Source: Nitrososphaerota archaeon
Lineage (GTDB): Archaea; Thermoproteota; Nitrososphaeria_A; Caldarchaeales; Caldarchaeaceae
Length of the DNA stretch: 64,000 nucleotides
Reading direction: 5' to 3'
Assembly: GCA_041641305.1 (NCBI GenBank)
Contig: JBEPYN010000002.1
Span: 288,001-352,000 of the forward strand
A model generated the notes under the pieces. The model was not told where the DNA came from and ran no database searches. It saw only the letters and a list, made by a program, of their open reading frames with translations. This document shows positions 1 to 64,000 of the stretch, piece by piece. The translations under genes were made by a program, and so were the position numbers. How positions within the stretch are numbered: the first letter of the stretch is position 1; the number at the start of each line of letters is the position of its first letter.

Positions 1-260
1 ATAGCACAACAGCTCATAGTCGGTGTTATAAACAGTGATCTGACCATGTTTACTTATGCTCCCTTCGCTGTCGAAGAATCCTCTTAGAAACGCTCCCATA
101 CATTCGTCAGAATATTCGATGAAGGGCCTTAACCTCTTCAGTTTCAAAGGCTTTCTAAGCAACTCATAGAGAGTCTTCGACCCAACCCCAACAATCCATC
201 TACCATCTTTGTTTATTCTTGGTTTTGGAGGCTCTCTTCCGAGAACTTCAGCTACCTTGG
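1..260 (-). pseudogene. 5'-truncated LAGLIDADG homing endonuclease-like gene (runs off window start)
   Basis: Manual translation of the minus strand (absent from the ORF track) gives KVAEVLGREPPKPRINKDGRWIVGVGSKTLYELLRKP...CMGAFLRGFFDSEGSISKHGQITVYNTDYELLCY. AFLRGFFDSEG is a LAGLIDADG motif. The first motif and N-terminus are replaced by the opposite-strand acylphosphatase remnant. Confidence 0.8.
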
Positions 261-804
261 GAAGGAGCTTGAGCTGGCCGGCTACGTGAGAAACGAAAAA
301 GACGGAGCCGTTACAATCTTCGTCCAGGGAGATGAAAAGACGCTCCACATGTTCTTGGAGGCTTTGAAGACCCCGCCTCCCCAGCAAAAGTGAAAAAGAT
401 AGAGCAAGCCGAGACACGGCCCAGGCCAAACCTCAAACACTTCCAAATACGCTACAATAAACTGGCCGACGAGCTTCAGGAAGGCTTCGGAGCCATGCAG
501 ACAACATTCTTGACATATTGGGAAGAATTCCGAGAATTCAGAAATGAATTTCGGGACTTTAGAAACGAGTTCAGAGATTTCCGGAACGAGTTCCGGGATT
601 ATCGGGCGGAGTTCAGAGAATTCGTAAACCGGATGGATGATTTTGTTGAGAGGGTTTACTAGGGTTTTGGAGGTTTTGACGGAGCAGAGTAAGAGGAGTG
701 TGGAGATTTTGGAGGTTGTCGCACGTGACTTGAGGGAGACGCGTGAGATGCTGGTGGAGGCCATGAGGATGCTGAGAGAGGTTGCAGGCAAAGCGAGCAC
801 GTGA
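256..804 (+). pseudogene. Acylphosphatase domain fused to heptad coiled coil; 5'-truncated, two frameshifts
   Basis: LGKELELAGYVRNEKDGAVTIFVQGDE matches the acylphosphatase GYVRN..DG.V signature. There is a frameshift in the C-run near 380 (PP/PAKVKKIE) and in the G-run near 653 (VER/FTRVLEVL). The joined frame ends at TGA 802-804. The GRVQxVG N-terminus is missing. Confidence 0.75.
525..629 (+). repeat. 5 x 21-nt degenerate tandem repeat encoding EFR(D/E)FRN heptads
   Basis: EFREFRN EFRDFRN EFRDFRN EFRDYRA EFREFVN, with synonymous divergence at the DNA level. Confidence 0.85.
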
Positions 805-859
805 ACCTGTTTTCACGGCTTTGGACAAACATAATATATGATGTGTTTGCGCTCTCTTT

Positions 860-1867
860 GTGAAGGCCGCTGTTCTACGCGGTGCCTTTAATGTCGCTGT
901 TGAGGATGTTGAGGTTCCCGAGTGTGGGTGTGACGCGGTTCTTGTACGTGTGAAAGCCTGTGGAGTCTGCCCAGTTGACGTAAGGACATATACGGGAGAG
1001 AGTATCTGGGTTTCTCTTCCGGCGGTCGGTGTCTCGGGTCACGAGGTTGCTGGCGTTGTTGAGAAGGTGGGTGAAAACGTTTCTGTGCTCAAGCCCGGTG
1101 ACAGGGTTGCGGGAACTCTCTCAAAACCATGTGGAACATGCCGCTACTGTGTCAAAGGCTATGAAAACCTCTGCATCAACCCGCATATGCCCAAGGTCTT
1201 CGGTTTCGCAGAATACGTTGTCGCCTATCCAGGCTATGTTCAACGTTTTAGGGAATCGGTTGATTTTGAGGAGGCGGCTTTTACAGAGCCTTTGGCCGCG
1301 TGCATCAACTGTGTCGAGCGGTCAGGTCTACATCCGGGTGACTGGGCGCTTGTCGTCGGTGTGGGGCAGATAGGGTTGCTGCAGGTCCAGCTGCTCAAGC
1401 TGAAGGGCGCCTCGGTGGCTGCTGTGGACTATTCGGAGGAGAGGCTGAAGCTTGCGGAGAATTTCGGCGCCGACTATGTCGTCAACGCATCCGAGAAGAA
1501 TATCGTGGAACGTTTGCGGAGGGAGATGGGCGATGGCGCCGACTTTGTGACCGTAACTGTTGGTGAGAGGGAGGCCGTGGAAACAGGTTTCAGCTGCCTC
1601 GCTAAACGAGGCGTGTTAAACATTTTTGCATCGCTTCACGGCGGAGTGCCGGAGCTGAACCTCAACAAGCTCCACTTCGGCGAATACACGTTAACAGGAA
1701 CATACGCAAGCACACGCAGCCACATAAACAGAGCCATCCAACTTATCGAAAAGAAATTGGTGAAGGTCAAGCCTCTGATAACACATAGGCTTCCTCTTGA
1801 GAAGCTTGTCGACGGATTCAACATCCACAGCGAGAGGAAAGGTGTTAAGGTTGTCGTTTTCCCGTAG
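860..1867 (+). CDS. Zn-dependent medium-chain alcohol/sugar-alcohol dehydrogenase
   Basis: ACGVC, GHE, structural Zn CxxCxxC...C, GVGQIG Rossmann motif. Confidence 0.9.
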   Translation: MKAAVLRGAFNVAVEDVEVPECGCDAVLVRVKACGVCPVDVRTYTGESIWVSLPAVGVSGHEVAGVVEKVGENVSVLKPGDRVAGTLSKPCGTCRYCVKGYENLCINPHMPKVFGFAEYVVAYPGYVQRFRESVDFEEAAFTEPLAACINCVERSGLHPGDWALVVGVGQIGLLQVQLLKLKGASVAAVDYSEERLKLAENFGADYVVNASEKNIVERLRREMGDGADFVTVTVGEREAVETGFSCLAKRGVLNIFASLHGGVPELNLNKLHFGEYTLTGTYASTRSHINRAIQLIEKKLVKVKPLITHRLPLEKLVDGFNIHSERKGVKVVVFP

Positions 1868-2498
1868 AGGCCTGTATCATCCAAGGTGTCCATGCGCTGC
1901 CGAGAGCACGTGTTTTCTGGATGGCCTTTAGCAGTAGAATGGTGGGGACGAGGCTGAACCCCATGTGTAAGATGTTGTAGACGGCTGTGAACACCAGCAC
2001 GAGGAAGAACCCAGTCTGTCCTGTTGAGATATCCATCCCAAGGAAAGCTCCGAGCAGGGTTGTGGCGAGGCCGAGGAACTCGGGGAAAAGTATGAGAAGG
2101 ATGACGTAGTTTGCGGCTGTCATGGCCAAGACCCGTAACACGGTCCCCAGCAGAGTTCCGGCGGCGAGCATGGGTTTGAACCCTCTTGCGTAAACCATTC
2201 TCGAGCCCAGCCAGAACCCGAGCAGAGAAGAGGCAACAGCCAGAAACTTCATCGTCGGCCCCACGGGAGTGAACTCTCCAACAGCCAGCAGAACAAAGTA
2301 GTAGACGAGGTTGGTTATGAGAGCTGGCAGCGGGCCGAAGCCGAGGAGGGAGATGAACACAGGTATCTCCGCGGGGTCAAACCTCAGATAAGGTATGGGG
2401 GGAAATGGGAAGCTCAGCGGCAGGAAAGCAAGGATAAGAGCAAGAGCAGCCATGGCAGCACCCGAAGTAATCGTCCTAGTCCCCAGCATACACTTCAT
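1845..2498 (-). CDS. ECF transporter S component (RibU/PanT-like)
   Basis: FPFPPIPYLRFDPAEIP motif and about 6 hydrophobic helices. Confidence 0.8.
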   Translation of the reverse strand: MKCMLGTRTITSGAAMAALALILAFLPLSFPFPPIPYLRFDPAEIPVFISLLGFGPLPALITNLVYYFVLLAVGEFTPVGPTMKFLAVASSLLGFWLGSRMVYARGFKPMLAAGTLLGTVLRVLAMTAANYVILLILFPEFLGLATTLLGAFLGMDISTGQTGFFLVLVFTAVYNILHMGFSLVPTILLLKAIQKTRALGSAWTPWMIQASTGKRQP

Positions 2499-2598
2499 GG
2501 ACGCTGCGTCAGGATTTAAAGCTCTCGAGAAAACTCAAGCAATTGTAGCGAGTGCTCCAGTGTTTCAACTTAAATAACTGTCGGCGAAAAATCTGGAC

Positions 2599-3762
2599 AT
2601 GGACAAGAAAGCTGCAGACGTTATGATGACCGATTTTGTATCCGTGTTGGATGATGAGCCTTTTACAAAGGTTATTGGCTTATTCGCTGACAAGAAGCTT
2701 GATGTAGTGGTTGTGAAGGATGGCCGCTCCGGCAGGCTGGTGGGTGTTGTGACGAAGAGGGCCGCCCTATGGCCCAACGTCAACCCAACAAAGGTGCTGG
2801 CCCGCACCGTCGCTGTGAAAACCCCCAAAATAACTCCGGAGAACACTCTTCCACACGTGGCCGCCGCCATGGTTGAGAAAAACCTGCGGGCCATGCCCGT
2901 CACAGAGGCCGGTAAACCGGTCGGACTCGTGGCAGCCGCGGACCTAATACTAAACTCGCGAGAAATTCTCAAAAACCTAACTGTCCAGAAAATCATGACA
3001 AAAGACGTCATCACAATAAACGCCGACGACACCATAGGGAAAGCGGTCTCCATCATGCGTGACCAAGGTGTCTCGAGGCTCCCAGTAGTCAACAACGGCT
3101 ACCTCGTCGGTATAGTGACGGTCACGGATATCGCGGAGAAGATTATCAAGCCGAGGGCGAGGGCTTCGCTGGGTGAGGTCGCTGGCGAGAAGGTGCGGAC
3201 GCTCAGCAACCCTGTGAGGAGCATTATGACACGTGAGGTGGTGACGGCCCGTGGAAACGAGACAGTTGTCGAGGCGGTTGAGAGGATGAAGCAGTACGGG
3301 TTCTCATGTTTGGTTGTGACGGAGAGAAACCGTGTGGTGGGCATAGTTACCTTGATGGATGCGCTTTCACCCATAGCGAGAACAGCTGAAGAGCAGCAGA
3401 ACAACATAGTCATCGAGGTGAGCTACAAAATGAGCAGAATAGACATCGAGGACAAGGAGAGAGTAATGGATGTCGCGAACAAGTTTGTGCAAAGGTTTAG
3501 AAAAGCACTCGGCACAGGCGTCCTCACGCTTTACTTCAAGGAGCATAGAGAAAAACACGGAGACATGAGACTAATACACTGCAGGGCCCGTCTTAACTCC
3601 GACCGACACCAGTTCGTCGGCGTCGGCGAAGCATGGCGAGCAGACCTCGCCGCACGAGCAGCCCTCAAAACAATCGAGCGCCAATTCCTCATAAAGAAAG
3701 AGCTTGCTTCACGGTATCCGCTCGGGCCCGAGTTCCTCATGAGCCTCGCCGAATACTATTGA
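2599..3762 (+). CDS. 4xCBS domain protein with C-terminal HPF/RaiA-like domain (candidate Hib-type ribosome hibernation factor)
   Basis: Four CBS repeats (e.g. SRLPVVNNGYLVGIVT), then about 110 aa with a beta-alpha-beta-beta-beta-alpha pattern ending GEAWRADLAARAALKTIERQ. Confidence 0.8.
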   Translation: MDKKAADVMMTDFVSVLDDEPFTKVIGLFADKKLDVVVVKDGRSGRLVGVVTKRAALWPNVNPTKVLARTVAVKTPKITPENTLPHVAAAMVEKNLRAMPVTEAGKPVGLVAAADLILNSREILKNLTVQKIMTKDVITINADDTIGKAVSIMRDQGVSRLPVVNNGYLVGIVTVTDIAEKIIKPRARASLGEVAGEKVRTLSNPVRSIMTREVVTARGNETVVEAVERMKQYGFSCLVVTERNRVVGIVTLMDALSPIARTAEEQQNNIVIEVSYKMSRIDIEDKERVMDVANKFVQRFRKALGTGVLTLYFKEHREKHGDMRLIHCRARLNSDRHQFVGVGEAWRADLAARAALKTIERQFLIKKELASRYPLGPEFLMSLAEYY

Positions 3763-3929
3763 CCCTTCAACATCTCGAGATAATCCTCCAAAGACATCTC
3801 GATAACAAGCGCCCCAACATATCCACACGACCTGCAAAAATACATCTTCCCCAGATAACCTCCGAGATAGAGGTCGAGGCCCGTTTTCTTACAGACCGGG
3901 CACAGCTGAACCGATTTCTCCCTCGTCAC
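3756..3929 (-). CDS. Small Zn-ribbon protein (57 aa, below ORF-track cutoff)
   Basis: MTREKSVQLCPVCKKTGLDLYLGGYLGKMYFCRSCGYVGALVIEMSLEDYLEMLKGQ. It has two CxxC motifs and its GTG start overlaps the Mrp stop (GTGA). Confidence 0.75.
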   Translation of the reverse strand: MTREKSVQLCPVCKKTGLDLYLGGYLGKMYFCRSCGYVGALVIEMSLEDYLEMLKGQ

Positions 3930-4999
3930 TTTGTTCCAGCCTTCGCCGCTCCAGAGGCATGTGCAAGAACGCTTATCTTAGCCGCGATTTTCTTAGCGGC
4001 CTCTTCGAAGGCCTTAGCCGCTGGAGAAGACGGAGCAGCCAAGACTATTGGGATGCCATGGTCATGGTTTACCGAAACCTCGGGAGACATGGGGATTCTG
4101 CCCAAAACCTCGACATCAAGCTCCGCCGCCATCTTTTCGGTGTGGCTCTCGCCGAAGAGGTTGGTCTCTTTACCGCATTCGGGGCAGACATAGTAGCTCA
4201 TGTTCTCGACGATTCCTATGATTGTCACTCCAAGTCTCCTAAACATTCTTAGAGCCTTTGCGGCAATCACGGATGCAGCCTGCTGGGGTGTGGTTACTAT
4301 GACGACGCCGGTGAGAGGAATGGTTTGGGCGAGAGTAAGAGACGCGTCGCCTGTGCCCGGCGGTAGGTCGACTATGAGATAATCCAGCTCACCCCACTGC
4401 GCCTCGGTAAGAAGCTGCTTAACCGCGCTGGCTACGAGAGGGCCTCTCCAGATAACAGCCGTGCCCTCATCGACGAAAAGCCCAAGCGACATCACCTTAA
4501 TGCCCAGCATCATCTTAGCGGGCTCCACTTTCTTATCGGGCCTTAGACGAGGAGGCTCAACAATCTTAACGATTTTCGGGATGGTGGGGCCGTAGATGTC
4601 GGCGTCGACGAGTCCAACCTTGGCCCCTGCCATGGCGAGGCTGCATGCGAGGTTGATGGCAACCGTCGTCTTCCCCACACCTCCCTTACCGCTCGCCACA
4701 GCCACCACGTTACGCACATCCGGAAAATCTGCGCCCAGAGGCTTCGCAGACCACACACGCGCCGTAACCCGCATGTCAATAGACCTTACTCCAGGAAGGT
4801 TCTCCACAGCCGCCCGAGCGCTCTCCTCAATAGACTTGTTATAGGGACACGCCGGAGTCGTGAGCTCAAGAGTAAAACTCACCTCACCATCCTTGACAAC
4901 CAGATTCTTAATCATCCCTAAAGTCACAATGTCTATCTTCAGATCAGGGTCAATGACCTGACGCAACGCATTCAGGACAGTCTGCTCATCAATCAACAA
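3926..4999 (-). CDS. mrp: Mrp/NBP35/ApbC Fe-S cluster carrier ATPase with N-terminal DUF59/FeS-assembly domain
   Basis: VIDPDL...LTTPACP, SGKGGVGKT, DADIYGP, WRGP, DLPPGTGD, CPECG. Confidence 0.93.
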   Translation of the reverse strand: MLIDEQTVLNALRQVIDPDLKIDIVTLGMIKNLVVKDGEVSFTLELTTPACPYNKSIEESARAAVENLPGVRSIDMRVTARVWSAKPLGADFPDVRNVVAVASGKGGVGKTTVAINLACSLAMAGAKVGLVDADIYGPTIPKIVKIVEPPRLRPDKKVEPAKMMLGIKVMSLGLFVDEGTAVIWRGPLVASAVKQLLTEAQWGELDYLIVDLPPGTGDASLTLAQTIPLTGVVIVTTPQQAASVIAAKALRMFRRLGVTIIGIVENMSYYVCPECGKETNLFGESHTEKMAAELDVEVLGRIPMSPEVSVNHDHGIPIVLAAPSSPAAKAFEEAAKKIAAKISVLAHASGAAKAGTK

Positions 5000-5036
5000 T
5001 ATATGGAGTTAGATGATGCTCTTATATTTTGTCTTC

Positions 5037-5534
5037 TCACAAAACTTGTTTCAACGCCTTCCACGCGGCGTCATCGATGTGGTGAAGATTTTTCACCACT
5101 TTTCCTTTCGCGAGGGCCGAGGCTTTTTCGGAGCTCATCAACGCCTGCCCAACTGCCAAGGGTTTCGAGTGAGTGATGTCGCGGACGACCACTTCGTCAC
5201 CCGCTTGGAAAACATCCATTCTCACTATGCCGGGCCTCATGACATCGGCTCCTGAAGCAACCCGAGGCACCGCACCCATGTCAACCCAAACCGATGCAAG
5301 TCTATCGATAAGAGGCTTGTTAACGTCGACAAGCGCGGGAACAACCCACTCATTACCCACCACAAAGAAAAACCCCGCCACAGACAACACCATCACATCT
5401 TCTAACTCGACAGCATCTACACCACGCTTCAAAACCTTTTTCACATTCACATCACCCAAGAAAACCCTGAGCCGAGGCAGCAAAGCTTCAAATTCCGAAG
5501 CAGACAAACTCCCACGCTTCAAACAAACACCCAA
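5037..5534 (-). CDS. PUA-domain RNA-binding protein (MCT-1/Tma20-like)
   Basis: VWVDMGAVPRVASGADVMRPGI...KPLAVG...KNLHHIDD. Confidence 0.85.
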   Translation of the reverse strand: MGVCLKRGSLSASEFEALLPRLRVFLGDVNVKKVLKRGVDAVELEDVMVLSVAGFFFVVGNEWVVPALVDVNKPLIDRLASVWVDMGAVPRVASGADVMRPGIVRMDVFQAGDEVVVRDITHSKPLAVGQALMSSEKASALAKGKVVKNLHHIDDAAWKALKQVL

Positions 5535-5537
5535 TCC

Positions 5538-6671
5538 TCAGCATTTCCCGTAATTTTTGCGGAAATGTCTCTTCAAAATATCCACTACACGATCCACCTG
5601 CCCACGGTCATTGAAAAAATGATGAGCAAACCGGACCCCCGGACCTCTTGCGGAAACAATTACACGCCTGCTCCTCAACTTCCTCTCAATCATCGAACTG
5701 TTTTGTCCGAAAAGCAATGAAACAGTTGGTCCAATGTTCTCTAAACTTGGTGAAAACAGTTGAAAACCAGCGTCCTCAACCTCTTCCACGAAATAGTCAC
5801 GGGTTTTCTGGATTCTGCGCCAAATAGAGTCAACTCCGACCCTGTTTATCAACCGCATTCCTGCACGAGCAGCATACATGCTCACAACACTCCATGTCCC
5901 CATTTCAAACCTCTTTGCATCATCCCTATAGTCAAGGACCTCAGGGCCGAATAGGAACGGGTTCCGCTGCGAAAACCAGCTCACCGCCGTAGGCTCCAAA
6001 TCATAGAATAGATCTTTTCTCACATAGAGGAAGCCGGCGCCTGGAATACCCAATAAAAACTTAGTCGTCCCAGCTACCAGAAAATCGACACCCATCTTAT
6101 CCACGTCAATTGGGACTGCCCCTATGCTTTGGTACGCGTCCAAAAGGAAGTAAGCACCTTTGGCTTTGCATAGCTCAGATAGGGCCTCGACATCCTGCAT
6201 GTATCCATTCAAAGCGCTAACATGAAAAGTAGCCACAAGCAAAGTCTTTTCATCAACCTTCTCCCTAAATTTGTCGATGTCGATCATCCCATGATTAGCC
6301 CGTATAACCTCCACTTCAAACCCACGTTTCCTGAGCGCGGCCAATGGCACACCTATAGAGGGATAGTCCAGCTCGGTTGTGACAATTTTGTTTCGTCTGC
6401 CCGGCGTGAAGGAGCTTATGAGAGAGATTAGCGCGCTGCTTGCGGAATAGTGTGGACATATCTCCTCCTCATTTGCTTGAACAATTTTCCCAAAGAGGGC
6501 CGCCGCCTCATACACAGTTTTCATCCACTCGTCCCACGGGTTACCTTTCTCAACAATAGAAGACAAGTAGCTGTTAACGGCTTCAAGGACATCGACAGAC
6601 ATAGGGCCCTGCGAACAGCTCGCGAAGTAGAGGTTTTTTCTCAAAGATGGAAAACGCCCTCCCCAATCCAT
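5538..6671 (-). CDS. Class V PLP-dependent enzyme (kynureninase/C-S lyase-like)
   Basis: YFASCSQGP, LLDAYQSIG, GTTKFLLG (PLP lysine), RFEMGT. Confidence 0.85.
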   Translation of the reverse strand: MDWGGRFPSLRKNLYFASCSQGPMSVDVLEAVNSYLSSIVEKGNPWDEWMKTVYEAAALFGKIVQANEEEICPHYSASSALISLISSFTPGRRNKIVTTELDYPSIGVPLAALRKRGFEVEVIRANHGMIDIDKFREKVDEKTLLVATFHVSALNGYMQDVEALSELCKAKGAYFLLDAYQSIGAVPIDVDKMGVDFLVAGTTKFLLGIPGAGFLYVRKDLFYDLEPTAVSWFSQRNPFLFGPEVLDYRDDAKRFEMGTWSVVSMYAARAGMRLINRVGVDSIWRRIQKTRDYFVEEVEDAGFQLFSPSLENIGPTVSLLFGQNSSMIERKLRSRRVIVSARGPGVRFAHHFFNDRGQVDRVVDILKRHFRKNYGKC

Positions 6672-6770
6672 GTTATATGTTCACGGAGAGTGAAATCCCG
6701 GTTAAATATTAACGTGTATGTAATGTGTTTTGACAACGTTTAAATAAAGGTTACTGTTGAGAAATCCCTC

Positions 6771-8123
6771 GTGAATAACGAAAAAGGAATTTCCAGTTAT
6801 GTCGTCGCGGCTGTTGCGGTCGTAATGTTGTTGGCGGGTTTTGGACTTGGCGCGCTTCTTGGTCCCAGTATTTCTCCAGCTCCCACCCAAACCGTCACAG
6901 TAACAGTGGGAGGCCAGGTTGCGACAACAACCGTTACCCAGACCTCGTTGGTAACCACTACTTTAACCGCGCAGGCACAAAAGAAAGAATACACCATAGG
7001 CTTCGCATACGAGTTAACAGGTGCTCAGGCGAGCTTTGGAAACGATATGAAAGATGCTGGCTTGTTGGCTGTCGCGGAGGCTAACGCGTTGCTTGAGAAA
7101 GCAGGGTTCCCGATAAGATTCAAGGCTGTGGTTGAAGACACTGCAAGTACACCGGAGGGAACTGTCAGAGCTGTACAAAGCCTGGTCGAAAACCATCGGG
7201 CGAGCATAATCGTCGGCCCCATCAGCAGCCTGGGCGTAGCAGCGGTGAAAGGCTATCTGGACCAGAAGCAAGTCGTGCTAATTAGCTGCTGCTCCACAGC
7301 AGTTACACTAAAGCTGCCGAATGACTTCATCTTCAGAGTTATAGCATCCGCCGATGTTCAGGGAAAAGCTCTCTCCAGAAGCGTGTTGGCTGAAGGTTTC
7401 CGCAAAGCTGTTGTCATATACAGAGCCGAGGCTTTCGGCGAGTCGCTGTTTAGAGAGTTTAAGAATGATTTTGAGAGCGCGGGAGGCACTGTTATCGGTG
7501 TGCCGTATCAGCCTGACCAATCGGATTACAGCGCCGAGGTGGCTAAGCTCAGTGAAGAGGTGAGGAGAAGCGGTCCCAGTGAAACAGCTGTCGTAGCTGT
7601 CTCCTTCCAGACCGACGGCCTTCTCATCCTTGGTGAAGCCAGACTTGATGAAACCTTGTCAAACGTAAGATGGTTCGGAATCAACACCCTCAGGGTTCCA
7701 GCGTTTCTACCTCCACAGGCCCCAGCCGAGATAGCCGAATTCATGGTGAAAGTCTCTCTAACCTCATCCTACACGGCTCCGCCAAATAACCCCAGATACT
7801 TCGCCTTCCTAGAAGCCTTTGAAAAAATGCACGGCAGAAAAGCAGGGCCGCAGGCCGATTTAGGATATGACGCGGCATGGGTAGCAATCCTCACCATACT
7901 ATCCGCAGGAACCGACGATGGACAAGTCCTACGCGACACAGTTATTCCAACCGCGAGAAAATACATGGGCGCCAGCGGACACATCTGGATGGATGAAGCA
8001 GGCGACAGAGCCATCCAAGACTATACAATATCCCGAATAATCAAGGAAGGTGACTCATTCAAGTGGATAGATATAGCATTCTACGATGCTTCCGCAAACG
8101 TTGTAAAACCACTGACCAGCTAA
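6771..8123 (+). CDS. Liv-type ABC transporter substrate-binding protein 1
   Basis: N-terminal TM anchor, Thr/Val-rich linker, IGFAYELTG, EDT, IVGP, FIFRV, YDA motifs. Confidence 0.9.
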   Translation: MNNEKGISSYVVAAVAVVMLLAGFGLGALLGPSISPAPTQTVTVTVGGQVATTTVTQTSLVTTTLTAQAQKKEYTIGFAYELTGAQASFGNDMKDAGLLAVAEANALLEKAGFPIRFKAVVEDTASTPEGTVRAVQSLVENHRASIIVGPISSLGVAAVKGYLDQKQVVLISCCSTAVTLKLPNDFIFRVIASADVQGKALSRSVLAEGFRKAVVIYRAEAFGESLFREFKNDFESAGGTVIGVPYQPDQSDYSAEVAKLSEEVRRSGPSETAVVAVSFQTDGLLILGEARLDETLSNVRWFGINTLRVPAFLPPQAPAEIAEFMVKVSLTSSYTAPPNNPRYFAFLEAFEKMHGRKAGPQADLGYDAAWVAILTILSAGTDDGQVLRDTVIPTARKYMGASGHIWMDEAGDRAIQDYTISRIIKEGDSFKWIDIAFYDASANVVKPLTS

Positions 8124-8132
8124 GGCGATGAA

Positions 8133-9056
8133 ATGATTGAAATTGCATCGTCGCTCGTCAGAGCACTGCAATCGGGAGCTCTCTACGCCCTGATGGCGAT
8201 AGGGTTAACCCTGACCCTCGCCATCCTAAAAATCCCAAACATCGCACACGCCGAGTACGTGACCGTGGGCGGATACGTCTCTTTTTACTTAATCAATTTT
8301 GCTGGTTTTCCACTCTGGCAAACAGTGTTACCAGCGTTTATTTTCAGCGGCGTGGTCGCCGTTTTATCCTACCTCACCGTTTTTAGGCCATTGAAAAATA
8401 GGAAAGTACCGATGTTTATTTTAATGGTAGCATCTTTCGCTTTATCCCTGATAATCCGTTACTCTATTTACACGGTAGTTGCGGCTGCTAACTGGGGTTT
8501 CGGAGTTAAGCCAAAAGTTGTGACAAACGTTGTGTTCAGAATTGCCGGCATAGCGATAACAGATATACTGCTGCTTGTTCTCCCTATAACTGTAGTTGCG
8601 ACGACCACACTTTATCTCTTCATGATGAAGACGCGGCAAGGGAAACAGATGCGAGCCGTAGCCGATGATCCAGACTTAGCCGTCGTCTCAGGAATAAACA
8701 TCGACAAAGTCGCCTTCCTCACCTTCTTTATATCAGGCGGCTTAGCCGGCGTTGCCGGGGCGTTCTGGGTCGTGTTTACACACGCCCATCCAGACATTGG
8801 GTTGGAGGCGCTTATCAGGATTATAGCGGCATCGGCTCTGGGCGGGTTCCTCAGCTACCCAGGAACATTAGCCGGAGCCTTCATAGTAACGTTAGCGGAA
8901 AACACGGTGATGGACATTCTAAACAGAAACTTTGGCCTAAGCTTAGCACTCAAACCCTTGATGCCGATGATCATCACGATAGTCATTCTTGTTATCAGGC
9001 CTGCCGGAATAACAGGGTTGTTTTCACGGCAACCGCGTAGAGGGGCTGCGGGCTAA
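8133..9056 (+). CDS. livH: Liv-type ABC permease (LivH-like)
   Basis: YALMAIGLTL, NIAH, GKQMRAVADD...SGIN. Confidence 0.88.
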   Translation: MIEIASSLVRALQSGALYALMAIGLTLTLAILKIPNIAHAEYVTVGGYVSFYLINFAGFPLWQTVLPAFIFSGVVAVLSYLTVFRPLKNRKVPMFILMVASFALSLIIRYSIYTVVAAANWGFGVKPKVVTNVVFRIAGIAITDILLLVLPITVVATTTLYLFMMKTRQGKQMRAVADDPDLAVVSGINIDKVAFLTFFISGGLAGVAGAFWVVFTHAHPDIGLEALIRIIAASALGGFLSYPGTLAGAFIVTLAENTVMDILNRNFGLSLALKPLMPMIITIVILVIRPAGITGLFSRQPRRGAAG

Positions 9057-10109
9057 ATGGATTTCAACCAACTCCTCTCTATCATGGTGTCGACAGCAAA
9101 CTTTTACGCCATTTGGCTTATATTATCTCTTAGCCTCAACTACGAATACGGCTACACAGGTATTCTGAATTTCGGAAAAGTCTTATTCTTCAGTCTCGGC
9201 GCCTATGCATCCGGTTTTCTTGCAGCCAACATAGCCAACTTAATGGCGGGTGTTTCCGTTGACATTTGCAGCGTAGAGGCTGTACAGTTCCGGCTTGACA
9301 TGGCCAGCGCATCCCCTCATATGCCCTTTCTTTTGTTTACTGCTTCTCTCGTTCTTGGAGCTTCCTTGTCGGCCGCGGTAGCGTATCTGCTCTACCTTTC
9401 CACCTCACGAATAAAGGAGGGATTTGTTCTGGGTATAGTTCTTCTCGCTGCAGGTGAAACTTCACGCATAGTGGTGCGAAACTATGAACCGGTTGTCTGC
9501 GGATACCATGGGTTGGTGGGCATACCTAATCCCTACACAGCAGCAGGGGATCCAACAACCGCCTCTTACCTACTCAGCATAACTATCTGGATAATAGCAG
9601 GCTTAACGTTTGTCTTCGTAAACAGGCTGACCTCCACACCATATGGAAGAAAACTAAAAGCCATACGAGACAACGAGCTCGCCGCGGACATCTATGGAAA
9701 AAAACCTTCGCCCGAGAGGAGAAAAGTGCTTATGATAGGTTCTGCGATGGCTGGCGTAGCAGGAGTGCTTTACGCCTATTATCTTGGGTTTGTTGCTGCG
9801 GACGATTTCACTAGTCTAAAGACTTTCGACATATGGGTAGCTGTAATGCTCGGAGGTGTTGGCAATCATTTGGGCGCGGTGGTCGGCAGCCTTGCTGTAA
9901 CCCTTATTGACAGAGGTACAAGGGTGTTGCGCGGGTTCTTGGCCACCTTATCCATACCGCTGGAGACCCTCTATCTCCGGTGGATTATAGTCGGCGTCTT
10001 GATGCTGCTGATACTGTTGTACAGGCCGGCTGGAATATTTCCAGAAAAATCTATCAAGACGCCTGGATTACTTAGAATAATTGAAAAAATTAGGAGGGAG
10101 AAAACATGA
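9057..10109 (+). CDS. livM: Liv-type ABC permease (LivM-like)
   Basis: SLNYEYGYTGILNFG, GRKLKAIRDNE. Confidence 0.88.
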   Translation: MDFNQLLSIMVSTANFYAIWLILSLSLNYEYGYTGILNFGKVLFFSLGAYASGFLAANIANLMAGVSVDICSVEAVQFRLDMASASPHMPFLLFTASLVLGASLSAAVAYLLYLSTSRIKEGFVLGIVLLAAGETSRIVVRNYEPVVCGYHGLVGIPNPYTAAGDPTTASYLLSITIWIIAGLTFVFVNRLTSTPYGRKLKAIRDNELAADIYGKKPSPERRKVLMIGSAMAGVAGVLYAYYLGFVAADDFTSLKTFDIWVAVMLGGVGNHLGAVVGSLAVTLIDRGTRVLRGFLATLSIPLETLYLRWIIVGVLMLLILLYRPAGIFPEKSIKTPGLLRIIEKIRREKT

Positions 10110-10864
10110 ATGACTTGCTGGTGGTCGACAAGGTGTCAAAAAGCTTCAAAGAACTAAAGGCTTTAGACGAAATCTCAATCAGTATAAAACCTGGTCTAAT
10201 ATACGGAATAATAGGGCCCAACGGCAGTGGAAAAACAACTCTCTTCAACATCATCACCGGAGTGATTAAACCTGACAGCGGACGCGTTATCTTCGACGGA
10301 CAGAGAATTGATACGCTGGAGCCGAATATCATATACAACCTCGGAATAACAAGAAGCTTCCAACTACCTACTCTCTGGCTGAACATGAACGTCGCCGAAA
10401 ACCTTATGTTACCGCCTAAACAACAAGCTGGAGAAACCATTCGGAAAGCTTTTTTCAAAAAGGCGTGGAAAACACAGGACATACAATTGTCCGACTTTGT
10501 TTGGCAGACTTTAGAAACTCTGAAACTTAAACACGTTGCCTTGAATAAATCAAGCGAGATATCCGGAGGTCAGATGAAGCTTATCGAGCTTGGGAGAACC
10601 ATGATGAGCAGCCCGCGACTAATCTTGCTGGACGAGCCTACAGCAGGTGTAAATCCCGCTCTCGCTCTGGAAATTTTTAAGATAATTAAGGAAACAAATC
10701 AAGTCGTGGGATTAACCTATGTGATAATAGAGCATAGATACGACATATTGTTCGCTAACGCCGACTACATCTATCTACTTAACGAGGGAAAAGTTGTGTT
10801 AGAGGGACCTCCTGAAAAAGTAATCAATGACCCAGTGTTGGCTGAAGTTTATCTGGGTGCTTAA
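10106..10864 (+). CDS. livG: Liv-type ABC ATPase (LivG-like)
   Basis: GPNGSGKTT, SGGQ, LLDEPTAGVNP, IEH. Confidence 0.92.
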   Translation: MNDLLVVDKVSKSFKELKALDEISISIKPGLIYGIIGPNGSGKTTLFNIITGVIKPDSGRVIFDGQRIDTLEPNIIYNLGITRSFQLPTLWLNMNVAENLMLPPKQQAGETIRKAFFKKAWKTQDIQLSDFVWQTLETLKLKHVALNKSSEISGGQMKLIELGRTMMSSPRLILLDEPTAGVNPALALEIFKIIKETNQVVGLTYVIIEHRYDILFANADYIYLLNEGKVVLEGPPEKVINDPVLAEVYLGA

Positions 10865-10866
10865 AT

Positions 10867-11571
10867 ATGCTTTCTATTAGGGGCCTCTATGCGGGATATG
10901 GCAAGATAGCTATAGTGCAGGACTTTTCGCTGAATGTGTCGCAAAACGAGGTTGTCGCAGTTCTGGGCCCAAACGGAAGCGGGAAGAGCACGGTCTTCAA
11001 ATCAGTTTTCGGACTTGCCTCCATTCTCGATGGACACGTGTTTTTCAAAAATCAAGATGTGACATATCTCAGACGCGATTTGCTTATAAGAAGAGGTATG
11101 GCATATGTTCCACAGCTAAACAATGTATTCACAACCATGACTGTGGAGGATAATTTGGAGATGGGTGGGTTGGCTTCAGGTGGAAAAGTTAAGGAAAGGA
11201 TAAAGGAGCTGTATCAACAATTTCCCGTCTTAAAGGAGCGCCGGAACCAGAAAGCAGGAGTTTTGAGTGGGGGACAGAGGCAGATGCTTGCATTAGCAAA
11301 AGCTTTGGTAAGCAATCCTGAGATACTTATATTGGATGAGCCTACGGCTGGGTTGTCGCCTAAAACGTCTCTCCAAATAATCAATCATCTAAAGGAGCTT
11401 AGAAAAAACGGCCTCAGTCTAGTTATAATAGAGCAAAATGTTAAGAGAGCGCTGGAGATGGCTGACAAGGTGTGTTTGATGGCTGTGGGTAAGAAGATTT
11501 TCGAGGGCAAGCCCGAGGAGTTGGCTAGCAACCGCGAGATGGCGAAGCTTTATCTGGGGATAACTCAATGA
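10867..11571 (+). CDS. livF: Liv-type ABC ATPase (LivF-like)
   Basis: GPNGSGKST, LSGGQRQM, LDEP, EQN. Confidence 0.92.
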   Translation: MLSIRGLYAGYGKIAIVQDFSLNVSQNEVVAVLGPNGSGKSTVFKSVFGLASILDGHVFFKNQDVTYLRRDLLIRRGMAYVPQLNNVFTTMTVEDNLEMGGLASGGKVKERIKELYQQFPVLKERRNQKAGVLSGGQRQMLALAKALVSNPEILILDEPTAGLSPKTSLQIINHLKELRKNGLSLVIIEQNVKRALEMADKVCLMAVGKKIFEGKPEELASNREMAKLYLGITQ

Positions 11572-12515
11572 GCCTGAAATTCGACTTAACTGTTGGCCCT
11601 TTTTTAGAGTGTCCCAAAAACGCAGTGGAGTTGAGCATTTACAGCGAGAAGCTTGGGTTTAACGGTGTCTGGGTCACCCACGACCCCTTGTGGGAAAACT
11701 CATGGGTAATAGCTGGAGGCATAGCGGCCAACACTTCAAAAATTCAAGTGGGGCCGGGCATCGTTAACCCGTTCAGCTCGACAAAAGTTGAGATTGCAAT
11801 GGGTGCAGCCACACTTCAAAACCTTTCAAATGGTCGTGCTGTGCTCGGCTTCGGCCCCGGGTCTAGAAAAATGCTTGAGGAAAGCGGGCTAAGACACGTA
11901 AACCTTCTCCAGACTCTTGACGAATCTGTCACCTATCTAAAAGAAGTCCTCAACCCCGCAACATCTCCGCTGAAAAGCAAACCCGTAAAACCCGTGGAGA
12001 TATACATCGGCTGCCAGTCTCCTACCATGCTTCGTAGAATAGGCAAATGGAGAGTGGGAGGGCTTATGTTGCTTACTCCCCCAAGCTTCGGCGAGGATGC
12101 ACTCCGTTATGTAAAAGAGGGCTACAGCGGGCAAATTCCATCTGATTTTCCCGGAAACCAGATAGCGTCAATACTATGTTCAATCGATACCGATGAAAAC
12201 AATGCGCGAAAAAGCTTCGCAAAATTCATTATCCACATACTTAGGTATCTGGCGGAGGTTCAGCTGAGAAAAATATCGCTAGACTATGATGATGTGGTTT
12301 TGCTAGAGCAAATATACCGTGAAGAGGGGTGGGAGGCTCTTCCAGAGAAAATCTACAGTCTAGGAGCGGTGGGAGTAGAGGGTCTCATCAAGACTGTTGA
12401 AAATCTTCACAGTCTCGGATTTACGAGGTTCAAGATCGGATCGCCGCTCGGCCCCGAACCCCGAAACGCCGTCAAGCTCATAGCCGAAAAAGTGTTAAGT
12501 TATTTCAGGAATTGA
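11568..12515 (+). CDS. LLM-class (luciferase-like, Mer-related) flavin/F420-dependent oxidoreductase
   Basis: GFNGVW, VGPGIVNPFS, LSNGRAVLGFGPG, IYIG, GSPLGP. Confidence 0.85.
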   Translation: MSLKFDLTVGPFLECPKNAVELSIYSEKLGFNGVWVTHDPLWENSWVIAGGIAANTSKIQVGPGIVNPFSSTKVEIAMGAATLQNLSNGRAVLGFGPGSRKMLEESGLRHVNLLQTLDESVTYLKEVLNPATSPLKSKPVKPVEIYIGCQSPTMLRRIGKWRVGGLMLLTPPSFGEDALRYVKEGYSGQIPSDFPGNQIASILCSIDTDENNARKSFAKFIIHILRYLAEVQLRKISLDYDDVVLLEQIYREEGWEALPEKIYSLGAVGVEGLIKTVENLHSLGFTRFKIGSPLGPEPRNAVKLIAEKVLSYFRN

Positions 12516-12877
12516 CCGAGTTTCGCGGCCGTTTCTTTCAGTTTAGACAAGATATCGAGACCTGTGGGAGGGTTAAGCGCCACCACAAGAACCTTGTCAT
12601 CTACTGGGAGCACGATGACGTTCACCTTTTCCATCGATGCAAAAACATAGTCCAGCGCTCCATAATATGCCCTGTTTTTCAGAAGCAGTAAACCAAACCT
12701 CGCAGTCTCCACGTCCACCTCGGCCGAGACCTCGGGCGGGTCAATGGAAGCCACACCAGGCCTCATCCCACCGCCCAGCCGCTTGCAATCGCCATCAAAA
12801 AGCTCAGCATACCTGATGTCTCTATGTAAGGTAAAAACCTCTTCAACAAATTTTTCATAACCCAGTTTGTCTTTCAA
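12500..12877 (-). CDS. Roadblock/profilin-like small sensor protein (resembles thaumarchaeal DUF6659)
   Basis: DIRYAELFDGDCKRLGGGMRPGV pattern, 125 aa. Confidence 0.6.
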   Translation of the reverse strand: MKDKLGYEKFVEEVFTLHRDIRYAELFDGDCKRLGGGMRPGVASIDPPEVSAEVDVETARFGLLLLKNRAYYGALDYVFASMEKVNVIVLPVDDKVLVVALNPPTGLDILSKLKETAAKLGQFLK

Positions 12878-12914
12878 GACAGTTTATCATCCTTCCTTGC
12901 TTTAAAAATATTTT

Positions 12915-13904
12915 TCACAAACCTGTCTTCAAGCCGCCGAGGACACGTCCAGTGAACTCTATTGCTTTACCCAAGTCCTCCCCCAGGGGAGGCCCGATGT
13001 TAAAGTGTTTAACACCCATTCTCATTAACTCACGAAACCTGTGAAGAATTTTTTGAGGCTCATCGTAAGTAGAGGTTATTGCAAGGTTGAACATTTTGGG
13101 TGTAACAAGCTCGATCGCCTCATCAATCAATTGCTCGGCTACAAGTTTTGCTATTGATGTGAAATCTTGTCGGCTCAGTCCCGCAGTGTTTAAAACCTCC
13201 TCGGAGAGCAGCGGCCCGTAATATGCGATAAGCTCCCGCAATTTTCTGCATGAGTTTAGCTCCTCCTTTGTCTCCGCGACATAGTACCATAGGCAGGCTG
13301 ATATATCTATACTGCTAACATCTCTTCCAACTTTTCGAGCTCCTTCATGGATTATTGGCAAAAATTTTTGAGCCGATTCCGGAGGTATGATGAGAGGAAG
13401 ACCACCGTCCCCAATTCTGCCTATAGCCTCAACAGTTTTTCTCCCCTGTCCACCAATGTAGATGGGTATTTTATGCGATACTTTGAAGGTTAATGCATTT
13501 GGCGGCCCTGTCCCGTTGTCAAGAAGTTTACGTAGCTTGTCAACGGCTGCGTAAAGTCCTTGCAGTGGTTTGTCAACGTTTAGGCCTGCCCATCTGAGTG
13601 TTTCAGGCGCCCCAACACCTATCCCCAGACAAAATCTTCCACCACTAAGCTCAGCCAAAGTAGCCGCCCGCATAGCTATCTCGACAACATTAGAGCTGAA
13701 AGGGTTAACGATAGCGGTGCCTAGTTTAATCAAAGACGTCGAAGCTGCAGCGGCTGATAAGACAACCCATGCATCGCGTTTGAACAGGTCCTCACAGTAC
13801 CAGAAGCCGTCGAAGCCGGTGTTTTCGCATAGTTCCGAAAGCTTGACTGCGGTGCGTGAGTCGCAGAGGTCGCTGTTAAGCCTAATGCTCAGAACAGTGT
13901 TCAA
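12915..13904 (-). CDS. LLM-class (Mer-related) oxidoreductase
   Basis: GFDGFWYCED, LGTAIVNPFS, LSGGRFCLGIGVG, IPIYIGGQG, GPPLG. Confidence 0.87.
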   Translation of the reverse strand: MNTVLSIRLNSDLCDSRTAVKLSELCENTGFDGFWYCEDLFKRDAWVVLSAAAASTSLIKLGTAIVNPFSSNVVEIAMRAATLAELSGGRFCLGIGVGAPETLRWAGLNVDKPLQGLYAAVDKLRKLLDNGTGPPNALTFKVSHKIPIYIGGQGRKTVEAIGRIGDGGLPLIIPPESAQKFLPIIHEGARKVGRDVSSIDISACLWYYVAETKEELNSCRKLRELIAYYGPLLSEEVLNTAGLSRQDFTSIAKLVAEQLIDEAIELVTPKMFNLAITSTYDEPQKILHRFRELMRMGVKHFNIGPPLGEDLGKAIEFTGRVLGGLKTGL

Positions 13905-16306
13905 CTTTGGTTTTTGATGAGGTGCCAGAGGGTTGATGGTTTGATGTGGCTGCTTACTATCTTGACCCCAAGCGCGTCCTCGATCGCGGCGGCTATCGCG
14001 GCGAGCGGTGATCCGCCGCCTTCTCCGACACCTCTCGTACCAAGAGGACTCGTGAGACTGGGTATGCCGAGGCTCGCTATTTTCTCTATCATGGGGACAT
14101 CGGCGGCTGTGGGTGCGAGGTAGTCGGCCAGGCTGGAGTTGAGGAGCTGTCCATCCTCGGAGTATTCGAAGTTTTCGTAAAGGGCCGCGGCGATGGCGTT
14201 GAACGCGGAGCCTATCACCTGTCCTCTGACTATCAGTGGATTAATCTCTCGGCCGCAGTCATCCACTATCGCGTAATCTAGAATCTTGACAGCCCCCGTC
14301 TCTGTATCTACTTCGACAACAGCGGCGTGGACTTGGTAAGAATAAGTGAGGGTCAGGTTGCCTCTTTTTTCTTCGGGGTCTGGGTAGGTGAAATCCGGTG
14401 CATAAACCGCGTGAGCGAACAGCCCTGGCTCTATGCCTTTGGGCAGTAGCCGTAGGTTTGACCACGCAACGTTCGCTATTTGCCAGATGGGTATTTTCTT
14501 GTCGCCGGAGATTGTAGTTACTTCACCGTTCTTGATGGTGAGGTTTTTCACATCGGTCTCCAGGAGCGCAGCCGCTATCTGGAGAACTTTGGCTCTAAGA
14601 GCTTGTGCCGCCTTGACGACAGCCGTTGCACCGAGGGCGGCAAACCGGCTCGCATACGTTCCTGAGTGTCCTGAGAACGGGTTGCTGAAGGAGTCAAACC
14701 CTATCAAAACCGTTACCATGTCTGGTGTAACTCCCAGCTCGTCGGCAACCAGCTGCCTAACCACGGTCTCGTGACCCTGTCCCTGAGGACTGCTGCTGAC
14801 AGCTGCTATGATGTTGCCCATGTTGTCGATTTTAACCCATGCCGCTTCACTGCCTCCAGACATGGGGAAGTTGGGATTAATTATCCTCACTTGGCCGAAG
14901 TTGTTTGAACCGGAGTCAAGGGTTACTCCTATTCCGATGCCGATACGTTTTCCACCGTCTGATTGCTGTTCTTTAATTTTACGCCATTTATCATAGTTAA
15001 TCAGCTCTAAGGCTTTGATGGTGGCCAGTTGGTAGTCTCCGCCGTCGTAGACACAGCCGCTCGGGGTCGTGTACGGCATCTCCTCTCTACGTATGTAGTT
15101 ACGCATCCTTATCTCGACGGGGCTTATGCCAAGTTTTTTGGCCGCAATATCCATGATTCTCTCTATCATCCACATGTGCTGCAGTCGGGAATAGCCTCTG
15201 ACAGGGCCTGTTGGACACTTGTTGGTGGTCACCGAGTAAAAATCTACGTAAAGGTCCTTGAATCTATAGACGTTGCACGAGACCTGTGCCCATATCACCG
15301 CTCCCAGAGGTTCATAGCGTGGATAAGCACCTATGTCATCAATTGCTTTAACCTTCAAGCCGAGCAGGGTACCGTCCCGCTTAAATCCCGCTTTTACGTG
15401 GAAGGTGCGTTCGTTGCAATGCGATGACGAGGCTGACAAATTTTCTCTCCTCGTCTCCACCCATTTGACTGGGCGTCGGACAAGCATCGACACGGCGCCC
15501 AGCAAAGTCATGTAGACATAGTTGTTGATCTTGGTTCCGAAACCTCCTCCGATATCTCTGCTTATCATCCTAATTCTGCTCAAGGGTTTGCCTAAGGCCA
15601 CGCTTATCATGAATCCTACAACCATGGGCATCTGGTTGGGTGCGTAAATTGTTAAGATATCATCTTGTGCATTATAGTCTGCGACTACGACGTTGTTCTC
15701 AAGAGGTATAGCGCTGTATCTGTTGAAACGTAGTGTCTCCTCGATGATTACCTCAGCTTTAGCAAGAGCTTTCTCGATGTCACCATAGTTATAGACACCA
15801 TGCCACACCACGTTGCTTCCCAACTCTTCATGAACAACCGGTGCATCGGACTCCAGTGCTTTTTCACCATCCACCACCGCTTGCAGTGGCTGGTACTCCA
15901 CCTCTATTTGCTCAAGCGCATCATATGCTGTGTACATGTCTTCTGCGACGACGACAGCCACTGGCTCGCCCATGTAGCGAACCTTGTCGACTGCCATGCA
16001 GTAATCCTTTATCCTATCTGCTGGAGGTGGAGCGACTTGTGGAAAAGGATTGGTTATAGCCGCTATGTCTTTGCCTGTGACGACTTTAATCACGCCCGGT
16101 ATCTTCTCAGCCTTTGACACATCGATGTTCTTAATATAAGCGTGGGCGAACGGGCTTCTGAGTATAGCCGCGTAAACCATGTCCTTTAAACGAAGGTCAT
16201 CGGTGAACTGGCCTTTGCCGGTTATCAACCGCCTGTCCTCATATCTTTTGAGAGGCCTACCGACCCAACCCACTTCCTCCACTTTTTCCTCGAGATAGAG
16301 AGACAC
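13901..16306 (-). CDS. Xanthine dehydrogenase family molybdopterin-binding large subunit (CoxL-like, not a form I CODH)
   Basis: RYEDRRLITGKG, GGGFG, QGQGHET, GTYASR, RGVGEGG. The active-site loop is PTGPVRGYSR rather than AYxCSFR. Confidence 0.92.
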   Translation of the reverse strand: MSLYLEEKVEEVGWVGRPLKRYEDRRLITGKGQFTDDLRLKDMVYAAILRSPFAHAYIKNIDVSKAEKIPGVIKVVTGKDIAAITNPFPQVAPPPADRIKDYCMAVDKVRYMGEPVAVVVAEDMYTAYDALEQIEVEYQPLQAVVDGEKALESDAPVVHEELGSNVVWHGVYNYGDIEKALAKAEVIIEETLRFNRYSAIPLENNVVVADYNAQDDILTIYAPNQMPMVVGFMISVALGKPLSRIRMISRDIGGGFGTKINNYVYMTLLGAVSMLVRRPVKWVETRRENLSASSSHCNERTFHVKAGFKRDGTLLGLKVKAIDDIGAYPRYEPLGAVIWAQVSCNVYRFKDLYVDFYSVTTNKCPTGPVRGYSRLQHMWMIERIMDIAAKKLGISPVEIRMRNYIRREEMPYTTPSGCVYDGGDYQLATIKALELINYDKWRKIKEQQSDGGKRIGIGIGVTLDSGSNNFGQVRIINPNFPMSGGSEAAWVKIDNMGNIIAAVSSSPQGQGHETVVRQLVADELGVTPDMVTVLIGFDSFSNPFSGHSGTYASRFAALGATAVVKAAQALRAKVLQIAAALLETDVKNLTIKNGEVTTISGDKKIPIWQIANVAWSNLRLLPKGIEPGLFAHAVYAPDFTYPDPEEKRGNLTLTYSYQVHAAVVEVDTETGAVKILDYAIVDDCGREINPLIVRGQVIGSAFNAIAAALYENFEYSEDGQLLNSSLADYLAPTAADVPMIEKIASLGIPSLTSPLGTRGVGEGGGSPLAAIAAAIEDALGVKIVSSHIKPSTLWHLIKNQS

Positions 16307-16409
16307 AACTGGCTCTTCTTCTTCCCGATTATAAACTTTAGCGAGGTGAATGTGCTGGTTGAAATGTTCTTAACAATATTTAAATTCACCCATTCAGCTC
16401 CATGACGGC

Positions 16410-17693
16410 ATGAACAATAAAATCAGCAGAAGAAAAGCAGTTAGCACAGCTGCGGCCGTTGGCGCGGTTGTCGGGGTCGGAGTGGTGGCAGGTGCGGCAG
16501 GGTTTTTCGTCGGTTCATCTGCTCCGAGGGAGCAAAGAACAGTTACTCTTACAAACCAGGTAACACAGACCCAGACCGTAACCGCATCCAAGCTTCCCAG
16601 AGAAATCAAGATAGGTGTTCTCCTACCGCTCAGCGGGGACATCGGCCCAATAGGTAGTAAAATGCTCAACGGCGCGAAATTCGCTGCCAAGATGCTCAAC
16701 GAGTGGGGCGGTATAGCTGGCAGCACTGTGTCGATAGCGGCCGAGGATACGGTTGGAGAGCCGACCAAGGCTCTCGACGCGGTCAAGAAACTCGTAGAAG
16801 TTGACGGGGTTCAGGTGATAGCTGGTCCGGCTACAAGTGTCGAATTCCTGACAATAGCTGATTACCTGAAGTCGAGAAGAGTGCCTGCCATATCGATGTC
16901 CGCCACTGCGGCGGCGATTTCTGAAATAGGCGGCGACTATATTTTCCGTGTTGTTCCAAGCGACGCCGAGCAGACGAGAGCTCTCGCCGACCTCATAACA
17001 GCAAAGGGTGTAAACCGTTTAGCAACCTTCGTCGTGTCCAACGACTATGGCATAGGTATAGAGGAGGGGCTGAAAAAACATTTGGGCAATAAAATAGTTA
17101 TCAGTATCAGATATGACCCAACAAAAGGAGACTATCGTGAAGAGTTGAACCGAGTCAAACAGGCTAACGTGGACGCGGTTCTATGGGCGATGTGGGTCGA
17201 CAGCGGCATAGTTGTTTTCAAACAAGCCTACGACCTTGGGCTCACCAACATCCTAAGCTTCGGTGGAGAAGGCATGAGCGACAAAGCCTTCTTCGCAGAC
17301 GCGAAAGCAGCCGAATACCTGCTACTAACACAGATGACTGGAACAAAACCAGCACCATCCGCAGAATCACTTTCATCGAAACGATTCGTGGAAACATACC
17401 GTAGAGAATTCGGAGAAGACCCAGGTCTCTTCGCGGACACCACATACGACTCCACCATGGTGTCAGCTCTTGCGGTGGCGTTAGCAGGCGAATACAACGG
17501 CGCCAAGATAGCATCGATGGTCAAGGCGGCAGCCTACCACTACATAGGCCCAAGCGGGCAGAAAATGATGAACGAGTCGGGAGACGCGGAGCAGGCTTCT
17601 TACGAGATATGGCGCGTAGTCAAGGACGGCGACTATGACTTCAAGAAGATAGGCAGCTGGGATTCAGTCATCGGTCTCAACCTAACCACCTAA
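16410..17693 (+). CDS. Liv-type ABC substrate-binding protein 2 (twin-Arg-like SRRKAV N-terminus)
   Basis: IKIGVLLPLSG, EDT, IAGP, YIFRVVPSD. Confidence 0.9.
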   Translation: MNNKISRRKAVSTAAAVGAVVGVGVVAGAAGFFVGSSAPREQRTVTLTNQVTQTQTVTASKLPREIKIGVLLPLSGDIGPIGSKMLNGAKFAAKMLNEWGGIAGSTVSIAAEDTVGEPTKALDAVKKLVEVDGVQVIAGPATSVEFLTIADYLKSRRVPAISMSATAAAISEIGGDYIFRVVPSDAEQTRALADLITAKGVNRLATFVVSNDYGIGIEEGLKKHLGNKIVISIRYDPTKGDYREELNRVKQANVDAVLWAMWVDSGIVVFKQAYDLGLTNILSFGGEGMSDKAFFADAKAAEYLLLTQMTGTKPAPSAESLSSKRFVETYRREFGEDPGLFADTTYDSTMVSALAVALAGEYNGAKIASMVKAAAYHYIGPSGQKMMNESGDAEQASYEIWRVVKDGDYDFKKIGSWDSVIGLNLTT

Positions 17694-17707
17694 CCGACAG
17701 CACTAAA

Positions 17708-18616
17708 TTGATTTTTGACACATCACTAATCCAGACGCTGTTAAACGGACTGATAACTGGCAGTATCTACTTTATGGTATCAATCGGCCTCACTCTACAA
17801 TATCAGCTGATGAAGTTTCCAAATCTAACCCACGCGGAACTATTCACTATAGGAGCCTTCATCACCTACATTTTTGCAGACATCGTAGGACTCGGTTACT
17901 GGCTATCTCTTCCCATAGCCGCGGTATTCACAGGCGGGGTTGCGGCGTCAATCTACCTGGCCGTTTTCAAGCAGCTGATTAAAAGAGGCGCTTCGCTGTC
18001 GCATCTCATCATCGCCGCAGCTGGAATGGGTATATTTTTGAGATATGTGATGTGGGAGGCCGCGGGACGACGTTCTTACTTTTATTCAGAATTCTTCTCC
18101 TCCTACGACATAGGGCCAATAAGAATATCCGTTTTATGGATAGCCATAGTCATCGTAGCAGCATTAACCGCGCTTATGCTGCTTCTTTTATTCACGCGCA
18201 CATTGTTCGGAAAAGCCGTGCGAGGTCTCTCGAGCAACCCCTTGCTCGCACGCGTTTCAGGAATTGACGCCGATAAAATGACAATCCTCGTGTGGGTTCT
18301 ATCCGGTGTTCTGGCAGGTCTTGCAGGCAGTCTTAGAGCCGCCGATACACGGCTCACTCCCGAACTGGGGGTAGAGGTGCTGATACCCATGTTTGCAGTA
18401 ACAGTACTCGGAGGAATAGGAAGCGTATCAGGCGCCTTTATAGGAGCCTACATACTTGGGCTGACTGAGAGCTTCGGAGTCGTAGCGCTCAGCTCGCTCG
18501 GCCTCCCCACAGAATATAAAGCCCTCACAGCGTTCGCAATTCTCGTAATCACAATCCTAATTCTGCCAACAGGCCTAAGCTCCATCATATCAAAAGAGCG
18601 GACCAGACGTGATTAA
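17708..18616 (+). CDS. livH: Liv-type ABC permease (LivH-like)
   Basis: NGLITGSIY, IGLTL, GKAVRG...SGID. Confidence 0.88.
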   Translation: MIFDTSLIQTLLNGLITGSIYFMVSIGLTLQYQLMKFPNLTHAELFTIGAFITYIFADIVGLGYWLSLPIAAVFTGGVAASIYLAVFKQLIKRGASLSHLIIAAAGMGIFLRYVMWEAAGRRSYFYSEFFSSYDIGPIRISVLWIAIVIVAALTALMLLLLFTRTLFGKAVRGLSSNPLLARVSGIDADKMTILVWVLSGVLAGLAGSLRAADTRLTPELGVEVLIPMFAVTVLGGIGSVSGAFIGAYILGLTESFGVVALSSLGLPTEYKALTAFAILVITILILPTGLSSIISKERTRRD

Positions 18617-19505
18617 CATAGAATTCATCCTCGATACATTAGTTTTAACCATTTTGTTTGCAATAGTAACACTCAGTTTAAACCTGAAATATGGATACAC
18701 CGGATTACTCGACTTTGGAAAGGCAGCCTTTTTCGCAACAGGAGCCTATGTATCAGCGATAATGGCCACCAACGGATATCCACCAATCTTAGGAATGTTT
18801 ACGGCTATGATTATCGCTGCACTACTGGGGCTGCTGATATCCATTCCCGCTATAAGAGTGCGCAGCGACTACCTTGCAATAATAACTCTGGTCTTCTCTG
18901 AAACCATCCGAATAATTTTGAAGAACGAGTCATGGATAGCTGGCGGCGTCTTAGGGATAAGAGGTATACCTCCTCTCCTAGACCCGAGAACAACACCATA
19001 CCAGATGTACCTGCTAACACATCTAATGATTGCGCTGGTGTTATACATTGTGTTTTTTACTGTAAGTTGGCTTATCACTAACTCACCTTTCGGAAGGATT
19101 TTGAGGGCGATAAGAGAGGACGAGGTAGCCTCAGCGATGTATGGAAAAAACAATACAGTAGTAAAAGCCTTTGTTTTCGGTTTCTCGTGCTCGATGGCCG
19201 CGGCAGCGGGTAGCCTATACGCCCATTATGTCGGCTTCGTTTCACCAGACCTCTTTGTGCTCGCGATAACACTCCAAGTATGGATAATGAGCATCATCGG
19301 CGGCCCATCAACTATAACAGGCAGTTTCATAGGAGCATTAACCGTATTATCCATAGCACGTGGAACAAGAATAATAAAAGACTACCTAAACCTTCCAATA
19401 GACCCCAACAACACCATGTTCATACTCACCGGAATTCTCCTCATCATAACAATAATGTTCAGACCCACCGGTCTAGTAAAAGAGGGGAAGATAAAAATTG
19501 CCTAA
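18609..19505 (+). CDS. livM: Liv-type ABC permease (LivM-like)
   Basis: SLNLKYGYTGLLDFG, SDYLAI, GRILRAIREDE. Confidence 0.88.
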   Translation: MINIEFILDTLVLTILFAIVTLSLNLKYGYTGLLDFGKAAFFATGAYVSAIMATNGYPPILGMFTAMIIAALLGLLISIPAIRVRSDYLAIITLVFSETIRIILKNESWIAGGVLGIRGIPPLLDPRTTPYQMYLLTHLMIALVLYIVFFTVSWLITNSPFGRILRAIREDEVASAMYGKNNTVVKAFVFGFSCSMAAAAGSLYAHYVGFVSPDLFVLAITLQVWIMSIIGGPSTITGSFIGALTVLSIARGTRIIKDYLNLPIDPNNTMFILTGILLIITIMFRPTGLVKEGKIKIA

Positions 19506-20265
19506 CGAAGAGATGTTAAAAGTATCGAACCTCGGGCTAAGTTTCGGAGGATTCCGAGTAGTCGACAAAGTATCCTTCACCATTGAGGGATCCCAAATAT
19601 ATGCATTGATAGGGCCCAATGGTAGCGGGAAAACATCACTCTTCAACGCTATCACCGGAGTATACAAACCACAAAGCGGAAAAGTGTTTTTCAATGGAAA
19701 AGACATAACATCATTTCCTCCACACCGTGTATTCCGGGAAGGAATAGTCAGAACATTTCAATATCCAAAGGTCTTCAACAAAATGACGATAATCGATAAT
19801 TTGGTATTCGCGTCAAGAAACCAAGTTGGAGACAATCCTGCAGCAGCAGTTTTTCAAAGAAACAAAGTAAAAGAGCAGGAAAAGAACCTGAAAAAGAAAG
19901 CATATGACGTGTTGGATAAAATCGGGTTGATAAAATATGCTGAAAGCTATCCAACTGAGTTGTCGGGAGGCCAGTTAAAGCTATTAGAACTGGGCAGAGC
20001 TTTGATGGCTGATCCACAGTTGCTAATGCTTGACGAGCCGGCGGCGGGAATAAACCCAATTTTAACCACACAGCTCTTCAAAATCCTCAGGAAAGCCCGA
20101 GACGAAGAGAACCTGACAATATTCCTGATAGAGCATCGGCTCGAGATAGTAAAAGAATTCGTCGACTGGGTGTATGTCATGAGAAGCGGCAAAATCGTGT
20201 TAGAAGGCTCTCCTAACGAAGTTCTCTACGACAAAAACTTTCTAGAAATCTATACGGGTGGGTAA
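19498..20265 (+). CDS. livG: Liv-type ABC ATPase (LivG-like)
   Basis: GPNGSGKTS, LSGGQ, LDEPAAGINP. Confidence 0.92.
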   Translation: MPNEEMLKVSNLGLSFGGFRVVDKVSFTIEGSQIYALIGPNGSGKTSLFNAITGVYKPQSGKVFFNGKDITSFPPHRVFREGIVRTFQYPKVFNKMTIIDNLVFASRNQVGDNPAAAVFQRNKVKEQEKNLKKKAYDVLDKIGLIKYAESYPTELSGGQLKLLELGRALMADPQLLMLDEPAAGINPILTTQLFKILRKARDEENLTIFLIEHRLEIVKEFVDWVYVMRSGKIVLEGSPNEVLYDKNFLEIYTGG

Positions 20266-20977
20266 TTTGCCGCATATACTCGAAATTCGTGGCTTGAAAT
20301 CAGGATATGGCCGGATAGAAATCATACATGATGTGAGCTTGGACGTCGAGAGAGGCGCTGTACTCGCAGTGCTGGGTGTAAATGGAAGCGGAAAATCCAC
20401 TCTCCTAAAAAGCATCATGGGAATCACCAACATTTTCGACGGCTCCGTAAAACTTGATGGAGAAGAGCTTGTGGGTAAAAAAGTTGAGGAAATCGCGAGA
20501 AAGAAGATCGGATACGTTCCTCAAACCGACAACATTTTCCCCAATCTAACAGTGAGAGAAAATCTGGAACTGGGTGCGTTTGTCGGAGAGAAAAACGTTC
20601 TCCGGATAGATGAGGTTTACAGAATTTTCCCCGAACTTGCATCCTTATCAACCAAGAAAGCCGCGTTACTGAGCGGCGGCGAGCGGCAAATGCTCGCAAT
20701 AGGGCGAGCCATGATAGGTCAGCCGAAAATCCTGTTGCTCGATGAACCAACAGCAAACTTGGCTCCCGCCATCACTGAAAAACTCCGAAAAAGAATCAGA
20801 GAAATAACCGACTCTGGCACAACCATTGTAATCGTGGAGCAAAACGTCAACATAGCCGTGTCAATCGCCGACTATGTAACAGTCCTTGTATCAGGCCAGA
20901 AATCATTCTACGGCACGCCAGACGAGCTGTCCGCCATAAATCTACAAGAAGTGTTACTTGGGCTAAATAGGAAATAA
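20258..20977 (+). CDS. livF: Liv-type ABC ATPase (LivF-like)
   Basis: GVNGSGKST, LSGGERQM, LDEP. Confidence 0.92.
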   Translation: MGNLPHILEIRGLKSGYGRIEIIHDVSLDVERGAVLAVLGVNGSGKSTLLKSIMGITNIFDGSVKLDGEELVGKKVEEIARKKIGYVPQTDNIFPNLTVRENLELGAFVGEKNVLRIDEVYRIFPELASLSTKKAALLSGGERQMLAIGRAMIGQPKILLLDEPTANLAPAITEKLRKRIREITDSGTTIVIVEQNVNIAVSIADYVTVLVSGQKSFYGTPDELSAINLQEVLLGLNRK

Positions 20978-21008
20978 ATTTAAATAAGACTTCCCGATTT
21001 AACCGTTC

Positions 21009-22346
21009 GTGTACAGTGGGAAAATAGCCTTATCAAGCACAATTGCGGCTGTTATGGCTGTTGCGCTTTTGGTTGTCGGCGTAGTCGGCGGCTATTTTGT
21101 CGGTATATCGAGCTCAGCCCAGAACGTGGTCACCCGCACAGAATACGTAACCGTCGGGGGCACTGTTACCGAGAGAATAACCATAACTATAACATCTACC
21201 GCCAGCCCCAGCCCAGCCTCCGCTCCGCCGCTGAAAATTGGTATGACAATATCGAAGGATGGGCTTTTTGCACCCCTAACCTCGGGATACGAGGCCTTCA
21301 ACCGCGAATGGTTGAACTGGGTAAACAACGTACGAAAAGGTGTCTACCTCAGGGAGCTCGGTGTTAGAGTTCCTGTCGAGATCATCATGTACGATGACCG
21401 GAGTCAGCCCGACTTAGCTATACAGCTGTACACGAAATTGGCGACCGAGGATAACGTGCATATTCTGGTCAGCCCATACAGCGCAGACATAGGAATTCAG
21501 TTGATTCCTACCGTGGCTGAGAGGTACAGAGTGCCCATGATAATGGCGGAAGCTAGTACCAAAGATATGTGGAACAAAGGATACAGATACGTGGTTACGT
21601 CGATGGTTCCGTACTGGGAGCCGAACCAAAACGGCTGGAGTGCATCCTATTTCGAACTCATAAAGCAAACCGGCTGGGCTAGGACAATCGCTTTTGTCGG
21701 CTGGGACATCACTTGGGCCATTGACACCTACAACAGCGGTAAGGAGCTGGCGAGACAGGCGGGTCTAGAGATAGTGTACGATCAACTACTGACACCCGGC
21801 ACCACAGATTTCTCAGGCGTCATAAGGGAGCTGAAATCCATCCAGCCAGATATCGTCTATCTCGCGATGTTCGGCCCAGTTAACGCACTTTTCATACGTC
21901 AAGCAAATGAAGCGGGATTCAAGCCGAAAGAGTTTCACGTCATCGAATACGGAGCCGGTTTCGTGAACAGCCTCGGTCCACTAGCAGAGGGGGTGACCAG
22001 CGAAATATTCTGGACGCCATCCTTCAAGTTTTACCAGTCAGATCTGTTGAACGAGCTGATGACAAAGGCAGGACTCAACTGGGTGGATTGGCAATGGACC
22101 GAGCTAAGAATGATCATATTCCAGATGATAGTAGCGGCTGTGGAGGAAGCGGGTAAACTAGACAGAGAAGCCATAAACAATGCCCTGCACAGGCTACAGA
22201 TAATGACCGTGAGCGGGCCCCTGATAATAGGTCCACAGGGATACGGAAACATAGGCTTGGTCGCAATCCAGATACAAAACGGCAGAATACAGACAGTGTG
22301 GCCAAGTGAACTAGCCAACGCAACATACGTATATCCAAGAAGCTAA
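21009..22346 (+). CDS. Liv-type ABC substrate-binding protein 3
   Basis: TM anchor plus Thr-rich linker, LKIGMTIS, YDDRSQP, IQIQNG...VWP terminus. Confidence 0.88.
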   Translation: MYSGKIALSSTIAAVMAVALLVVGVVGGYFVGISSSAQNVVTRTEYVTVGGTVTERITITITSTASPSPASAPPLKIGMTISKDGLFAPLTSGYEAFNREWLNWVNNVRKGVYLRELGVRVPVEIIMYDDRSQPDLAIQLYTKLATEDNVHILVSPYSADIGIQLIPTVAERYRVPMIMAEASTKDMWNKGYRYVVTSMVPYWEPNQNGWSASYFELIKQTGWARTIAFVGWDITWAIDTYNSGKELARQAGLEIVYDQLLTPGTTDFSGVIRELKSIQPDIVYLAMFGPVNALFIRQANEAGFKPKEFHVIEYGAGFVNSLGPLAEGVTSEIFWTPSFKFYQSDLLNELMTKAGLNWVDWQWTELRMIIFQMIVAAVEEAGKLDREAINNALHRLQIMTVSGPLIIGPQGYGNIGLVAIQIQNGRIQTVWPSELANATYVYPRS

Positions 22347-22348
22347 AC

Positions 22349-23233
22349 ATGGTAGCTCCCACTTTTTTTATCGAATCCCTAGTTGACGGCATAGTTCTCG
22401 GAGGAATCTACGCTGTAATAGCGCTCGGTCTCTCGATGATGTATGGAGTGGCAGGAGTTTTAAACATAGCACATGGAGACCTAGTCATGCTAGCTGGTTT
22501 ACTGGCCTTCAGCCTAACAACTTTCTTCGATCAACCAGTCACCGGGTTCGTTTTAGCACCAGCATTAATTATACCGCTCTTTTTTCTCATAGGTCTAGGG
22601 CTTTTCAGCGGCCTGCTGAGGCCTATTTCAACAAGAGCTCCGCAAAATCTGCTTCTAAGCTCAATCCTCATAACACTCGGCATATCATTTATTATGCAGG
22701 ACTTGGCGGCGACGTTTCTAGGAACCCTGCCAAGAAGCATTTACATGGGTTTTCAGCCACTTAAAATAGGCGACATCTCTATTCCATTCTTTAGAGTAGT
22801 CACTTTCGGATTGGTCCTGACTATAACTATTGTTTTCTGGATTTTCTTGAGACAAACTTTCCTAGGAAGAGCCATGCGGGCGGTTACTTATAATAGAGAG
22901 GCATCTGCATTTCTAGGTGTCCCTATTGACCGTGTTGGGGCGATATCCTTCGGGTTAGGAACAATACTTGCGGCGTTAGGTGGATTAATTTACATGGGCA
23001 ATGGTTTCCCTATGACACCTTTCATCGGCTTGTCACTAACTGTAAAGGCATTGACGGTTATCGTAGTCGGTGGTGCTGGTAAACTCGGCGGCGCACTCGT
23101 CGGCGGCCTAGTCCTAGGAATAGCGGAAACATTGACCGGCGTCTTCATCTCCTTTTATTGGTCACCTGCACTAGCCATAATCCTACTGCTCACAATTCTG
23201 ATGATAAAGCCAACGGGGATAATGGGAGATTGA
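22349..23233 (+). CDS. livH: Liv-type ABC permease (LivH-like)
   Basis: GGIYAVIALGL, NIAHG, GRAMRA. Confidence 0.88.
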   Translation: MVAPTFFIESLVDGIVLGGIYAVIALGLSMMYGVAGVLNIAHGDLVMLAGLLAFSLTTFFDQPVTGFVLAPALIIPLFFLIGLGLFSGLLRPISTRAPQNLLLSSILITLGISFIMQDLAATFLGTLPRSIYMGFQPLKIGDISIPFFRVVTFGLVLTITIVFWIFLRQTFLGRAMRAVTYNREASAFLGVPIDRVGAISFGLGTILAALGGLIYMGNGFPMTPFIGLSLTVKALTVIVVGGAGKLGGALVGGLVLGIAETLTGVFISFYWSPALAIILLLTILMIKPTGIMGD

Positions 23234-24225
23234 GGAAGTTTTTCTCACGATCAATAACTCTATGGATTGTCTTACTAGTCGTCGCATTTACACTAGGATT
23301 TTTCGCTGCACCCTACTACACAAGTCTTTTGATTTTTCTGTTCATTTACGCAGCCTTGGCTCTGAGCTACGACATCTTAGGAGGTTTCCTAGGCTATATG
23401 AACTTAGGACACATAATTTTCTATGGTTTAGGAGCATATGTATTCGCAATAACACTCAACAACTTATCACTGATGTTGGGAAGCGACCTGCTTCTCCTAA
23501 GCATGTTTACAGCAATCATAGCCTCTGTGGCAGTCGGTGCAGGAGTAGCAGCTTTGCTTAGCTATCCTTTATTTAGAGTCAAGGGTTTCTACTTTGCTGT
23601 TGCCACGCTCGGATTAATCAGCCTCGTTAACATCGTCATAAGTTCTCCCGAAATGAGTCTGATCTCGGGCGGATTTTCCGGAATAAATCTGGTAAGTGAT
23701 GTGGCTCGAGAGAGCAATTCACAAAACGCGTACCTCTTAGCGATGACAACCCTCGTATTGACAGGTTTAGTACATGTATCAATCAACAGAAGTTCATTCA
23801 GGAATATTTTTAGCTGTGTAAAAGAGGATGAACAAGCATCCGAATGTTCGGGCATAAACCCTTTCCGCTATAAACAGGTTGCTTTCATAATAAGCGCGGC
23901 GCTCGCATCGCTTGCCGGTACAGCCTATATGTGGTTCCAGACCTATACTAATCCGCGTCTCGCTTTCGCCATAGAGCTTGCCTTTCTCCCCATAATAATC
24001 GCTCTATTAGGAGGCTCGGGAACTCTTGTTGGCCCTTTGATAGGCTCAATAATTTTTACCGTAGTATATCAACTGCTTTTGGTTAACCTGCCCTCGTTGA
24101 CCAAGCTGATTATAGGCTTGGTGTTGATCGCGGTCGGTGTAGGAGCCTCCTCAGGAGTCGTTGGGCTAATCAGAAGCGTTGCTAGGCTCCGACGTAAAAC
24201 CTACGAAGCTTCTCCATCTTACTGA
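23230..24225 (+). CDS. livM: Liv-type ABC permease (LivM-like)
   Basis: YDILGGFLGYMNLGH, GFYFAVAT, KEDE. The TTG start overlaps the upstream stop. Confidence 0.85.
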   Translation: MRKFFSRSITLWIVLLVVAFTLGFFAAPYYTSLLIFLFIYAALALSYDILGGFLGYMNLGHIIFYGLGAYVFAITLNNLSLMLGSDLLLLSMFTAIIASVAVGAGVAALLSYPLFRVKGFYFAVATLGLISLVNIVISSPEMSLISGGFSGINLVSDVARESNSQNAYLLAMTTLVLTGLVHVSINRSSFRNIFSCVKEDEQASECSGINPFRYKQVAFIISAALASLAGTAYMWFQTYTNPRLAFAIELAFLPIIIALLGGSGTLVGPLIGSIIFTVVYQLLLVNLPSLTKLIIGLVLIAVGVGASSGVVGLIRSVARLRRKTYEASPSY

Positions 24226-24898
24226 ACTCGTTGGAGGGGCCCTCAGCTCTAATACGGCCACTCTCCAGCAAATACACGTATTTGGATAGCTTAAGAGCTC
24301 TACTAACATCCTGCTCCACCAATACGATGCTCAAGTCAGTAGTTGACAATAGTTTTTCCAGAGAAGTAAAGAGATTTTTCACCGCAATAGGAGACAACCC
24401 TGTAGACGGCTCATCCAGAAGTAAAACCCTAGGTTTAGCCATCAACGCCCGAGCAATAACCAGCATCTGTTTCTCGCCACCGCTGAGTGTTTGAGCCATC
24501 TGGTTTCGCCTTTCATAGAGAACCGGAAACAATTCATACACAAATTTCAGCATCTCATCAAGACGATCACGGTTTAGAAATGCACCTAAAACGAGATTAT
24601 CATAAACAGTCATTTTGCCGAAAACACCGCTCCCATCTGGAACATAGACAATACCTTGTCTGACCCGCTCATGTGCAGGAAGCCCGTTTATTTTCTCTCC
24701 CAAGTAGTTTATCTCCCCAGTCAACGGTTTCACGGTGCCCGCTATAGTTTTAAGCAGAGTTGTTTTGCCAGCACCGTTTGGACCAATTATTCCCACTACA
24801 TTGTTTTCACCTAGGCTGATACTGATGTCCCAAAGCACTTGCAGCCGACCATAAGCTACGTTCAAATGTCTAACTTCCAGCAGATTCAATCTGTTCAC
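24182..24898 (-). CDS. livF: Liv-type ABC ATPase (LivF-like), convergent on its permeases
   Basis: GPNGAGKTT, LSGGEKQM, LDEPSTGL. Confidence 0.9.
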   Translation of the reverse strand: MNRLNLLEVRHLNVAYGRLQVLWDISISLGENNVVGIIGPNGAGKTTLLKTIAGTVKPLTGEINYLGEKINGLPAHERVRQGIVYVPDGSGVFGKMTVYDNLVLGAFLNRDRLDEMLKFVYELFPVLYERRNQMAQTLSGGEKQMLVIARALMAKPRVLLLDEPSTGLSPIAVKNLFTSLEKLLSTTDLSIVLVEQDVSRALKLSKYVYLLESGRIRAEGPSNEFSKMEKLRRFYVGA

Positions 24899-25589
24899 CC
24901 AAATATACCCTTAAAACCTCTTGATTTGACACTATTTCCGATGGACTGCCTTCGGCTAATTTTGCGCCGAGATGTATGACTAACATTTTGTTAGCCAGCT
25001 TAACCAACGCCGTCACTACGTGTTCAACGATGACGAAAGTCAACCCGTTTTTGTTGAGATTTTTTATGACTTCAATAAACTCGTAAATCTCCTGTTCAAC
25101 AAGGCCTGCAAACGGTTCATCTAAAAAAACAAGGTAAGTTTTTCCAACAATAGCCTTCGCCAGCTCCACTTTTTTACGAATAAAAAGGTTGCACTCTGCG
25201 GCTTTCATGTTGGAGTGTCTCTGTAGATCAAGCAGCTTCAACGCCTCGGATACTGTGGATTCGTTTTCACCACGCATCTTGGCTGCGACGGCAACATTCT
25301 CTTTAACAGTCAGGCTTAAAAATGGTCTTACGCTCTGGAAAGTGCGGCCAATCCCGAGCCTAAATCTCTCATATGCCCTCATGTTTGTAATGTCTGTCTC
25401 TCTGAAGAAAACCCGGCCGTTGTCTACAGGAATAATTCCGGTTAAAACATTGATTAGAGTTGTTTTTCCGGCTCCGTTTGGACCGATAATGCCTAAGATC
25501 TGCCCATCCTCAACCTTTAGGCTTATGTCGTTTAAAACAGTCAACCGGTCAAACCTCTTAGAAAGCTTCTCCGCCTCTAAAAGCACCAT
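24870..25589 (-). CDS. livG: Liv-type ABC ATPase (LivG-like)
   Basis: GPNGAGKTT, GIGRTFQ, LDEPFAGL, VEH. Confidence 0.9.
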   Translation of the reverse strand: MVLLEAEKLSKRFDRLTVLNDISLKVEDGQILGIIGPNGAGKTTLINVLTGIIPVDNGRVFFRETDITNMRAYERFRLGIGRTFQSVRPFLSLTVKENVAVAAKMRGENESTVSEALKLLDLQRHSNMKAAECNLFIRKKVELAKAIVGKTYLVFLDEPFAGLVEQEIYEFIEVIKNLNKNGLTFVIVEHVVTALVKLANKMLVIHLGAKLAEGSPSEIVSNQEVLRVYLGEQIESAGS

Positions 25590-25693
25590 TTTTCAGCCTT
25601 CTCGTTTAACACCAGATAGTCTATTTAAGCTTAGTCATCTACGTGGAGTCCACTGTGAATAGCTTTAATTGAACGGATGAAGAGGTCTTGCAT

Positions 25694-25807
25694 GCGGGGG
25701 TTGCCAAGCCTGGTCAAATTACCCAGCCACAGCTGGGTAAAGCCAGCGGCGCAGGGCTTAGGACCCTGTCCCGAAGGGGTTCGTGGGTTCAAATCCCACC
25801 CCCCGCA
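25694..25807 (+). tRNA. tRNA-Leu(TAG) with approx. 29-nt D-loop intron (about 25718-25746)
   Basis: Acceptor GCGGGGG/CCCCCGC-A; anticodon arm CAGGG-CTTAGGA-CCCTG; long variable arm; GTGGG-TTCAAAT-CCCAC. The intron hairpin TTACCCAGC-caca-GCTGGGTAA sits in a relaxed bulge-helix-bulge. Confidence 0.93.
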
Positions 25808-26125
25808 CACATATGTTTGCGCTACACGGGGTAGATGAGCTGAGTTGTTAATGGCGTAAACGATTTCCTTTAGGGGTTTAGATTTGAGATGACTCGTGGC
25901 AGTTGCTTGAAGACCATGAGTCCCTTTTCCGGTTCCAACTCAATAACAGCTCTTGAAATATTTTCACCCCTACTAGAGGTAATGAACAGGATGGCGGCCA
26001 ACAAAAGTCGCGTGGTCATACAGCCTGTATTTTTTAGGGTCAATGGTCATGTAAAAAGGATTTCCGAAGGACCGTCCAACATGCTTGTCCCAAACCTTTA
26101 ACTAAAAGCTTCACATACATACCTC

Positions 26126-26476
26126 ATGACAACGAGTATTGCTGTAACTTTCCGCGCAAAGAAAGGTAGGGAGAAGGAGTTCAACACTTTTCTCAACAAT
26201 CCCGAGAACGGTAGGTTGATGGCCAAGCTTTTGGGCGCTAATAGAAACACGCTCTTTCTAGGCGATGGTGTGATGGTGAGGGTTATTGAGTATCCCGCAG
26301 GGTCTAACCTCAAGTCATTGGATAAGCTTGCTCAGGAAAACCCAGAGATAGCCGCCCTTCTCAGAAAATTTGGGCCAATAATAGAGAATGGGTTTGACAT
26401 TGATGTACCTGGCAGCTTGGAAAGCTTTGAGAAGCGGATAACGCTCTCCCTAGCCTACGATGTAACCGTTGACTGA
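26126..26476 (+). CDS. SchA/CurD-like dimeric alpha-beta barrel protein
   Basis: IAVTFRAKKGREKEF...RNTLFLGDGVMVRVIEY resembles the SchA/CurD/ABM-type fold. A TATA-like TTTAA lies about 25 nt upstream. Confidence 0.55.
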   Translation: MTTSIAVTFRAKKGREKEFNTFLNNPENGRLMAKLLGANRNTLFLGDGVMVRVIEYPAGSNLKSLDKLAQENPEIAALLRKFGPIIENGFDIDVPGSLESFEKRITLSLAYDVTVD

Positions 26477-26526
26477 AGCAGGTGCCGTAGTGAAAATTTT
26501 TTCCACGAACTTCGGTAGTTTTTGGT

Positions 26527-26610
26527 GACGGTGTACCCTAACCAGGTAGAGGACTCGCCTACTAAACCAGCTACTCCAGAAGAGCCTCACGGGCTCAAAT
26601 CCACCCCACA
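26527..26610 (+). pseudogene. Degenerate tRNA-Ser-like copy
   Basis: TACCCTAACCAGGTAGAGG (D-arm-like), CCTACTAA (anticodon loop, probably GCT mutated to ACT), variable hairpin CTC-CAGAA-GAG, CGGGCTCAAATCC (T-arm-like). The stems are broken. Confidence 0.5.
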
Positions 26611-26616
26611 TGATAC

Positions 26617-27249
26617 ATGAAACTTGTCAGATGCGAGCCGGGTGTCTTGGTCGCCTTGGAGGAGCATCCTGTCCAGGTGAGGGTTTCGATGTCGCAGTTT
26701 GGGTGGAATGTTAGCGAGTTTGAAGGTGTTGGCAAGTTTGCTGTCGTCGACGCCTTCACATCGGGGATCGGCGAGGCCGCAAAGAGGGAGAAGTATGTTG
26801 TCAGGGAGCCTGACGATTTTCAGGCGTTGGTGGATGTTTTGAGGGAGGCTCTTAGAGAGACTGGAGCAGAGCGATGCGTAATAGACTCTGTCACAACTCT
26901 TTACATTACTAGGCCAGCCGCAGCGAGGGGAGTTGTACTGCAGCTGAAGAAAGTTCTCTCCGGCATGGGCGTCACCTCACTGTTGATATCGCAGGTTAGC
27001 GTCACAGAGCGTGGCTTTGGGGGGCCTGGTGTGGAGCATGCGGCGGATGGGATAGTCAGGCTGGATCTTGACGAGGTCGACGGAGAGCTTAGAAGAAGTA
27101 TAATAGTCTGGAAAATGGGGGGAACTGCGCACTCGATGTCGAGACACCCCGTTGAGATAACGGATAAGGGGATGATTGTGCACAGCGGGAGGAAATTCAC
27201 CGTGTCCAGGAAGGCTGCCGAGATGGAGGCCAGAGGTGATGCCGAGTGA
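26617..27249 (+). pseudogene. KaiC-like RecA-superfamily ATPase (PH0284-like), N-terminally truncated
   Basis: [23 protein letters not shown] and [11 protein letters not shown] are typical. The roughly 45 N-terminal aa with Walker A are absent, and WKMRGT has become WKMGGT. Confidence 0.8.
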
Positions 27250-27785
27250 GCGAGATCCCACTCACTCCAATCGAGAGGGAGGGGATACATAGGCTCGAGT
27301 CGGCGTTAATGATAGCCACGCTCTTCAGCGAGGAGGCAATAGCAGACCTCAAAAACCCTGAGGAGAGGTTGACGTGGGTGGACAGCCTAGCCGTGGCCGC
27401 GGCCGCACTCGCCAGAGAGAAAGCCAAAATGTCCGTCTCACAAATAGCAGATGAGCTGGGGAGGTCTGAGGCCTCGATAAGGGCTCACCTAGCCGGAAAA
27501 ACAAAGGCGGGCAAACTCGTCAAAGAAACCTATGAACGCTTCATCCGGGAAGGTGTCAAGATAAAACTGCCGGAACTATTCCTGACCATGCAGGAAACAC
27601 TGACAGATAAAAGGTCTGAGGAGCTTGAGACTTTGAAGAAGAGGGTTGAGGAGTTGGAGGCGAGGGCCTCGAAACTATCATCTGTGCTGGAGAGACAAAA
27701 GGCGGCACGGGAGAAGACGATATCTCTTCTCGACGAACTCGACAAAATAATCAAAGAATTAAGAGCAACTATCTCGGGCATGTAA
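27246..27785 (+). CDS. HTH regulator with C-terminal coiled coil, partner of KaiC-like ATPase (COG1318-like)
   Basis: [43 protein letters not shown]. Confidence 0.8.
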
Positions 27786-28190
27786 GCCAATCAATCTCAT
27801 CCCCATGGCAACGCTACGTTCATGCCAGCAGGACTAGATTCAGCCTAACTATGCTGAGTTTAAGGACTCAGCTCTCCCGCAATGGCTGGCTCAAGTAACT
27901 AGGCAGTTGAACCATATGCTAGAATAGGCATGAAGAGACGGCTCCCCCGAGCACACGGTCGCCGGCTGAGGTGGGCCATGAATACATCCTTATCAAACGT
28001 CCTATAATAAGGACCATGAGATCTTTTTCCTTGAAGATATCAGCAATCAAAACATCTTTCTTCTATGCACTGCATAAACCCAAGGCACGGACATGCAGCA
28101 AGAGAAGAGGACATAGAGTCAAAGGGAATTAGGCGACAAGGCAGTTAGGGAGTGAACATTTATAATTTGGTTTCTAAAGTTGAAGGACAG

Positions 28191-28835
28191 ATGGTTGTTA
28201 AGATGTTACTTTTTTTGCTTGAAAACTGTTTAATCGATGTCAACGTAGATTATTCTGAAGTATGGTCCCATGTTCCTGAACTGGCAGGAAATGATAAGAC
28301 AAATGTTTTCGCACAATTAAGGTTGCTTAGACGTCGGTTGTCAAAAAAGAGATATTGTCAACTAGTGGAGAGAGTTTCTGAAGTGGTCGCCAATGTTGAA
28401 AAGGTGGCCGCGACACGTTCCAGATTGAATTTCGACCCATTCAGAACATTGTCAGAAGTTAGGAAGAGAGGCGTCATGGTTTACGCATTCAGCATGTTTG
28501 GGGAAGACACTGTCAGGGAACTTCTTGAGAAACATGGATTGACAGGAATTTTTGAGGGGTTTGTTTCAAGAGTGCGTGTTGACCAGCCTATCGGCTTTTT
28601 ATTTCCGTTGAGGTTGGCAAAACGACAGATCAAGGATAAACAGGGCGACATTCTTTTTGTTTGCGGCGACTCAACCACCATACGTTCCGTGAAGGAAGCT
28701 AATGTCCCTGGCATCAAGATAGCTGCGTTGCCTTTAAAACCCGCTGAGGTGAGAAACATAATCATGGCCAGGCCTGATTACTTCCTAACCAATCTTTCTG
28801 AGATAGTTGACATTTTTGACTTAGGGCTTGCCTAA
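28191..28835 (+). CDS. HAD-fold protein lacking catalytic Asp residues
   Basis: Motif I reads LLFLLENCLID instead of hhFDxDGTL; ILFVCGDS and C-terminal ARPDYFLTNLSEI are HAD-like. TTTATAA lies about 25 nt upstream of ATG 28191. Confidence 0.6.
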   Translation: MVVKMLLFLLENCLIDVNVDYSEVWSHVPELAGNDKTNVFAQLRLLRRRLSKKRYCQLVERVSEVVANVEKVAATRSRLNFDPFRTLSEVRKRGVMVYAFSMFGEDTVRELLEKHGLTGIFEGFVSRVRVDQPIGFLFPLRLAKRQIKDKQGDILFVCGDSTTIRSVKEANVPGIKIAALPLKPAEVRNIIMARPDYFLTNLSEIVDIFDLGLA

Positions 28836-29308
28836 TAAAATTTTCTCCCTATTAGCCCTATTGCGACGCCATAGACAACATACGCTATGCCGTAAACTGT
28901 TACAATCTTAGCTGCTTCAAGAACAGGCATGTTTATCAAACTTAAGCCATATCCTGGGATTTCTGTATTTGTCAAATATATTGCAAAAACTATTAGCTGA
29001 ACACCGGCTATTCCAAGTCCTTTCGTTACGCTATATGTTTGGAAGATAAATGCGTAGAGAACGCCCCACAATGCCCCTATTATGAAATACGTGGTTAGGC
29101 CTATGAGCCCCAACTCGTAAGATGGGCCTGCGATTCCAAGTGTCTCAGGTATCATGGTAAACAATCTTGGGTTTTCAAACCCGAGTCCAGCAGCTAAGAT
29201 CATCACGACACTCATAGAGATTGATGCAACTACTCCGCCGACAATTCCCAGTTCGATCTTTTTCGAAAACGGTATTGATTTTTCAGCTTTCGCTATTTCT
29301 AAAGTCAT
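28832..29308 (-). CDS. Four-TM membrane protein, co-transcribed with cytochrome b
   Basis: Four hydrophobic segments; ATGA overlap with the cytochrome b stop. Confidence 0.75.
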   Translation of the reverse strand: MTLEIAKAEKSIPFSKKIELGIVGGVVASISMSVVMILAAGLGFENPRLFTMIPETLGIAGPSYELGLIGLTTYFIIGALWGVLYAFIFQTYSVTKGLGIAGVQLIVFAIYLTNTEIPGYGLSLINMPVLEAAKIVTVYGIAYVVYGVAIGLIGRKFY

Positions 29309-30135
29309 TTTTTCACCTCAAGCTTCTTCGACTCCTTTTTGAGGTTCCATCTTGTTGGATCAAAATGTTCAAGGTAAAAATCTTTCCTTATCCATCCCGT
29401 GACCATTGCCTTCAAAATAGGCCAGTTCACAGGAAGTACAGCGAAATAAACATGGCCAATCACCATACCTATCGTTAATGCTGCAAAAAGGTCGTGGAGA
29501 ACTCGGAATAGATGCTCAATTTCATAAGGTATTTGAGGTATTAGCCCATATGGATTCCAAAAATAGAGACCGGTGATGCCTAAAACTACAAGAGCTATTG
29601 TAAGACCCCAATGGAAAGTCTTCATGAATACATCATATTTCGGGATTGGTTTGTATTCTCTTACAAGTCCGAGAAAGTGTTTTGTTCTTACCCAACCGTC
29701 ACTAAGATCTTTTAAACCTATCCATATGTTCCACCATCCCTTTTTCACACCCACATCCCAGACAACATGTATAACTAGTAATCCAAGTAGGGACCATGCC
29801 ATGTTAACATGCCAGAAAATCTTAGCCTGCGTTCCCTCTATTCCCAAGGGCGCTAGAAAAGGGTCAAAGACGTTTGGAAAATATAATGCTAGCCCTGTTA
29901 GAGTCATTATACCAAGCGTTACAAAATTAAGCCAGTGAAAAAGTCTTTGAACAGGATCAAAAGCACTTATTTTTTCAGGCGTTACCTCCGGGACCATTGT
30001 TGGTGTCGGTCGGGGTTGTCTGAAAGCTCGTCTGAACCAATGGACTACGTATACTGCTACAAAGGCTAGGATTATGGCAGTGAATATTTCTGGGCTGAGG
30101 CGGACAAGTTGTGTAGTGAAATCGCCTTCAGCCAT
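29305..30135 (-). CDS. Di-heme cytochrome b (FdnI/HyaC-like) with extra N-terminal TM helix
   Basis: QRLFHWL, FWHVNMAW, PKYD, RVLHDLFA, IGHVYFA and LKAMVTGW match FdnI-type heme-ligand spacing. Confidence 0.87.
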   Translation of the reverse strand: MAEGDFTTQLVRLSPEIFTAIILAFVAVYVVHWFRRAFRQPRPTPTMVPEVTPEKISAFDPVQRLFHWLNFVTLGIMTLTGLALYFPNVFDPFLAPLGIEGTQAKIFWHVNMAWSLLGLLVIHVVWDVGVKKGWWNIWIGLKDLSDGWVRTKHFLGLVREYKPIPKYDVFMKTFHWGLTIALVVLGITGLYFWNPYGLIPQIPYEIEHLFRVLHDLFAALTIGMVIGHVYFAVLPVNWPILKAMVTGWIRKDFYLEHFDPTRWNLKKESKKLEVKK

Positions 30136-30237
30136 GCCTCGGAAATTTATTTTGATAGATATAAGCATTGTCAATTAACACGAATATGGATATTACAAAA
30201 ATTTTTATATATATTGTAAGTTAGTGTAAGTTTACAC
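30136..30237. promoter_or_regulatory. Divergent AT-rich promoter region between cytochrome b and Mo-hydroxylase operon
   Basis: TTTTTATATATA box about 25 nt upstream of ATG 30238; inverted repeats TTACAA...TTGTAA and GTGTAA-gt-TTACAC. Confidence 0.55.
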
Positions 30238-30876
30238 ATGATAAAACGGGGAGGAGGTCTCTCGAGGCGGGATTTTATCAAACTCTCCGTCACATCATCT
30301 TCACTGATTTCGGTGGCTGCGATAACTAGGCCGAACACATCTGTAGCCGCTCAGGAACCAGCGCAGCTCAAACAAACAGGTATTGAAGCTGCTTTTGCAT
30401 CACGCACAATTAGGATGCGTGTAAACGGGAAGGAATACTCTGCAATAGTTAATCCGTATGACACCCTTGTCAACGTCTTGAGAGAACAGCTTGGACTAAT
30501 AGCTACTAAACGTCCATGCAATAGAGGGGAATGTGGAGGCTGCACAGTCTTAGTAAACGGTGTCCCGATCCTTTCATGTACTTACCTAGCGGTGAGGGCA
30601 GATGGCAAGGAAATACTAACCGCTGAGGGGAGGGATTATGATCCAGTGTTGAAAACTTTACAGGATGCTTGGGTGGAAAAGGATGCAAGTCAATGTGGTT
30701 ATTGTCAACCGGGTCAGCTTATGTCAGCTACTGCCCTGTTGAAAAAGAACCCTAACCCGACAATATCAGAAATAAAGATGGCTATGAGCGGAAACCTATG
30801 CAGATGCGGAACGTATATGAATATTATTGAAGCAATACAGCTTGCCTCAGCTCGTTTGAGAGGTGGGAGCGCATGA
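30238..30876 (+). CDS. Tat-signal 2x[2Fe-2S] subunit of Mo-hydroxylase (PaoA/YagT-like)
   Basis: SRRDFIK twin-arginine motif, CNRGECGGC...SC, QCGYCQPG, GNLCRC. Confidence 0.92.
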   Translation: MIKRGGGLSRRDFIKLSVTSSSLISVAAITRPNTSVAAQEPAQLKQTGIEAAFASRTIRMRVNGKEYSAIVNPYDTLVNVLREQLGLIATKRPCNRGECGGCTVLVNGVPILSCTYLAVRADGKEILTAEGRDYDPVLKTLQDAWVEKDASQCGYCQPGQLMSATALLKKNPNPTISEIKMAMSGNLCRCGTYMNIIEAIQLASARLRGGSA

Positions 30877-33227
30877 GCGAGCCGCTGCCGGTTGTTGGGA
30901 TAAAAAAGGAACGCTACGCACTAGTTGGTAATCCGTCTATTCTCCGTGTTGATACGATGGGAAAAATAACAGGAAAATCTGTTTACACGTATGATATCAA
31001 CCCCTCCCACGTAGGAGAGTCAAGGTTTGTTTACATGGGATATGTGAGGAGCCCACATCCGCACGCTATAATTAAAAACATTGATACAAGCTTGGCTGAA
31101 GCCAGGGGATATGCCGTTGTAACTGCGCGTGATCTACCTAGATTTTCACTTGTAGGTGCAAGGCCGCATACCCCGCTACCTATTGACAGAGTTAGATACA
31201 TCGGTGAACCGGTGGCAGCGGTGGGCGCCCTCTCTCCCAATGAGGTGGAGGAAGCTATTGATCTTGTAAAGGTAGAGTATGAGCCGCTTCCTTTTGTTAT
31301 GGACCAGGAAGAGGCATTGAAGCCTGACGCTCCGAGGATATGGCCTGATGGAAACGTAGCTGGAGGTGGATTTAACCCAGAAACGGGGCCAGTTCCTCCA
31401 ACTATAACGATCAAATATGGCGATATAGAGGCCGGATTCAGAGAAGCTGATGAAATCGTCGAGGCTAAGATAGAGACACAGATAGAGCAACATTACGAGA
31501 TGGAGCCTCGAGCGATAGTTGCCTACTGGAGAGGTGGAAAACTTTACTTCAGGTATAGCGGCCAGTTTGCCCACAGCGCTCAGGCAGCTGTTGCAAACTA
31601 TTTCAGGATGCCTCTAACAGACGTTATCTTCTCCACAAGCCTAGGAGGAGAGTCGGGACATGTACTGGGCATGGCTCTGGGAAACAAGTCGGCACCCATA
31701 GAGGACTTGATTGTTGTAGCAACAATGGCGAGAACAACTGGCGCCGCAGTTAAGTATGGTCCGACAAGATTCGATAATGCCTTAGCCCCTCACCAAAGGT
31801 TCCCAATAAGAGGCTATATCAAGTTTGGAGGAAAAAGGGATGGAACATTCACAGCAATGCAGGCGCGACTAGTCATCAACGTAGGTGCATACGGCGGATC
31901 ACAGGGATCTGATGCGATTTCCGACTTCTATCATGCTTACACCGTTCCAAACGTCTCGCTGGAGGCAATATCTGCAAACACGAACGCCTTCGGATACTCA
32001 GGACCTATGAGAGATGTAGGTGAATCACAGGGGCACTTCATTCTAGAAGTGGGCGTAGACATGCTCGCTGAAAAACTTGGGATAGACCCTGTAGAGTTTA
32101 GGCTAAAGAACATGAGGACCAAGGAGAATGCAATAGATCCGGTCACCGGAAACAGGTATACCGGCTTCGGCCAGCCAGAGGCTTTCCTTAGAGCTATGGA
32201 GAAATTCCGATGGAAAGAGAGATGGAAAGGCTGGGGGGCCCCTTCATCAGTCAATGGGACAAAGAGACGTGGCGTAGGCGTATCGCTCCTAAACGCGGCA
32301 AAAGGAGCAGCATCTCCACCCATAACAGGCCAGATCGAGGTTGCACCTGATGGAACGGTGACGTTTTACACAGGGTTAACTGACCATGGTGCCGGAGGAA
32401 GAACTTCATTCGCAATCATGACTGCTGAGGCCCTTGGGCTCACATCACTTGAAAACGTAAAAGTGGTTTCATCAGACACGTCAGTCACCACAAACTCCGG
32501 AGTTACTGCTGGAAGCCGCTCAACACGTGTAGCGGGACTCGCGATAGTTAAGGCAGTCGAAGACCTTAAGAGGCAATGGTTTCCAATTATCGCTGAGAAG
32601 CTGGGCGTAAAACCAGAAGACCTTGAATTCGGCGACAACAGGGTCTACGTCAAAAACGACCCAGCCAAAGGAATGTCATTTAAAGAGGCGGCCGCACTGC
32701 TCAAAGCCCCTATAAAAGGATACGGCACATTCACACTACCTCAAGGAATAGTATCAAGAGTAGGCGGCGTCAAATTCGTAGAGGTAGAGGTGGATGTTGT
32801 AAGCGGCGAGGTACACGTAACAGAGTATGTCTCCGGGATGGACATAGGACGGGTTATTTTCTGGAAAGGTGCAGAAAGCCAAGTTAGAGGAGGTTTCGTC
32901 GGCATGGGCATGGGTGAAACATTCTTCCAAGAAATAATCCTTGATCCAGTTACAGGCGGCTATCTCAACCCCAACCTCCATGACTTCCGTATCCCAACCA
33001 TCATGGAGGCTCCCGACAAGATTGACTACCATTGGGAGGAATACCATGACCCAATATCAGGGTTCGGGGAGAAAGGAATTGGAGAAAATGTGTTAACAGG
33101 TGTGAGTCCCGTTATTGCAAACGCCCTCAGTAATGCGCTTGGCGGCTATAGGTTCACAAAACTGCCTATTAATAAGAAAGATATCATGGAAGCAATAGCT
33201 TGGATGCGGAGGAGGGGGATGATATGA
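30873..33227 (+). CDS. Mo-hydroxylase molybdopterin-binding large subunit (PaoC-like)
   Basis: VRSPHPHA, MEPR, TAGSR, KGIGE (catalytic Glu). The active-site loop is GPMRDVGESQG. Confidence 0.92.
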   Translation: MSEPLPVVGIKKERYALVGNPSILRVDTMGKITGKSVYTYDINPSHVGESRFVYMGYVRSPHPHAIIKNIDTSLAEARGYAVVTARDLPRFSLVGARPHTPLPIDRVRYIGEPVAAVGALSPNEVEEAIDLVKVEYEPLPFVMDQEEALKPDAPRIWPDGNVAGGGFNPETGPVPPTITIKYGDIEAGFREADEIVEAKIETQIEQHYEMEPRAIVAYWRGGKLYFRYSGQFAHSAQAAVANYFRMPLTDVIFSTSLGGESGHVLGMALGNKSAPIEDLIVVATMARTTGAAVKYGPTRFDNALAPHQRFPIRGYIKFGGKRDGTFTAMQARLVINVGAYGGSQGSDAISDFYHAYTVPNVSLEAISANTNAFGYSGPMRDVGESQGHFILEVGVDMLAEKLGIDPVEFRLKNMRTKENAIDPVTGNRYTGFGQPEAFLRAMEKFRWKERWKGWGAPSSVNGTKRRGVGVSLLNAAKGAASPPITGQIEVAPDGTVTFYTGLTDHGAGGRTSFAIMTAEALGLTSLENVKVVSSDTSVTTNSGVTAGSRSTRVAGLAIVKAVEDLKRQWFPIIAEKLGVKPEDLEFGDNRVYVKNDPAKGMSFKEAAALLKAPIKGYGTFTLPQGIVSRVGGVKFVEVEVDVVSGEVHVTEYVSGMDIGRVIFWKGAESQVRGGFVGMGMGETFFQEIILDPVTGGYLNPNLHDFRIPTIMEAPDKIDYHWEEYHDPISGFGEKGIGENVLTGVSPVIANALSNALGGYRFTKLPINKKDIMEAIAWMRRRGMI

Positions 33228-34228
33228 GAAGTGAAGTAAAAAGAATGGGCCTTCTCCAGCCTTCGACACTACAAGAAGCAGTTAGCTTACTTGACCGTTT
33301 TGGTAACGAGGCGAAAATTGTAGCAGGCGGAACAGACCTACTATATCTGGTGAAGAACGGCGTAAAATCGCATATACCGCAGCTCATGATTGACATCTCT
33401 GGACTTGGACTCTCTTACATAAACTTCGATGGAGAAGGGCTAAGGATAGGTGCAACAACGCATCTTAGCGAGGTTGCGGAGAATGATATCGTTAGGGAAC
33501 GTTTCACAGTCTTGGCCGAGGCAGCGGAGAGAGCGGCATCTCCACAGCTTAGGAACATGGCTACAATAGGTGGCGACCTTCTCCAAGAGGTCTGGTGCTG
33601 GTATCTGCGCTACAACTATGACTGCTGGCGAAACGGTGGAACAATCTGCTATGGAGCCATAGGCGACAACCGTTTTTACCACAGTATTTTCGGCGGCAGA
33701 CTATGCTACGCAGTTCACCCCGGAGATATTGCGCCAGCACTGTTTGCTCTAAACGCGCGCGTTGTGATAGCGGGACCAAGCGGAGAGAAAACTTTAAGGA
33801 TGGATGAGTTTATGCCCGGTATAGTTTTGGTCGACGGAAGAATAAAGGAAAACGTGTTAAGACGCAACGAAATTTTAAAGGAGGTTATTGTACCCACACC
33901 CCCAGCAGGCACCAAGTCGGCTTACTACAAAATTGCGGAGAGAGGGTCAATTGATTTTGCCTTGGCAAGTGTAGCAGTAGTAGCTAACATGAATGGTTCT
34001 ACAGTCAATAACATAAGCATCGTATTAGGCGGTGTTGACGTGAAGCCCAGACGCGCCAAGGACGCCGAAACATTTCTTCAAGGAAAAACGCTCAACGAAG
34101 AAAACATAACGAGAGCTGCAGACCTTGCCGTGCACGATGCACAACCACTTGCCATCGGCACCGGAAACGCATTCAGAGTAGAGATTGCACGGGGCGCAGT
34201 GACAAAAGCGCTGACCAAACTCATTTAA
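33224..34228 (+). CDS. Mo-hydroxylase FAD subunit with [4Fe-4S] insert (PaoB/HcrB-like)
   Basis: AGGTDL, ASPQLRNMATIGG, four Cys in CWYLR...DC...IC...LCYAVHPGD. Confidence 0.9.
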   Translation: MRSEVKRMGLLQPSTLQEAVSLLDRFGNEAKIVAGGTDLLYLVKNGVKSHIPQLMIDISGLGLSYINFDGEGLRIGATTHLSEVAENDIVRERFTVLAEAAERAASPQLRNMATIGGDLLQEVWCWYLRYNYDCWRNGGTICYGAIGDNRFYHSIFGGRLCYAVHPGDIAPALFALNARVVIAGPSGEKTLRMDEFMPGIVLVDGRIKENVLRRNEILKEVIVPTPPAGTKSAYYKIAERGSIDFALASVAVVANMNGSTVNNISIVLGGVDVKPRRAKDAETFLQGKTLNEENITRAADLAVHDAQPLAIGTGNAFRVEIARGAVTKALTKLI

Positions 34229-34238
34229 CTTACAGAGT

Positions 34239-34454
34239 ATGTCTGAAGAACTCTCAATAGACGACATATACAAAAAACATAGAGGATTCTGGGTCGCCTT
34301 ACTGGTTACAGCAAGAGACGAAAACGGCCAACCTGTGAGAGGAAAAGTGGTCTGCACAGACATTGATCGATACAGACTTAGACAGGAAACCAGGGGCTAC
34401 AAAGAATTATGTATATTTTATGCAGGTGATCCAGAATATCCACTATTAGTTTGA
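34239..34454 (+). CDS. Small protein resembling the DUF5678-like partners of retropepsin-like genes
   Basis: IDDIYKKHRGFWVALLVT..DENGQPVRGKVV; translationally coupled (TTGA) to the next gene. Confidence 0.6.
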   Translation: MSEELSIDDIYKKHRGFWVALLVTARDENGQPVRGKVVCTDIDRYRLRQETRGYKELCIFYAGDPEYPLLV

Positions 34455-34867
34455 AACTCAAGTCGAGTTCGAAACTTTTTCCAAGTTTATTTGTCTCCTT
34501 AAAAGGACGAGGGGAGTTGACTAGAGAGTATCTCGCTTTACTTTCGACCACGACCGAATACTGCGTCATGCCGCGGGTGGATGCATACATGCTTGGTTAT
34601 CCCGAAGCCATATCAGACACCATGACAGAAATGATAACTAGACCGAACTATGTTACAACACTCGCATCCGTCAACAGCTTCGTTGACGCACCTCTGCTAT
34701 CAATGAAAGAAGTAACGATAGGACAACTTACCGTCAAAAACCTCGAATTCATAGCATTTGACCTGCCCCAAGAAACTAGAATAGACGCAATTCTAGGGAG
34801 AAATTTCCTCGAAAGGGTAAAAGCAAAAATAGACTACCACAATAGGGTTATCGAACTTGAGGGCTAA
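34451..34867 (+). CDS. Retropepsin-like (clan AA) protein, catalytic DTG replaced by STT
   Basis: YLALLSTTTEYCVM...AYMLGY...VTIG...IDAILGRNFL...IDY. Confidence 0.7.
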   Translation: MKLKSSSKLFPSLFVSLKGRGELTREYLALLSTTTEYCVMPRVDAYMLGYPEAISDTMTEMITRPNYVTTLASVNSFVDAPLLSMKEVTIGQLTVKNLEFIAFDLPQETRIDAILGRNFLERVKAKIDYHNRVIELEG

Positions 34868-35294
34868 GCTCATCCACGATTATCCAGCCATATGCATTTG
34901 TCGAGTCAAGGGGGTAAACAACTATGTCAGAGAGATACCTACACTGATCAACTTAAGTTACTGCAATAGCATTATGAACAGGACCACGGCAGCAGAACTT
35001 GGATACGCAGATGTAACATCACGCATTCAAGAACTTGAAGAATTATACCATGATAGCAAAGTTAAATATTTTTTAACATTAAAAGGCATAGAACGAGCTT
35101 ACATAATCAAGCTAAAACAGGTCACAATGGGTAAAATAATACGTCGCAACTTTCCCGTGGCTGTATTAGAAGAAGAGCTCAACCCCCACCTACCTGTAGA
35201 CATGATCCTCGGATTAGATTTTTTCAAAAACTGTAACGTTGTAATCGATTCAGGGAAAAAGAAAATCAAGGTGGGCTTTTCAAGAGAAAGGTAA
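34857..35294 (+). CDS. Second retropepsin-like protein, catalytic DTG replaced by NLS
   Basis: IPTLINLSYCNSIM...AAELGY...VTMG...VDMILGLDFF...VID. Confidence 0.7.
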   Translation: MRAKLIHDYPAICICRVKGVNNYVREIPTLINLSYCNSIMNRTTAAELGYADVTSRIQELEELYHDSKVKYFLTLKGIERAYIIKLKQVTMGKIIRRNFPVAVLEEELNPHLPVDMILGLDFFKNCNVVIDSGKKKIKVGFSRER

Positions 35295-35907
35295 GGCGAT
35301 TGGAAGAAAGCTGAAAATCGCTAGCCATCTCGAGACCAACAGTGGTATGCAAAAGTTTAGAGATAGGTAAACATCTCACTCTCCCCCACAACACTTTATT
35401 CTCGCCCACAAACAAGGGTGTCGAATGTACATCTGTTTCCCTGTTTTCACTCGTCAATATGTAAAGATGATTGGGTGAAATCTCCTCAGCAAATTGTTCA
35501 AGGGTTTCTTTTTGCATGTCTACATCGGAAAAGGAAACATAAATATACCTATGAGGTATCTTCATTACTGCAAATATGTTTAATGTTCCAAGCTTCTTGT
35601 CAACTCTGTTAAGTACGCTGGAAGCCCCGCCTTCACCGGCGTATTCTCTCCTCAAGTATTCTTCAACAAACTCAATCAATAACTCCAAATCCATAGTCAC
35701 ATGAATTTCATCACCTGTCTTTGAAATCTGTAGCCGTCCTTTCAATTTTTCTAATACATCTCTAACCAAGTCGTCTTGGTAACTATCCGATGAAGAGCCG
35801 AAATGAATTTTTGGCATACTTCCTATTTCAGTAACCGCCTGTAACAAGAAAGGGAAAAGCCCCAGAAGGACTTTTCTTCTCATCTCGTAGGTGCTGGGGT
35901 CTGACAC
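35266..35907 (-). CDS. Hypothetical protein (possible degenerate restriction-endonuclease-like fold)
   Basis: 213-aa ORF with a TTAAT-type box upstream; no recognisable catalytic motif. Confidence 0.6.
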   Translation of the reverse strand: MSDPSTYEMRRKVLLGLFPFLLQAVTEIGSMPKIHFGSSSDSYQDDLVRDVLEKLKGRLQISKTGDEIHVTMDLELLIEFVEEYLRREYAGEGGASSVLNRVDKKLGTLNIFAVMKIPHRYIYVSFSDVDMQKETLEQFAEEISPNHLYILTSENRETDVHSTPLFVGENKVLWGRVRCLPISKLLHTTVGLEMASDFQLSSNRLTFLLKSPP

Positions 35908-36317
35908 AACGTAGCTTCTTGTGGTCGATTAATGAATTTTTCTGTCCAACCACAAGGCGTGGTCAACCAGATATTTCTCCTCTTCCTTCTCATGGATTGA
36001 GTTTTAGTTTGTGTATCAGCGCTGTTGCAGATGCTATACTCTTTATCAGATATTTGGCGAATAATAGTAGGTTATGAAAAGAGTTGGATAATGGAGACAG
36101 CAATATCGGTTAAATTCGATATTTGGTGAAGGAAACTTGTCGTAGAATCCAGGATGGATGAAAATGGAGCACAGAAGCATCCGCAGGAGGAGAGGAAATA
36201 ATGCGGTGGAATTAAGCCAGACCGACACTCAGTAACACTCTGCCTTCCTAGGATGAGCCATACCTTAAAAAGTAGAACATAGATAAGATATTTTACCTCT
36301 TGATTAAATCTTGCTAT

Positions 36318-37316
36318 ATGGTTCTTGCCGTTAGGACCAATGGTCTTGTGAAGGTTTACGATGGGGAGATAAGGGCGTTGGATGGTGTTGACTTGAGTGT
36401 TGAAGCTGGGACGGCTTTTGCGCTTCTAGGCCCTAATGGTGCTGGGAAAACCACACTTATGCGTATATTGACGACGCAGATTAGGCCTACCGCGGGCGAT
36501 GCGTATGTTTTTGGGTTAGATGTTGTTCGACAAGGGGGTAAAGTCAGGAGGCTAATAAGTTATGTGCCCCAAGAGATGAGTGTCTGGACGGATATTAGTG
36601 GCTACGAGAATCTCCTAATATATGCGAAAATATTTGGTATACCTAGCCACGATAGAAGGATGGTTGTTGAAGAAGTTTTAGAAAACATGGGTTTAACACA
36701 TGTGAAAAATAAGCTTGTTGGAACATATTCGGGTGGGATGATTAGGAGGCTTGAGATAGCTTGTGCCATGCTAATAAAGCCCAAAATAATTTTTTTGGAT
36801 GAGCCGACAATTGGTTTAGATCCCGCAGCTAGAAAGATTGTTTGGGAGAGGCTTAAACTCTTCAAGAAAGAGTACGGAGTAACTATCTTCTTTAACACCC
36901 ACTATATGGATGAAGCCGAACTATACGCCGATGACTTAGCCATAATAAATCAGGGGAGGATAGTCGCGAGGGGTTCAAGCGAAGAGTTAAAACGTTCCTT
37001 GGGCGGCGAGATTATCGCATTTACCTTCAAGAAAGCTGTCTTCAAGCCTAAATCGACGCACGAAATCCGGAAATTAGGTTTCGTTAAAGACGTTTTTATA
37101 GAAGACGAGGGCTTAACTGTGTTTGTTGATGATGCTGAATCAGCGCTACCAATTTTAATAAATATATTGAAGAATGAAGGAATATTGGTGGAAAAAGTGT
37201 CCATCACTAAACCGACTTTGGATGATGTTTTCCTTAAATATGTTGGAACCAGGATTGTGGAGGTTGGAAGAATAAGCGAATTCAAACATATGCGCTACAT
37301 GATTATGAAGGGATAA
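36318..37316 (+). CDS. ABC-2 exporter ATPase (DrrA-like)
   Basis: GPNGAGKTT, YSGGM, FLDEPTIGLDP, THYMDEAE, PTLDDVF. Confidence 0.9.
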   Translation: MVLAVRTNGLVKVYDGEIRALDGVDLSVEAGTAFALLGPNGAGKTTLMRILTTQIRPTAGDAYVFGLDVVRQGGKVRRLISYVPQEMSVWTDISGYENLLIYAKIFGIPSHDRRMVVEEVLENMGLTHVKNKLVGTYSGGMIRRLEIACAMLIKPKIIFLDEPTIGLDPAARKIVWERLKLFKKEYGVTIFFNTHYMDEAELYADDLAIINQGRIVARGSSEELKRSLGGEIIAFTFKKAVFKPKSTHEIRKLGFVKDVFIEDEGLTVFVDDAESALPILINILKNEGILVEKVSITKPTLDDVFLKYVGTRIVEVGRISEFKHMRYMIMKG

Positions 37317-37319
37317 GCT

Positions 37320-38085
37320 ATGTTCGAAGGCCTGAACAACACGCTGGTCATGATTGAGCTGGAGTTGAGGAGGCTGCGTCACGACAGGACGGAGTTATAC
37401 TTTAGAGCTGTTCAGCCCATACTCTGGATAGTAATCTACGGCCCCGTGATGAGCAGTGTCAGGACCATACCCACCGGAGGGGTGCCATACACAGATTTTA
37501 TAACTCCAGGTATCATGGTTCAAACGACGACGTTCGTGAGCATATTCTATGGTTTGATGATGGTTTGGGAACGGGACTCTGGCATTCTTAAGAAGTTGCT
37601 TGTCACACCAGCTTCTAGATATTCAACAGTTATTGGCCGCGCTATGGCTTCGGGCGTTAGAGCGCTGTTCCAGGCCCTAATAATACTCCCCATAGCCCTA
37701 GTGATAGGCGTACGTTTTATACCCAACCCAGCCTACCTCATCCTTGCCTTGACCATAATATTCTTCTCCTCAGGCGGATTCGCAGCCATATCAATACTAG
37801 TGGCCTCCTTCATGAAAACTAGGGATGAGGTTTTTAGGATTAGGACAGGCCATAATTATGCCGCTATTCTTCGCGAGCAACGCCCTATACCCCACCCAGA
37901 TAATGCCCCCAATCCTGAGAGAACTCTCAACCTTCAACCCTCTAAGTTATGTCGTCGACGCAGTAAGAGGGCTATTAATTACGGGCGAACTTTCAAATCT
38001 GATAATAGATCTGATTGCTATCACTATTTTCGACGCATTGTTATTCATTTTAGCGTCCATAAGTTTCAGACGCATCATAGAATGA
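37320..38085 (+). pseudogene. ABC-2 exporter permease (DrrB-like) with +1 frameshift near 37826
   Basis: The N-part ...ASFMKTR continues in the other frame as RFLGLGQ...FFASNALYP...FNPLSYVVDAVR. Removing one T restores TRERFLG. Confidence 0.85.
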
Positions 38086-38267
38086 GGCCTATTGTCATCC
38101 TGAAGTAGGCTTGAACAAGGGAATTTACAGTGGAAATATTTCTCCTCCAAGTTGGAGGGGCTTAAGAGGCCGTGTGAGGCTAAGCGCCTAGATCAGGCCT
38201 AGCGTGAGAAAGAAGCGTATCGAAAATTTGTTGGGCTGGTTAGTCTTTCGTTATAATGGGCTGGCCG

Positions 38268-39053
38268 TCAACTAAGTATTACGCTTCCTTGTGCCTTTAG
38301 GTCTATAGAGGTCGTCAGGTTTTTCCAAGTTTTTTGAAGCGTGAGGTCACTCAACGTCATCCATGAGTTCCTTGATTTAGAGCATATGGTGTATATTAGG
38401 TAGTTGTGGGAGATAGCAGTTCTACCATTGCACATATCCATTTGATAGCTTTTTATTGTTCTCAACGCATGTTTATCGTCCTCGTCTTCGATAAATCTGT
38501 TTAATATTTTGTCGAGCCACAGTCGTGATGGTGACAAGCCGTGGGAATAGAGAAGGTTAGCAGTTTCTCTTATGGACTTCCGTTCCCGAGGGCTTGTTGA
38601 AACTGCCGGCAGCTTCGCAGTTATGTCTTCGTATTGACAGACTTCAATCATCATCATAAGTACGTTACCCCAGAAGTTCATGAAAATGCTGCCTTCGTAT
38701 TCGATCACCCACCTCAGGGTTCTGCTCAGGTTCAGCTTTTTTAGCGGCTCGTCTTTAATACGTTGTCTAGGTTTAGCAGGCCACTCAAGAAGTGACAAGG
38801 CTATGTCTGAGAGTCTCTTGGGAAAGTAGGCGCCGAGACACCATGTATCTCCTGTACCTCTTACCGGGAAAACTGTCCTGATGAGCTGCTTGTCCGCAAG
38901 ATGTCTGAAGATCATCGGGTCTATGTTCCGCACCCCTATGGCCACTCCGTTATGGTGTCCATCGGTCAAGTATGTAGCCAGTAGTATCTCAAGTTTCTCC
39001 CATGTAGCTTCTGGAAGCTGCTGTACCACTGATTTATTGTCCCATAGATTCAT
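38268..39053 (-). CDS. Divergent double-motif LAGLIDADG-like protein
   Basis: LLATYLTDGH...IGVRNIDP (motif 1) and LRWVIEYEGSI (motif 2). Confidence 0.55.
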   Translation of the reverse strand: MNLWDNKSVVQQLPEATWEKLEILLATYLTDGHHNGVAIGVRNIDPMIFRHLADKQLIRTVFPVRGTGDTWCLGAYFPKRLSDIALSLLEWPAKPRQRIKDEPLKKLNLSRTLRWVIEYEGSIFMNFWGNVLMMMIEVCQYEDITAKLPAVSTSPRERKSIRETANLLYSHGLSPSRLWLDKILNRFIEDEDDKHALRTIKSYQMDMCNGRTAISHNYLIYTICSKSRNSWMTLSDLTLQKTWKNLTTSIDLKAQGSVILS

Positions 39054-39071
39054 TTCACAGTCACCTGATCA

Positions 39072-39150
39072 GCCATCCTCCTGCCGGGTAGCAGGATGGC
39101 GTGCAGGGCCTCTGAACTGATTCAGGGCACATTTCCCGGGTGCACCCGAG
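39072..39150. other. Three adjacent inverted repeats
   Basis: GCCATCCT/AGGATGGC (39072-39100), CTGAA/TTCAG with GCC/GGC (about 39108-39128), and the perfect palindrome CGGGTGCACCCG (39137-39148). Confidence 0.7.
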
Positions 39151-39180
39151 AGTTTTTGAGAAAGACATATGTGATGCCCT

Positions 39181-39844
39181 CTATCCGTTCACCTCCCCAT
39201 CGTTGGCCTTACTAAGGCTCCGGTTCTGCTGGACGCCGTCAGCCCTTAGCTTTCTATACAGGTTTTCTACTTCGTCTAGACATTTTAAGAAATCCTCCCC
39301 CAGCTTGGTGATCTTGCAGTATTCTGTATTCGCCAGAGTTTTTACAAGTCACGTATGAATAAGGTTCCCAGCCTCATGTTTCAGGAACCGTACCCCATGT
39401 GCAATGTCGCGCAGTATCTGAATATCGTTTCTAGTCAGCCATGTGATGTCAGCCACATTATGACCTCTGCTTCTCATCATATAGCTGACCAGCTTTAGCT
39501 TGTTGATGTGTAAACTATCTGGCGAAAAGCGCCACCCATATTTTAACAGGTCTACTAAGAAACCATTGGTCAGCATGTTTTTTAAACCCTTCACGATCCT
39601 AATCCTCCCGAAGTTTTCGAGAAAGGACTCCCCCTGAAGAGTTATATCCACGTATTTTTGATTTGGTGCAAAGGCCCAGTTCAACAAGCTCTGTCACCTG
39701 CTGCCTTGTCAGCCCCAGCTCCGAAGGCTTAAGGGGCCCCTCTAGGTAGAGCCGCATCAACACCTTAACCAGCTTACGCTTGCTCAAACGCTCCGCCTCT
39801 ACTTGTCTACCAATGCTTTGTCCTTCCTTTCCATTCAGGTTCAT
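39181..39844 (-). pseudogene. Tandem winged-helix protein, interrupted by a frameshift and an in-frame stop
   Basis: ELVELGLCTKSK/YVDITLQGESFL has a frameshift in the A5 run at about 39655-39659. NLIHT*LVKT...CKITKLGEDFL has TGA at 39349-39351. The frame closes at TAG 39181. Confidence 0.7.
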
Positions 39845-39975
39845 ACCGATTCTAGCATTCTACGTATGTCCAAAAACATAAGAGTTACATGATAGTGTCG
39901 TACAAAAACAAAGATGTAGTACACGATTCGAAAACCCACTTTCGGGCCACTCTCTTAACATATAGTCTTAATTAG

Positions 39976-40749
39976 ATGAGGATTAGGCTGAGGCCGGCAA
40001 AGACAAGAAAAATAGAGATCCGCGTAGAAGAACAAACCTACAAAGCCATAGAAAGCCAAATCAAGGCCGGAGAGGCGAGAGACATCAGCAGCTATGTGAG
40101 AAAAGCATTAGAACTCAAGCTCAGGAAAAACAACCACCAGACAACCACAAACATCTCAAAACTTCTCACCGACGAACTTGAGCAGGAGATGGAAAACTTT
40201 CTAAACTCCTCCTTAGCAGCTAAACTAGGGATAGAGAACAAGCATCAGCTAATATCCCAAGCCGTCAGATCCTTCCTACACACCTATCGCCCATTTCTCC
40301 ACAGAACGGACAGTACACGAATATTCCTGCGACTCAACGACACAATCTACGTCACAATATGTACAACACGTCCAGGGCTAGCATACCATTGGAGACAGCT
40401 CCTGAAATTCATCCATGAAAATGGCATAGCAATAAAGGTCAAGCTTTACTTATCAAGAGACAGCGAACACCTCATAGAAGCATATCTAGCAGCCCTAACT
40501 GTCAACGCCACATTCATCATAGGCAAGTTCACCGAAACCACAACCGCCAAAATGGAGCTAGAGGACACCCTCACCCTAATCAACGAGCTGGGAATACCGC
40601 TAGAGATAATAACGGCCACAGACCAATCATACAAAGGCACACAACATCTCCTCGAAGAAGCACAACAGAAAGAACAACAGCTAGAAGCCTACACCCTAAA
40701 AGAAATCGAAACAACACTCATATCAAAAAGACAAAACATAACAAATTAA
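39976..40749 (+). CDS. Protein with N-terminal ribbon-helix-helix-like domain(s)
   Basis: KIEIRVEEQTYKAIE...ISSYVRKAL, plus a second similar segment ...NKHQLISQAVRSFL. Confidence 0.6.
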   Translation: MRIRLRPAKTRKIEIRVEEQTYKAIESQIKAGEARDISSYVRKALELKLRKNNHQTTTNISKLLTDELEQEMENFLNSSLAAKLGIENKHQLISQAVRSFLHTYRPFLHRTDSTRIFLRLNDTIYVTICTTRPGLAYHWRQLLKFIHENGIAIKVKLYLSRDSEHLIEAYLAALTVNATFIIGKFTETTTAKMELEDTLTLINELGIPLEIITATDQSYKGTQHLLEEAQQKEQQLEAYTLKEIETTLISKRQNITN

Positions 40750-40761
40750 ACAGACAAAACA

Positions 40762-40784
40762 CCCAAAAAAGAAAAAAGAAAAAG
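40762..40784 (-). terminator. Oligo-U terminator after rps19
   Basis: A-tracts on the plus strand immediately past the rps19 stop (U-tracts in the mRNA). Confidence 0.65.
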
Positions 40785-41204
40785 TCACTTCAACGGGACG
40801 TACATGCTGCTTCTGGTGGCTCCTATGCCTGCTCTTCCGTGGACAACTCTTTTGTTTGTAATGGCGTATTCGCCTAGTCTATGGCCTATCATTTCGGGTG
40901 TTATCTCGACGGGTTGGAATTCTTTTCCGTTGTGGACATGTATGGTGAGGCCGACCATTTCGGGGAGTATGAACATGTCGCGGCAGTGTGTTTTGATGGG
41001 TTTCTCGAGCTTCTGACCTGATTCGAGAAGTTTTTTGGCTTTGCGGATTTTGAGGAGGAGTTTGGACTGGGCGGGTGTGAGGCCCCGTTTGTAGAGGCTG
41101 CGTCGCGCTCTGCTGGGGAGAAGCTTGATTACGGTATCCATGCTCATCGACTTAAGCTGTTCGACGGTGTATCCGCGGTATGTCAGCTCCCTAACCATTT
41201 CCAC
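40785..41204 (-). CDS. rps19p: 30S ribosomal protein S19 (uS19)
   Basis: YRGYT, KTHCRDM, HNGKEF, IGHRLGE, GATRSS. Confidence 0.96.
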
Positions 41205-41317
41205 CTATGTTCAGGAACGGTTTCTAATAAAGACACTCCTCTACCACGCCGCCGTCTCCTGAAGCAAGGATCTGGACCCGTGAAAACCGTATGCCCCCAC
41301 GCGGTTCTTGTTGTGTT

Positions 41318-42040
41318 TTACGCTTTTTTCTTGCGGCCTGTTCTCCGTGCGGCGATGAGGCCGACTTTTCTGCCGGGTGGTGTGGTGCGTTTGACTGTTT
41401 CAGGTCTTCCGATGCGTTTGTGGCTGCCTCCGCCGAATGGGTGGACGGCGGGAACCATTGCGACTCCTCGTGACTTGGGCCAGTACCTGTGCCGTGCTCT
41501 CATCAGGTAGTATTTTGCGCCTGCTTTTAGGAAGGGTTTCTCGCCTCTTCCGCCGCCTGCCACAACACCGATGACCGCGAAAGCTTTTGCAGACACTTCC
41601 ACATCTTTCTTCGACGGCAGCTTGAGGACGGTGCGGTCTCCCAGCTGGGCGGTGACCACGGCGTAGGATCCGGAGGAGCGTACAAGCTTCCCGCCGTCGC
41701 CGGGTATCCGTTCAACGGTTGACACCACACCTCCTTCGGGAACTTTGCCTACTGGCAGGATGTTGCCGGGAGCGGGTTTAGCGGCTTCGCCTATCTCGAT
41801 GACTTGGCCCCTGTACATGCCTTCTACGGCTGGGATGTAGAACTCTGTTCCGTCGTGTCTTAGCACCGCCACTGGCGCTCCTCGGCCCGGGTCATGAACT
41901 ATGTCGCTGACAACAGCTGTCGTGAGGCTTTTCCCGCTGAAGAGCTGAGACGGGAGCCCGACCATGTATCGGCGGTGTTTAGAGGCTATGAACCGTGGCG
42001 AACCCCTGCCAATTCTCTGGGCCCTAATATTTCTTCCCAT
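41318..42040 (-). CDS. rpl2p: 50S ribosomal protein L2 (uL2)
   Basis: HDPGRGAP, RGVAM, HPFGGG, PPGRKVGLIAARRTG. Confidence 0.97.
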   Translation of the reverse strand: MGRNIRAQRIGRGSPRFIASKHRRYMVGLPSQLFSGKSLTTAVVSDIVHDPGRGAPVAVLRHDGTEFYIPAVEGMYRGQVIEIGEAAKPAPGNILPVGKVPEGGVVSTVERIPGDGGKLVRSSGSYAVVTAQLGDRTVLKLPSKKDVEVSAKAFAVIGVVAGGGRGEKPFLKAGAKYYLMRARHRYWPKSRGVAMVPAVHPFGGGSHKRIGRPETVKRTTPPGRKVGLIAARRTGRKKKA

Positions 42041-42053
42041 AACTCTCCACCAT

Positions 42054-42314
42054 CTAGAATATTCCGAGTTTGACCGCGAGGTCGGAGGCCTTGTACTCGG
42101 GCTTGAGTTTGACGTATGCCTTTTTCTCGCCGCGGCTGGTTATCAGCGTGTTTACCTTCTCCACTTTCACGTCATAGAGCTGTTCGACGGCGTTTTTTAT
42201 CATGTGCTTGTCTGCCCTGAGGTCGACTATGAAGACCAGCTTGTTCTCGGACTCGATGAGGGATACTGTATCCTGTGTGATGTAAACACGTTTCACAACA
42301 TCCTGTGGGTTCAT
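42054..42314 (-). CDS. rpl23p: 50S ribosomal protein L23 (uL23)
   Basis: [22 protein letters not shown]. Confidence 0.96.
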
Positions 42315-43129
42315 TTCAGCCTCTCCTCCAGCGCTTTGAGCGCCGACTTTGTGAATAAAGTGAGTCTGCCAGGCTTTGCTCCGGGTGCGAGATGTAGGAC
42401 GCTGAGGTCTTTGGCGGTGACGACTTCTACACCAGGGATGTTTGACGCGGCTTTTCCTATTCCACGGTCGGCTGAGACAACTATCAAGGGCCCTTTTCTC
42501 CGCTTGTATCTTCTACCCCTCATCTTACCCTTTCCAGCTCTCACCTTTTTCTGGCTGCATCTCTTCAGCTCCTCGCCGAGACCAAGCTTGGCCAGAAAGC
42601 TCCTTGCCTCCGACGTCTTGGAAACGGTCTCGAGACGATCGTCCACTATCAGCGGGAGAGATGTTTGCTCAGTTATTCTATGGCCGCGTGCCTTGACGTG
42701 TTGAGGTGAGGCTGTGAATGCGAGTGCGGAGAGTAACGCGTTCCACAGTTCTTTTTTGTTGATTTTCTTATGTATCTTTTTCTCGGGTGTTGGGGGATGT
42801 GTTGGGCGACCGCCTACAGCTGAGGGAACCATGCCGCCCGCTCCATACTTTGGCGAACCTCTACCCTTTATACGGGATATGCGGGCTAATCCGAACCCGG
42901 GTCCCCATGACTCAACGGAGTGTTTGTGTCCCGAGAGCTTGGATGTGCCTTTTGGCTGGAGGCTGTGTGTCGCGAGGTGGATGTAGGCTCGTGTGACGAG
43001 GTCTTCGCGGAGAGGTGCTGAGAAAAAGTTTGGGAGCTGTATTGTTTCAGTGGCTTCGCCTTCGAGGTTGTAGACGTTGGTTGTCCGCTGCTGAGGCTTC
43101 TGGAGAAGAAGAGTAGAAGTGAAATCCAT
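42311..43129 (-). CDS. rpl4p: 50S ribosomal protein L4 (uL4)
   Basis: [33 protein letters not shown]. Confidence 0.96.
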
Positions 43130-43132
43130 TCA

Positions 43133-44095
43133 CTACACCTCAAGTAAAGTGATTTCAGGGGCCTCCATCTGCTTGGGAGGTCTGGCCGGTGCACGGAGAA
43201 CAAGCGGCCTTAGAGGAGTGCCGGCGACCGAGCCCTCTAAGACAACGTAATCAGTTTTGATAACGCCGAACCTGTGCCATCCCGACTTCGGGTTAATCGC
43301 CGCAGGGTCATCGCCAATCCTGAGTATGCGTTTGTTAAACTCTGTCCGCCGATGATAGCCCATCTGCCCAGACCTCGGAACCGTGTACATGACGTAATGC
43401 GGGTTCCACGGCCCTATAGCAGCCACACCTCTTCTCGTTTTACGGGATTTACGCTGCAGAATAGAGACACCGTATCTCTTGACAACGCCTTGGAAGCCTT
43501 TGCCCTTGGTTACAGCTATAACGTCTATGAACTGGCCCTCTTTGAAGACATCTGTTATGCGGAGGTCTTTTCCGAGAAGCTGCTTCGCTTTCTCCAAGGC
43601 TTCATCAGGTTTGCCGCCCACCTTGATCTCCAATATCCTCGGCGTCTTGCCCGCGCCCACCAGCCTTGGCTGCGTCGCCACCACCAGCCTCACCTCATCC
43701 ACACCATCTTTGAGCTGGCCGATCTCGTCGGCGGATGGCTCAGGCTTGAACGTCGGGTTTCTCCTCTTCACATCCTCCGGCACCTCCCTGCTCCAGTATC
43801 TTCCTATGTTGACGAGTGCTCCGTCTTCGCTGCGGTAGAGGGAGATTCCTATGACTTTGAGGGGTGGAGCAGCGACCACTGTGCATGCTTTAGCTACCTC
43901 GCTTCCCTGCGTTGGCGAGTTGGGAGTGTTGTCGACGTAGTGCACCATAGTCATGCCAACCTTGTAGCCAACGAAGCCGAGAACACCCTCTCCATCGGGC
44001 CAGTGCTTGACCCGGGGAAGAATGCTCACCGCTCGGCCCCGCGGCAGATAAGCCAGAGACCCATGCCTCGGCCGCGAATACTTACGTCTGCCCAA
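43133..44095 (-). CDS. rpl3p: 50S ribosomal protein L3 (uL3)
   Basis: PRHGSLAYLPR, GYKVGMT, TKGKGFQG, GQMGYHRRTE. Confidence 0.97.
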   Translation of the reverse strand: MGRRKYSRPRHGSLAYLPRGRAVSILPRVKHWPDGEGVLGFVGYKVGMTMVHYVDNTPNSPTQGSEVAKACTVVAAPPLKVIGISLYRSEDGALVNIGRYWSREVPEDVKRRNPTFKPEPSADEIGQLKDGVDEVRLVVATQPRLVGAGKTPRILEIKVGGKPDEALEKAKQLLGKDLRITDVFKEGQFIDVIAVTKGKGFQGVVKRYGVSILQRKSRKTRRGVAAIGPWNPHYVMYTVPRSGQMGYHRRTEFNKRILRIGDDPAAINPKSGWHRFGVIKTDYVVLEGSVAGTPLRPLVLRAPARPPKQMEAPEITLLEV

Positions 44096-44186
44096 TTTCC
44101 ACTACCTGCGTTCACCTCTAGGATGCATGATAAAAACCTTACAGAGGGTTTCAAGACTTATTTGCCGCCCAAACAGCTTGGAAGCC

Positions 44187-44660
44187 ATGAGCGACGAAAT
44201 TACAGACGAGATAATCGGTTTAATAACTTCGGAGAACGTTGTGGGGCTGGCTACGCATAGACACTATCCACGTGAGAGAATAATCTACTCGAGGTTCGGT
44301 AGATGCGGGTTCGCTATCGACGTGGTTAAGAATGTTGACGGAGTGAGGAAAACCTTCTCGGTCCTCGTCGAAGCCCATGTCGACACCGCGTCAGACAAGG
44401 TTGAGGACTTTTACAAGCTGCCGGGGAAAATCATCTACATCTTATCGTCGCCGTCGGATGGTGGAAGGGTTTTGAAGAGGCGTGAGGCGGCTTACAGGGA
44501 TGGTGATGACCTTTTCAGCAGAGTGGAACGGGTGCGGAGAAGCTTCTACAGCGTCTACAGCAGGTTGAAGGAGAAGGAGAAAGAGGCAGTAACCCGAATA
44601 GGTGAAGAGATTTTCCACGCAGTCGGGTTGACGGCCGACGAGCTTCACCTCGGCGTCTAA
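44187..44660 (+). CDS. Hypothetical protein
   Basis: 157-aa ORF from ATG 44187, divergent from rpl3p, with host-like codon usage. Confidence 0.65.
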   Translation: MSDEITDEIIGLITSENVVGLATHRHYPRERIIYSRFGRCGFAIDVVKNVDGVRKTFSVLVEAHVDTASDKVEDFYKLPGKIIYILSSPSDGGRVLKRREAAYRDGDDLFSRVERVRRSFYSVYSRLKEKEKEAVTRIGEEIFHAVGLTADELHLGV

Positions 44661-44812
44661 CTCTTCACACCCGGTATCCGATAGGTCCTGTTCTCTTCAT
44701 CGCTGTGAACAAAAACGTCCCCGCATTTCCTACACCGGAAATATTTGTTGACACCCCTCTCCGCTTTCTGGTCACCGATAAACTCGAGGACATGTTCGCA
44801 GGATTCTGACAT
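44657..44812 (-). CDS. Small Zn-ribbon-like protein (51 aa, below ORF-track cutoff)
   Basis: MSESCEHVLEFIGDQKAERGVNKYFRCRKCGDVFVHSDEENRTYRIPGVKS (CxH...CxxC). Confidence 0.65.
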   Translation of the reverse strand: MSESCEHVLEFIGDQKAERGVNKYFRCRKCGDVFVHSDEENRTYRIPGVKS

Positions 44813-44865
44813 GTATGGGGTTTGTATGCGTTGGCTATATGTTTTCGAGGCGGGTTTGAGGCCCT

Positions 44866-46068
44866 ATGATGAAGTATCTGCTGACCTCTGCTGGTGACGA
44901 GGGGCCGCGGACGTTCAAAGCAAGCCGCCGCATCGACCTTAGCCAAATGATGCTCCACGTCGAAGGCGAAAACACAGCTGTGGAGGGTTTCTTCGAGGGA
45001 GTGCGTGACAACGAGGCGGTGTCCATCATCTATCCTCCCGTTGAGAAGACTCCAACTGTTCCTCGGACGTTTGACAAGGTTGTAGAATGGCTGAGGTTGT
45101 CTGAGGGGTTTGCAGGAGGCGTCGTAGACGGCGGATGCCTTGTGTTCAGGGATGTTGTCGGGCTTGTGCCTGTTTTCGCCGACAGGGAGGGGTATATTGT
45201 TACCAACGTGAAGGCTGAGGCTTTGGTGAGAGGTCTCGAGCCCCTGCCACCTGCCACTGCTCTCAACACATCAACCAAGGAAACAGTCAGATACCATAAA
45301 TGGCGGAACGTTGAGGCTGGGCCTCATCAGCTTCTCGAAACATTGGAAAAAGCCGTAGAGAAATTCTGTCCACGCCATGTATCGGTCTTCTTCTCAGGAG
45401 GTTTGGACAGTCTAATTCTCGCAAAGCTTTTACAGGACAGTGGCTTTTCACCTCTTCTTCTTACTGTTGGGACCGTGGATAGCCACGACTTCGCAGCCGC
45501 GGAGGCCGCTGCATCGTTTCTAGGTATGGATGTTGAGAAAACGGTTGTTGATGAGAAGATTGTGGCGGAGGCTTTGGAGATGATTGAAAAAGTGCTGGGA
45601 CCCCTCGGTTACATGGATGCGGCCATCGCTGTCGCCATGTATCTCCTCTCGAAAAAATCCATGGAGATGGGGTGTGGGACGGCGGTTTTGGGGCAGGGGG
45701 CTGACGAGCTCTTCGGCGGCTACATGAAGTATGAGAAGGTGTTTCATGAGCAAGGGTATCCCGCGCTAGCACATGCTCTCCAGAGAGATTTTGAGATGCT
45801 TGCTGTCGAGGGGTTGGTGAGGGATTTCACCGCAGTGAGGCTTGGCGGCGCATATCCACTCCCGCTTTATCTCACCCGAGATGTTGTCTCGGTGGCCTTG
45901 TCCATGCCAGTGGAGCAGAAGTTAGGGACTCATGGTGGAATGGTTATGAGGAAACAGGTTTTACGGATGGTGGGCAAGATGCTGGGGCTCGGCGACTTGG
46001 CTGACAGAAGTAAAAAAGCTCTTCAATATGGGTCGGGGTTGATGAAGATGGTGAGAAGACTTCGTTGA
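44866..46068 (+). CDS. Asparagine synthetase-like PP-loop protein with degenerate glutaminase domain
   Basis: FSGGLDS, GQGADELFGGY, KKALQYGSG; no N-terminal catalytic Cys. Confidence 0.8.
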   Translation: MMKYLLTSAGDEGPRTFKASRRIDLSQMMLHVEGENTAVEGFFEGVRDNEAVSIIYPPVEKTPTVPRTFDKVVEWLRLSEGFAGGVVDGGCLVFRDVVGLVPVFADREGYIVTNVKAEALVRGLEPLPPATALNTSTKETVRYHKWRNVEAGPHQLLETLEKAVEKFCPRHVSVFFSGGLDSLILAKLLQDSGFSPLLLTVGTVDSHDFAAAEAAASFLGMDVEKTVVDEKIVAEALEMIEKVLGPLGYMDAAIAVAMYLLSKKSMEMGCGTAVLGQGADELFGGYMKYEKVFHEQGYPALAHALQRDFEMLAVEGLVRDFTAVRLGGAYPLPLYLTRDVVSVALSMPVEQKLGTHGGMVMRKQVLRMVGKMLGLGDLADRSKKALQYGSGLMKMVRRLR

Positions 46069-46532
46069 AGCAGCTTGTCTCAGCACTTCTTCTTCTCAAG
46101 AGGCTTCCGCGCACGGGCTGGCTCGAGGAAGGTGTCAAAGATCCCGAAAGTGTGGCAAGCCACAGCTACTCCCTCGCGGTATTGGCCATGGTGGAGGCCG
46201 AAGCTCGTGGCCTCGATGCCTGCAAAGCCGTGAAAATGGCCCTACTACACGACCTCGCCGAAAGCTACACAGGAGACCTAACACCCGCCACCAAGAAAAA
46301 CATCCCAAAAAACATACTGCACCAAGTCGAGAAAGCAATTATCAGAGAACTGGTCTCCAGCCTCCCAGCCCAAACCGCCCAGCAATACATCAAGCTACAC
46401 GAAGAATACCTTAGGAGAAAAACCCCAGAAGCACGTCTTGTCCACAGGCTCGACCGCAGAGAACTCGTCGCAGAAGCCCTCTGGCTCAACAAAAGACAAA
46501 GAATCAACTTGGAAAGATTCGGCATAGCTTAA
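46065..46532 (+). CDS. HD-domain 5'-deoxynucleotidase (YfbR/HDDC2-like)
   Basis: LKRLPRTGW, ESVASHS, LHDLAESYTGD. Confidence 0.9.
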   Translation: MKQLVSALLLLKRLPRTGWLEEGVKDPESVASHSYSLAVLAMVEAEARGLDACKAVKMALLHDLAESYTGDLTPATKKNIPKNILHQVEKAIIRELVSSLPAQTAQQYIKLHEEYLRRKTPEARLVHRLDRRELVAEALWLNKRQRINLERFGIA

Positions 46533-46554
46533 AAGCGACGGGGCCATTGATTGC

Positions 46555-47628
46555 TTGGGTTTGGCGGCTGACGACTACGTAGTGAAGGCGCTTCTCTCAG
46601 GTTTTCCGTTTCTGAGAGAAGTTAGGGACTATGTTGCGCAGCAGGGATTGCGTCTAGAGGATTTTGAGGGCAACAACGAGTACCTCGAGGCTGCTGTGAG
46701 GAGGGTTGAGGAGGCTCTCCGCCGCTGGCCCGCACAACGTCTTCAACACTTTGAGACAAGCGATGTCGAAATCTTCAGCCACCCACTTGCCATGGCTCTT
46801 GTAGCGATGCTTGACAGCCCCTTCGCCAAGAGAAGGTTCGCGGCCTACGAGGCCGAAAGATATGCGGCGATGTTGAAAAACACACGAGAGGAGCAGCGGA
46901 AGGTTCTCGCATACGTGATGTCCGAGGTTCTTGGCATGAGGATAAGAGAGGGCCAGCCGCCGTATGAGTATTGGATACATTTCGTCGACTATCTCAGACA
47001 TGCTACACCCCTCAACGAGCCGCGGTTCAAACTGGTAAACAGAATCCTTGACAAAGGATACGTCGCCGTGACACGCAGCGAAGCACTGACGCTTGTCAAA
47101 AACGGCCTCGAGAAACTCATCCATCAGAGGCTCGAGAAAATGGGCAGCCTAGCTCCACCACCCTTCCTCGAAAAACATGTGCAGAGGTTGAAGAAGCTGC
47201 TTGAATCTGTTCACCAGAGAGAAGCGGCTCCCGCTGTTAGGCTTGACCCCGACAAATGGCCGCCATGCATGCAGGCTCTTCGGAAACGTCTTCTCGCAGG
47301 CGAGCCGGTGAGTCATTTCGGCAACTTCGCCGCCGCAGCCTTCATGCTACGCATAGGTATGACCGTGGAAGAGGTTGTCAACATCTACAGCCAGCGGGGA
47401 GACTTCGACCCCAAGATAGCGAGGTATCAGGTCGAGCACATCGCAGGCCTCAAGGGAAGCCGGACAAAATACAGCGTCCCCCGATGCGCAACCATGCAGA
47501 CACACGGTCTCTGCATAGAGGAGGGCAGGCTCTGCGGAGGCGTCAAAACACCTCTTCAGTTTTATAAGAGAGTGAAAGCTGGAATAAGAAATGAGCGGAG
47601 CAGGGCAGACGCTTCTGCAGGCGGTTAA
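46555..47628 (+). CDS. priL: DNA primase large subunit
   Basis: FKLVNR, WPPCM, DFDPKIARYQVEHIAG, YSVPRCATM...C (Fe-S Cys). Confidence 0.92.
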   Translation: MGLAADDYVVKALLSGFPFLREVRDYVAQQGLRLEDFEGNNEYLEAAVRRVEEALRRWPAQRLQHFETSDVEIFSHPLAMALVAMLDSPFAKRRFAAYEAERYAAMLKNTREEQRKVLAYVMSEVLGMRIREGQPPYEYWIHFVDYLRHATPLNEPRFKLVNRILDKGYVAVTRSEALTLVKNGLEKLIHQRLEKMGSLAPPPFLEKHVQRLKKLLESVHQREAAPAVRLDPDKWPPCMQALRKRLLAGEPVSHFGNFAAAAFMLRIGMTVEEVVNIYSQRGDFDPKIARYQVEHIAGLKGSRTKYSVPRCATMQTHGLCIEEGRLCGGVKTPLQFYKRVKAGIRNERSRADASAGG

Positions 47629-48808
47629 ACGTAACCTTGCACTCATAGCCGCGGCACAGGCTTTTTTGACGATTAATGTCCAGACATTTGTGGTGCATGT
47701 TCCGATAACAATATCTCTCCTAGGCGGGTCGGCTGCTCTGGCTGGGCTGGGTTCTGCGCTGATGTGGGGTGGGAGAATCGTGACAACCTATCAGATGGGT
47801 AGGCTGATGGACAGAGTTGGACGAATGCCGATCATCTACTCGGGAATGGTTATAGTAGCGTTGTCCGCGGCAGCTGCCTCGTTTTTCTACCAGCAACGGT
47901 TCATGGAGGCTTTCCTGCTAGTGATTGTCTTGTTCGGTGTTGGCCGTGGGATGGCTGACTATGGCAGGATGGCCGCTGGAGACATGCTGCCGCCCGAGAA
48001 ACGCGGCGTGGGAACAGGTGTTATCTTGACTGGGAGCATGGTGGGAACTTTGGCTGTGCCGCCGATAGTCGCGGCTGTTCAGATGCTCGCGGGCGGGGAA
48101 AACATCGCCGCAACCTATCTCATGCTCATACCCTTCGCCGCCGCAGGCTTTGCTGTTGCATACGCCGTGAAACCCGACCCGCTCCAGATAGCCAAGGCCC
48201 TCAGATACAGTAACCCAGCCGAAACACCTCAACAAGCCGCAAGAAAGCTCTCGGCCATCATAAACCGTAGACTGGTTTTCGCATACGTGTCGGCCGCGGT
48301 GGCCACGGGTGTGATGGTTGCCTTCATGTCGCTCGGCTCCCTGCTCCTACATCTCGGACATGTTGAGACAACAGTCATCTCAGCCATCGTAACCGTCCAC
48401 GTCATAGGGATGTACGCGTTCTCCATACCTCTTGGAAAAGCAGCCGATATGGTTGGAAGAGTGCCTGTCACGCTGGCTGGGGTGATTGTCTGCTCCATAG
48501 GCTCCTACATAATGTCCGTCAGCAAAAGCCTCGACATAGTCACCCTAGGCATGTTTCTCGTCGGCGTGGGATGGAGCGCGGCAACAGTCGGCTCAATAGC
48601 CCTCATCTCAGACGAGACACAGCCATCCGAGAGAGGAAAAGCCATGGGCCTCAACGACACAACCACAGCACTCACATCACTCACCGCACCAATACTACTA
48701 TCAATAATCTTCCAAAACCACGGAAACACAGCTCTAGGCCTCGCAGGACTGGCAGCAGCCACACCAACAATAATACTCGCAATAACCACCAAAAACAAAA
48801 AAGAGTAA
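47591..48808 (+). CDS. MFS transporter
   Basis: GRLMDRVGR and GKAADMVGR motifs; about 12 TM segments. Confidence 0.88.
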   Translation: MSGAGQTLLQAVKRNLALIAAAQAFLTINVQTFVVHVPITISLLGGSAALAGLGSALMWGGRIVTTYQMGRLMDRVGRMPIIYSGMVIVALSAAAASFFYQQRFMEAFLLVIVLFGVGRGMADYGRMAAGDMLPPEKRGVGTGVILTGSMVGTLAVPPIVAAVQMLAGGENIAATYLMLIPFAAAGFAVAYAVKPDPLQIAKALRYSNPAETPQQAARKLSAIINRRLVFAYVSAAVATGVMVAFMSLGSLLLHLGHVETTVISAIVTVHVIGMYAFSIPLGKAADMVGRVPVTLAGVIVCSIGSYIMSVSKSLDIVTLGMFLVGVGWSAATVGSIALISDETQPSERGKAMGLNDTTTALTSLTAPILLSIIFQNHGNTALGLAGLAAATPTIILAITTKNKKE

Positions 48809-48852
48809 TAGACCTCGGCTTCACAAATTTTTTATCAACGTAGTTAAAATTA

Positions 48853-49099
48853 ATGGAACGGGTTTTATTGGTGCTAATTTTTAGGCCTCCTATGGTTTGT
48901 TTTTCTGACAAGTCTTGGCATCACATATCGACTAGGCATTCTGAAGTATCACCTTACAGAGATGAAATAGTCAACACGGTTAAGGAGTCTGACATTTGGT
49001 GGTTGTTTATAGGGTGTTGACGAGAAAAAGCATATTATAACCGCATACTTTACATTAGATGTGGGGAGGTTAAAGGGTGAGGTTGTTTGGAGAAAATAG
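48853..49099 (+). pseudogene. Broken RelE/DUF4258-like RNase toxin upstream of DUF2283 gene
   Basis: SWHHISTRHSE...IVNTVKESD, then after an internal deletion and frameshifts VVVYR...HIITAYFT...GEVVWRK*, overlapping the next gene. Confidence 0.6.
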
Positions 49100-49302
49100 C
49101 TCTTAAACTTTACGTAGATTATGATGAGGATAATGATGTTCTCTACATATCTTTCGGCGAGCCACGGGAGGCCGATGACAGCGTAGAGTCTCAGGAAGGA
49201 GTCATATTGCGAACAAGAGAGGGAGAACTAGTAGGGATAACGATAGTAGGGCTCAAGTCGCGAAAGAAAATAAACCATAATAAGCCTCCGCAGAGTTTCT
49301 GA
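49087..49302 (+). CDS. DUF2283-family putative antitoxin
   Basis: YDEDNDVLYISF...GELVGITI. Confidence 0.8.
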   Translation: MEKIALKLYVDYDEDNDVLYISFGEPREADDSVESQEGVILRTREGELVGITIVGLKSRKKINHNKPPQSF

Positions 49303-49334
49303 ACCCTATTCAACAAAGAAAACAAAATAAAGAA

Positions 49335-49940
49335 TTAGACCTTTACTTTGGAGAATCTTTTTTCGACGTCGTCCCAGTTGACGACTTCCCACCACTTGTC
49401 TACGTATGCGGCGCGGTCGTTTTTGTATTGTAGGTAGTAGGCGTGCTCCCATACGTCGAGGGTTAGCAGCAGTGGGAGGTCGGGTGGATGCATGAAGTTC
49501 TGTTTCTCAACTTGGTAGATGAGAAGTGTCTCGGACTCGGCGTCGTATGTGAGTATGGCCCATCCCACGGCCTCGACATTCTTAGCCGCGTCGCTGAACT
49601 GTTTCTTGAAGTTCTCGAAGCTGCCGAAGTCCTTGTTTATCTGGTCGGCTATTGCTCCGCCCGGTGTCCCTCCGCCCTTTCCCGGCGGCGCCATGTTTGG
49701 CCAAAAGACTGAGTGGAGCTTGTGTCCGCTGAGGTTGAAGCTGAGGTCACGCAGTATGCCGCGTATGTTCTCCGGGTTCTCCCCCTTCCGTTGTTTCTCC
49801 AGCCTCTCCAAAGCCGCGTTGGCGCCGTTAACATACGCCTGATGATGCTTGGTGTGGTGAAGCGTCATGATCTCACCAGAGATAATAGGCTCCAACGCAT
49901 TATAGGCATAGGGCAGTTGTGGTAATGTATATTTCTTCAT
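49335..49940 (-). CDS. sod: Fe/Mn superoxide dismutase
   Basis: LPYAYNALEP, HHTKHHQAYV, DVWEHAYY. Confidence 0.97.
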   Translation of the reverse strand: MKKYTLPQLPYAYNALEPIISGEIMTLHHTKHHQAYVNGANAALERLEKQRKGENPENIRGILRDLSFNLSGHKLHSVFWPNMAPPGKGGGTPGGAIADQINKDFGSFENFKKQFSDAAKNVEAVGWAILTYDAESETLLIYQVEKQNFMHPPDLPLLLTLDVWEHAYYLQYKNDRAAYVDKWWEVVNWDDVEKRFSKVKV

Positions 49941-49984
49941 GTGGGCAAACAGGTAACGCGTTTATAAAAAAGTATCGCATCGTG

Positions 49985-51127
49985 TCATTTTTTGGAGAGA
50001 AGCGGGATAAATGGGAGAAGCAGGGTGTATAGTGCCGCAGCTGTGTAGAATGAAGCGGTGAAGCTTTTGAAAGCTTCGTGCAGAACACCGAAGAAAAGAG
50101 GCATAGCTATGGCTCCTGCCGCGGCAGACGTGTTGAGATAACCCGCCGCCACACCTGCCACGCCTTGGGGATACCTGTCCCGGAGTATGGCGAAGGCCGC
50201 TGGAGTGGGCAGGTAAACTAGGAAACCCAGAGCCGTCATGTGGATGGGGAGCAGCCAGGCCGGTGTGCTGGAGGCCGTGGCCAGCGATGCTGCGAGAGCC
50301 GCGGCGTTTAATGCAAGCACCCTTGTTTTCCCCAGCAGGTCGGTGATGTAGCCGCCCAAGGTGAGAGAAACTATGCCCGCCGTCTGGAGAACAAACGCGT
50401 ACGAGGCTGCCAAGCCACCCGGCATTCCATAAACCTTGGCGAGAGCCGTAGGCATCCACGTGGTTACGGCGATTATCACACCTAGGCGCACAAAATGCAG
50501 CATGTTAAGAAAATAGAAGGCCGCGTCTCTACGAAAATTGACCGACTGTCTTATACTGAAGCTGTGTTGCCGTGAAAGAAATGTTAGAAATGTGGCGACG
50601 GGGATGAGTGTGGCGAAGAGCAGGGTCGAGTGTGTTAACCCTGTTTGCCATCCGCCGTTGCCTGAGGCGTTGAAGCTGTAGACCGCGCCCAGCCCGGTGC
50701 CGATGTTGAACCCGCATGCCACAAATCCCGTCGCTAACGAGCGTCTCCTCTCACAGACCTCGAAAGCAAGCTGTAGACTTGGAATAAAAACCGCGCCGCC
50801 GATAAACCCTTGAATAAACCGGTAAACCAGAATCTCAAACCATGTGGACGAGGTTGCGAAGAAAAAATGTGTAAAAGTGTATAGAACAAGTCCGGAGGAA
50901 ATAACTTTCCACCTGCCAAGCTTCTCGGCCAAAATGGCGAATGGCACTTGGCTAATCAGATATCCCGCGAAGAAGGCGGAGCCGATCAACCCGCCCTCCG
51001 CATAGGGGACGCCTACGTCATCCAATATGTTAGAAAGCAGGGATGAAAACGAGCCTACATAGGCGCCGAAAACAACGTTAGCCAAAACCCCTCCGACAAC
51101 AGGAAGCCATTCACCGTACCTGCGCAC
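49985..51127 (-). CDS. MFS transporter
   Basis: LAEKLGR and GYITDLLG motifs; about 12 TM segments. Confidence 0.85.
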   Translation of the reverse strand: MRRYGEWLPVVGGVLANVVFGAYVGSFSSLLSNILDDVGVPYAEGGLIGSAFFAGYLISQVPFAILAEKLGRWKVISSGLVLYTFTHFFFATSSTWFEILVYRFIQGFIGGAVFIPSLQLAFEVCERRRSLATGFVACGFNIGTGLGAVYSFNASGNGGWQTGLTHSTLLFATLIPVATFLTFLSRQHSFSIRQSVNFRRDAAFYFLNMLHFVRLGVIIAVTTWMPTALAKVYGMPGGLAASYAFVLQTAGIVSLTLGGYITDLLGKTRVLALNAAALAASLATASSTPAWLLPIHMTALGFLVYLPTPAAFAILRDRYPQGVAGVAAGYLNTSAAAGAIAMPLFFGVLHEAFKSFTASFYTAAALYTLLLPFIPLLSKK

Positions 51128-51204
51128 GGTCAGACCTTTGTCACCCTTTATTTAAGCCACCCCAAAACTCATATCACAAAGCATCAACCAAGTCTTACCA
51201 AGGC

Positions 51205-51858
51205 TTGGACAGGGAAAGCTTCAAGGAAATAGTCGAGGTTTTGAAGAGACGATATGGAGGACACGCCTTCCCCATGCATGTCAGCGACAGGGATGCGTTC
51301 AAAGTCCTTGTCGGAGCAGTTCTCTCACATCGAACACGTGACGAGAAAACCGACGAAGCCTACCACAACCTTTTCACACATTTCAAAAACCCGCGTGACC
51401 TCGCTTCAGCCGATGTACGAACCATCGCACGCCTCATCAAACCCGTCGGCTTCTATCGACAGAAAGCCAAGAGAATTAAGCAGCTGGCGCAGATTGTTTA
51501 CGGCCGGTTGGGTGGCCGTGTTCCCGACAGTCGGGAGGAGTTGTTGAAGCTTCCCGGCGTCGGCCCCAAGTCGGCTGACATCGTTTTATCGGTTGTTTTC
51601 GGAAGGCCTGAGATTGCGGTTGACACGCATGTGGAGACTGTTTCTAAGAGGCTGGGTATCGTCGACGAGAAGGCTGGATACGAGGAGGTGAAGAAGGCTT
51701 TGACCACACTGACCACGGCCAGCGACATACTTCTAATCAATCATCTCTTCGTCAGGTTTGGGCGCGAGATATGCCGGAGGCCTAGGCCACGTTGCAGCGT
51801 CTGCCCAATAACCATGTATTGCCGCTACTATAGGGAGGTCAGAGCCCGAGCTTCTTAA
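51205..51858 (+). CDS. nth: Endonuclease III
   Basis: HhH LPGVGPKSA, VDTHV, C-x6-CxxC-x5-C. Confidence 0.95.
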   Translation: MDRESFKEIVEVLKRRYGGHAFPMHVSDRDAFKVLVGAVLSHRTRDEKTDEAYHNLFTHFKNPRDLASADVRTIARLIKPVGFYRQKAKRIKQLAQIVYGRLGGRVPDSREELLKLPGVGPKSADIVLSVVFGRPEIAVDTHVETVSKRLGIVDEKAGYEEVKKALTTLTTASDILLINHLFVRFGREICRRPRPRCSVCPITMYCRYYREVRARAS

Positions 51859-52297
51859 TTGTCTGGAGTACCTCTTCAGCGTGGCCGTCGGCGACAACCT
51901 TGTGAAACGCAGCCCTAATTACGCCGTCTTTGTCGATGATGAATGTTTTTCTTATGCAGCGTCCTTTCTCCTCGCTGTAGCTGTTGTATAGCCGCGCAAC
52001 CTTTCCATCAGCATCTGTCAAAAGTGTGAAATTCAGCCCATATTTTGCGATGAATTTTTGATGCGATTCTGGGCTGTCGACGCTTACGCCCACCACGTTT
52101 ACACCATGTTTACTCAGTTTCTCCATCGAGTCTCTGAAGCCGCAGGCCTCGGTTGTGCATCCAGGTGTATCGTCTTTTGGATAAAAGTAGAGAACGAGCG
52201 CCCTGCCGCTTTGGAGGAGCTGTTTTAGACTGGTTTTGCGTCCTTGATGGTCTGGTAGCTCGAAGTCCGGGGCCTTGTCGCCTGGCTCGGGCTTCAT
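51839..52297 (-). CDS. bcp: Peroxiredoxin Bcp/PrxQ
   Basis: YFYPKDDTPGCTTEAC. Confidence 0.95.
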   Translation of the reverse strand: MKPEPGDKAPDFELPDHQGRKTSLKQLLQSGRALVLYFYPKDDTPGCTTEACGFRDSMEKLSKHGVNVVGVSVDSPESHQKFIAKYGLNFTLLTDADGKVARLYNSYSEEKGRCIRKTFIIDKDGVIRAAFHKVVADGHAEEVLQTIKKLGL

Positions 52298-52647
52298 TTC
52301 AGGTTGAAGCTCTGTCCGCAGCCGCAGCTGGAGACGACGTTGGGGTTGTTGATGGCGAACCCTGAGCCCATCACGTCCTCGATGTAGTCGATTTCAGAGC
52401 CCTCGAGAAACGGTGCGCTAAAGCTATCCACCACAACTTTTACACCATATGCGTTGACGACGACATCATCCTCGTAGATGTTCTCGTCCAGCGCCATGCC
52501 ATAGCGGTACCCCGAGCACCCGCCGCCGGTTATGTATATCCTGAGAGCCATGTTTTCGCTGCCGCCCTCCTGCTCAATAAGCTGAGCAATCTTCTTTGCA
52601 GCCCGCTCGGTAACCGTCAGCTTGAAAGCTTCCTTCTGAACCTCCAT
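52294..52647 (-). CDS. A-type Fe-S carrier (IscA/ErpA/HesB)
   Basis: GGGCSG...NPN...CGCGQSF. Confidence 0.93.
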   Translation of the reverse strand: MEVQKEAFKLTVTERAAKKIAQLIEQEGGSENMALRIYITGGGCSGYRYGMALDENIYEDDVVVNAYGVKVVVDSFSAPFLEGSEIDYIEDVMGSGFAINNPNVVSSCGCGQSFNLK

Positions 52648-52727
52648 GCCTGCTGTAGTTGTTAAGCCTTATAAAAGCATTTGCAACTTACACTTTTAAA
52701 CTGGCGGTGCAATCCAGAGGAACAGGT

Positions 52728-53375
52728 TTGAAGATAGTGGCGGAGGACGCTGAATCCATTACGCTTGACGTTACAGACTTACCGCATCCTCTGGCGAATG
52801 CGCTGAGGCGGATGATTATCCGCGAGGTACCCACCATGGCTGTTGAGGAGATTCTGGTTATTGAGAATTCGTCGGCCATGACTAATGAGGTGCTGGCTCA
52901 CAGGATCTCTCTCATCCCCTTCATAACTGATTTGGATAACTTTAACGTGGCCGAGGAATGTAGTTGCCAGAGTAGGCTTGGCTGCGAAAAATGTGTCGTC
53001 AGGTTCGTGTTGAGAGCGGAAGCATCGGAACAGCCGATAACGGTCTACAGCCGCGACATCAAGCCAGAGAGACATGACACGAAGGTCGCGCCCTTCGACG
53101 GAAACATCCCGATAGTGGCTCTTGCCCCTCGTCAGAAAATAGAGCTGGAGCTGTATGTAAGACTCGGGAGAGGGAAGAAACATGCAAAATGGCAGTCGGG
53201 AATAGCTACTCTCTATCAAGAGGATTCCCGCTGGCTTCTTTACGTCGAGAGCTACGGGTTTCTGCCGCCGCGGCGGATGGTTCTCGAAGCCGCCAGAATA
53301 GTTAAAACGAGGATTGAAGAAATCGGCGCAGGTCTGAGGGAGTTGATGGCCCGTGAGCCGCAGGGTGCAGGCTGA
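52728..53375 (+). CDS. rpoD: RNA polymerase subunit D (Rpo3)
   Basis: ANALRR, ENSS, LAHRISLIP, CSC...CEKC, HAKW. The TTG start was chosen from TTTTAAA at 52694-52700. Confidence 0.93.
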   Translation: MKIVAEDAESITLDVTDLPHPLANALRRMIIREVPTMAVEEILVIENSSAMTNEVLAHRISLIPFITDLDNFNVAEECSCQSRLGCEKCVVRFVLRAEASEQPITVYSRDIKPERHDTKVAPFDGNIPIVALAPRQKIELELYVRLGRGKKHAKWQSGIATLYQEDSRWLLYVESYGFLPPRRMVLEAARIVKTRIEEIGAGLRELMAREPQGAG

Positions 53376-53688
53376 GATAACTGTGAGGAAGCTGGGCGGC
53401 AAGACCCGGTTCGCCAAACGGTTGCTGAAGGAGCTGAGGCGTAGCAGACGCTCCACCAGAGAGGTTAACATAAGCCGCCTCCAGCGCAACACCGTGGACA
53501 ACGAAGTGGTTTTTGTGCCGGGCAAGGTTCTCGGACACGGTTATCTAACGAAGAAGCTAACTGTCGGCGCCTTCGCCTTCTCACAATCAGCCATCCAGAA
53601 AATACAGAAAGCCGGTGGAAGGACCCTTTTGCTGGAAGAGTTTTTGAGGGAGTTTGGGAAAGGTTCGGGGGTTAGGATAATTGGCTGA
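53353..53688 (+). CDS. rpl18e: 50S ribosomal protein L18e
   Basis: VNISRL, VPGKVLG, FSQSA..KI..AGG. Confidence 0.93.
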   Translation: MSRRVQAEITVRKLGGKTRFAKRLLKELRRSRRSTREVNISRLQRNTVDNEVVFVPGKVLGHGYLTKKLTVGAFAFSQSAIQKIQKAGGRTLLLEEFLREFGKGSGVRIIG

Positions 53689-54136
53689 GAAAACATATGT
53701 CGTGGACGCAGAGGGATACAGGCTCGGCAGACTAGCATCCTATGTAGCCAAGCTCCTGCTCAAAGGCCACCGGGTCACAGTCATTAACGCGGAGAAAACC
53801 ATCATTACGGGGAACAAGTCAGCCATTCTCGAACACTATCTGATGCTGAGAAACAGGAAACAGTTCTCCTCTCACAAGAAAATTACGGTCTGGTATCCCA
53901 CCAAGCCCGACGCAATTCTGAGGCTGGCGATAACGAGGATGCTGCCGCGGAAGAAGCCGCGGGGACGTGAGGCGGCGAAGAGGCTGGTGGTGTTGAAGGG
54001 CCCCGCCAACGTGGAGGGTGAGAAGATAGAGTTTGAGGACGCGAAGCTCACAAAGTTATATAACCGCTCTGCGAAAATAGTCAGATACATCACGCTCGAG
54101 GAGCTGTCTAAGATGCTTAGAGGTGGTAGAGAATGA
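53681..54136 (+). CDS. rpl13p: 50S ribosomal protein L13 (uL13)
   Basis: LGRLASYVAK, INAEK..ITG, MLP.K..RG. Confidence 0.93.
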   Translation: MAEKTYVVDAEGYRLGRLASYVAKLLLKGHRVTVINAEKTIITGNKSAILEHYLMLRNRKQFSSHKKITVWYPTKPDAILRLAITRMLPRKKPRGREAAKRLVVLKGPANVEGEKIEFEDAKLTKLYNRSAKIVRYITLEELSKMLRGGRE

Positions 54137-54528
54137 GGAAAACAGAGCATATTTTCGTGGGGAAACGGAAAACATCTGTGGCAAAGGTTTTCCTCCGTCC
54201 TGGGAAAGGAAACGTCTTCGTCAACAAGACACCTATCGAACTCTTCAACGAGTTTTTCAAGAGCAAAGTCCTGGCACCGCTGATGCTTTTACCTGAGTTT
54301 TGGAAGAAACACGACTTTCACGTAACTGTGAAAGGCGGCGGTGTCATGTCTTCGGCTGAGGCCATAGCCATAGCGGTTTCGAAGGCCGCTGCAGCCGAGT
54401 CCGAGGAATACAAGCAGAGGCTTGAAAGCTATGACAGAAGCCTGCTGGTCGATGACCCGAGGAGAGCGGAGCCCAAGAAGCCCAACAGGAGGAGCGCTCG
54501 ACGGAAGCCGCAGAAAAGCTACAGGTGA
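54133..54528 (+). CDS. rps9p: 30S ribosomal protein S9 (uS9)
   Basis: GKRKTSVA, VKGGG, YDRSLLVDDPRR.EPKK, QKSYR. Confidence 0.95.
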   Translation: MRKTEHIFVGKRKTSVAKVFLRPGKGNVFVNKTPIELFNEFFKSKVLAPLMLLPEFWKKHDFHVTVKGGGVMSSAEAIAIAVSKAAAAESEEYKQRLESYDRSLLVDDPRRAEPKKPNRRSARRKPQKSYR

Positions 54529-54540
54529 GAAGCGGAGTTG

Positions 54541-54756
54541 ATGTTTCCAATCCGATGCTTCAGCTGCGGCCGCGTTATCGCCCACAAATGGGACGAGTAT
54601 CAGAGAAGGGTGTCTGAGGGAGAGCATCCGAAGGACGTCCTCGACAGCCTCGGCTTCAAAAGATACTGCTGCAGAAGAATGTTCATCTCAGCGGTCAACG
54701 TCATGGACGAGCTCATAGAGTTTCATCAAAAATACTCCGAGGCCACTAGTGCATAG
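54541..54756 (+). CDS. rpoN: RNA polymerase subunit N (Rpo10)
   Basis: PIRCFSCG, RYCCRRM. Confidence 0.96.
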   Translation: MFPIRCFSCGRVIAHKWDEYQRRVSEGEHPKDVLDSLGFKRYCCRRMFISAVNVMDELIEFHQKYSEATSA

Positions 54757-54758
54757 CC

Positions 54759-56006
54759 ATGGGCCGTGAATCATTCACGATAACCGGTGCGGAGGCATGG
54801 GTTGTCCTCGACAGCCGGGGAAGCGAAACCATCGAGGTAACTCTATCCTCGGGCAGGGTGTCAGCCACCGCGTCGGCGCCCTCCGGAAAAAGCAGGGGGA
54901 GCAGGGAAGCTGTTCCGTTCCCCGAAGGCGGCGCCAAACAGTCTGTCAAAATTTTCAGCAGCACGTTGCGGGGCAGACTCGTTGGACGTGACCCATCTGA
55001 CCAAACAGGCATAGACACGTTGCTCAAGGAAGCTGACGGCACAGAGAACTTTTCAAAAATAGGCGGGAACTTGGCCTACGCTGTCTCGGCCTGCGCTGTA
55101 AAGCTCGCGGCCATGCTGATGGAGAAGCACATATGGAGGCGTGTGGCTGACTTGTCCGGGCTTGCTCCCGTCTATCCTATTCCTCTTGGCAACGTATTGG
55201 GTGGAGGGGCGCATGCGGGCGAAGGCGCTCCAGATATACAGGAGTTTCTCGTTTTTCCAAAGAAACCGGGAAGCATTGAGGAGGCTGTTAGGACGAATGT
55301 GGAGGTGCATAGGAGGCTTGGCAGGGTTTTGGCGAAAAAGGTCGGTGGATACGGTGGAGGGAAAGGTGACGAGGGTGCCTATGCGCCACCCGTCGACGAC
55401 GAAAACGCTCTGCGGGCTGTGAAAGAGGCGTCGGAGGGATTGGATGTAGGGTTTGGACTGGACGTCGCCGCCTCAAGCCTCTACGATGCATCTCAGAAAA
55501 AATATCATTACAGGAACCGTGGAAAACATCTGACCCGTGAGCAGCACATGCAACACATTTCAGAGCTTGTCGAGAGGTATGGGATAAGCTATGTCGAGGA
55601 CCCGTTTGAGGAAACGGATGTGGAAGGGTTTGCTGAGCTGTGCAAAGCTTTTCCGAAGCTGCTTGTATGCGGAGACGACCTCGTCGTAACACGTGCGGAG
55701 CTGATTAGAATGGCTTCTGAGAAAAGGGCCGTGAGGGCGGTTATTCTTAAGCCCAACCAGGTCGGCACGGTAACGGACACGGTGGAGGCTGCGAAGGAGG
55801 CTGAGAGAAGGGGGATTGTGCGTGTTGTGTCGCATAGGTCGGGTGAGACATGCGACAGCTTTTTGACGCATCTGGCCATCGGGCTGGGGGGCAAGTTTAT
55901 TAAGGCAGGTGTAGCGGGGGGTGAAAGGGTGGCTAAGGCAAATGAGCTGCTGCGGATATGGTACATGGTTGGCGGCTCGATTCACTTGCAGGAGGCTGAT
56001 GTATAA
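54759..56006 (+). CDS. eno: Enolase
   Basis: LDSRG, GDEG, EDPF, GDDL, KPNQVGT, SHRSGET. Confidence 0.96.
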   Translation: MGRESFTITGAEAWVVLDSRGSETIEVTLSSGRVSATASAPSGKSRGSREAVPFPEGGAKQSVKIFSSTLRGRLVGRDPSDQTGIDTLLKEADGTENFSKIGGNLAYAVSACAVKLAAMLMEKHIWRRVADLSGLAPVYPIPLGNVLGGGAHAGEGAPDIQEFLVFPKKPGSIEEAVRTNVEVHRRLGRVLAKKVGGYGGGKGDEGAYAPPVDDENALRAVKEASEGLDVGFGLDVAASSLYDASQKKYHYRNRGKHLTREQHMQHISELVERYGISYVEDPFEETDVEGFAELCKAFPKLLVCGDDLVVTRAELIRMASEKRAVRAVILKPNQVGTVTDTVEAAKEAERRGIVRVVSHRSGETCDSFLTHLAIGLGGKFIKAGVAGGERVAKANELLRIWYMVGGSIHLQEADV

Positions 56007-56632
56007 TGACGATGTCGGCTGAACAGGAAGCGGAGATACTTGAGCAGCTTGTCAAATACAACGTTCACGTAGGCTCACGCATCAAGGTCAAGCACATGGA
56101 GCCCTACATCTTCAGGATGAGGTATGACGGCGTCTACCTTTTCGAGGTCAAGAAGATTCTTACGCGGCTTAACCTCGCCGCTAAGCTGATATCATTCTAC
56201 GAGCCCAACGAGGTGCTGGCTGTCTCGACACACGTATTCGGCATGAAGGCTGTGCAGAAGTTTGCGGAGCTGACGGGCGGCATGGCTATAGCGGGCAAGA
56301 TGATGGCGGGCATGCTCACAAACAGGACGCTCAAAAACTACACCGAGCCCTCAATCGTGATTATCTCCGACCCGCGTTACGATGCGCAGGCCCTTGAAGA
56401 AGCGGCTATAGCCCGTATTCCCGTGATAGCTATGTGCAGCACAGACAACACATGCTCCAACGTCGACCTCGTGATACCGATGAACAACAGAAGCAGAACA
56501 TCGCTGCCCTATGCTTTCTGGTATCTGACGAGACGTGTGCTCGAGGAGAGAGGCCAGCTCACACCAGATTTCGACGCCTTGGTGAAGCCCGAGGACTTCA
56601 TGGCGCTTCCCAGCTCCGGCGAAGCAGAGTAG
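56006..56632 (+). CDS. rps2p: 30S ribosomal protein S2 (uS2)
   Basis: VHVG, LTN...EP, DP..D.QA..EA, VDLVIPMNN. Confidence 0.95.
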   Translation: MTMSAEQEAEILEQLVKYNVHVGSRIKVKHMEPYIFRMRYDGVYLFEVKKILTRLNLAAKLISFYEPNEVLAVSTHVFGMKAVQKFAELTGGMAIAGKMMAGMLTNRTLKNYTEPSIVIISDPRYDAQALEEAAIARIPVIAMCSTDNTCSNVDLVIPMNNRSRTSLPYAFWYLTRRVLEERGQLTPDFDALVKPEDFMALPSSGEAE

Positions 56633-58745
56633 AGAAAGGCTGGATAACCGTCTCATACGCACGCCGCAGAAAATCCACATAATATTCTTCATCATAGTCG
56701 CTGCTGCGGAGAAGCTGTAGCGGAACCCCTGCTCCCCGTTTCACTATGTAGCTGACAGACTGGCCCGGTGAAACAGAGGCCCCCATCTGCTTCAGCATCC
56801 TAGCCGCCTGCACATGCTTAACCTCCTTGTCATAACTCTCCACAGGCCCTGACACACTCCTCGTCACAGCAAGTTCCTCGGCTTCGACGCCGCCAAGGTA
56901 AACCATGCGCATATACTTCCTGAAAATTTCATGACATTCTCCGAGCTTTTGAGGCACATCCTGCAACGAACATATCTCGGCCAGCCTCGCGAGAAGCTCG
57001 TGCTGCATCTTGCGCACAATCGGCGGCGTATCTCTTCTCCTTGCCTCTATTCCTCTGCACTTGACTCTGCCACCGATGTATGCGCCGAAGTATCTGTTGT
57101 TTACCGGTCTTCCCGGGCTGGTGCGTGAGTCGAGGAAGGCTATCCACTTGAACGTGCCCTCGTAGCCGACCGGCAGACCCAGCCTCTTCTCCAACACCTC
57201 TCCAAAGGCCCTGTAATCATCCTCGGAAGCATCTCTCCGCCAAATCCATAGACAGTCGACTATGCCATGCAGGACCTTGAAACCATGTTCCTCGGCGAGC
57301 TTGACGCTTCTGAGCAGGGTGTCGCGGGCGAGGGCGCAGACAGCCATGTGCGCCTCCCGGCTCCCGAACTTCGCCTTCTTGTATCCCAGGTAGCCGAACG
57401 AGGTGACAAGTATCCACTTCAACGCATCGGCCCGAGCCTTGTAGACCTTGTCACCCATCTCTTGGTAAAGCCTCTTGTACTCGAGCCTTCTACGCAAGGG
57501 CTCCTCGATGGCCCGTGGCACTATGCCTCGCCATTTTCTGCAGACGTGGTAGCCGAGCTCCGGTATGTCGTTGCCGCTGCAGCATCGACAGTTCACGGTT
57601 TCGCCGCTGATGTTGTGCTTCAGCATGAGCATGGGGTAGAGGCTGTGGAAATCCAGCTCACCAACATTCCAGTAAACACCGGGCTGATGGTCGAGTATCC
57701 ACCCGCCTCTGTCAGCTTTTAGTAGCTCCTTCCCAGTCATGCATGTGGGTCTGCCGCATTCAACAGGTATCAACACATCGTTGAGAAAAGCTTGATGATA
57801 CTGGAGCGAGGTCATGCAGCGGCCGATGGTGTAGCGTGCCGCATCCTGCACCGGAAGCCTGGCGACACGCGCCACCTCCACAACACCATGAAGCCCCGTC
57901 TCCCTGTAAAGCATCGAATTATCCGCATCTATGTGAAGTCTTCCACGGAGCCTGTAGCCTGAATAGCTGTGGTAAACTCTTCCATAGCTCATGTAGGAGA
58001 AGCCCCGGCTCCTGCTACGTGGGTCCTCTTCCCGGCCCAGCCGAAGCTCTACACCGTTGACACGGGCCCTGTACCGGAGATATGGCAAGAGAAACGAGTC
58101 GCCCCCATATGTGACAACCACATCCACATCAAGCTCGTCGAGAACATGCCCCAGCTCCGTGAGAACCTTCTCCTCATCACCGTCGAGAACAATCTCCTCA
58201 CCGTCGCAGACAACCTTCACGTTTTTGAGGGGATGGATGAAACGTGGGAAAGGAGTCGCCGAGGCCACCGTGGCCTCGAGATAAGCAACATGGAGAAAAG
58301 AGATGTCGTAGAAGAGGTTGCCGAGGTCCTCGGCCGCATACAGCCTACCATCCTTCTCCTCGACAGCGGCTGTCGGAGCAAGCCCGTGGCTGTAGAGAAA
58401 CTCCTGCGCAGGCGGGAGGTCCACGTTGTAGACACGTATGCCGCGGCAGCACCACTTCTCAGAAACAAACTCGGCGAGAAAACGCCTCTCCGAAGGAGGC
58501 GTCTCCACCTCCAAGGCTTCAACCAACCCAGTCCCCAAAACCCTCTTCACAACCCGTCCAACCACATAACGCTCCCCAAGAACCCTCTCAACCTCTGTTA
58601 AAACATCAAGAGGACCCGCAAAGTAGAGCCGCGGCCACCACCCAACAACAACCCGCACAACACCAGACAACCCTCTAACCCAAGCCACCACACCATCATC
58701 ACGACACCAAACATCGAGAAGAAACCCAACCACACAAACAAGCAA
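56598..58745 (-). CDS. polB2: Family B DNA polymerase, archaeal B2 group
   Basis: LDFHSLYP, KWILVTSFGYLGY and HGIVDC (in place of YGDTD) are the B2-type substitutions. Confidence 0.85.
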   Translation of the reverse strand: MLVCVVGFLLDVWCRDDGVVAWVRGLSGVVRVVVGWWPRLYFAGPLDVLTEVERVLGERYVVGRVVKRVLGTGLVEALEVETPPSERRFLAEFVSEKWCCRGIRVYNVDLPPAQEFLYSHGLAPTAAVEEKDGRLYAAEDLGNLFYDISFLHVAYLEATVASATPFPRFIHPLKNVKVVCDGEEIVLDGDEEKVLTELGHVLDELDVDVVVTYGGDSFLLPYLRYRARVNGVELRLGREEDPRSRSRGFSYMSYGRVYHSYSGYRLRGRLHIDADNSMLYRETGLHGVVEVARVARLPVQDAARYTIGRCMTSLQYHQAFLNDVLIPVECGRPTCMTGKELLKADRGGWILDHQPGVYWNVGELDFHSLYPMLMLKHNISGETVNCRCCSGNDIPELGYHVCRKWRGIVPRAIEEPLRRRLEYKRLYQEMGDKVYKARADALKWILVTSFGYLGYKKAKFGSREAHMAVCALARDTLLRSVKLAEEHGFKVLHGIVDCLWIWRRDASEDDYRAFGEVLEKRLGLPVGYEGTFKWIAFLDSRTSPGRPVNNRYFGAYIGGRVKCRGIEARRRDTPPIVRKMQHELLARLAEICSLQDVPQKLGECHEIFRKYMRMVYLGGVEAEELAVTRSVSGPVESYDKEVKHVQAARMLKQMGASVSPGQSVSYIVKRGAGVPLQLLRSSDYDEEYYVDFLRRAYETVIQPFSTLLRRSWEAP

Positions 58746-58800
58746 ACAAACTGGAATAAATCATGAGAGAGCACCGCGAAAATGCGGCACCAACCTTTAT

Positions 58801-58857
58801 CATAGATTCCCTGTATGTCTTGAAGTTAAGCATAATCAGGGGGTAACGGATGTTCAC
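58801..58857 (-). pseudogene. tpiA: 5' fragment of archaeal triosephosphate isomerase
   Basis: GTG-initiated MNIRYPLIMLNFKTYRESM matches the archaeal TIM N-terminus (P.I..NFKTY.E). TTTAAAA lies about 25 nt upstream and similarity ends after 19 codons. Confidence 0.55.
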
Positions 58858-58970
58858 GATGTCTCTTCATCAGGTTTGTTTTAAAGGATGCAGAGAATAT
58901 TTGAGCGTTGTCTGGCCGAGAAAACCATCCGCCTAAAGCCATAACACACGGTTAAGTAGGCTGGGGAGAA

Positions 58971-59044
58971 CCTTCTAAGCTGGGGGTCGTGAGTCAGACC
59001 TTTACAGTAGGCGGCCGGTAGGTTTCAAGTCCCACCCGGGCCCA
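58971..59044 (+). pseudogene. 3' half of tRNA-Arg(TCT)-like gene with T-arm intron-like insert (att-site remnant or split-tRNA piece)
   Basis: C-CTTCTAA-GCTGG (anticodon loop plus 3' stem), GGGTC, GTG[about 30-nt hairpin insert]G(G/T)TTCAAGTCCCAC, CGGGCCC-A. No GGGCCCG 5' half was found nearby. Confidence 0.6.
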
Positions 59045-59073
59045 ATAGCCTACAACATCATATTGGTCGTTGT

Positions 59074-59853
59074 TTATTCTATTCTTGGTGCTTGGTATAT
59101 TGTTAATAAGATATCCTTTATCTTAGCTCTAATAGCCATAGGAGCTGGCTTATTACTACCATGTATATAAAAGCATAGACTAACCCCCATACAACCAAGC
59201 CTATCAAGACCTTTAACACTCTCATAAATATACCCGAAGGAAAAACACTGCCTATCCAAATAACCCCATCCAGGAGCCTTAACAACCTTCTCCATATTAT
59301 CGTCCCAAACCTTTAAAACCCCATCATGATAACTAAACCTGACATAGTCATAGTTGTTTGTGAAGATAGCTAATATGGATAGAAGCTCTTTTGTGGGGAT
59401 TTTGACCTCTGCGCATCTATCATGCTCAATATCCCATACAAGCTCCTCAACCTTCAAACCAGCATCATTCTCCCTATAAACAACCATATCACCATACCTA
59501 ATCACCCCAATCTGAGAAAAATCATAGACAAGAGGTGTGTCTGATTTGATGCTTCTAAGGGCTTTAAGAGCGTTCTCAAGGTTTAAAAGACCTAACGGAG
59601 GCTCAACAACAGGGTTCTCAAAAACCCCGTCAACGGTTAAACGGACACAGGTAACATGGGTAGGGCTTAAAACGGCGCTGTTTAAAACACCATTCCTCAC
59701 ATAAACCCCGAAATTATCGAAATAATGCGAGCGTAGCATCTTGAAAAACGCCTTAAGCCTTGAGGCTGGCATAGCTATACGCAACGGCTTAACCTCAACC
59801 CTCTCAACAGCATCCATCTCAACCCTCTCAAGAAACATATCCAAGCTTGTCAT
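59074..59853 (-). CDS. Divergent PCNA-like sliding clamp
   Basis: 259 aa; LSPTHVTCVRL (cf. MDPSHVAL), LNLENALKALR, FSFGYI and C-terminal YQAPRIE (cf. LAPRIE). Confidence 0.75.
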   Translation of the reverse strand: MTSLDMFLERVEMDAVERVEVKPLRIAMPASRLKAFFKMLRSHYFDNFGVYVRNGVLNSAVLSPTHVTCVRLTVDGVFENPVVEPPLGLLNLENALKALRSIKSDTPLVYDFSQIGVIRYGDMVVYRENDAGLKVEELVWDIEHDRCAEVKIPTKELLSILAIFTNNYDYVRFSYHDGVLKVWDDNMEKVVKAPGWGYLDRQCFSFGYIYESVKGLDRLGCMGVSLCFYIHGSNKPAPMAIRAKIKDILLTIYQAPRIE

Positions 59854-59955
59854 GGCTAAACCATCTTATCCAAAGTATTTAACCGACTTAGGCCAACAAG
59901 GGAATGTAACTATCTCCTCATAAGAACGCTGGTCTTCATACAACCTTCAAAAACC

Positions 59956-60594
59956 TTATCCCTGACCATTATTGTTCGGCTCTTCCTCATTTTCGTCAAA
60001 ATCGAAATCATACCGCTTAACATCCCCTCTTCTCTTTCTCGGCTTCTCTCTTAGTTTAAGACCACACATAGGGCAGTAAGGCTTCTCAAGCTTGAGCTGA
60101 AAAGCGGTAAGACAATGGGAGCAAAAACCATGACCTTTTCTATAGAAAGGCTGTCTCGACGCTGGATAGAAAAAGGCAAGCTTCTCGTCAGGCTTATAAG
60201 ACATACACAGCATATTATCCTCAACCCATAAATCAACCCTGATACGGTTGCCGTCCCAGCCGTTGAACAGGCCAGCATATTGGCTCGGTATCCTAAGCCT
60301 CAGCCCCGCTGTCGTGTCGTAACGGCCCGTAAACCTCTCCCCCCTCACAACCGCTATATAATCGCCCTTCGGAGGTAACTCAAATTCCTTAAAAACACGG
60401 ATAGGTAGCTTAAGCCTCAAAGTGCCAGACGCTTCATGTATAATCCTCGCCTCCATGCCTTCAAGAACCTTCTTAGGCGAAAAATCATCAATACGGCTAT
60501 TCATAGCATTCTCTTTTCCATGAAACGATAAAGGCTTTGCCTGAACATCTTCATCAGGTTTGGGTGGCTGAAAATCCTCTTCACGACCGTTCAT
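59956..60594 (-). CDS. Hypothetical protein with AbrB-like repeats and C-terminal Zn ribbon
   Basis: GTLRLKLP / GLRLRIP segments; CSHC...CPMCG..LR.KPR. Confidence 0.6.
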   Translation of the reverse strand: MNGREEDFQPPKPDEDVQAKPLSFHGKENAMNSRIDDFSPKKVLEGMEARIIHEASGTLRLKLPIRVFKEFELPPKGDYIAVVRGERFTGRYDTTAGLRLRIPSQYAGLFNGWDGNRIRVDLWVEDNMLCMSYKPDEKLAFFYPASRQPFYRKGHGFCSHCLTAFQLKLEKPYCPMCGLKLREKPRKRRGDVKRYDFDFDENEEEPNNNGQG

Positions 60595-60792
60595 AGCTTA
60601 TTCTACTTGATGAAATTATAAAAGCGTTAAACAATCTCTGAAAACCAGAAATTCTGGCTCTCCACGGCTTAGAAAGCCAAAATACCTCAAAAAACCATGT
60701 CATAAACACTTTGGCCACAAAAATGCAAAATTTCGCCACTACCTGGCGTAAATCGTCGAAATAAAAACAAGGAGTTTAGCGAAAGCCATACT

Positions 60793-61263
60793 TCATACCT
60801 CACTCTCCGTCGTCTTCGCCTTCTCCTCGATAAGGTCTGCGATACGTTTCAGGAAATCAGCATCGCTCTCATCCAAGGTCATCCAGCTCTCCATCGGAGG
60901 AATGAAACGTAGCTCGTAATAATGTAGAAAAGGCATCATACCACCCTTGAAAAACACCCTCAGCTTGAACCCTCTCTTCTCTCCAGCCAACCTAAGCCAC
61001 CTCGTTATCCTGCGGTCTGGACAAACAAATTTCCGAGCCAGCCCTTGTCTCTCAACCTCGTCCAGCCTCTCCATGGCCGCGTCTCTCAAATCAGGGCTTC
61101 TGAGGAAAACCAGCAGACAACGGCACCCATCCGTGGCAAACATAAACCATAGATGCGGATGGTTATCAGTCGTGGCGGTAACAACCTCCAAAAACGGCGT
61201 ATCATTAGAAATTCCTGTTCTCACATCCCTTATAGCGTTCACATCACAGAGCAAGGAAACCAC
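60793..61263 (-). CDS. Hypothetical (element) protein
   Basis: 156-aa ORF overlapping the upstream ORF, preceded by GAGGTGG. Confidence 0.6.
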   Translation of the reverse strand: MVSLLCDVNAIRDVRTGISNDTPFLEVVTATTDNHPHLWFMFATDGCRCLLVFLRSPDLRDAAMERLDEVERQGLARKFVCPDRRITRWLRLAGEKRGFKLRVFFKGGMMPFLHYYELRFIPPMESWMTLDESDADFLKRIADLIEEKAKTTESEV

Positions 61264-61481
61264 CTCTCTACCTCACTATTATAGGGCAGAAAATCCTCAA
61301 CATCCTTACCCGCCATCATAGCCCAAAGCCTGAAATACAACACGAAATTCAGAAGCCTTCCATAGCTGGGCCGCTCCCTCAACCCGTCCAACTTCAGCAA
61401 CAATTGAACAGGCATGTCGTTGCTAAATCTTCTCCACACTTCTTCACACCAATCCTGAACCGAACGCTGATGAACGCTCAT
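61239..61481 (-). CDS. Hypothetical (element) protein
   Basis: 80-aa ORF with TTTTTATT about 25 nt upstream. Confidence 0.55.
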   Translation of the reverse strand: MSVHQRSVQDWCEEVWRRFSNDMPVQLLLKLDGLRERPSYGRLLNFVLYFRLWAMMAGKDVEDFLPYNSEVERWFPCSVM

Positions 61482-61599
61482 GTCTGAAACATCTCAACCT
61501 AAGAATAAAAACAGAAAAGGCCTGCCCAGTATTTGTCGGCCTTCACCAATTCAGACATGGCCTTAAATAATTAAATCCATCCAAGGCATAGCGTATTGT

Positions 61600-62043
61600 A
61601 TGTTGTCATACGTGGCCGCAATGCTATACGCACACGTCCTCAGAGACCATGCACCGCCCTCTCCCCCAATAACGATATCAATTGATGCTTTCAAGGCTTA
61701 TGTCAAGGAACTTGGCGTAATTGACATGATAGGTGAGGAGGAGGTTGAGCCGTATCTGAGCATGCTCGCTAAACTCGGATTTATTGAAAAATATGAAAAC
61801 AACAAGATAACGATACATGAGGAGGGCTGGGAACTACTCAACTCTCATTGGTTTGAACTTAGAAAGTCATGGCTGAGGAAAATAAGTATCGTTAATGAAT
61901 TGTTGTCTAAGATTGAGGACAGCCTTACAGTAAGTCGGGGCTCACCGAATAGGGCGGGAGAAAACACCGTAAAATTAGTTCTGACCGCGCCACCCACAGC
62001 ATCTATGACGATTGTATTCATGTTCGACACCTCAGGCCGCTAA
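61600..62043 (+). CDS. Winged-helix-like protein, sole plus-strand gene of the element (candidate regulator)
   Basis: YLSMLAKLGFIEK...ITIHEEG wHTH wing pattern; TTAAAT upstream. Confidence 0.55.
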   Translation: MLSYVAAMLYAHVLRDHAPPSPPITISIDAFKAYVKELGVIDMIGEEEVEPYLSMLAKLGFIEKYENNKITIHEEGWELLNSHWFELRKSWLRKISIVNELLSKIEDSLTVSRGSPNRAGENTVKLVLTAPPTASMTIVFMFDTSGR

Positions 62044-62452
62044 ACTCCTTGAATACATGAGAAGAGCGTTTTCAAAAAACCGTCTCTGCTCATTTGTAAG
62101 AGCTATCTCTGTGATGATGTGGTTATCAAGGTTATCATTTGAGAAAACGGCGACGTAAAAAACACCAGAAGACGCCACCGCCATCAACCACTCCTCTACA
62201 TCTTCGAAAACCCCTAAATATTCTTCGCTGGAATGAAGCAGAACCCTGACGAGGAGCCTTCCATCAAACATGAAATTGCAACAATGAGGGGTTTCAACCT
62301 TTTCCACAAAAACTACTATACACGGGCGCCCACGTATTACTGCGAGTTTAATATCACTCTTGGGGAACGACGACAAGCTCCACCACCTCTCCATCCCTCA
62401 TAAATTTCTTCAAAGCTTCAGGCTTTGAAGAAACACGGTAAACTGTTTTCAT
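62032..62452 (-). CDS. Hypothetical protein, probably frameshifted in a C4 run near 62362-62365
   Basis: MKTVYRVSSKPEALKKFMRDGEVVELVVVP joins KSDIKLAV... after removing one C. TTTAAA lies about 25 nt upstream of ATG 62452. Confidence 0.55.
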
Positions 62453-62493
62453 ACCTGCTTCTAAACCCGCTAAACATTTAAACAGCTCAGGCC

Positions 62494-62853
62494 TCATTCT
62501 TCAACCAAACCCGTCCGAGGACGCATTTGGAGTGCTTCGCTGATATGCATGTATGTATAACTGTTGAAGCTGAGGCTCTGCCCCCGATTTATCATATGTG
62601 ATTTATTCAATTCAGAGGCTTTCTTCTCCGCTTCGTCCTGGGTGTAAGCGGTGTCCACAACCGTAAACTCACGCATGTAACCGTTGTCAAACTCCTGAAG
62701 GACGAGGTAAAAGCTATGGCTGTCGCATACGACAGCACCCATATCGCTTAAATAAATTGCTTGTTTACCGACAAGCGGTTTAGAACATAGAAGGCATGAG
62801 CCATAGCGGGCTGTGATGCTGTAAACTCTCGGAGGCTTCAAATAATACCTCAT
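62494..62853 (-). CDS. Zn-finger-containing hypothetical protein
   Basis: CLLC...CDSH; ATGA overlap with the upstream gene. Confidence 0.6.
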   Translation of the reverse strand: MRYYLKPPRVYSITARYGSCLLCSKPLVGKQAIYLSDMGAVVCDSHSFYLVLQEFDNGYMREFTVVDTAYTQDEAEKKASELNKSHMINRGQSLSFNSYTYMHISEALQMRPRTGLVEE

Positions 62854-63077
62854 TCAGCCTCATCCTCGTCTACACAGTGTTCCACTACTTTTGAGCCTGC
62901 TCTGCTCATCTGCTCGTAAAGCCAATCCTCAACAGCCTCGTATTGCGCCCGATACTTCTCAAATACATGGTCAGCCCTCGGGTCTGATACACAGTCTCCA
63001 CATACATAGAAAATCAGCTCAATCTCGAAATCAAATTTCTCTTTCTTACCGCAAACCTCACATTTATACACACTCAT
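62850..63077 (-). CDS. Small Zn-finger protein
   Basis: CEVC...CGDC. Confidence 0.65.
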   Translation of the reverse strand: MSVYKCEVCGKKEKFDFEIELIFYVCGDCVSDPRADHVFEKYRAQYEAVEDWLYEQMSRAGSKVVEHCVDEDEAE

Positions 63078-63102
63078 GCCAACAAATTGTCAAGCCATGT
63101 AT

Positions 63103-63330
63103 TTAATCGGATGAGGCCCCCGCATGTTTTCTATCCATAAAATCACGAATTAAAAGCTCTCTATGACCGCATTTAGGACATTCATAGTCAATAGGTTCAC
63201 AATCTACATCCTCAACATAGCTTGGCTGAATATTCGGCGATGGAAAGACCTTGAAAATTTTGACCACGGAGAGATGCTCTAACAAATATGTAAGCTTCTC
63301 TCCACAGCCTGGACACTTAAACCTCGCCAC
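63103..63330 (-). CDS. Small Zn-ribbon protein
   Basis: CPGC...CPKC, with GGAG-rich RBS upstream. Confidence 0.65.
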   Translation of the reverse strand: MARFKCPGCGEKLTYLLEHLSVVKIFKVFPSPNIQPSYVEDVDCEPIDYECPKCGHRELLIRDFMDRKHAGASSD

Positions 63331-64000
63331 CTACTCCCCCCTCTTTCTGTCTCAAATAAGACAGGAGCGCGTCATCTACAAACACGTCATAGAACCCTTT
63401 AATCTCGCTACTGCGCTTAACCACATGAGGCACCCCGCGGAAATCAAGGAAATGCGACAACTCCTTGGCATGAAGCCGCGACAACGTATATTTCCTTCCC
63501 TCGCCTCTCTCCAGAGCTTCCATGCGTTTTTTAAGGATGCTGAAAAGCCTAAGCCATAGAAGCGCCATTCCTTTGACATATCTGTAATCGTCTCCATAGT
63601 ATAGCCCTTGTTTGTAGCATTCCTCGATAACCTTCAACTTTCTCTTCATGTGTCTGATTGCTTTATGAACCGTCCCGTGGTCAATAAGGGCGACAACATA
63701 TGCCTGCATCAACGGCATCCTCGGCCACGGCGCAGTAGAGTGGACATACGGTATCTTCCCCGCTAAAGCCTTCTCGATAAGGGGCACAACCTCTTTTCTA
63801 TGCCTCTCTGCACCTATTCCACGGTAATCATGTAAAATGTCTCCTATAATCGCCTTGACATCAACGTCTCGTATAACCAACTTCTCGTATATGTCGGACT
63901 CAAGGACGACCTCGTAGTGATAAGCATCTATTATCTTCGCGATAACCCCCCAACGATTATGGTGCTGAGAAAGCTCAGGGTCAAAACATCCATTAATTTT
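63317..64000 (-). CDS. Hypothetical protein, 5' end outside window
   Basis: The reading frame of the listed 187-aa ORF stays open to position 64000 (KINGCFDPELSQHHNRWG...). Confidence 0.65.
   Translation of the reverse strand, partial: KINGCFDPELSQHHNRWGVIAKIIDAYHYEVVLESDIYEKLVIRDVDVKAIIGDILHDYRGIGAERHRKEVVPLIEKALAGKIPYVHSTAPWPRMPLMQAYVVALIDHGTVHKAIRHMKRKLKVIEECYKQGLYYGDDYRYVKGMALLWLRLFSILKKRMEALERGEGRKYTLSRLHAKELSHFLDFRGVPHVVKRSSEIKGFYDVFVDDALLSYLRQKEGGVGGEV

Follow-up and report, generated by a model that had tools for sequence, protein, structure and literature searches.

A gene cluster in which a molybdenum hydroxylase of the xanthine oxidase (XO) family diverges from a membrane cytochrome was found in the window, a 64,000-nucleotide stretch of contig JBEPYN010000002.1 (positions 288,001 to 352,000) from a Nitrososphaerota archaeon of the Caldarchaeales. 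The reverse strand encodes a 158-aa four-helix membrane protein (28832..29308), classed as DUF6789/YqhR-like from Pfam comparison, hydrophobic segments and orthologues, and a two-heme cytochrome b of the FdnI type (29305..30135; PF01292), which measures 276 aa from a conserved ATG. The four-helix gene and the cytochrome b stop overlap by 4 nt. The cytochrome b frame (29305-30174) is open upstream to a TTG at 30174; the conserved start is the ATG at 30135, a codon kept in four loci. On the forward strand lie the small subunit S (212 aa; 30238..30876), with a Tat signal followed by two [2Fe-2S] domains, the large molybdenum-cofactor subunit L (784 aa; 30873..33227), without a signal peptide, and the FAD subunit M (334 aa; 33224..34228), with a putative four-Cys [4Fe-4S] insert. 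The frame of M is open over 33200-34228, and its ATG at 33224 overlaps the stop codon of L as ATGA. The initial annotation had described a three-gene S-L-M operon; S, L and M are placed as it had them, but the operon holds six genes, three small coupled ones (71, 138 and 145 aa; 34239..35294, forward strand) lying downstream.

Weak Pfam matches of the small genes at 34239-35294 are to Asp_protease_2 and gag-asp_proteas, and the last two are retropepsin-like. Their orthologues lie 3' of M in loci L001, L021-L023, L025-L027, L029 and L031, and locus L042 carries three small unnamed genes downstream of M. Possibly, these three coupled proteins are assembly or export helpers. The 102-bp region between the two gene groups (30136..30237, unstranded) contains two facing, A/T-rich, TATA-like boxes, and its TTATATA-like blocks are kept in four related loci. 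A shared divergent promoter of about 100 bp had been proposed here, and the spacer agrees with that proposal in size and content; it presumably serves as a promoter in both directions. A 213-aa open reading frame at 35266-35907 was considered as an HTH_10 regulator and rejected for want of similarity, though HTH_10 regulators occupy this position in other loci. Comparison with genomes of the same genus gave no module borders, as the DNA was too diverged and the sole match was a tRNA-like stretch of 115 nt; close orthologues of the flanking KaiC-like and ABC genes were not found either.

The N-terminus of S reads MIKRGGGLSRRDFIKLSV..SVAAQEP, in which SRRDFIK occupies residues 9-15 and cleavage is likely after VAA. 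The canonical Tat signal claimed for the 2Fe-2S subunit is thus present, and its RR motif is kept in all eight orthologues with a readable N-terminus. The remainder of S matches Pfam Fer2 and Fer2_2 above cut-off, and the PaoA model aligns from residue 12. Six S-like genes occur in the genome, and the N-terminal extension is confined to S; no signal peptide was found on L or M, leaving S as the sole carrier of a Tat signal. TatC is encoded in the same genome, and among its 15 XO-family paralogues this enzyme alone is predicted, from the Tat signal, to be exported. A soluble enzyme exported by an archaeon would need an anchor.

All three Pfam domains found in L (Ald_Xan_dh_C, MoCoBD_1 and MoCoBD_2) score above cut-off, and L has the lowest MoCoBD_1 profile score of the 15 paralogues. 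Its homologues form 98 clusters at E<=1e-120, of which those with a named source are archaeal and generically annotated. The best solved match is HcrA; PaoC is a distant one (153 bits). Three motifs characterize the subunit: LGMALGNK, which stands at the canonical GGxFGxK position, GPMRDVGESQG, which is invariant in the L clade, and KGIGEN. The Ser of GNKS lies at what we take to be the xanthine-binding Glu position, E802 of bovine XDH, and no curated enzyme model scores up to its cut-off. From the loop GPMRDVGESQG and the changed GGxFGxK position, both of which are as described, the initial annotation had argued for a new substrate class. This argument was overstated, because the usual arginine loop, its Arg and the catalytic Glu are kept: GPMRDVGESQG aligns gap-free to the canonical FRGFGxPQ arginine loop, R380 (MRDVGESQG) matches the FRG(F/Y)G arginine of MOP, NdhL and AOX3, and E738 (KGIGEN) falls on the glutamate of KGVGE in PaoC and nicotinate dehydrogenase, both residues being invariant in the clade. 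An insertion in the loop was ruled out by the ungapped HMMER alignment. As judged from sequence, the motifs of L mark a distinct, uncharacterized clade rather than new chemistry.

M contains FAD_binding_5 and CO_deh_flav_C domains above cut-off, and its best NCBIfam match is the beta subunit of 4-hydroxybenzoyl-CoA reductase. The insert was aligned with PaoB, HcrB and 5Y6Q_B. Its cysteines (C125, C134, C142 and C161, counted from the ATG) are invariant in nine orthologues and share their alignment columns with the four of PaoB (5G5G_B) and of the aldehyde oxidase from Methylobacillus (5Y6Q_B), which bears out the four-Cys insert of the initial annotation and suggests that it binds a [4Fe-4S] cluster.

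The description of the reverse-strand pair as an FdnI/HyaC-like cytochrome b with a coupled four-helix protein also held, given the PF01292 match, the four hydrophobic segments of the partner and the 4-nt overlap. The cytochrome scores 81 bits against Pfam Ni_hydr_CYTB (PF01292; cut-off 30, E 1e-22). NCBIfam formate dehydrogenase gamma models match below cut-off (FdnI, 42 against 341), and the HyaC equivalog score is likewise far under its cut-off. Six His are invariant across 22 sequences: H80, H227 and H241 (P0002 numbering) align exactly to FdnI H18, H155 and H169, H122 falls four residues off the FdnI H57 column in a poorly aligned stretch, and H136 and H188 are additional. In the alignment, a KY(N/D)xxxK stretch corresponds to FdnI residues 108-114. 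The AF2 model has 1KQF_C as its best fold match (E 7e-6, TM 0.73) and 4GD3_A as the next, with CybB (5OC0) at rank 32 (E 0.99). An extra N-terminal helix precedes the four-helix core, K/R-rich loops predict the FdnI topology, and the outer loops are short (~20 residues). The partner protein, which has no His or Cys, scores just under the cut-off for Pfam DUF6789 (25.5 against 27.1 bits); its atlas neighbours are DUF6789/YqhR, and in all archaeal loci the gene after cytochrome b is its orthologue. E. coli YagU was considered as a relative and rejected (BLASTP E 0.75; profile comparison probability 0.4%).

The cytochrome b and the hydroxylase are tightly linked. All seven archaeal cytochrome b orthologues on long enough contigs (46-84% identical) lie within ~12 kb of an orthologous S-L-M set, six at less than 8 kb (L001, L021, L022, L023, L025 and L026) and one at 11 kb (L024). 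Conversely, in 5/5 metagenome loci from hot-spring and peat samples with an L 59-90% identical to ours (L027-L031), the cytochrome b and four-helix genes adjoin S, and three loci in which L is at most 33% identical (L032, L034 and L036) are without the pair. The initial annotation had set beforehand, as evidence against its pairing, a cytochrome b whose close homologues sit beside formate dehydrogenase or hydrogenase genes and never beside this operon. The close homologues lie near S-L-M in the 7/7 and 5/5 loci given above, and gene calling in the loci examined gave neither formate dehydrogenase nor hydrogenase genes beside cytochrome b orthologues. This outcome favours the pairing. The genes occur in three arrangements, namely divergent, as a single co-directional operon (L023 and L030) and with a cofactor-maturation island between the two groups (L022, L025 and L026), and the linkage therefore survives rearrangement. 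At three loci, 5-11 kb of DNA with other genes separates the two groups. Over 10 loci, the pairwise identities of cytochrome b correlate with those of M (r=0.95, over pairs that are not independent), which is consistent with the two being inherited as a unit.

In a distant bacterial clade at 27-36% identity, the genes for the Tat-bearing S, L, the four-Cys M and cytochrome b follow one another, overlapping, as a single operon. Its L is 27% identical to the archaeal protein against 36% for S and M, which would fit a cytochrome b that partners the electron-exit side of the enzyme rather than one substrate type. Two more distant cytochrome b homologues, P0056 (35% identical) and P0082 (30%), have no XO-family genes nearby, which shows that the link does not extend to PF01292 as a whole. 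The homologue in Bathyarchaeota locus L002 is 43% identical and read in two frames, and the XO paralogues of that genome are only 34% identical; this locus was excluded from the orthologue counts. Among the sampled genomes, 400 of the phylum and 75 of the class, the module was found in G000 and G006 only, and the survey therefore rests on metagenome contigs. The module is rare and patchy, with 2 of the 400 phylum genomes positive.

Each half of the locus has a known counterpart. Like PaoABC (YagTSR; 5G5G/5G5H), the hydroxylase combines a 2Fe-2S subunit bearing a Tat signal, a four-Cys FAD subunit and a molybdenum subunit, with the catalytic Glu and the Arg kept. The E. coli order is paoA-paoB-paoC-paoD, with a chaperone in the operon, as opposed to S-L-M here, and the equivalog models for PaoA (151 bits, cut-off 322) and PaoC (236 against 1180) do not reach their cut-offs. 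The divergent neighbour of E. coli paoA is yagU (DUF1440) rather than a cytochrome b gene, and the gene neighbourhood confirms the earlier statement that paoABCD is without a cytochrome b. The cytochrome, on the other hand, shares with FdnGHI (1KQF) the FdnI fold, predicted topology, three of the four heme-ligand His in exact alignment and the stretch equivalent to residues 108-114 near the quinone site. As in formate dehydrogenase-N, an outward-facing, Tat-exported molybdoenzyme would sit on a two-heme anchor. Unlike FdnGHI, the locus encodes nothing like FdnH, the four-cluster subunit that has a membrane helix, and unlike FdnI, the cytochrome has an extra N-terminal helix, two more invariant His and a separate coupled four-helix protein.

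Other members of the family are wired differently. The membrane-bound aldehyde dehydrogenase of acetic acid bacteria is not known to have an FAD subunit. Its small subunit (8GY3) is homologous to S, but it uses a multi-heme cytochrome c subunit where the present locus has a transmembrane two-heme cytochrome b and an FAD/[4Fe-4S] subunit. That enzyme is a molybdoprotein-cytochrome c complex of the XO family at the outer face, passing electrons to quinone (PMC9171043). The active-site loop of Mo-Cu CO dehydrogenase presumably carries the Cys-containing motif AYxCSFR, which is not in L; at this position L has GPMRDVGES, and its score with the CO_dehy_Mo_lg model is 157 bits (cut-off 991). Whereas CO dehydrogenase is cytoplasmic and is linked to the respiratory quinone pool by CoxG, a partner of its own that has its gene close by and supplies extracted quinone (Kropp et al. 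2025, PMC12202499), the present enzyme is Tat-exported, by prediction, and paired with a heme protein. HcrABC is also cytoplasmic, in contrast to this Tat-signal enzyme, and its alpha, beta and gamma models give 331, 190 and 152 bits against cut-offs of 995, 405 and 258. Enzymes of the XO family are mostly cytoplasmic (PMC7759655), and in Caldarchaeales their genes are usually annotated as multiple copies of CoxLMS (PMC10547907). The operon described here is clearly something other than CoxLMS. In the literature searched, we found no description of a Tat-exported XO-family enzyme paired with an FdnI-type cytochrome b, nor did we find it stated which acceptor takes the electrons of periplasmic enzymes of the PaoABC type under physiological conditions.

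The comparisons of sequences and models show which domains are present, the Tat motif, Cys and candidate His ligands, the fold of the cytochrome and a tight genetic linkage in both directions. We consider it fairly probable that the product of the locus is a substrate:quinone oxidoreductase that is bound to the membrane and faces outward, on the plan of formate dehydrogenase-N but with a catalytic head resembling PaoABC; contact between the proteins, the direction of electron flow and a redox loop are what we infer. By analogy with PaoABC, S with its two [2Fe-2S] clusters, L with the molybdenum cofactor and M with FAD and [4Fe-4S] would be assembled with their cofactors in the cytoplasm, and the folded trimer would cross the membrane through Tat on the single signal of S, as in E. 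coli. The trimer may then dock at the outer face on the cytochrome b and four-helix pair. Against this reading count the missing membrane helices of S, L and M, the short outer loops of the cytochrome b, the offset of H122, the additional invariant H136 and H188, the three loci with separated gene groups and the Bathyarchaeota homologue. A complex prediction limited to M and cytochrome b scored 0.11 against a mark of 0.32 and weighs in neither direction. An external substrate, most likely an aldehyde or heterocycle, would be hydroxylated at molybdenum with the release of two protons outside, and the electrons would pass through the two [2Fe-2S] clusters, FAD, [4Fe-4S], the outer heme and the inner heme to a quinone near the cytoplasmic face, which would draw its protons from inside. 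The outcome would be the redox-loop logic of formate dehydrogenase-N with a different catalytic head.

Because the genes of the exported enzyme and the cytochrome b travel together, electrons probably reach the respiratory quinone pool, although gene linkage alone says nothing of the direction of flow. The same silence leaves a small chance that the complex runs in reverse, with quinol feeding the cytochrome b, then [4Fe-4S], FAD, 2Fe-2S and finally molybdenum, as a terminal reductase of an external oxidized compound. To our knowledge, 4-hydroxybenzoyl-CoA reductase is the sole family member that works reductively; its beta subunit is the best NCBIfam match of M, its HcrA the best solved match of L, and it has the same [4Fe-4S] insert. 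However, the HcrA, HcrB and HcrC scores are all far under the curated cut-offs, and the insert occurs as well in PaoB and the Methylobacillus oxidase, both of which oxidize. Moreover, 4-hydroxybenzoyl-CoA reductase depends on ferredoxin of low potential, and reductive dehydroxylation is not readily driven by quinol.

Two further explanations dispense with docking. The cytochrome b pair might take superoxide or a small carrier from the flavoenzyme, as E. coli CybB oxidizes superoxide, or serve some other partner under shared regulation. Enzymes of the PaoABC type can react with O2 in vitro, CybB shares the Pfam family of the cytochrome b and is among the fold matches, and the gene groups stand several kb apart in three loci. 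We nevertheless think such a loose functional link improbable, as the match to FdnI is far better than that to CybB, the FdnI heme-ligand pattern is largely kept, and in the bacterial clade, L023 and L030 the cytochrome gene lies within the enzyme operon and is coupled to it in translation. We are similarly doubtful that the enzyme is tethered by an uncleaved Tat signal or free under the S-layer with another acceptor, the linkage reflecting shared regulation or history only. Contact between enzyme and cytochrome is itself deduced, and because the module is so rare and patchy in the phylum, co-transfer alone could hold the genes together for some time. Yet the linkage is kept down to 44-46% protein identity, through three arrangements and in a bacterial clade at ~30%, and hitch-hiking without selection is unlikely over such divergence.

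Returning to the quinone-linked oxidoreductase, we put at about even chances the broader view that the locus is one branch of a widespread, undescribed respiratory class, in which a Tat-exported PaoABC-like hydroxylase sits on its own FdnI-like two-heme cytochrome b and reduces quinone by a redox loop, and to which the archaeal branch adds the four-helix subunit, three conserved small cytoplasmic proteins and an L whose active site is altered to suit a substrate new to the family. The locus is a new combination of known modules. If the proposal is true, it would provide a fourth route by which XO-family enzymes are wired to the membrane, in addition to those through CoxG, through cytochrome c subunits and through soluble acceptors, and would extend to this family the redox building-block principle of formate dehydrogenase, hydrogenase and thiosulfate reductase. 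For Caldarchaeales and for soil or peat Nitrososphaerota, it would offer a way to conserve energy from an organic or heterocyclic substrate outside the cell.

Two gene groups, transcribed away from each other, occupy positions 28832-35294 of the window. The minus strand carries a cytochrome b gene (Pfam Ni_hydr_CYTB, 81 bits; cut-off 30) and, overlapping it by 4 nt, a gene whose 158-aa product has four hydrophobic helices and a DUF6789 match just below the cut-off (the 4-helix protein). On the plus strand, genes for the small (S, 2Fe-2S), large (L, molybdenum cofactor) and FAD (M) subunits of a xanthine-oxidase-family enzyme lie in a row, followed at 34239-35294 by three small coupled genes, of which one encodes a protein of 71 aa and the other two encode retropepsin-like proteins. 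Since stop and start codons overlap between S and L, between L and M (ATGA, 33224-33227) and between the small genes, the operon comprises six genes; the initial annotation of a three-gene operon was right as to S, L and M but stopped short of the remainder. Alignment of four related loci showed that cytochrome b starts with the ATG at 30135, giving a 102-bp spacer that holds two facing TATA-like blocks. The divergent region of approximately 100 bp and the coupled four-helix membrane protein first proposed are both present. In almost every related archaeal locus, orthologues of the small proteins follow M. No signal peptide or hydrophobic helix was found in any of the three, and a helper role in assembly or export is possible for them. 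The flanking ORFs at 28152-28835 (+) and 35266-35907 (-), of 227 and 213 aa, have no family, and only the nearest relatives (L001, L027-L029) keep them in these positions. A 114-nt tRNA gene at 25694-25807 (+; Rfam, 43.9 bits), presumably carrying an intron, was overlooked by ARAGORN; stretches resembling it number 7-10 per same-genus genome.

S begins with MIKRGGGLSRRDFIKLSV...SVAAQEP, a twin-arginine signal bearing the SRRDFIK motif noted originally; the motif is kept in 8/8 orthologues with a readable N-terminus, and TatC is encoded in the genome. That genome (1.66 Mb, related to Ca. Caldarchaeum) contains 15 large-subunit paralogues, of which a second one besides L lies within the window at about 15095-15835 (-); the queries used detected 6 genes for the small subunit and 5 for the FAD subunit. 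Among its S-like genes, only this S has an N-terminal extension. At two soil loci (L021, 7664-7760; L031, 3631-3770), the Tat motif LSRRTFIKGSV lies ahead of the first potential start codon (ATG/GTG/TTG) in the frame of the small subunit, so either an unusual start codon is used or the gene is miscalled. The four-Cys insert noted in M, predicted to bind a [4Fe-4S] cluster, is present as well: its cysteines match those of PaoB (5G5G_B) and Methylobacillus aldehyde oxidase (5Y6Q_B) column for column and are invariant in nine orthologues, and HcrB has the insert too.

The loop GPMRDVGESQG and the missing GGGFG of L had been taken to indicate an uncharacterised substrate class. The loop is present, and the GGxFGxK position reads LGMALGNK, where the register is uncertain because a similar stretch, LGGESGHV, lies just upstream. 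The loop is nevertheless an ordinary arginine loop: HMMER placed MRDVGESQG, with no gap and with the arginine retained, against FRGYGAPQS (D. gigas MOP), FRGFGVPQA (nicotinate dehydrogenase), YRGVGFTAG (quinoline oxidoreductase) and FRGFGFPQG (mouse AOX3) alike, which rules out an insertion. The catalytic glutamate of PaoC and NdhM has its counterpart in E738, within KGIGEN, and all three motifs are invariant across the clade. No curated NCBIfam model came near its cut-off. From these motifs and the lack of a model match, the enzyme is a catalytically plausible family member in a distinct clade, and is not a CO dehydrogenase, the label commonly given to such genes in Caldarchaeales (PMC10547907).

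Six histidines of the cytochrome are invariant in 22 sequences. H80, H227 and H241 align exactly to H18, H155 and H169 of FdnI, the formate dehydrogenase-N gamma subunit, and H122 falls four residues off the H57 column, where the alignment is weak. Residues 107-114 of FdnI (GKYNAGQK), which reportedly line the quinone site in the 1KQF structure, align with PKYDVFMK. The K/R-rich loops lie on the predicted cytoplasmic side; in this topology H122 and H227 would be close to the outer face, and H80 and H241 close to the inner one. An AF2 model (mean pLDDT 77) had FdnI as by far its best solved match (E 7e-6, TM 0.73 over 212 columns) and HyaC next, in line with the FdnI/HyaC-like assignment made at first sight. 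Unlike FdnI, the cytochrome has an extra N-terminal helix.

About 50 homologue clusters of the cytochrome were found at 42-84% identity, and neighbourhoods were taken from the seven homologues on long enough contigs. Orthologous S-L-M genes lay within 8 kb of the cytochrome in six (L001, L021, L022, L023, L025 and L026; L 49-92% identical); in L024 they shared its contig at a distance of 11 kb. The outcome named beforehand as counting against the pairing, cytochromes beside formate dehydrogenase or hydrogenase genes and never beside this operon, was thus not seen: S-L-M was present in 7/7 loci, and the genes called there included neither formate dehydrogenases nor hydrogenases. A metagenome scan with the large-subunit alignment added five loci (L 59-90% identical), all with the cytochrome b and 4-helix genes beside S; three long loci from the same scan with L at most 33% identical had no such pair. 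The genes are divergent, as in the window, or form one co-directional operon in the order cytochrome b, 4-helix gene, S, L, M (L023, L030), or fall into two groups separated by a maturation island; the linkage has therefore outlasted rearrangement. Pairwise identities of cytochrome b and M across ten loci gave r=0.95 (the pairs are not independent), which fits inheritance of the two as a unit.

The island, conserved in soil Nitrososphaerota (L022, L024/L042, L025, L026), encodes XdhC, TusA, a Carb_kinase-like protein, Se_S_carrier with DUF8182, DsrE/DsrH/DsrE, a MocA-like NTP_transf_3 nucleotidyltransferase and HTH_10; in two loci TatA/TatC genes are close by. This suggests that the Mo site has its own sulfur (or selenium) relay. 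In the window's genome, XdhC and TusA are encoded elsewhere, and no Se_S_carrier was found. A Bathyarchaeota homologue of the cytochrome (L002, 8001-8805) is split over two frames, possibly by a frameshift, and one compared genome holds a second L copy, 48% identical and with an in-frame TAG, 20 kb from its module (G417:C86:385370-387709).

We consider it moderately probable that these genes encode an outward-facing substrate:quinone oxidoreductase docked on the cytochrome b and 4-helix pair. To the observed parts, motifs, fold and linkage, this reading adds a putative docking, electron-flow direction, quinone site and substrate. The trimer would be exported on the S signal, as PaoABC is, and would dock onto the pair; hydroxylation outside would release protons there, and electrons would move along the Fe-S clusters and FAD, reach the [4Fe-4S] cluster and cross the two hemes before reducing quinone at the inner face. 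As less probable alternatives, the same complex could work as a quinol-dependent reductase, the cytochrome could be linked to the enzyme without docking on it, serving for example in superoxide capture, or the linkage could exist without direct electron transfer.

The module was present in 2/75 genomes of the class and 2/400 sampled genomes of the phylum. This rarity, together with nearest relatives outside the genus in peat and soil Nitrososphaerota, suggests that it was transferred as a unit; island borders around it were looked for and were not definable. As the initial annotation held for the PaoABC operon, E. coli paoABCD includes no cytochrome b. It is divergent from yagU (L043, E. coli K-12, 302991-303605), an inner-membrane DUF1440 gene positioned like the window's membrane genes; yagU was rejected as a relative of the 4-helix protein, no sequence relation being found. 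Described routes from the family to the membrane include quinone extraction by CoxG (PMC12202499) and the cytochrome c subunit of acetic-acid-bacterial aldehyde dehydrogenase (PMC9171043). We found no published description of a cytochrome b partner, which is weak evidence, as subscription journals were mostly outside our coverage, that known modules are combined here in a way not yet described.

Other PF01292 members 30-35% identical to the cytochrome (L038, L040) had no xanthine-oxidase-family neighbours, so the link is clade-specific. Homologues about 28-30% identical, also with the extra N-terminal helix, occur in a bacterial operon ordered TetR, S (VSRRRFIMG), L (825 aa), M with four Cys, cytochrome b and a 138-aa protein, in which the M and cytochrome b genes overlap. 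S and M of this operon are 36% identical to those of the window and L only 27%, which fits a cytochrome that would partner Tat-exported, [4Fe-4S]-bearing enzymes on their electron-exit side, regardless of substrate.

Follow-up and report, generated by a model that had tools for sequence, protein, structure and literature searches.

What kind of DNA begins near the right edge of this window (the whole 64,000-nt stretch of archaeal DNA that was analysed), and what might the PCNA-like gene at its border be for? The original prediction described an abrupt change from core genes to short orphan and zinc-finger ORFs and proposed a provirus-like element with its own PCNA. In the reading that we consider probable, positions 58801-64000 are the left arm of a 116.7-kb RNA-guided, plasmid-like element of a Candidatus Caldarchaeum species, an archaeon of hot springs, and its terminal gene encodes a divergent PCNA-type clamp.

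Synteny with the closest relative, the sister species G009, ends at 58800/58801, which places the true break 245 nt to the left of the start first assigned to the region (59045). The insert occupies C2:346801-463467 of genome G000 (116.7 kb), and window 58801-64000 forms its left arm. G009 is collinear up to C2:346800 and picks up again at C2:463468, leaving a precise empty site flanked by a PolB-family gene on one side and an oxidoreductase gene on the other, and a contig of a wild relative joins both flanks directly, so that the insert is absent there too. This presence/absence polymorphism with a precise empty site is as expected of an integrated plasmid-like element. Since the region is not conserved in relatives, and the clamp fold is also present, the proposal of an integrated mobile element stands. 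GC content is 0.54-0.56 at 53001-59000 versus 0.42-0.47 at 59001-64000, and the low-GC stretch extends to about C2:357000. No att direct repeat is present at the junctions, which share only a 5-nt TTTAT overlap. The landmarks of the left end are as follows.

58800..58801, unstranded: left junction of the 116.7-kb insert, host ...CACCAACCTTTAT and then element DNA
58802..58885, unstranded: 84-nt copied segment, 88% identical to G009:1391357-1391440 and 76% identical to G000 C1:307949-308032
58930..59044, plus strand: tRNA-like 3' fragment, with T-arm and acceptor-like sequence at 59013-59042

The 84-nt segment is probably flanking DNA that the element picked up at an earlier site; contigs X16 and X11 match just this segment, with different DNA on either side. 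The tRNA-like fragment is paired by an inverted repeat (I1) with the 3' end of tRNA-Ala(GGC), relative to which it is inverted. ARAGORN needs a relaxed threshold to call it and gives it a poor acceptor stem; by Rfam, which returned no match at 58930-59044, it is not a functional tRNA.

Beyond these landmarks, the non-overlapping ORFs at 59074-64000 comprise 12 on the minus strand and one on the plus strand, in line with the strand bias originally noted. Several encode small CxxC zinc-ribbon proteins and none matches a Pfam or PHROG family above threshold; together with the GC drop, these features bear out the abrupt shift in gene content. The main features are listed below, with L028 denoting a related element in another MAG.

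59074..59853, minus strand: PCNA-fold sliding clamp of 259 aa, the element's terminal gene (AlphaFold2 model and motifs)
59875..59894, minus strand: element-type promoter motif GGCCTAAGTCGGTTAAATAC, ~25 nt upstream of the clamp start codon
59956..60594, minus strand: 212-aa protein with a C-terminal zinc ribbon (weak Pfam DZR_2/RING-type matches)
60095..60128, unstranded: 34-mer protospacer, matched with 1 mismatch in environmental contigs between two CRISPR repeats
60793..61263, minus strand: 156-aa orphan ORF, conserved in L028 at 32% identity
61600..62043, plus strand: 147-aa ORF, the sole plus-strand gene, whose winged-helix signal is weak (HTH_45 at E 0.003, below cut-off)
62494..62853, minus strand: 119-aa Cys-rich ORF, conserved in L028 at 48% identity
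62850-63077 and 63103-63330, minus strand: two 75-aa zinc-ribbon ORFs, matching many zinc-ribbon families, all below cut-off
63317..64000, minus strand: C-terminal two thirds of a 327-aa orphan protein, 55% identical to its L028 homologue, the gene continuing to window-equivalent 64300

A promoter motif, GGCC-N5-9-[GAT]TT[AT]AAT, was counted 11 times across the 116.7-kb element versus 9 times in the remaining 1.54 Mb, and the form GGCC-N5-9-TTAAAT is 16-fold enriched in the element. For the clamp gene and at least seven others, a GGCC-preceded TTAAAT box ends ~20-30 nt short of the start codon, matching the TATA boxes predicted about 25 nt upstream. The 212-aa zinc-ribbon protein is 46% identical to an 86-aa ORF adjoining a Tas-like gene in L011, and its family recurs beside IS110/Tas-like genes, being multi-copy in G000, G011 and G013. 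This neighbour of the clamp gene is also the target of the environmental 34-mer spacer, whose flanking repeats are of the host's own type (CTGATCCCGCAAGAGGGAATTGAAAG); the spacer search initially proposed thus yielded a match.

Whether the terminal ORF is truly a clamp was assessed mainly through structure. Its AlphaFold2 model (pLDDT 84.4, pTM 0.82) contains four beta-alpha-beta-beta-beta units by DSSP, and the best 500 Foldseek matches in the PDB are all PCNA (prob 1, TM 0.65-0.77). Superposition with VIA gives Z 21-22 and an rmsd of 2.8 A over ~225 residues, with model residues 23-259 aligning to PCNA 1-255, that is, end to end. In a MAFFT alignment with the 256-aa host PCNA, LSPTHV pairs with MDPAHV, and the terminal YQAPRIE pairs with the terminal IAPRLE; the two PCNA motifs (D/S)PxHV (strand C1) and C-terminal (Y/L)xAP(R/K)(I/L)E, on which the initial assignment had drawn, are therefore both present, and A255 and P256 are invariant across the clamp family. 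No Pfam match was obtained at E<=1, including PCNA_N and PCNA_C (PF00705, PF02747), nor any PHROG match; phmmer and profile searches of the PDB found no PCNA, and hhalign against host PCNA gave a probability of 0.5%. Because no sequence-profile method recognises the protein, the case for its homology to PCNA is built on the fold and on two short motifs. Judged by its model, the 259-aa ORF has a genuine but extremely divergent PCNA/clamp fold. The four inner helices carry a moderate basic charge (8 K/R versus 4 D/E), helix 30-42 having 4 K/R and no acidic residue, and the overall pI is 6.2 versus 5.1 for host PCNA. No convincing terminal PIP-box was seen in the element's ORFs.

Relatives of the clamp are rare, with 10 matches among 1.8 billion protein representatives, and all family members apparently come from Caldarchaeales elements. 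Full-length homologues span 26-88% identity, one being 88% identical and of the same length and others 26-31% identical. L028 carries a syntenic module of ~17 genes in which the clamp is internal, not terminal, and is 30% identical versus 55-83% for its neighbours, making it the fastest-evolving gene of a conserved module. A wild variant of the clamp gene carries ~60 substitutions and three indels, each 3 nt long and thus in frame. RNA-library contigs cover the gene at 100% identity, as well as its neighbour, and do not extend into the host flank; because these contigs are assemblies of one study, selected with the same stretch, they make transcription likely rather than proven.

How the insert arrived is explained by a guide-RNA module at its far end rather than by an integrase and att sites. 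The far end encodes a 282-aa protein whose best 20 Foldseek rows are all IS621, ISCro4, TasR or TasH (prob 0.96-1.0, TM ~0.4), the model itself being of moderate quality (pLDDT 69, N-terminal part at low confidence). The adjoining RNA is predicted to form a -46.6 kcal/mol hairpin whose loops hold CCAACCTTTA (sense) and TTTATAACAT (antisense), which jointly spell the G009 empty site, a result equalled by just 2 of 20000 shuffles. In a second, independent case (L004, in G009), the guides spell GCTTGATTTATGGGTT, and in the G009 case a 1.86-kb unit with a clamp remnant moved as a single piece into the guide-spelled site. The fold of the end gene and the adjacent structured RNA with two short guides matching the insertion site are shared with the IS110-family bridge-RNA recombinases IS621 and ISCro4 (PDB 8WT6, 9T56) and with TIGR-TasR/TasH (PDB 9MTY; PMC12045711). 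In contrast to those systems, both guides here read the target, one per flank and on opposite strands, and the elements carry captured host flanks and cargo of up to 115 kb.

The cargo includes ribonucleotide reductase, XPB-, XPD- and Hel308-like helicases, NurA-HerA, PriL, a tubulin-like GTPase and type IV pilus ATPase and platform genes (T2SSE, T2SSF), together with a 771-aa protein matching DUF87/HerA, FtsK_SpoIIIE and TrwB_AAD_bind (E 9e-12 to 8e-7). No relaxase was identified in the element, nor was any RFC or PolB found there. By its gene content, the element is plasmid-like and probably conjugative. Under the preferred reading, the clamp gene would be expressed from the predicted element-specific promoter and its product may form a ring of its own; because the element has no clamp loader, this ring would be loaded by host RFC. 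The loaded clamp could then tether polymerase and the element's PriL, helicases and NurA-HerA to element DNA, presumably during replication or transfer-associated DNA synthesis. A mega-element of a poorly known archaeal order would thus import a replication and repair toolkit and still have to rely on the clamp loader and polymerases of its host, a reliance that offers a testable host-element interface.

The same clamp family also sheds light on a published insertion sequence. The 1,868-bp element of Ca. Caldiarchaeum subterraneum was divided into regions 'a' and 'b', with 'a' seen as a recombination region that codes for nothing and 'b' as the gene of a generic recombinase; a pNOB8-type plasmid origin and a link to tRNA gene disruption were also proposed (Sugahara et al. 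2012, PMC3293823). It belongs to the same family as the element described here: 'b' is the 282/284-aa IS110/Tas-like gene, and 'a' (545 bp, 6 copies) shares homology with the clamp gene over the latter's 3' two thirds. In both cases, tRNA fragments lie beside the elements. Region 'a', published as non-coding, can accordingly be re-read: the cut-down clamp genes of the sister species are 'region a' of this 1.87-kb sequence, and region 'a' is a truncated clamp gene. Therefore, the small insertion sequences resemble reduced forms of RNA-guided elements of the 100-kb class; the difference here is that a full-length clamp gene heads a 117-kb version.

These fragments also feed an alternative that we judge rather unlikely, in which the clamp or its C-terminal domain is an accessory of the IS110/TasR-like module, tethering the recombinase or nuclease to DNA or forks instead of belonging to a replisome. 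Bacterial transposases and TnsE offer a precedent, since they use the beta clamp for tethering (PMC3971601, PMC4549789). In the sister species, 8 of ~11 clamp fragments abut a Tas-like gene in divergent orientation, among them family members that share only 29-53% identity. For the 134 C-terminal codons that are retained, dN/dS is 0.08-0.24, resembling that of the Tas-like gene (0.14-0.25); in both G009 and a wild strain the element ends at the clamp stop codon, and the 1.86-kb unit was mobilised with its clamp remnant included. However, of the four Tas-like copies in G000, three lack a neighbouring clamp, one of these having a truncated zinc-ribbon gene instead, and the fourth lies at the far end of the clamp-headed insert itself. 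The internal position of the clamp in L028 also argues against an accessory role, and the G009 copies, which have lost their first 60-90 residues, would be unable to make a normal two-domain clamp. The pattern fits internal deletions of mega-elements that leave behind whatever gene stood at the left end, and paralogue dN/dS can reflect a single selected master copy. A bolder form, in our estimation a little less probable again, makes the clamp-fold protein a dedicated partner that keeps the guide-RNA enzyme on, or directs it to, target or replicating DNA and is reducible to a 134-residue domain in 1.9-kb mini-elements. If true, such cooperation would bear on large-DNA insertion by RNA-guided systems and add a new principle by which programmable recombinases or nucleases are assisted.

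It is improbable that the clamp acts as a decoy or takeover factor, poisoning or re-routing the host PCNA network through mixed rings or PIP-box sequestration rather than conferring processivity. The element's want of a polymerase and clamp loader of its own and the rapid divergence of the clamp within its module would suit such a role, but the clamp is only 12-19% identical to cellular PCNAs, a level at which interfaces with host PCNA would, judging from sequence, be unlikely to be conserved.

The provirus idea, in which this locus would be the early or replication part of an integrated viral genome and the clamp would serve a viral replisome, is now very unlikely. PCNA genes do occur in archaeal viruses and virus-like elements, BFVD holds many viral clamps of the same fold, a CRISPR spacer targets the element and small orphan ORFs are numerous. 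However, Pfam scans of 56 of the ~146 ORFs, 10 of which were also searched against PHROGs, detected no capsid, terminase, portal or tail gene. Clamp relatives were not found in IMG/VR contigs, and the pilus ATPase and platform, the HerA/FtsK/TrwB-like ATPase and the tubulin-like GTPase are cargo of a plasmid or conjugation type. A genome-wide search found no tyrosine integrase (PF00589), and a 117-kb insert placed by an IS110/Tas-like module has neither integrase nor att repeats. From the original prediction, the integrated element with its own clamp is retained and the virus is not supported; likewise, of the hallmarks proposed for the downstream sequence, a primase (PriL) was recovered, whereas a tyrosine integrase, a matching att repeat and, among the 56 ORFs scanned, a capsid or terminase were not.

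Extra PCNAs on archaeal mobile elements are already known; this one defines a clamp family so divergent that it becomes visible only through structure prediction. The nearest parallel is PCNA2 (TK0582) of the integrated element TKV3 in Thermococcus kodakarensis, one of several 'shell' PCNAs on archaeal plasmids and viruses (Raymann et al. 2014, PMC3914693). There too, an extra PCNA-fold clamp sits on an integrated mobile element beside an essential host PCNA, and the TK0582 structure (3LX2) is among the Foldseek matches of the clamp model. TK0582, however, is a PCNA by sequence and solved structure, whereas the present clamp escapes Pfam, hhalign and PDB profile searches and is 12-20% identical to any PCNA, and TKV3 is small, virus-like and equipped with a tyrosine integrase, unlike this 117-kb element integrated by an RNA-guided module. 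The PCNA-like proteins of Asgard archaeal viruses (Opia, Nidhogg, Skoll; PMC11529989) are likewise mobile-element-borne, archaeal and identified mainly via structure models, but those genomes also encode capsid and terminase, in contrast to the 56 ORFs scanned here. Thaumarchaeal integrative-conjugative elements resemble the present one in being large, integrated, from a related archaeal lineage and endowed with conjugation-type ATPase genes, but they depend on tyrosine integrases and att sites, and their description mentions neither PCNA nor a sliding clamp (Krupovic et al. 2019, PMC6563490).

There is very little likelihood that the 259-aa ORF is a decaying, functionless PCNA paralogue: extreme divergence and the truncated or stop-containing copies in G009 and G013 would fit decay, but the frame is intact, its two-domain model is confident, full-length homologues persist, the wild variant has in-frame indels only, RNA-library contigs cover the gene, and it has a promoter motif of its own.

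GC content falls from 0.54-0.56 to 0.42-0.47 just past a PolB-family gene, and the low-GC stretch extends beyond the window, to about position 357000 of the contig (C2). Between window positions 59074 and 64000, the ORFs are short and 12 of the 13 are on the minus strand; several encode CxxC zinc ribbons, and none scores above the Pfam or PHROG threshold. Many of these genes are preceded, approximately 20-30 nt 5' of the start codon, by the TATA-like motif GGCC-N5-9-TTAAAT. The element has 11 instances of this motif, against 9 in the 1.54 Mb that make up the rest of the genome (16-fold enrichment). The original prediction therefore described the region accurately. The abrupt break that it reported is also real, but the start had been placed at 59045, whereas synteny ends at 58800/58801. 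The features concerned are as follows.

Window 56598-58745, minus strand: PolB-family gene, 715 aa, beside the insertion site
Window 58802-58885: 84-nt segment between the junction and the clamp stop codon; home C1:307949-308032
Window 58930-59044: tRNA-like 3' fragment between the junction and the clamp stop codon
Window 59074-59853, minus strand: PCNA-fold ORF (clamp), 259 aa, terminal gene of the element
Window 59956-60594: gene for a zinc-ribbon protein, 212 aa
C2:358097-358202 (locus L001:13097-13202), minus strand: tRNA-Ala(GGC)
C2:461971-462819: Tas-like (IS110/TasR-like) gene, 282 aa, last gene of the insert
C2:462985-463463, outside the window: copy of the first 480 nt of gatD, 87% identical; host gatD at C1:748289-747812
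C2:643848-644618: host PCNA gene, 256 aa

The closest relative, a sister species with a complete genome of 1,680,938 bp (G009) and a 90% identical PolB-family protein, is collinear with the genome under study (G000) up to C2:346800 and resumes at C2:463468. Its empty site reads ...CACCAACCTTTAT|AACATCATCC...; in G000 the left junction reads ...CAACCTTTAT|CATAGATT... and the right one ...GTATGTTTAT|AACATCATCC... Because synteny and junctions skip C2:346801-463467, this segment of 116.7 kb is an insert. A hot-spring metagenome contig that shares approximately 90% identity with the PolB flank likewise crosses the empty site directly, so that the predicted integrated mobile element is borne out by both the sister species and a wild contig. 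The PolB-family gene itself is kept in 11 of the 11 genus genomes searched (62-90% identity); because its DNA_pol_B profile scores are weak (41.8 and 30.6 bits), it may encode a divergent or inactive PolB paralogue.

A scan of 56 ORFs of the insert identified the following genes.

Ribonucleotide reductase, class II-type
Helicases, XPB-, Hel308- and XPD-like
NurA plus HerA
PriL; PLD nuclease; MYG1; DprA; radical-SAM enzyme
N6-methyltransferase; tubulin-like GTPase
Type IV pilus ATPase and platform; glycosyltransferases
HerA/FtsK/TrwB-like ATPase, 771 aa

The further claim that the element is a virus or provirus is not supported, as no capsid, portal or terminase was detected among these 56 ORFs and no tyrosine integrase in the whole G000 genome. 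A search for att sites across L001, the locus around the left arm, yielded direct repeats at chance level only, and a 30-nt tRNA-like match was inverted rather than direct. RFC and PolB are absent from the element. Judged by its genes, the element is best regarded as plasmid-like, not as a provirus, and it is probably conjugative. A 346-aa island ORF was considered as a paralogue of a 345-aa ORF 8 kb away and rejected (E 0.19); the ESM Atlas was of no help with this orphan or with another of 327 aa. The tRNA-Ala(GGC) lies inside the element, among accessory genes, and carries a 38-nt insert in the T-loop region; it scores 31.7 bits with Rfam and was missed by ARAGORN.

Sequence methods do not recognize the 259-aa terminal protein as a clamp. 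It has no match in Pfam at E<=1 and none in PHROGs; phmmer and a family profile retrieved no PCNA from PDB sequences, only chance matches (WD40 or kinase); and hhalign against host PCNA gave a probability of 0.5%. When 1.84 billion representatives were searched exhaustively with HMMER, 10 relatives emerged; one is equally long and 88% identical, and three others, also full-length, share 26-31% identity. As a single-protein query, it found no relative in IMG/VR or GTDB genome contigs, and one metagenome scan returned a single locus (L028). An AlphaFold2 model built on the relatives' alignment is confident (pLDDT 84.4, pTM 0.82) and contains four beta-alpha-beta-beta-beta units. When this model was compared with the PDB by Foldseek, the best 500 matches were all PCNA (prob 1, TM 0.65-0.77, 12-20% identity); viral PCNAs also match. 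VIA-align places model residues 23-259 on PCNA 1-255 (Z 21-22, rmsd 2.8 A, ~225 residues). The predicted clamp fold is upheld, and so are the predicted landmarks: SPTHV aligns with DPAHV of host PCNA, and APR(I/L)E terminates both proteins. The four helices predicted to line the channel carry a moderate basic charge. Taken together, the model matches and aligned motifs indicate that the modelled protein is a true clamp-fold protein and, though sequence-family membership fails, probably a very divergent PCNA homologue. When the element's ORFs were scanned for PIP-boxes, two terminal matches emerged, both weak and of unclear meaning.

With regard to integration, the Tas-like gene at the far end of the insert belongs to a multi-copy family, and the model of its product (pLDDT 69) matches only the bridge-RNA recombinases IS621 and ISCro4 and TasR/TasH. 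A long hairpin is predicted in the 170 nt 3' of this gene. Its internal loops include CCAACCTTTA in the sense orientation and TTTATAACAT as the reverse complement, two sequences that jointly spell the empty site, a guide-to-target match equalled in only 2 of 20000 shuffles. Independently of this, G009 has a copy (L004) that forms a 1,856-nt insert when compared with G000 C1:685773-685776; its target, GCTTGATTTATGGGTT, is spelled by its own loops, GCTTGATTT and AACCCATAA. Each end of the 116.7-kb insert bears short stretches of foreign host DNA, namely the 84-nt segment and tRNA-like fragment on the left and the gatD copy on the right; these were apparently picked up as flanks at previous insertion sites. 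Rfam has no match in the left-junction gap, and ARAGORN found no tRNA in L001, with introns allowed or not. Short gatD pieces also adjoin G009 copies (L010).

In G009, the clamp family consists solely of N-terminally truncated frames of ~190 codons (16 matches). Eight of approximately 11 clamp loci directly adjoin a Tas-like gene in divergent orientation, including members only 29-53% identical to each other. The repeated unit begins at the clamp stop codon, which is also exactly the element end in a wild strain (environmental run X16). Sugahara et al. 2012 (PMC3293823) described a 1,868-bp insertion sequence of Caldiarchaeum with regions 'a' and 'b', of which 'a' (545 bp) was taken as non-coding. 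The G009 repeated unit is this insertion sequence, in which 'b' is the Tas-like gene and 'a' the clamp remnant. What the mini-elements retain is an ORF of 134 codons that starts with TTG and equals one clamp domain (L004:1498-1902 and L008:1645-2049, both in G009). Between copies, dN/dS is 0.08-0.24 for the 134 C-terminal clamp codons, 0.41-0.73 for the 5' part and 0.14-0.25 for the Tas-like gene. A parallel to these truncated clamps is found in G000, where an 86-aa ORF beside a Tas-like gene (L011:1073-1333, C2:517904-518164) is homologous to the 212-aa zinc-ribbon protein, at 46% identity, but truncated. Most simply, internal deletion of mega-elements would give rise to mini-elements, which keep whichever gene stood leftmost. 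The ORFs just 5' of two Tas-like genes in G000 (L014:892-1497 and L012:2329-3150) share a C-terminal tail, ...HDL(W/Y)HEYA(L/I)V(F/L)RKVV, and may represent another recurrent companion gene of these elements.

The metagenomic locus L028 (VAPR01000068.1, 300-15500) carries ~17 left-arm genes in a different order; its clamp is 30% identical to that of G000 and the neighbouring genes 55-83%. The left arm is therefore a conserved module, with the clamp as its fastest-evolving member. The L028 gene run ends with the zinc-ribbon gene, adjoining a host malate/lactate dehydrogenase gene. As to function, the clamp would most likely form a ring, loaded by host RFC, to serve the replication and repair enzymes that the element itself encodes. 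That the clamp domain instead works with the RNA-guided enzyme, as an accessory of the RNA-guided module, appears improbable, because none of the other Tas-like copies in G000 has a clamp beside it, one being accompanied by the truncated zinc-ribbon homologue instead, and because the clamp is internal, not terminal, in L028. A decoy, a provirus gene and a decaying paralogue are further rival readings. Archaeal mobile elements with an additional PCNA are already known (PMC3914693, PMC11529989); what is new is the extreme divergence of this clamp, its place as the terminal gene of an RNA-guided mega-element, and the identification of 'region a' as a clamp remnant.

In two metatranscriptome libraries, both from one study, contigs with 100% identity span window 59285-60518, in the clamp and zinc-ribbon genes, and leave the adjoining PolB flank uncovered. 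This is suggestive of transcription but not conclusive, because the runs were chosen with the same stretch and DNA carry-over is possible; parts of the stretch without such cover are no sign of silence. Compared with the G000 clamp gene, a wild variant has ~60 substitutions, and its three indels are all exactly 3 nt long, a pattern that fits coding constraint. None of the 114 CRISPR spacers of G000 matches the element. In environmental contigs from X16 (DNA) and X12 (RNA library), however, a 34-mer of the zinc-ribbon gene (window 60095-60128) is flanked on both sides by GATCCCGCGAGAGGGAATTGAAAG, which differs by one change from the repeat found in the CRISPR arrays of G000 itself. The 34-mer is a natural spacer against the gene, and CRISPR systems of related cells therefore target the element.
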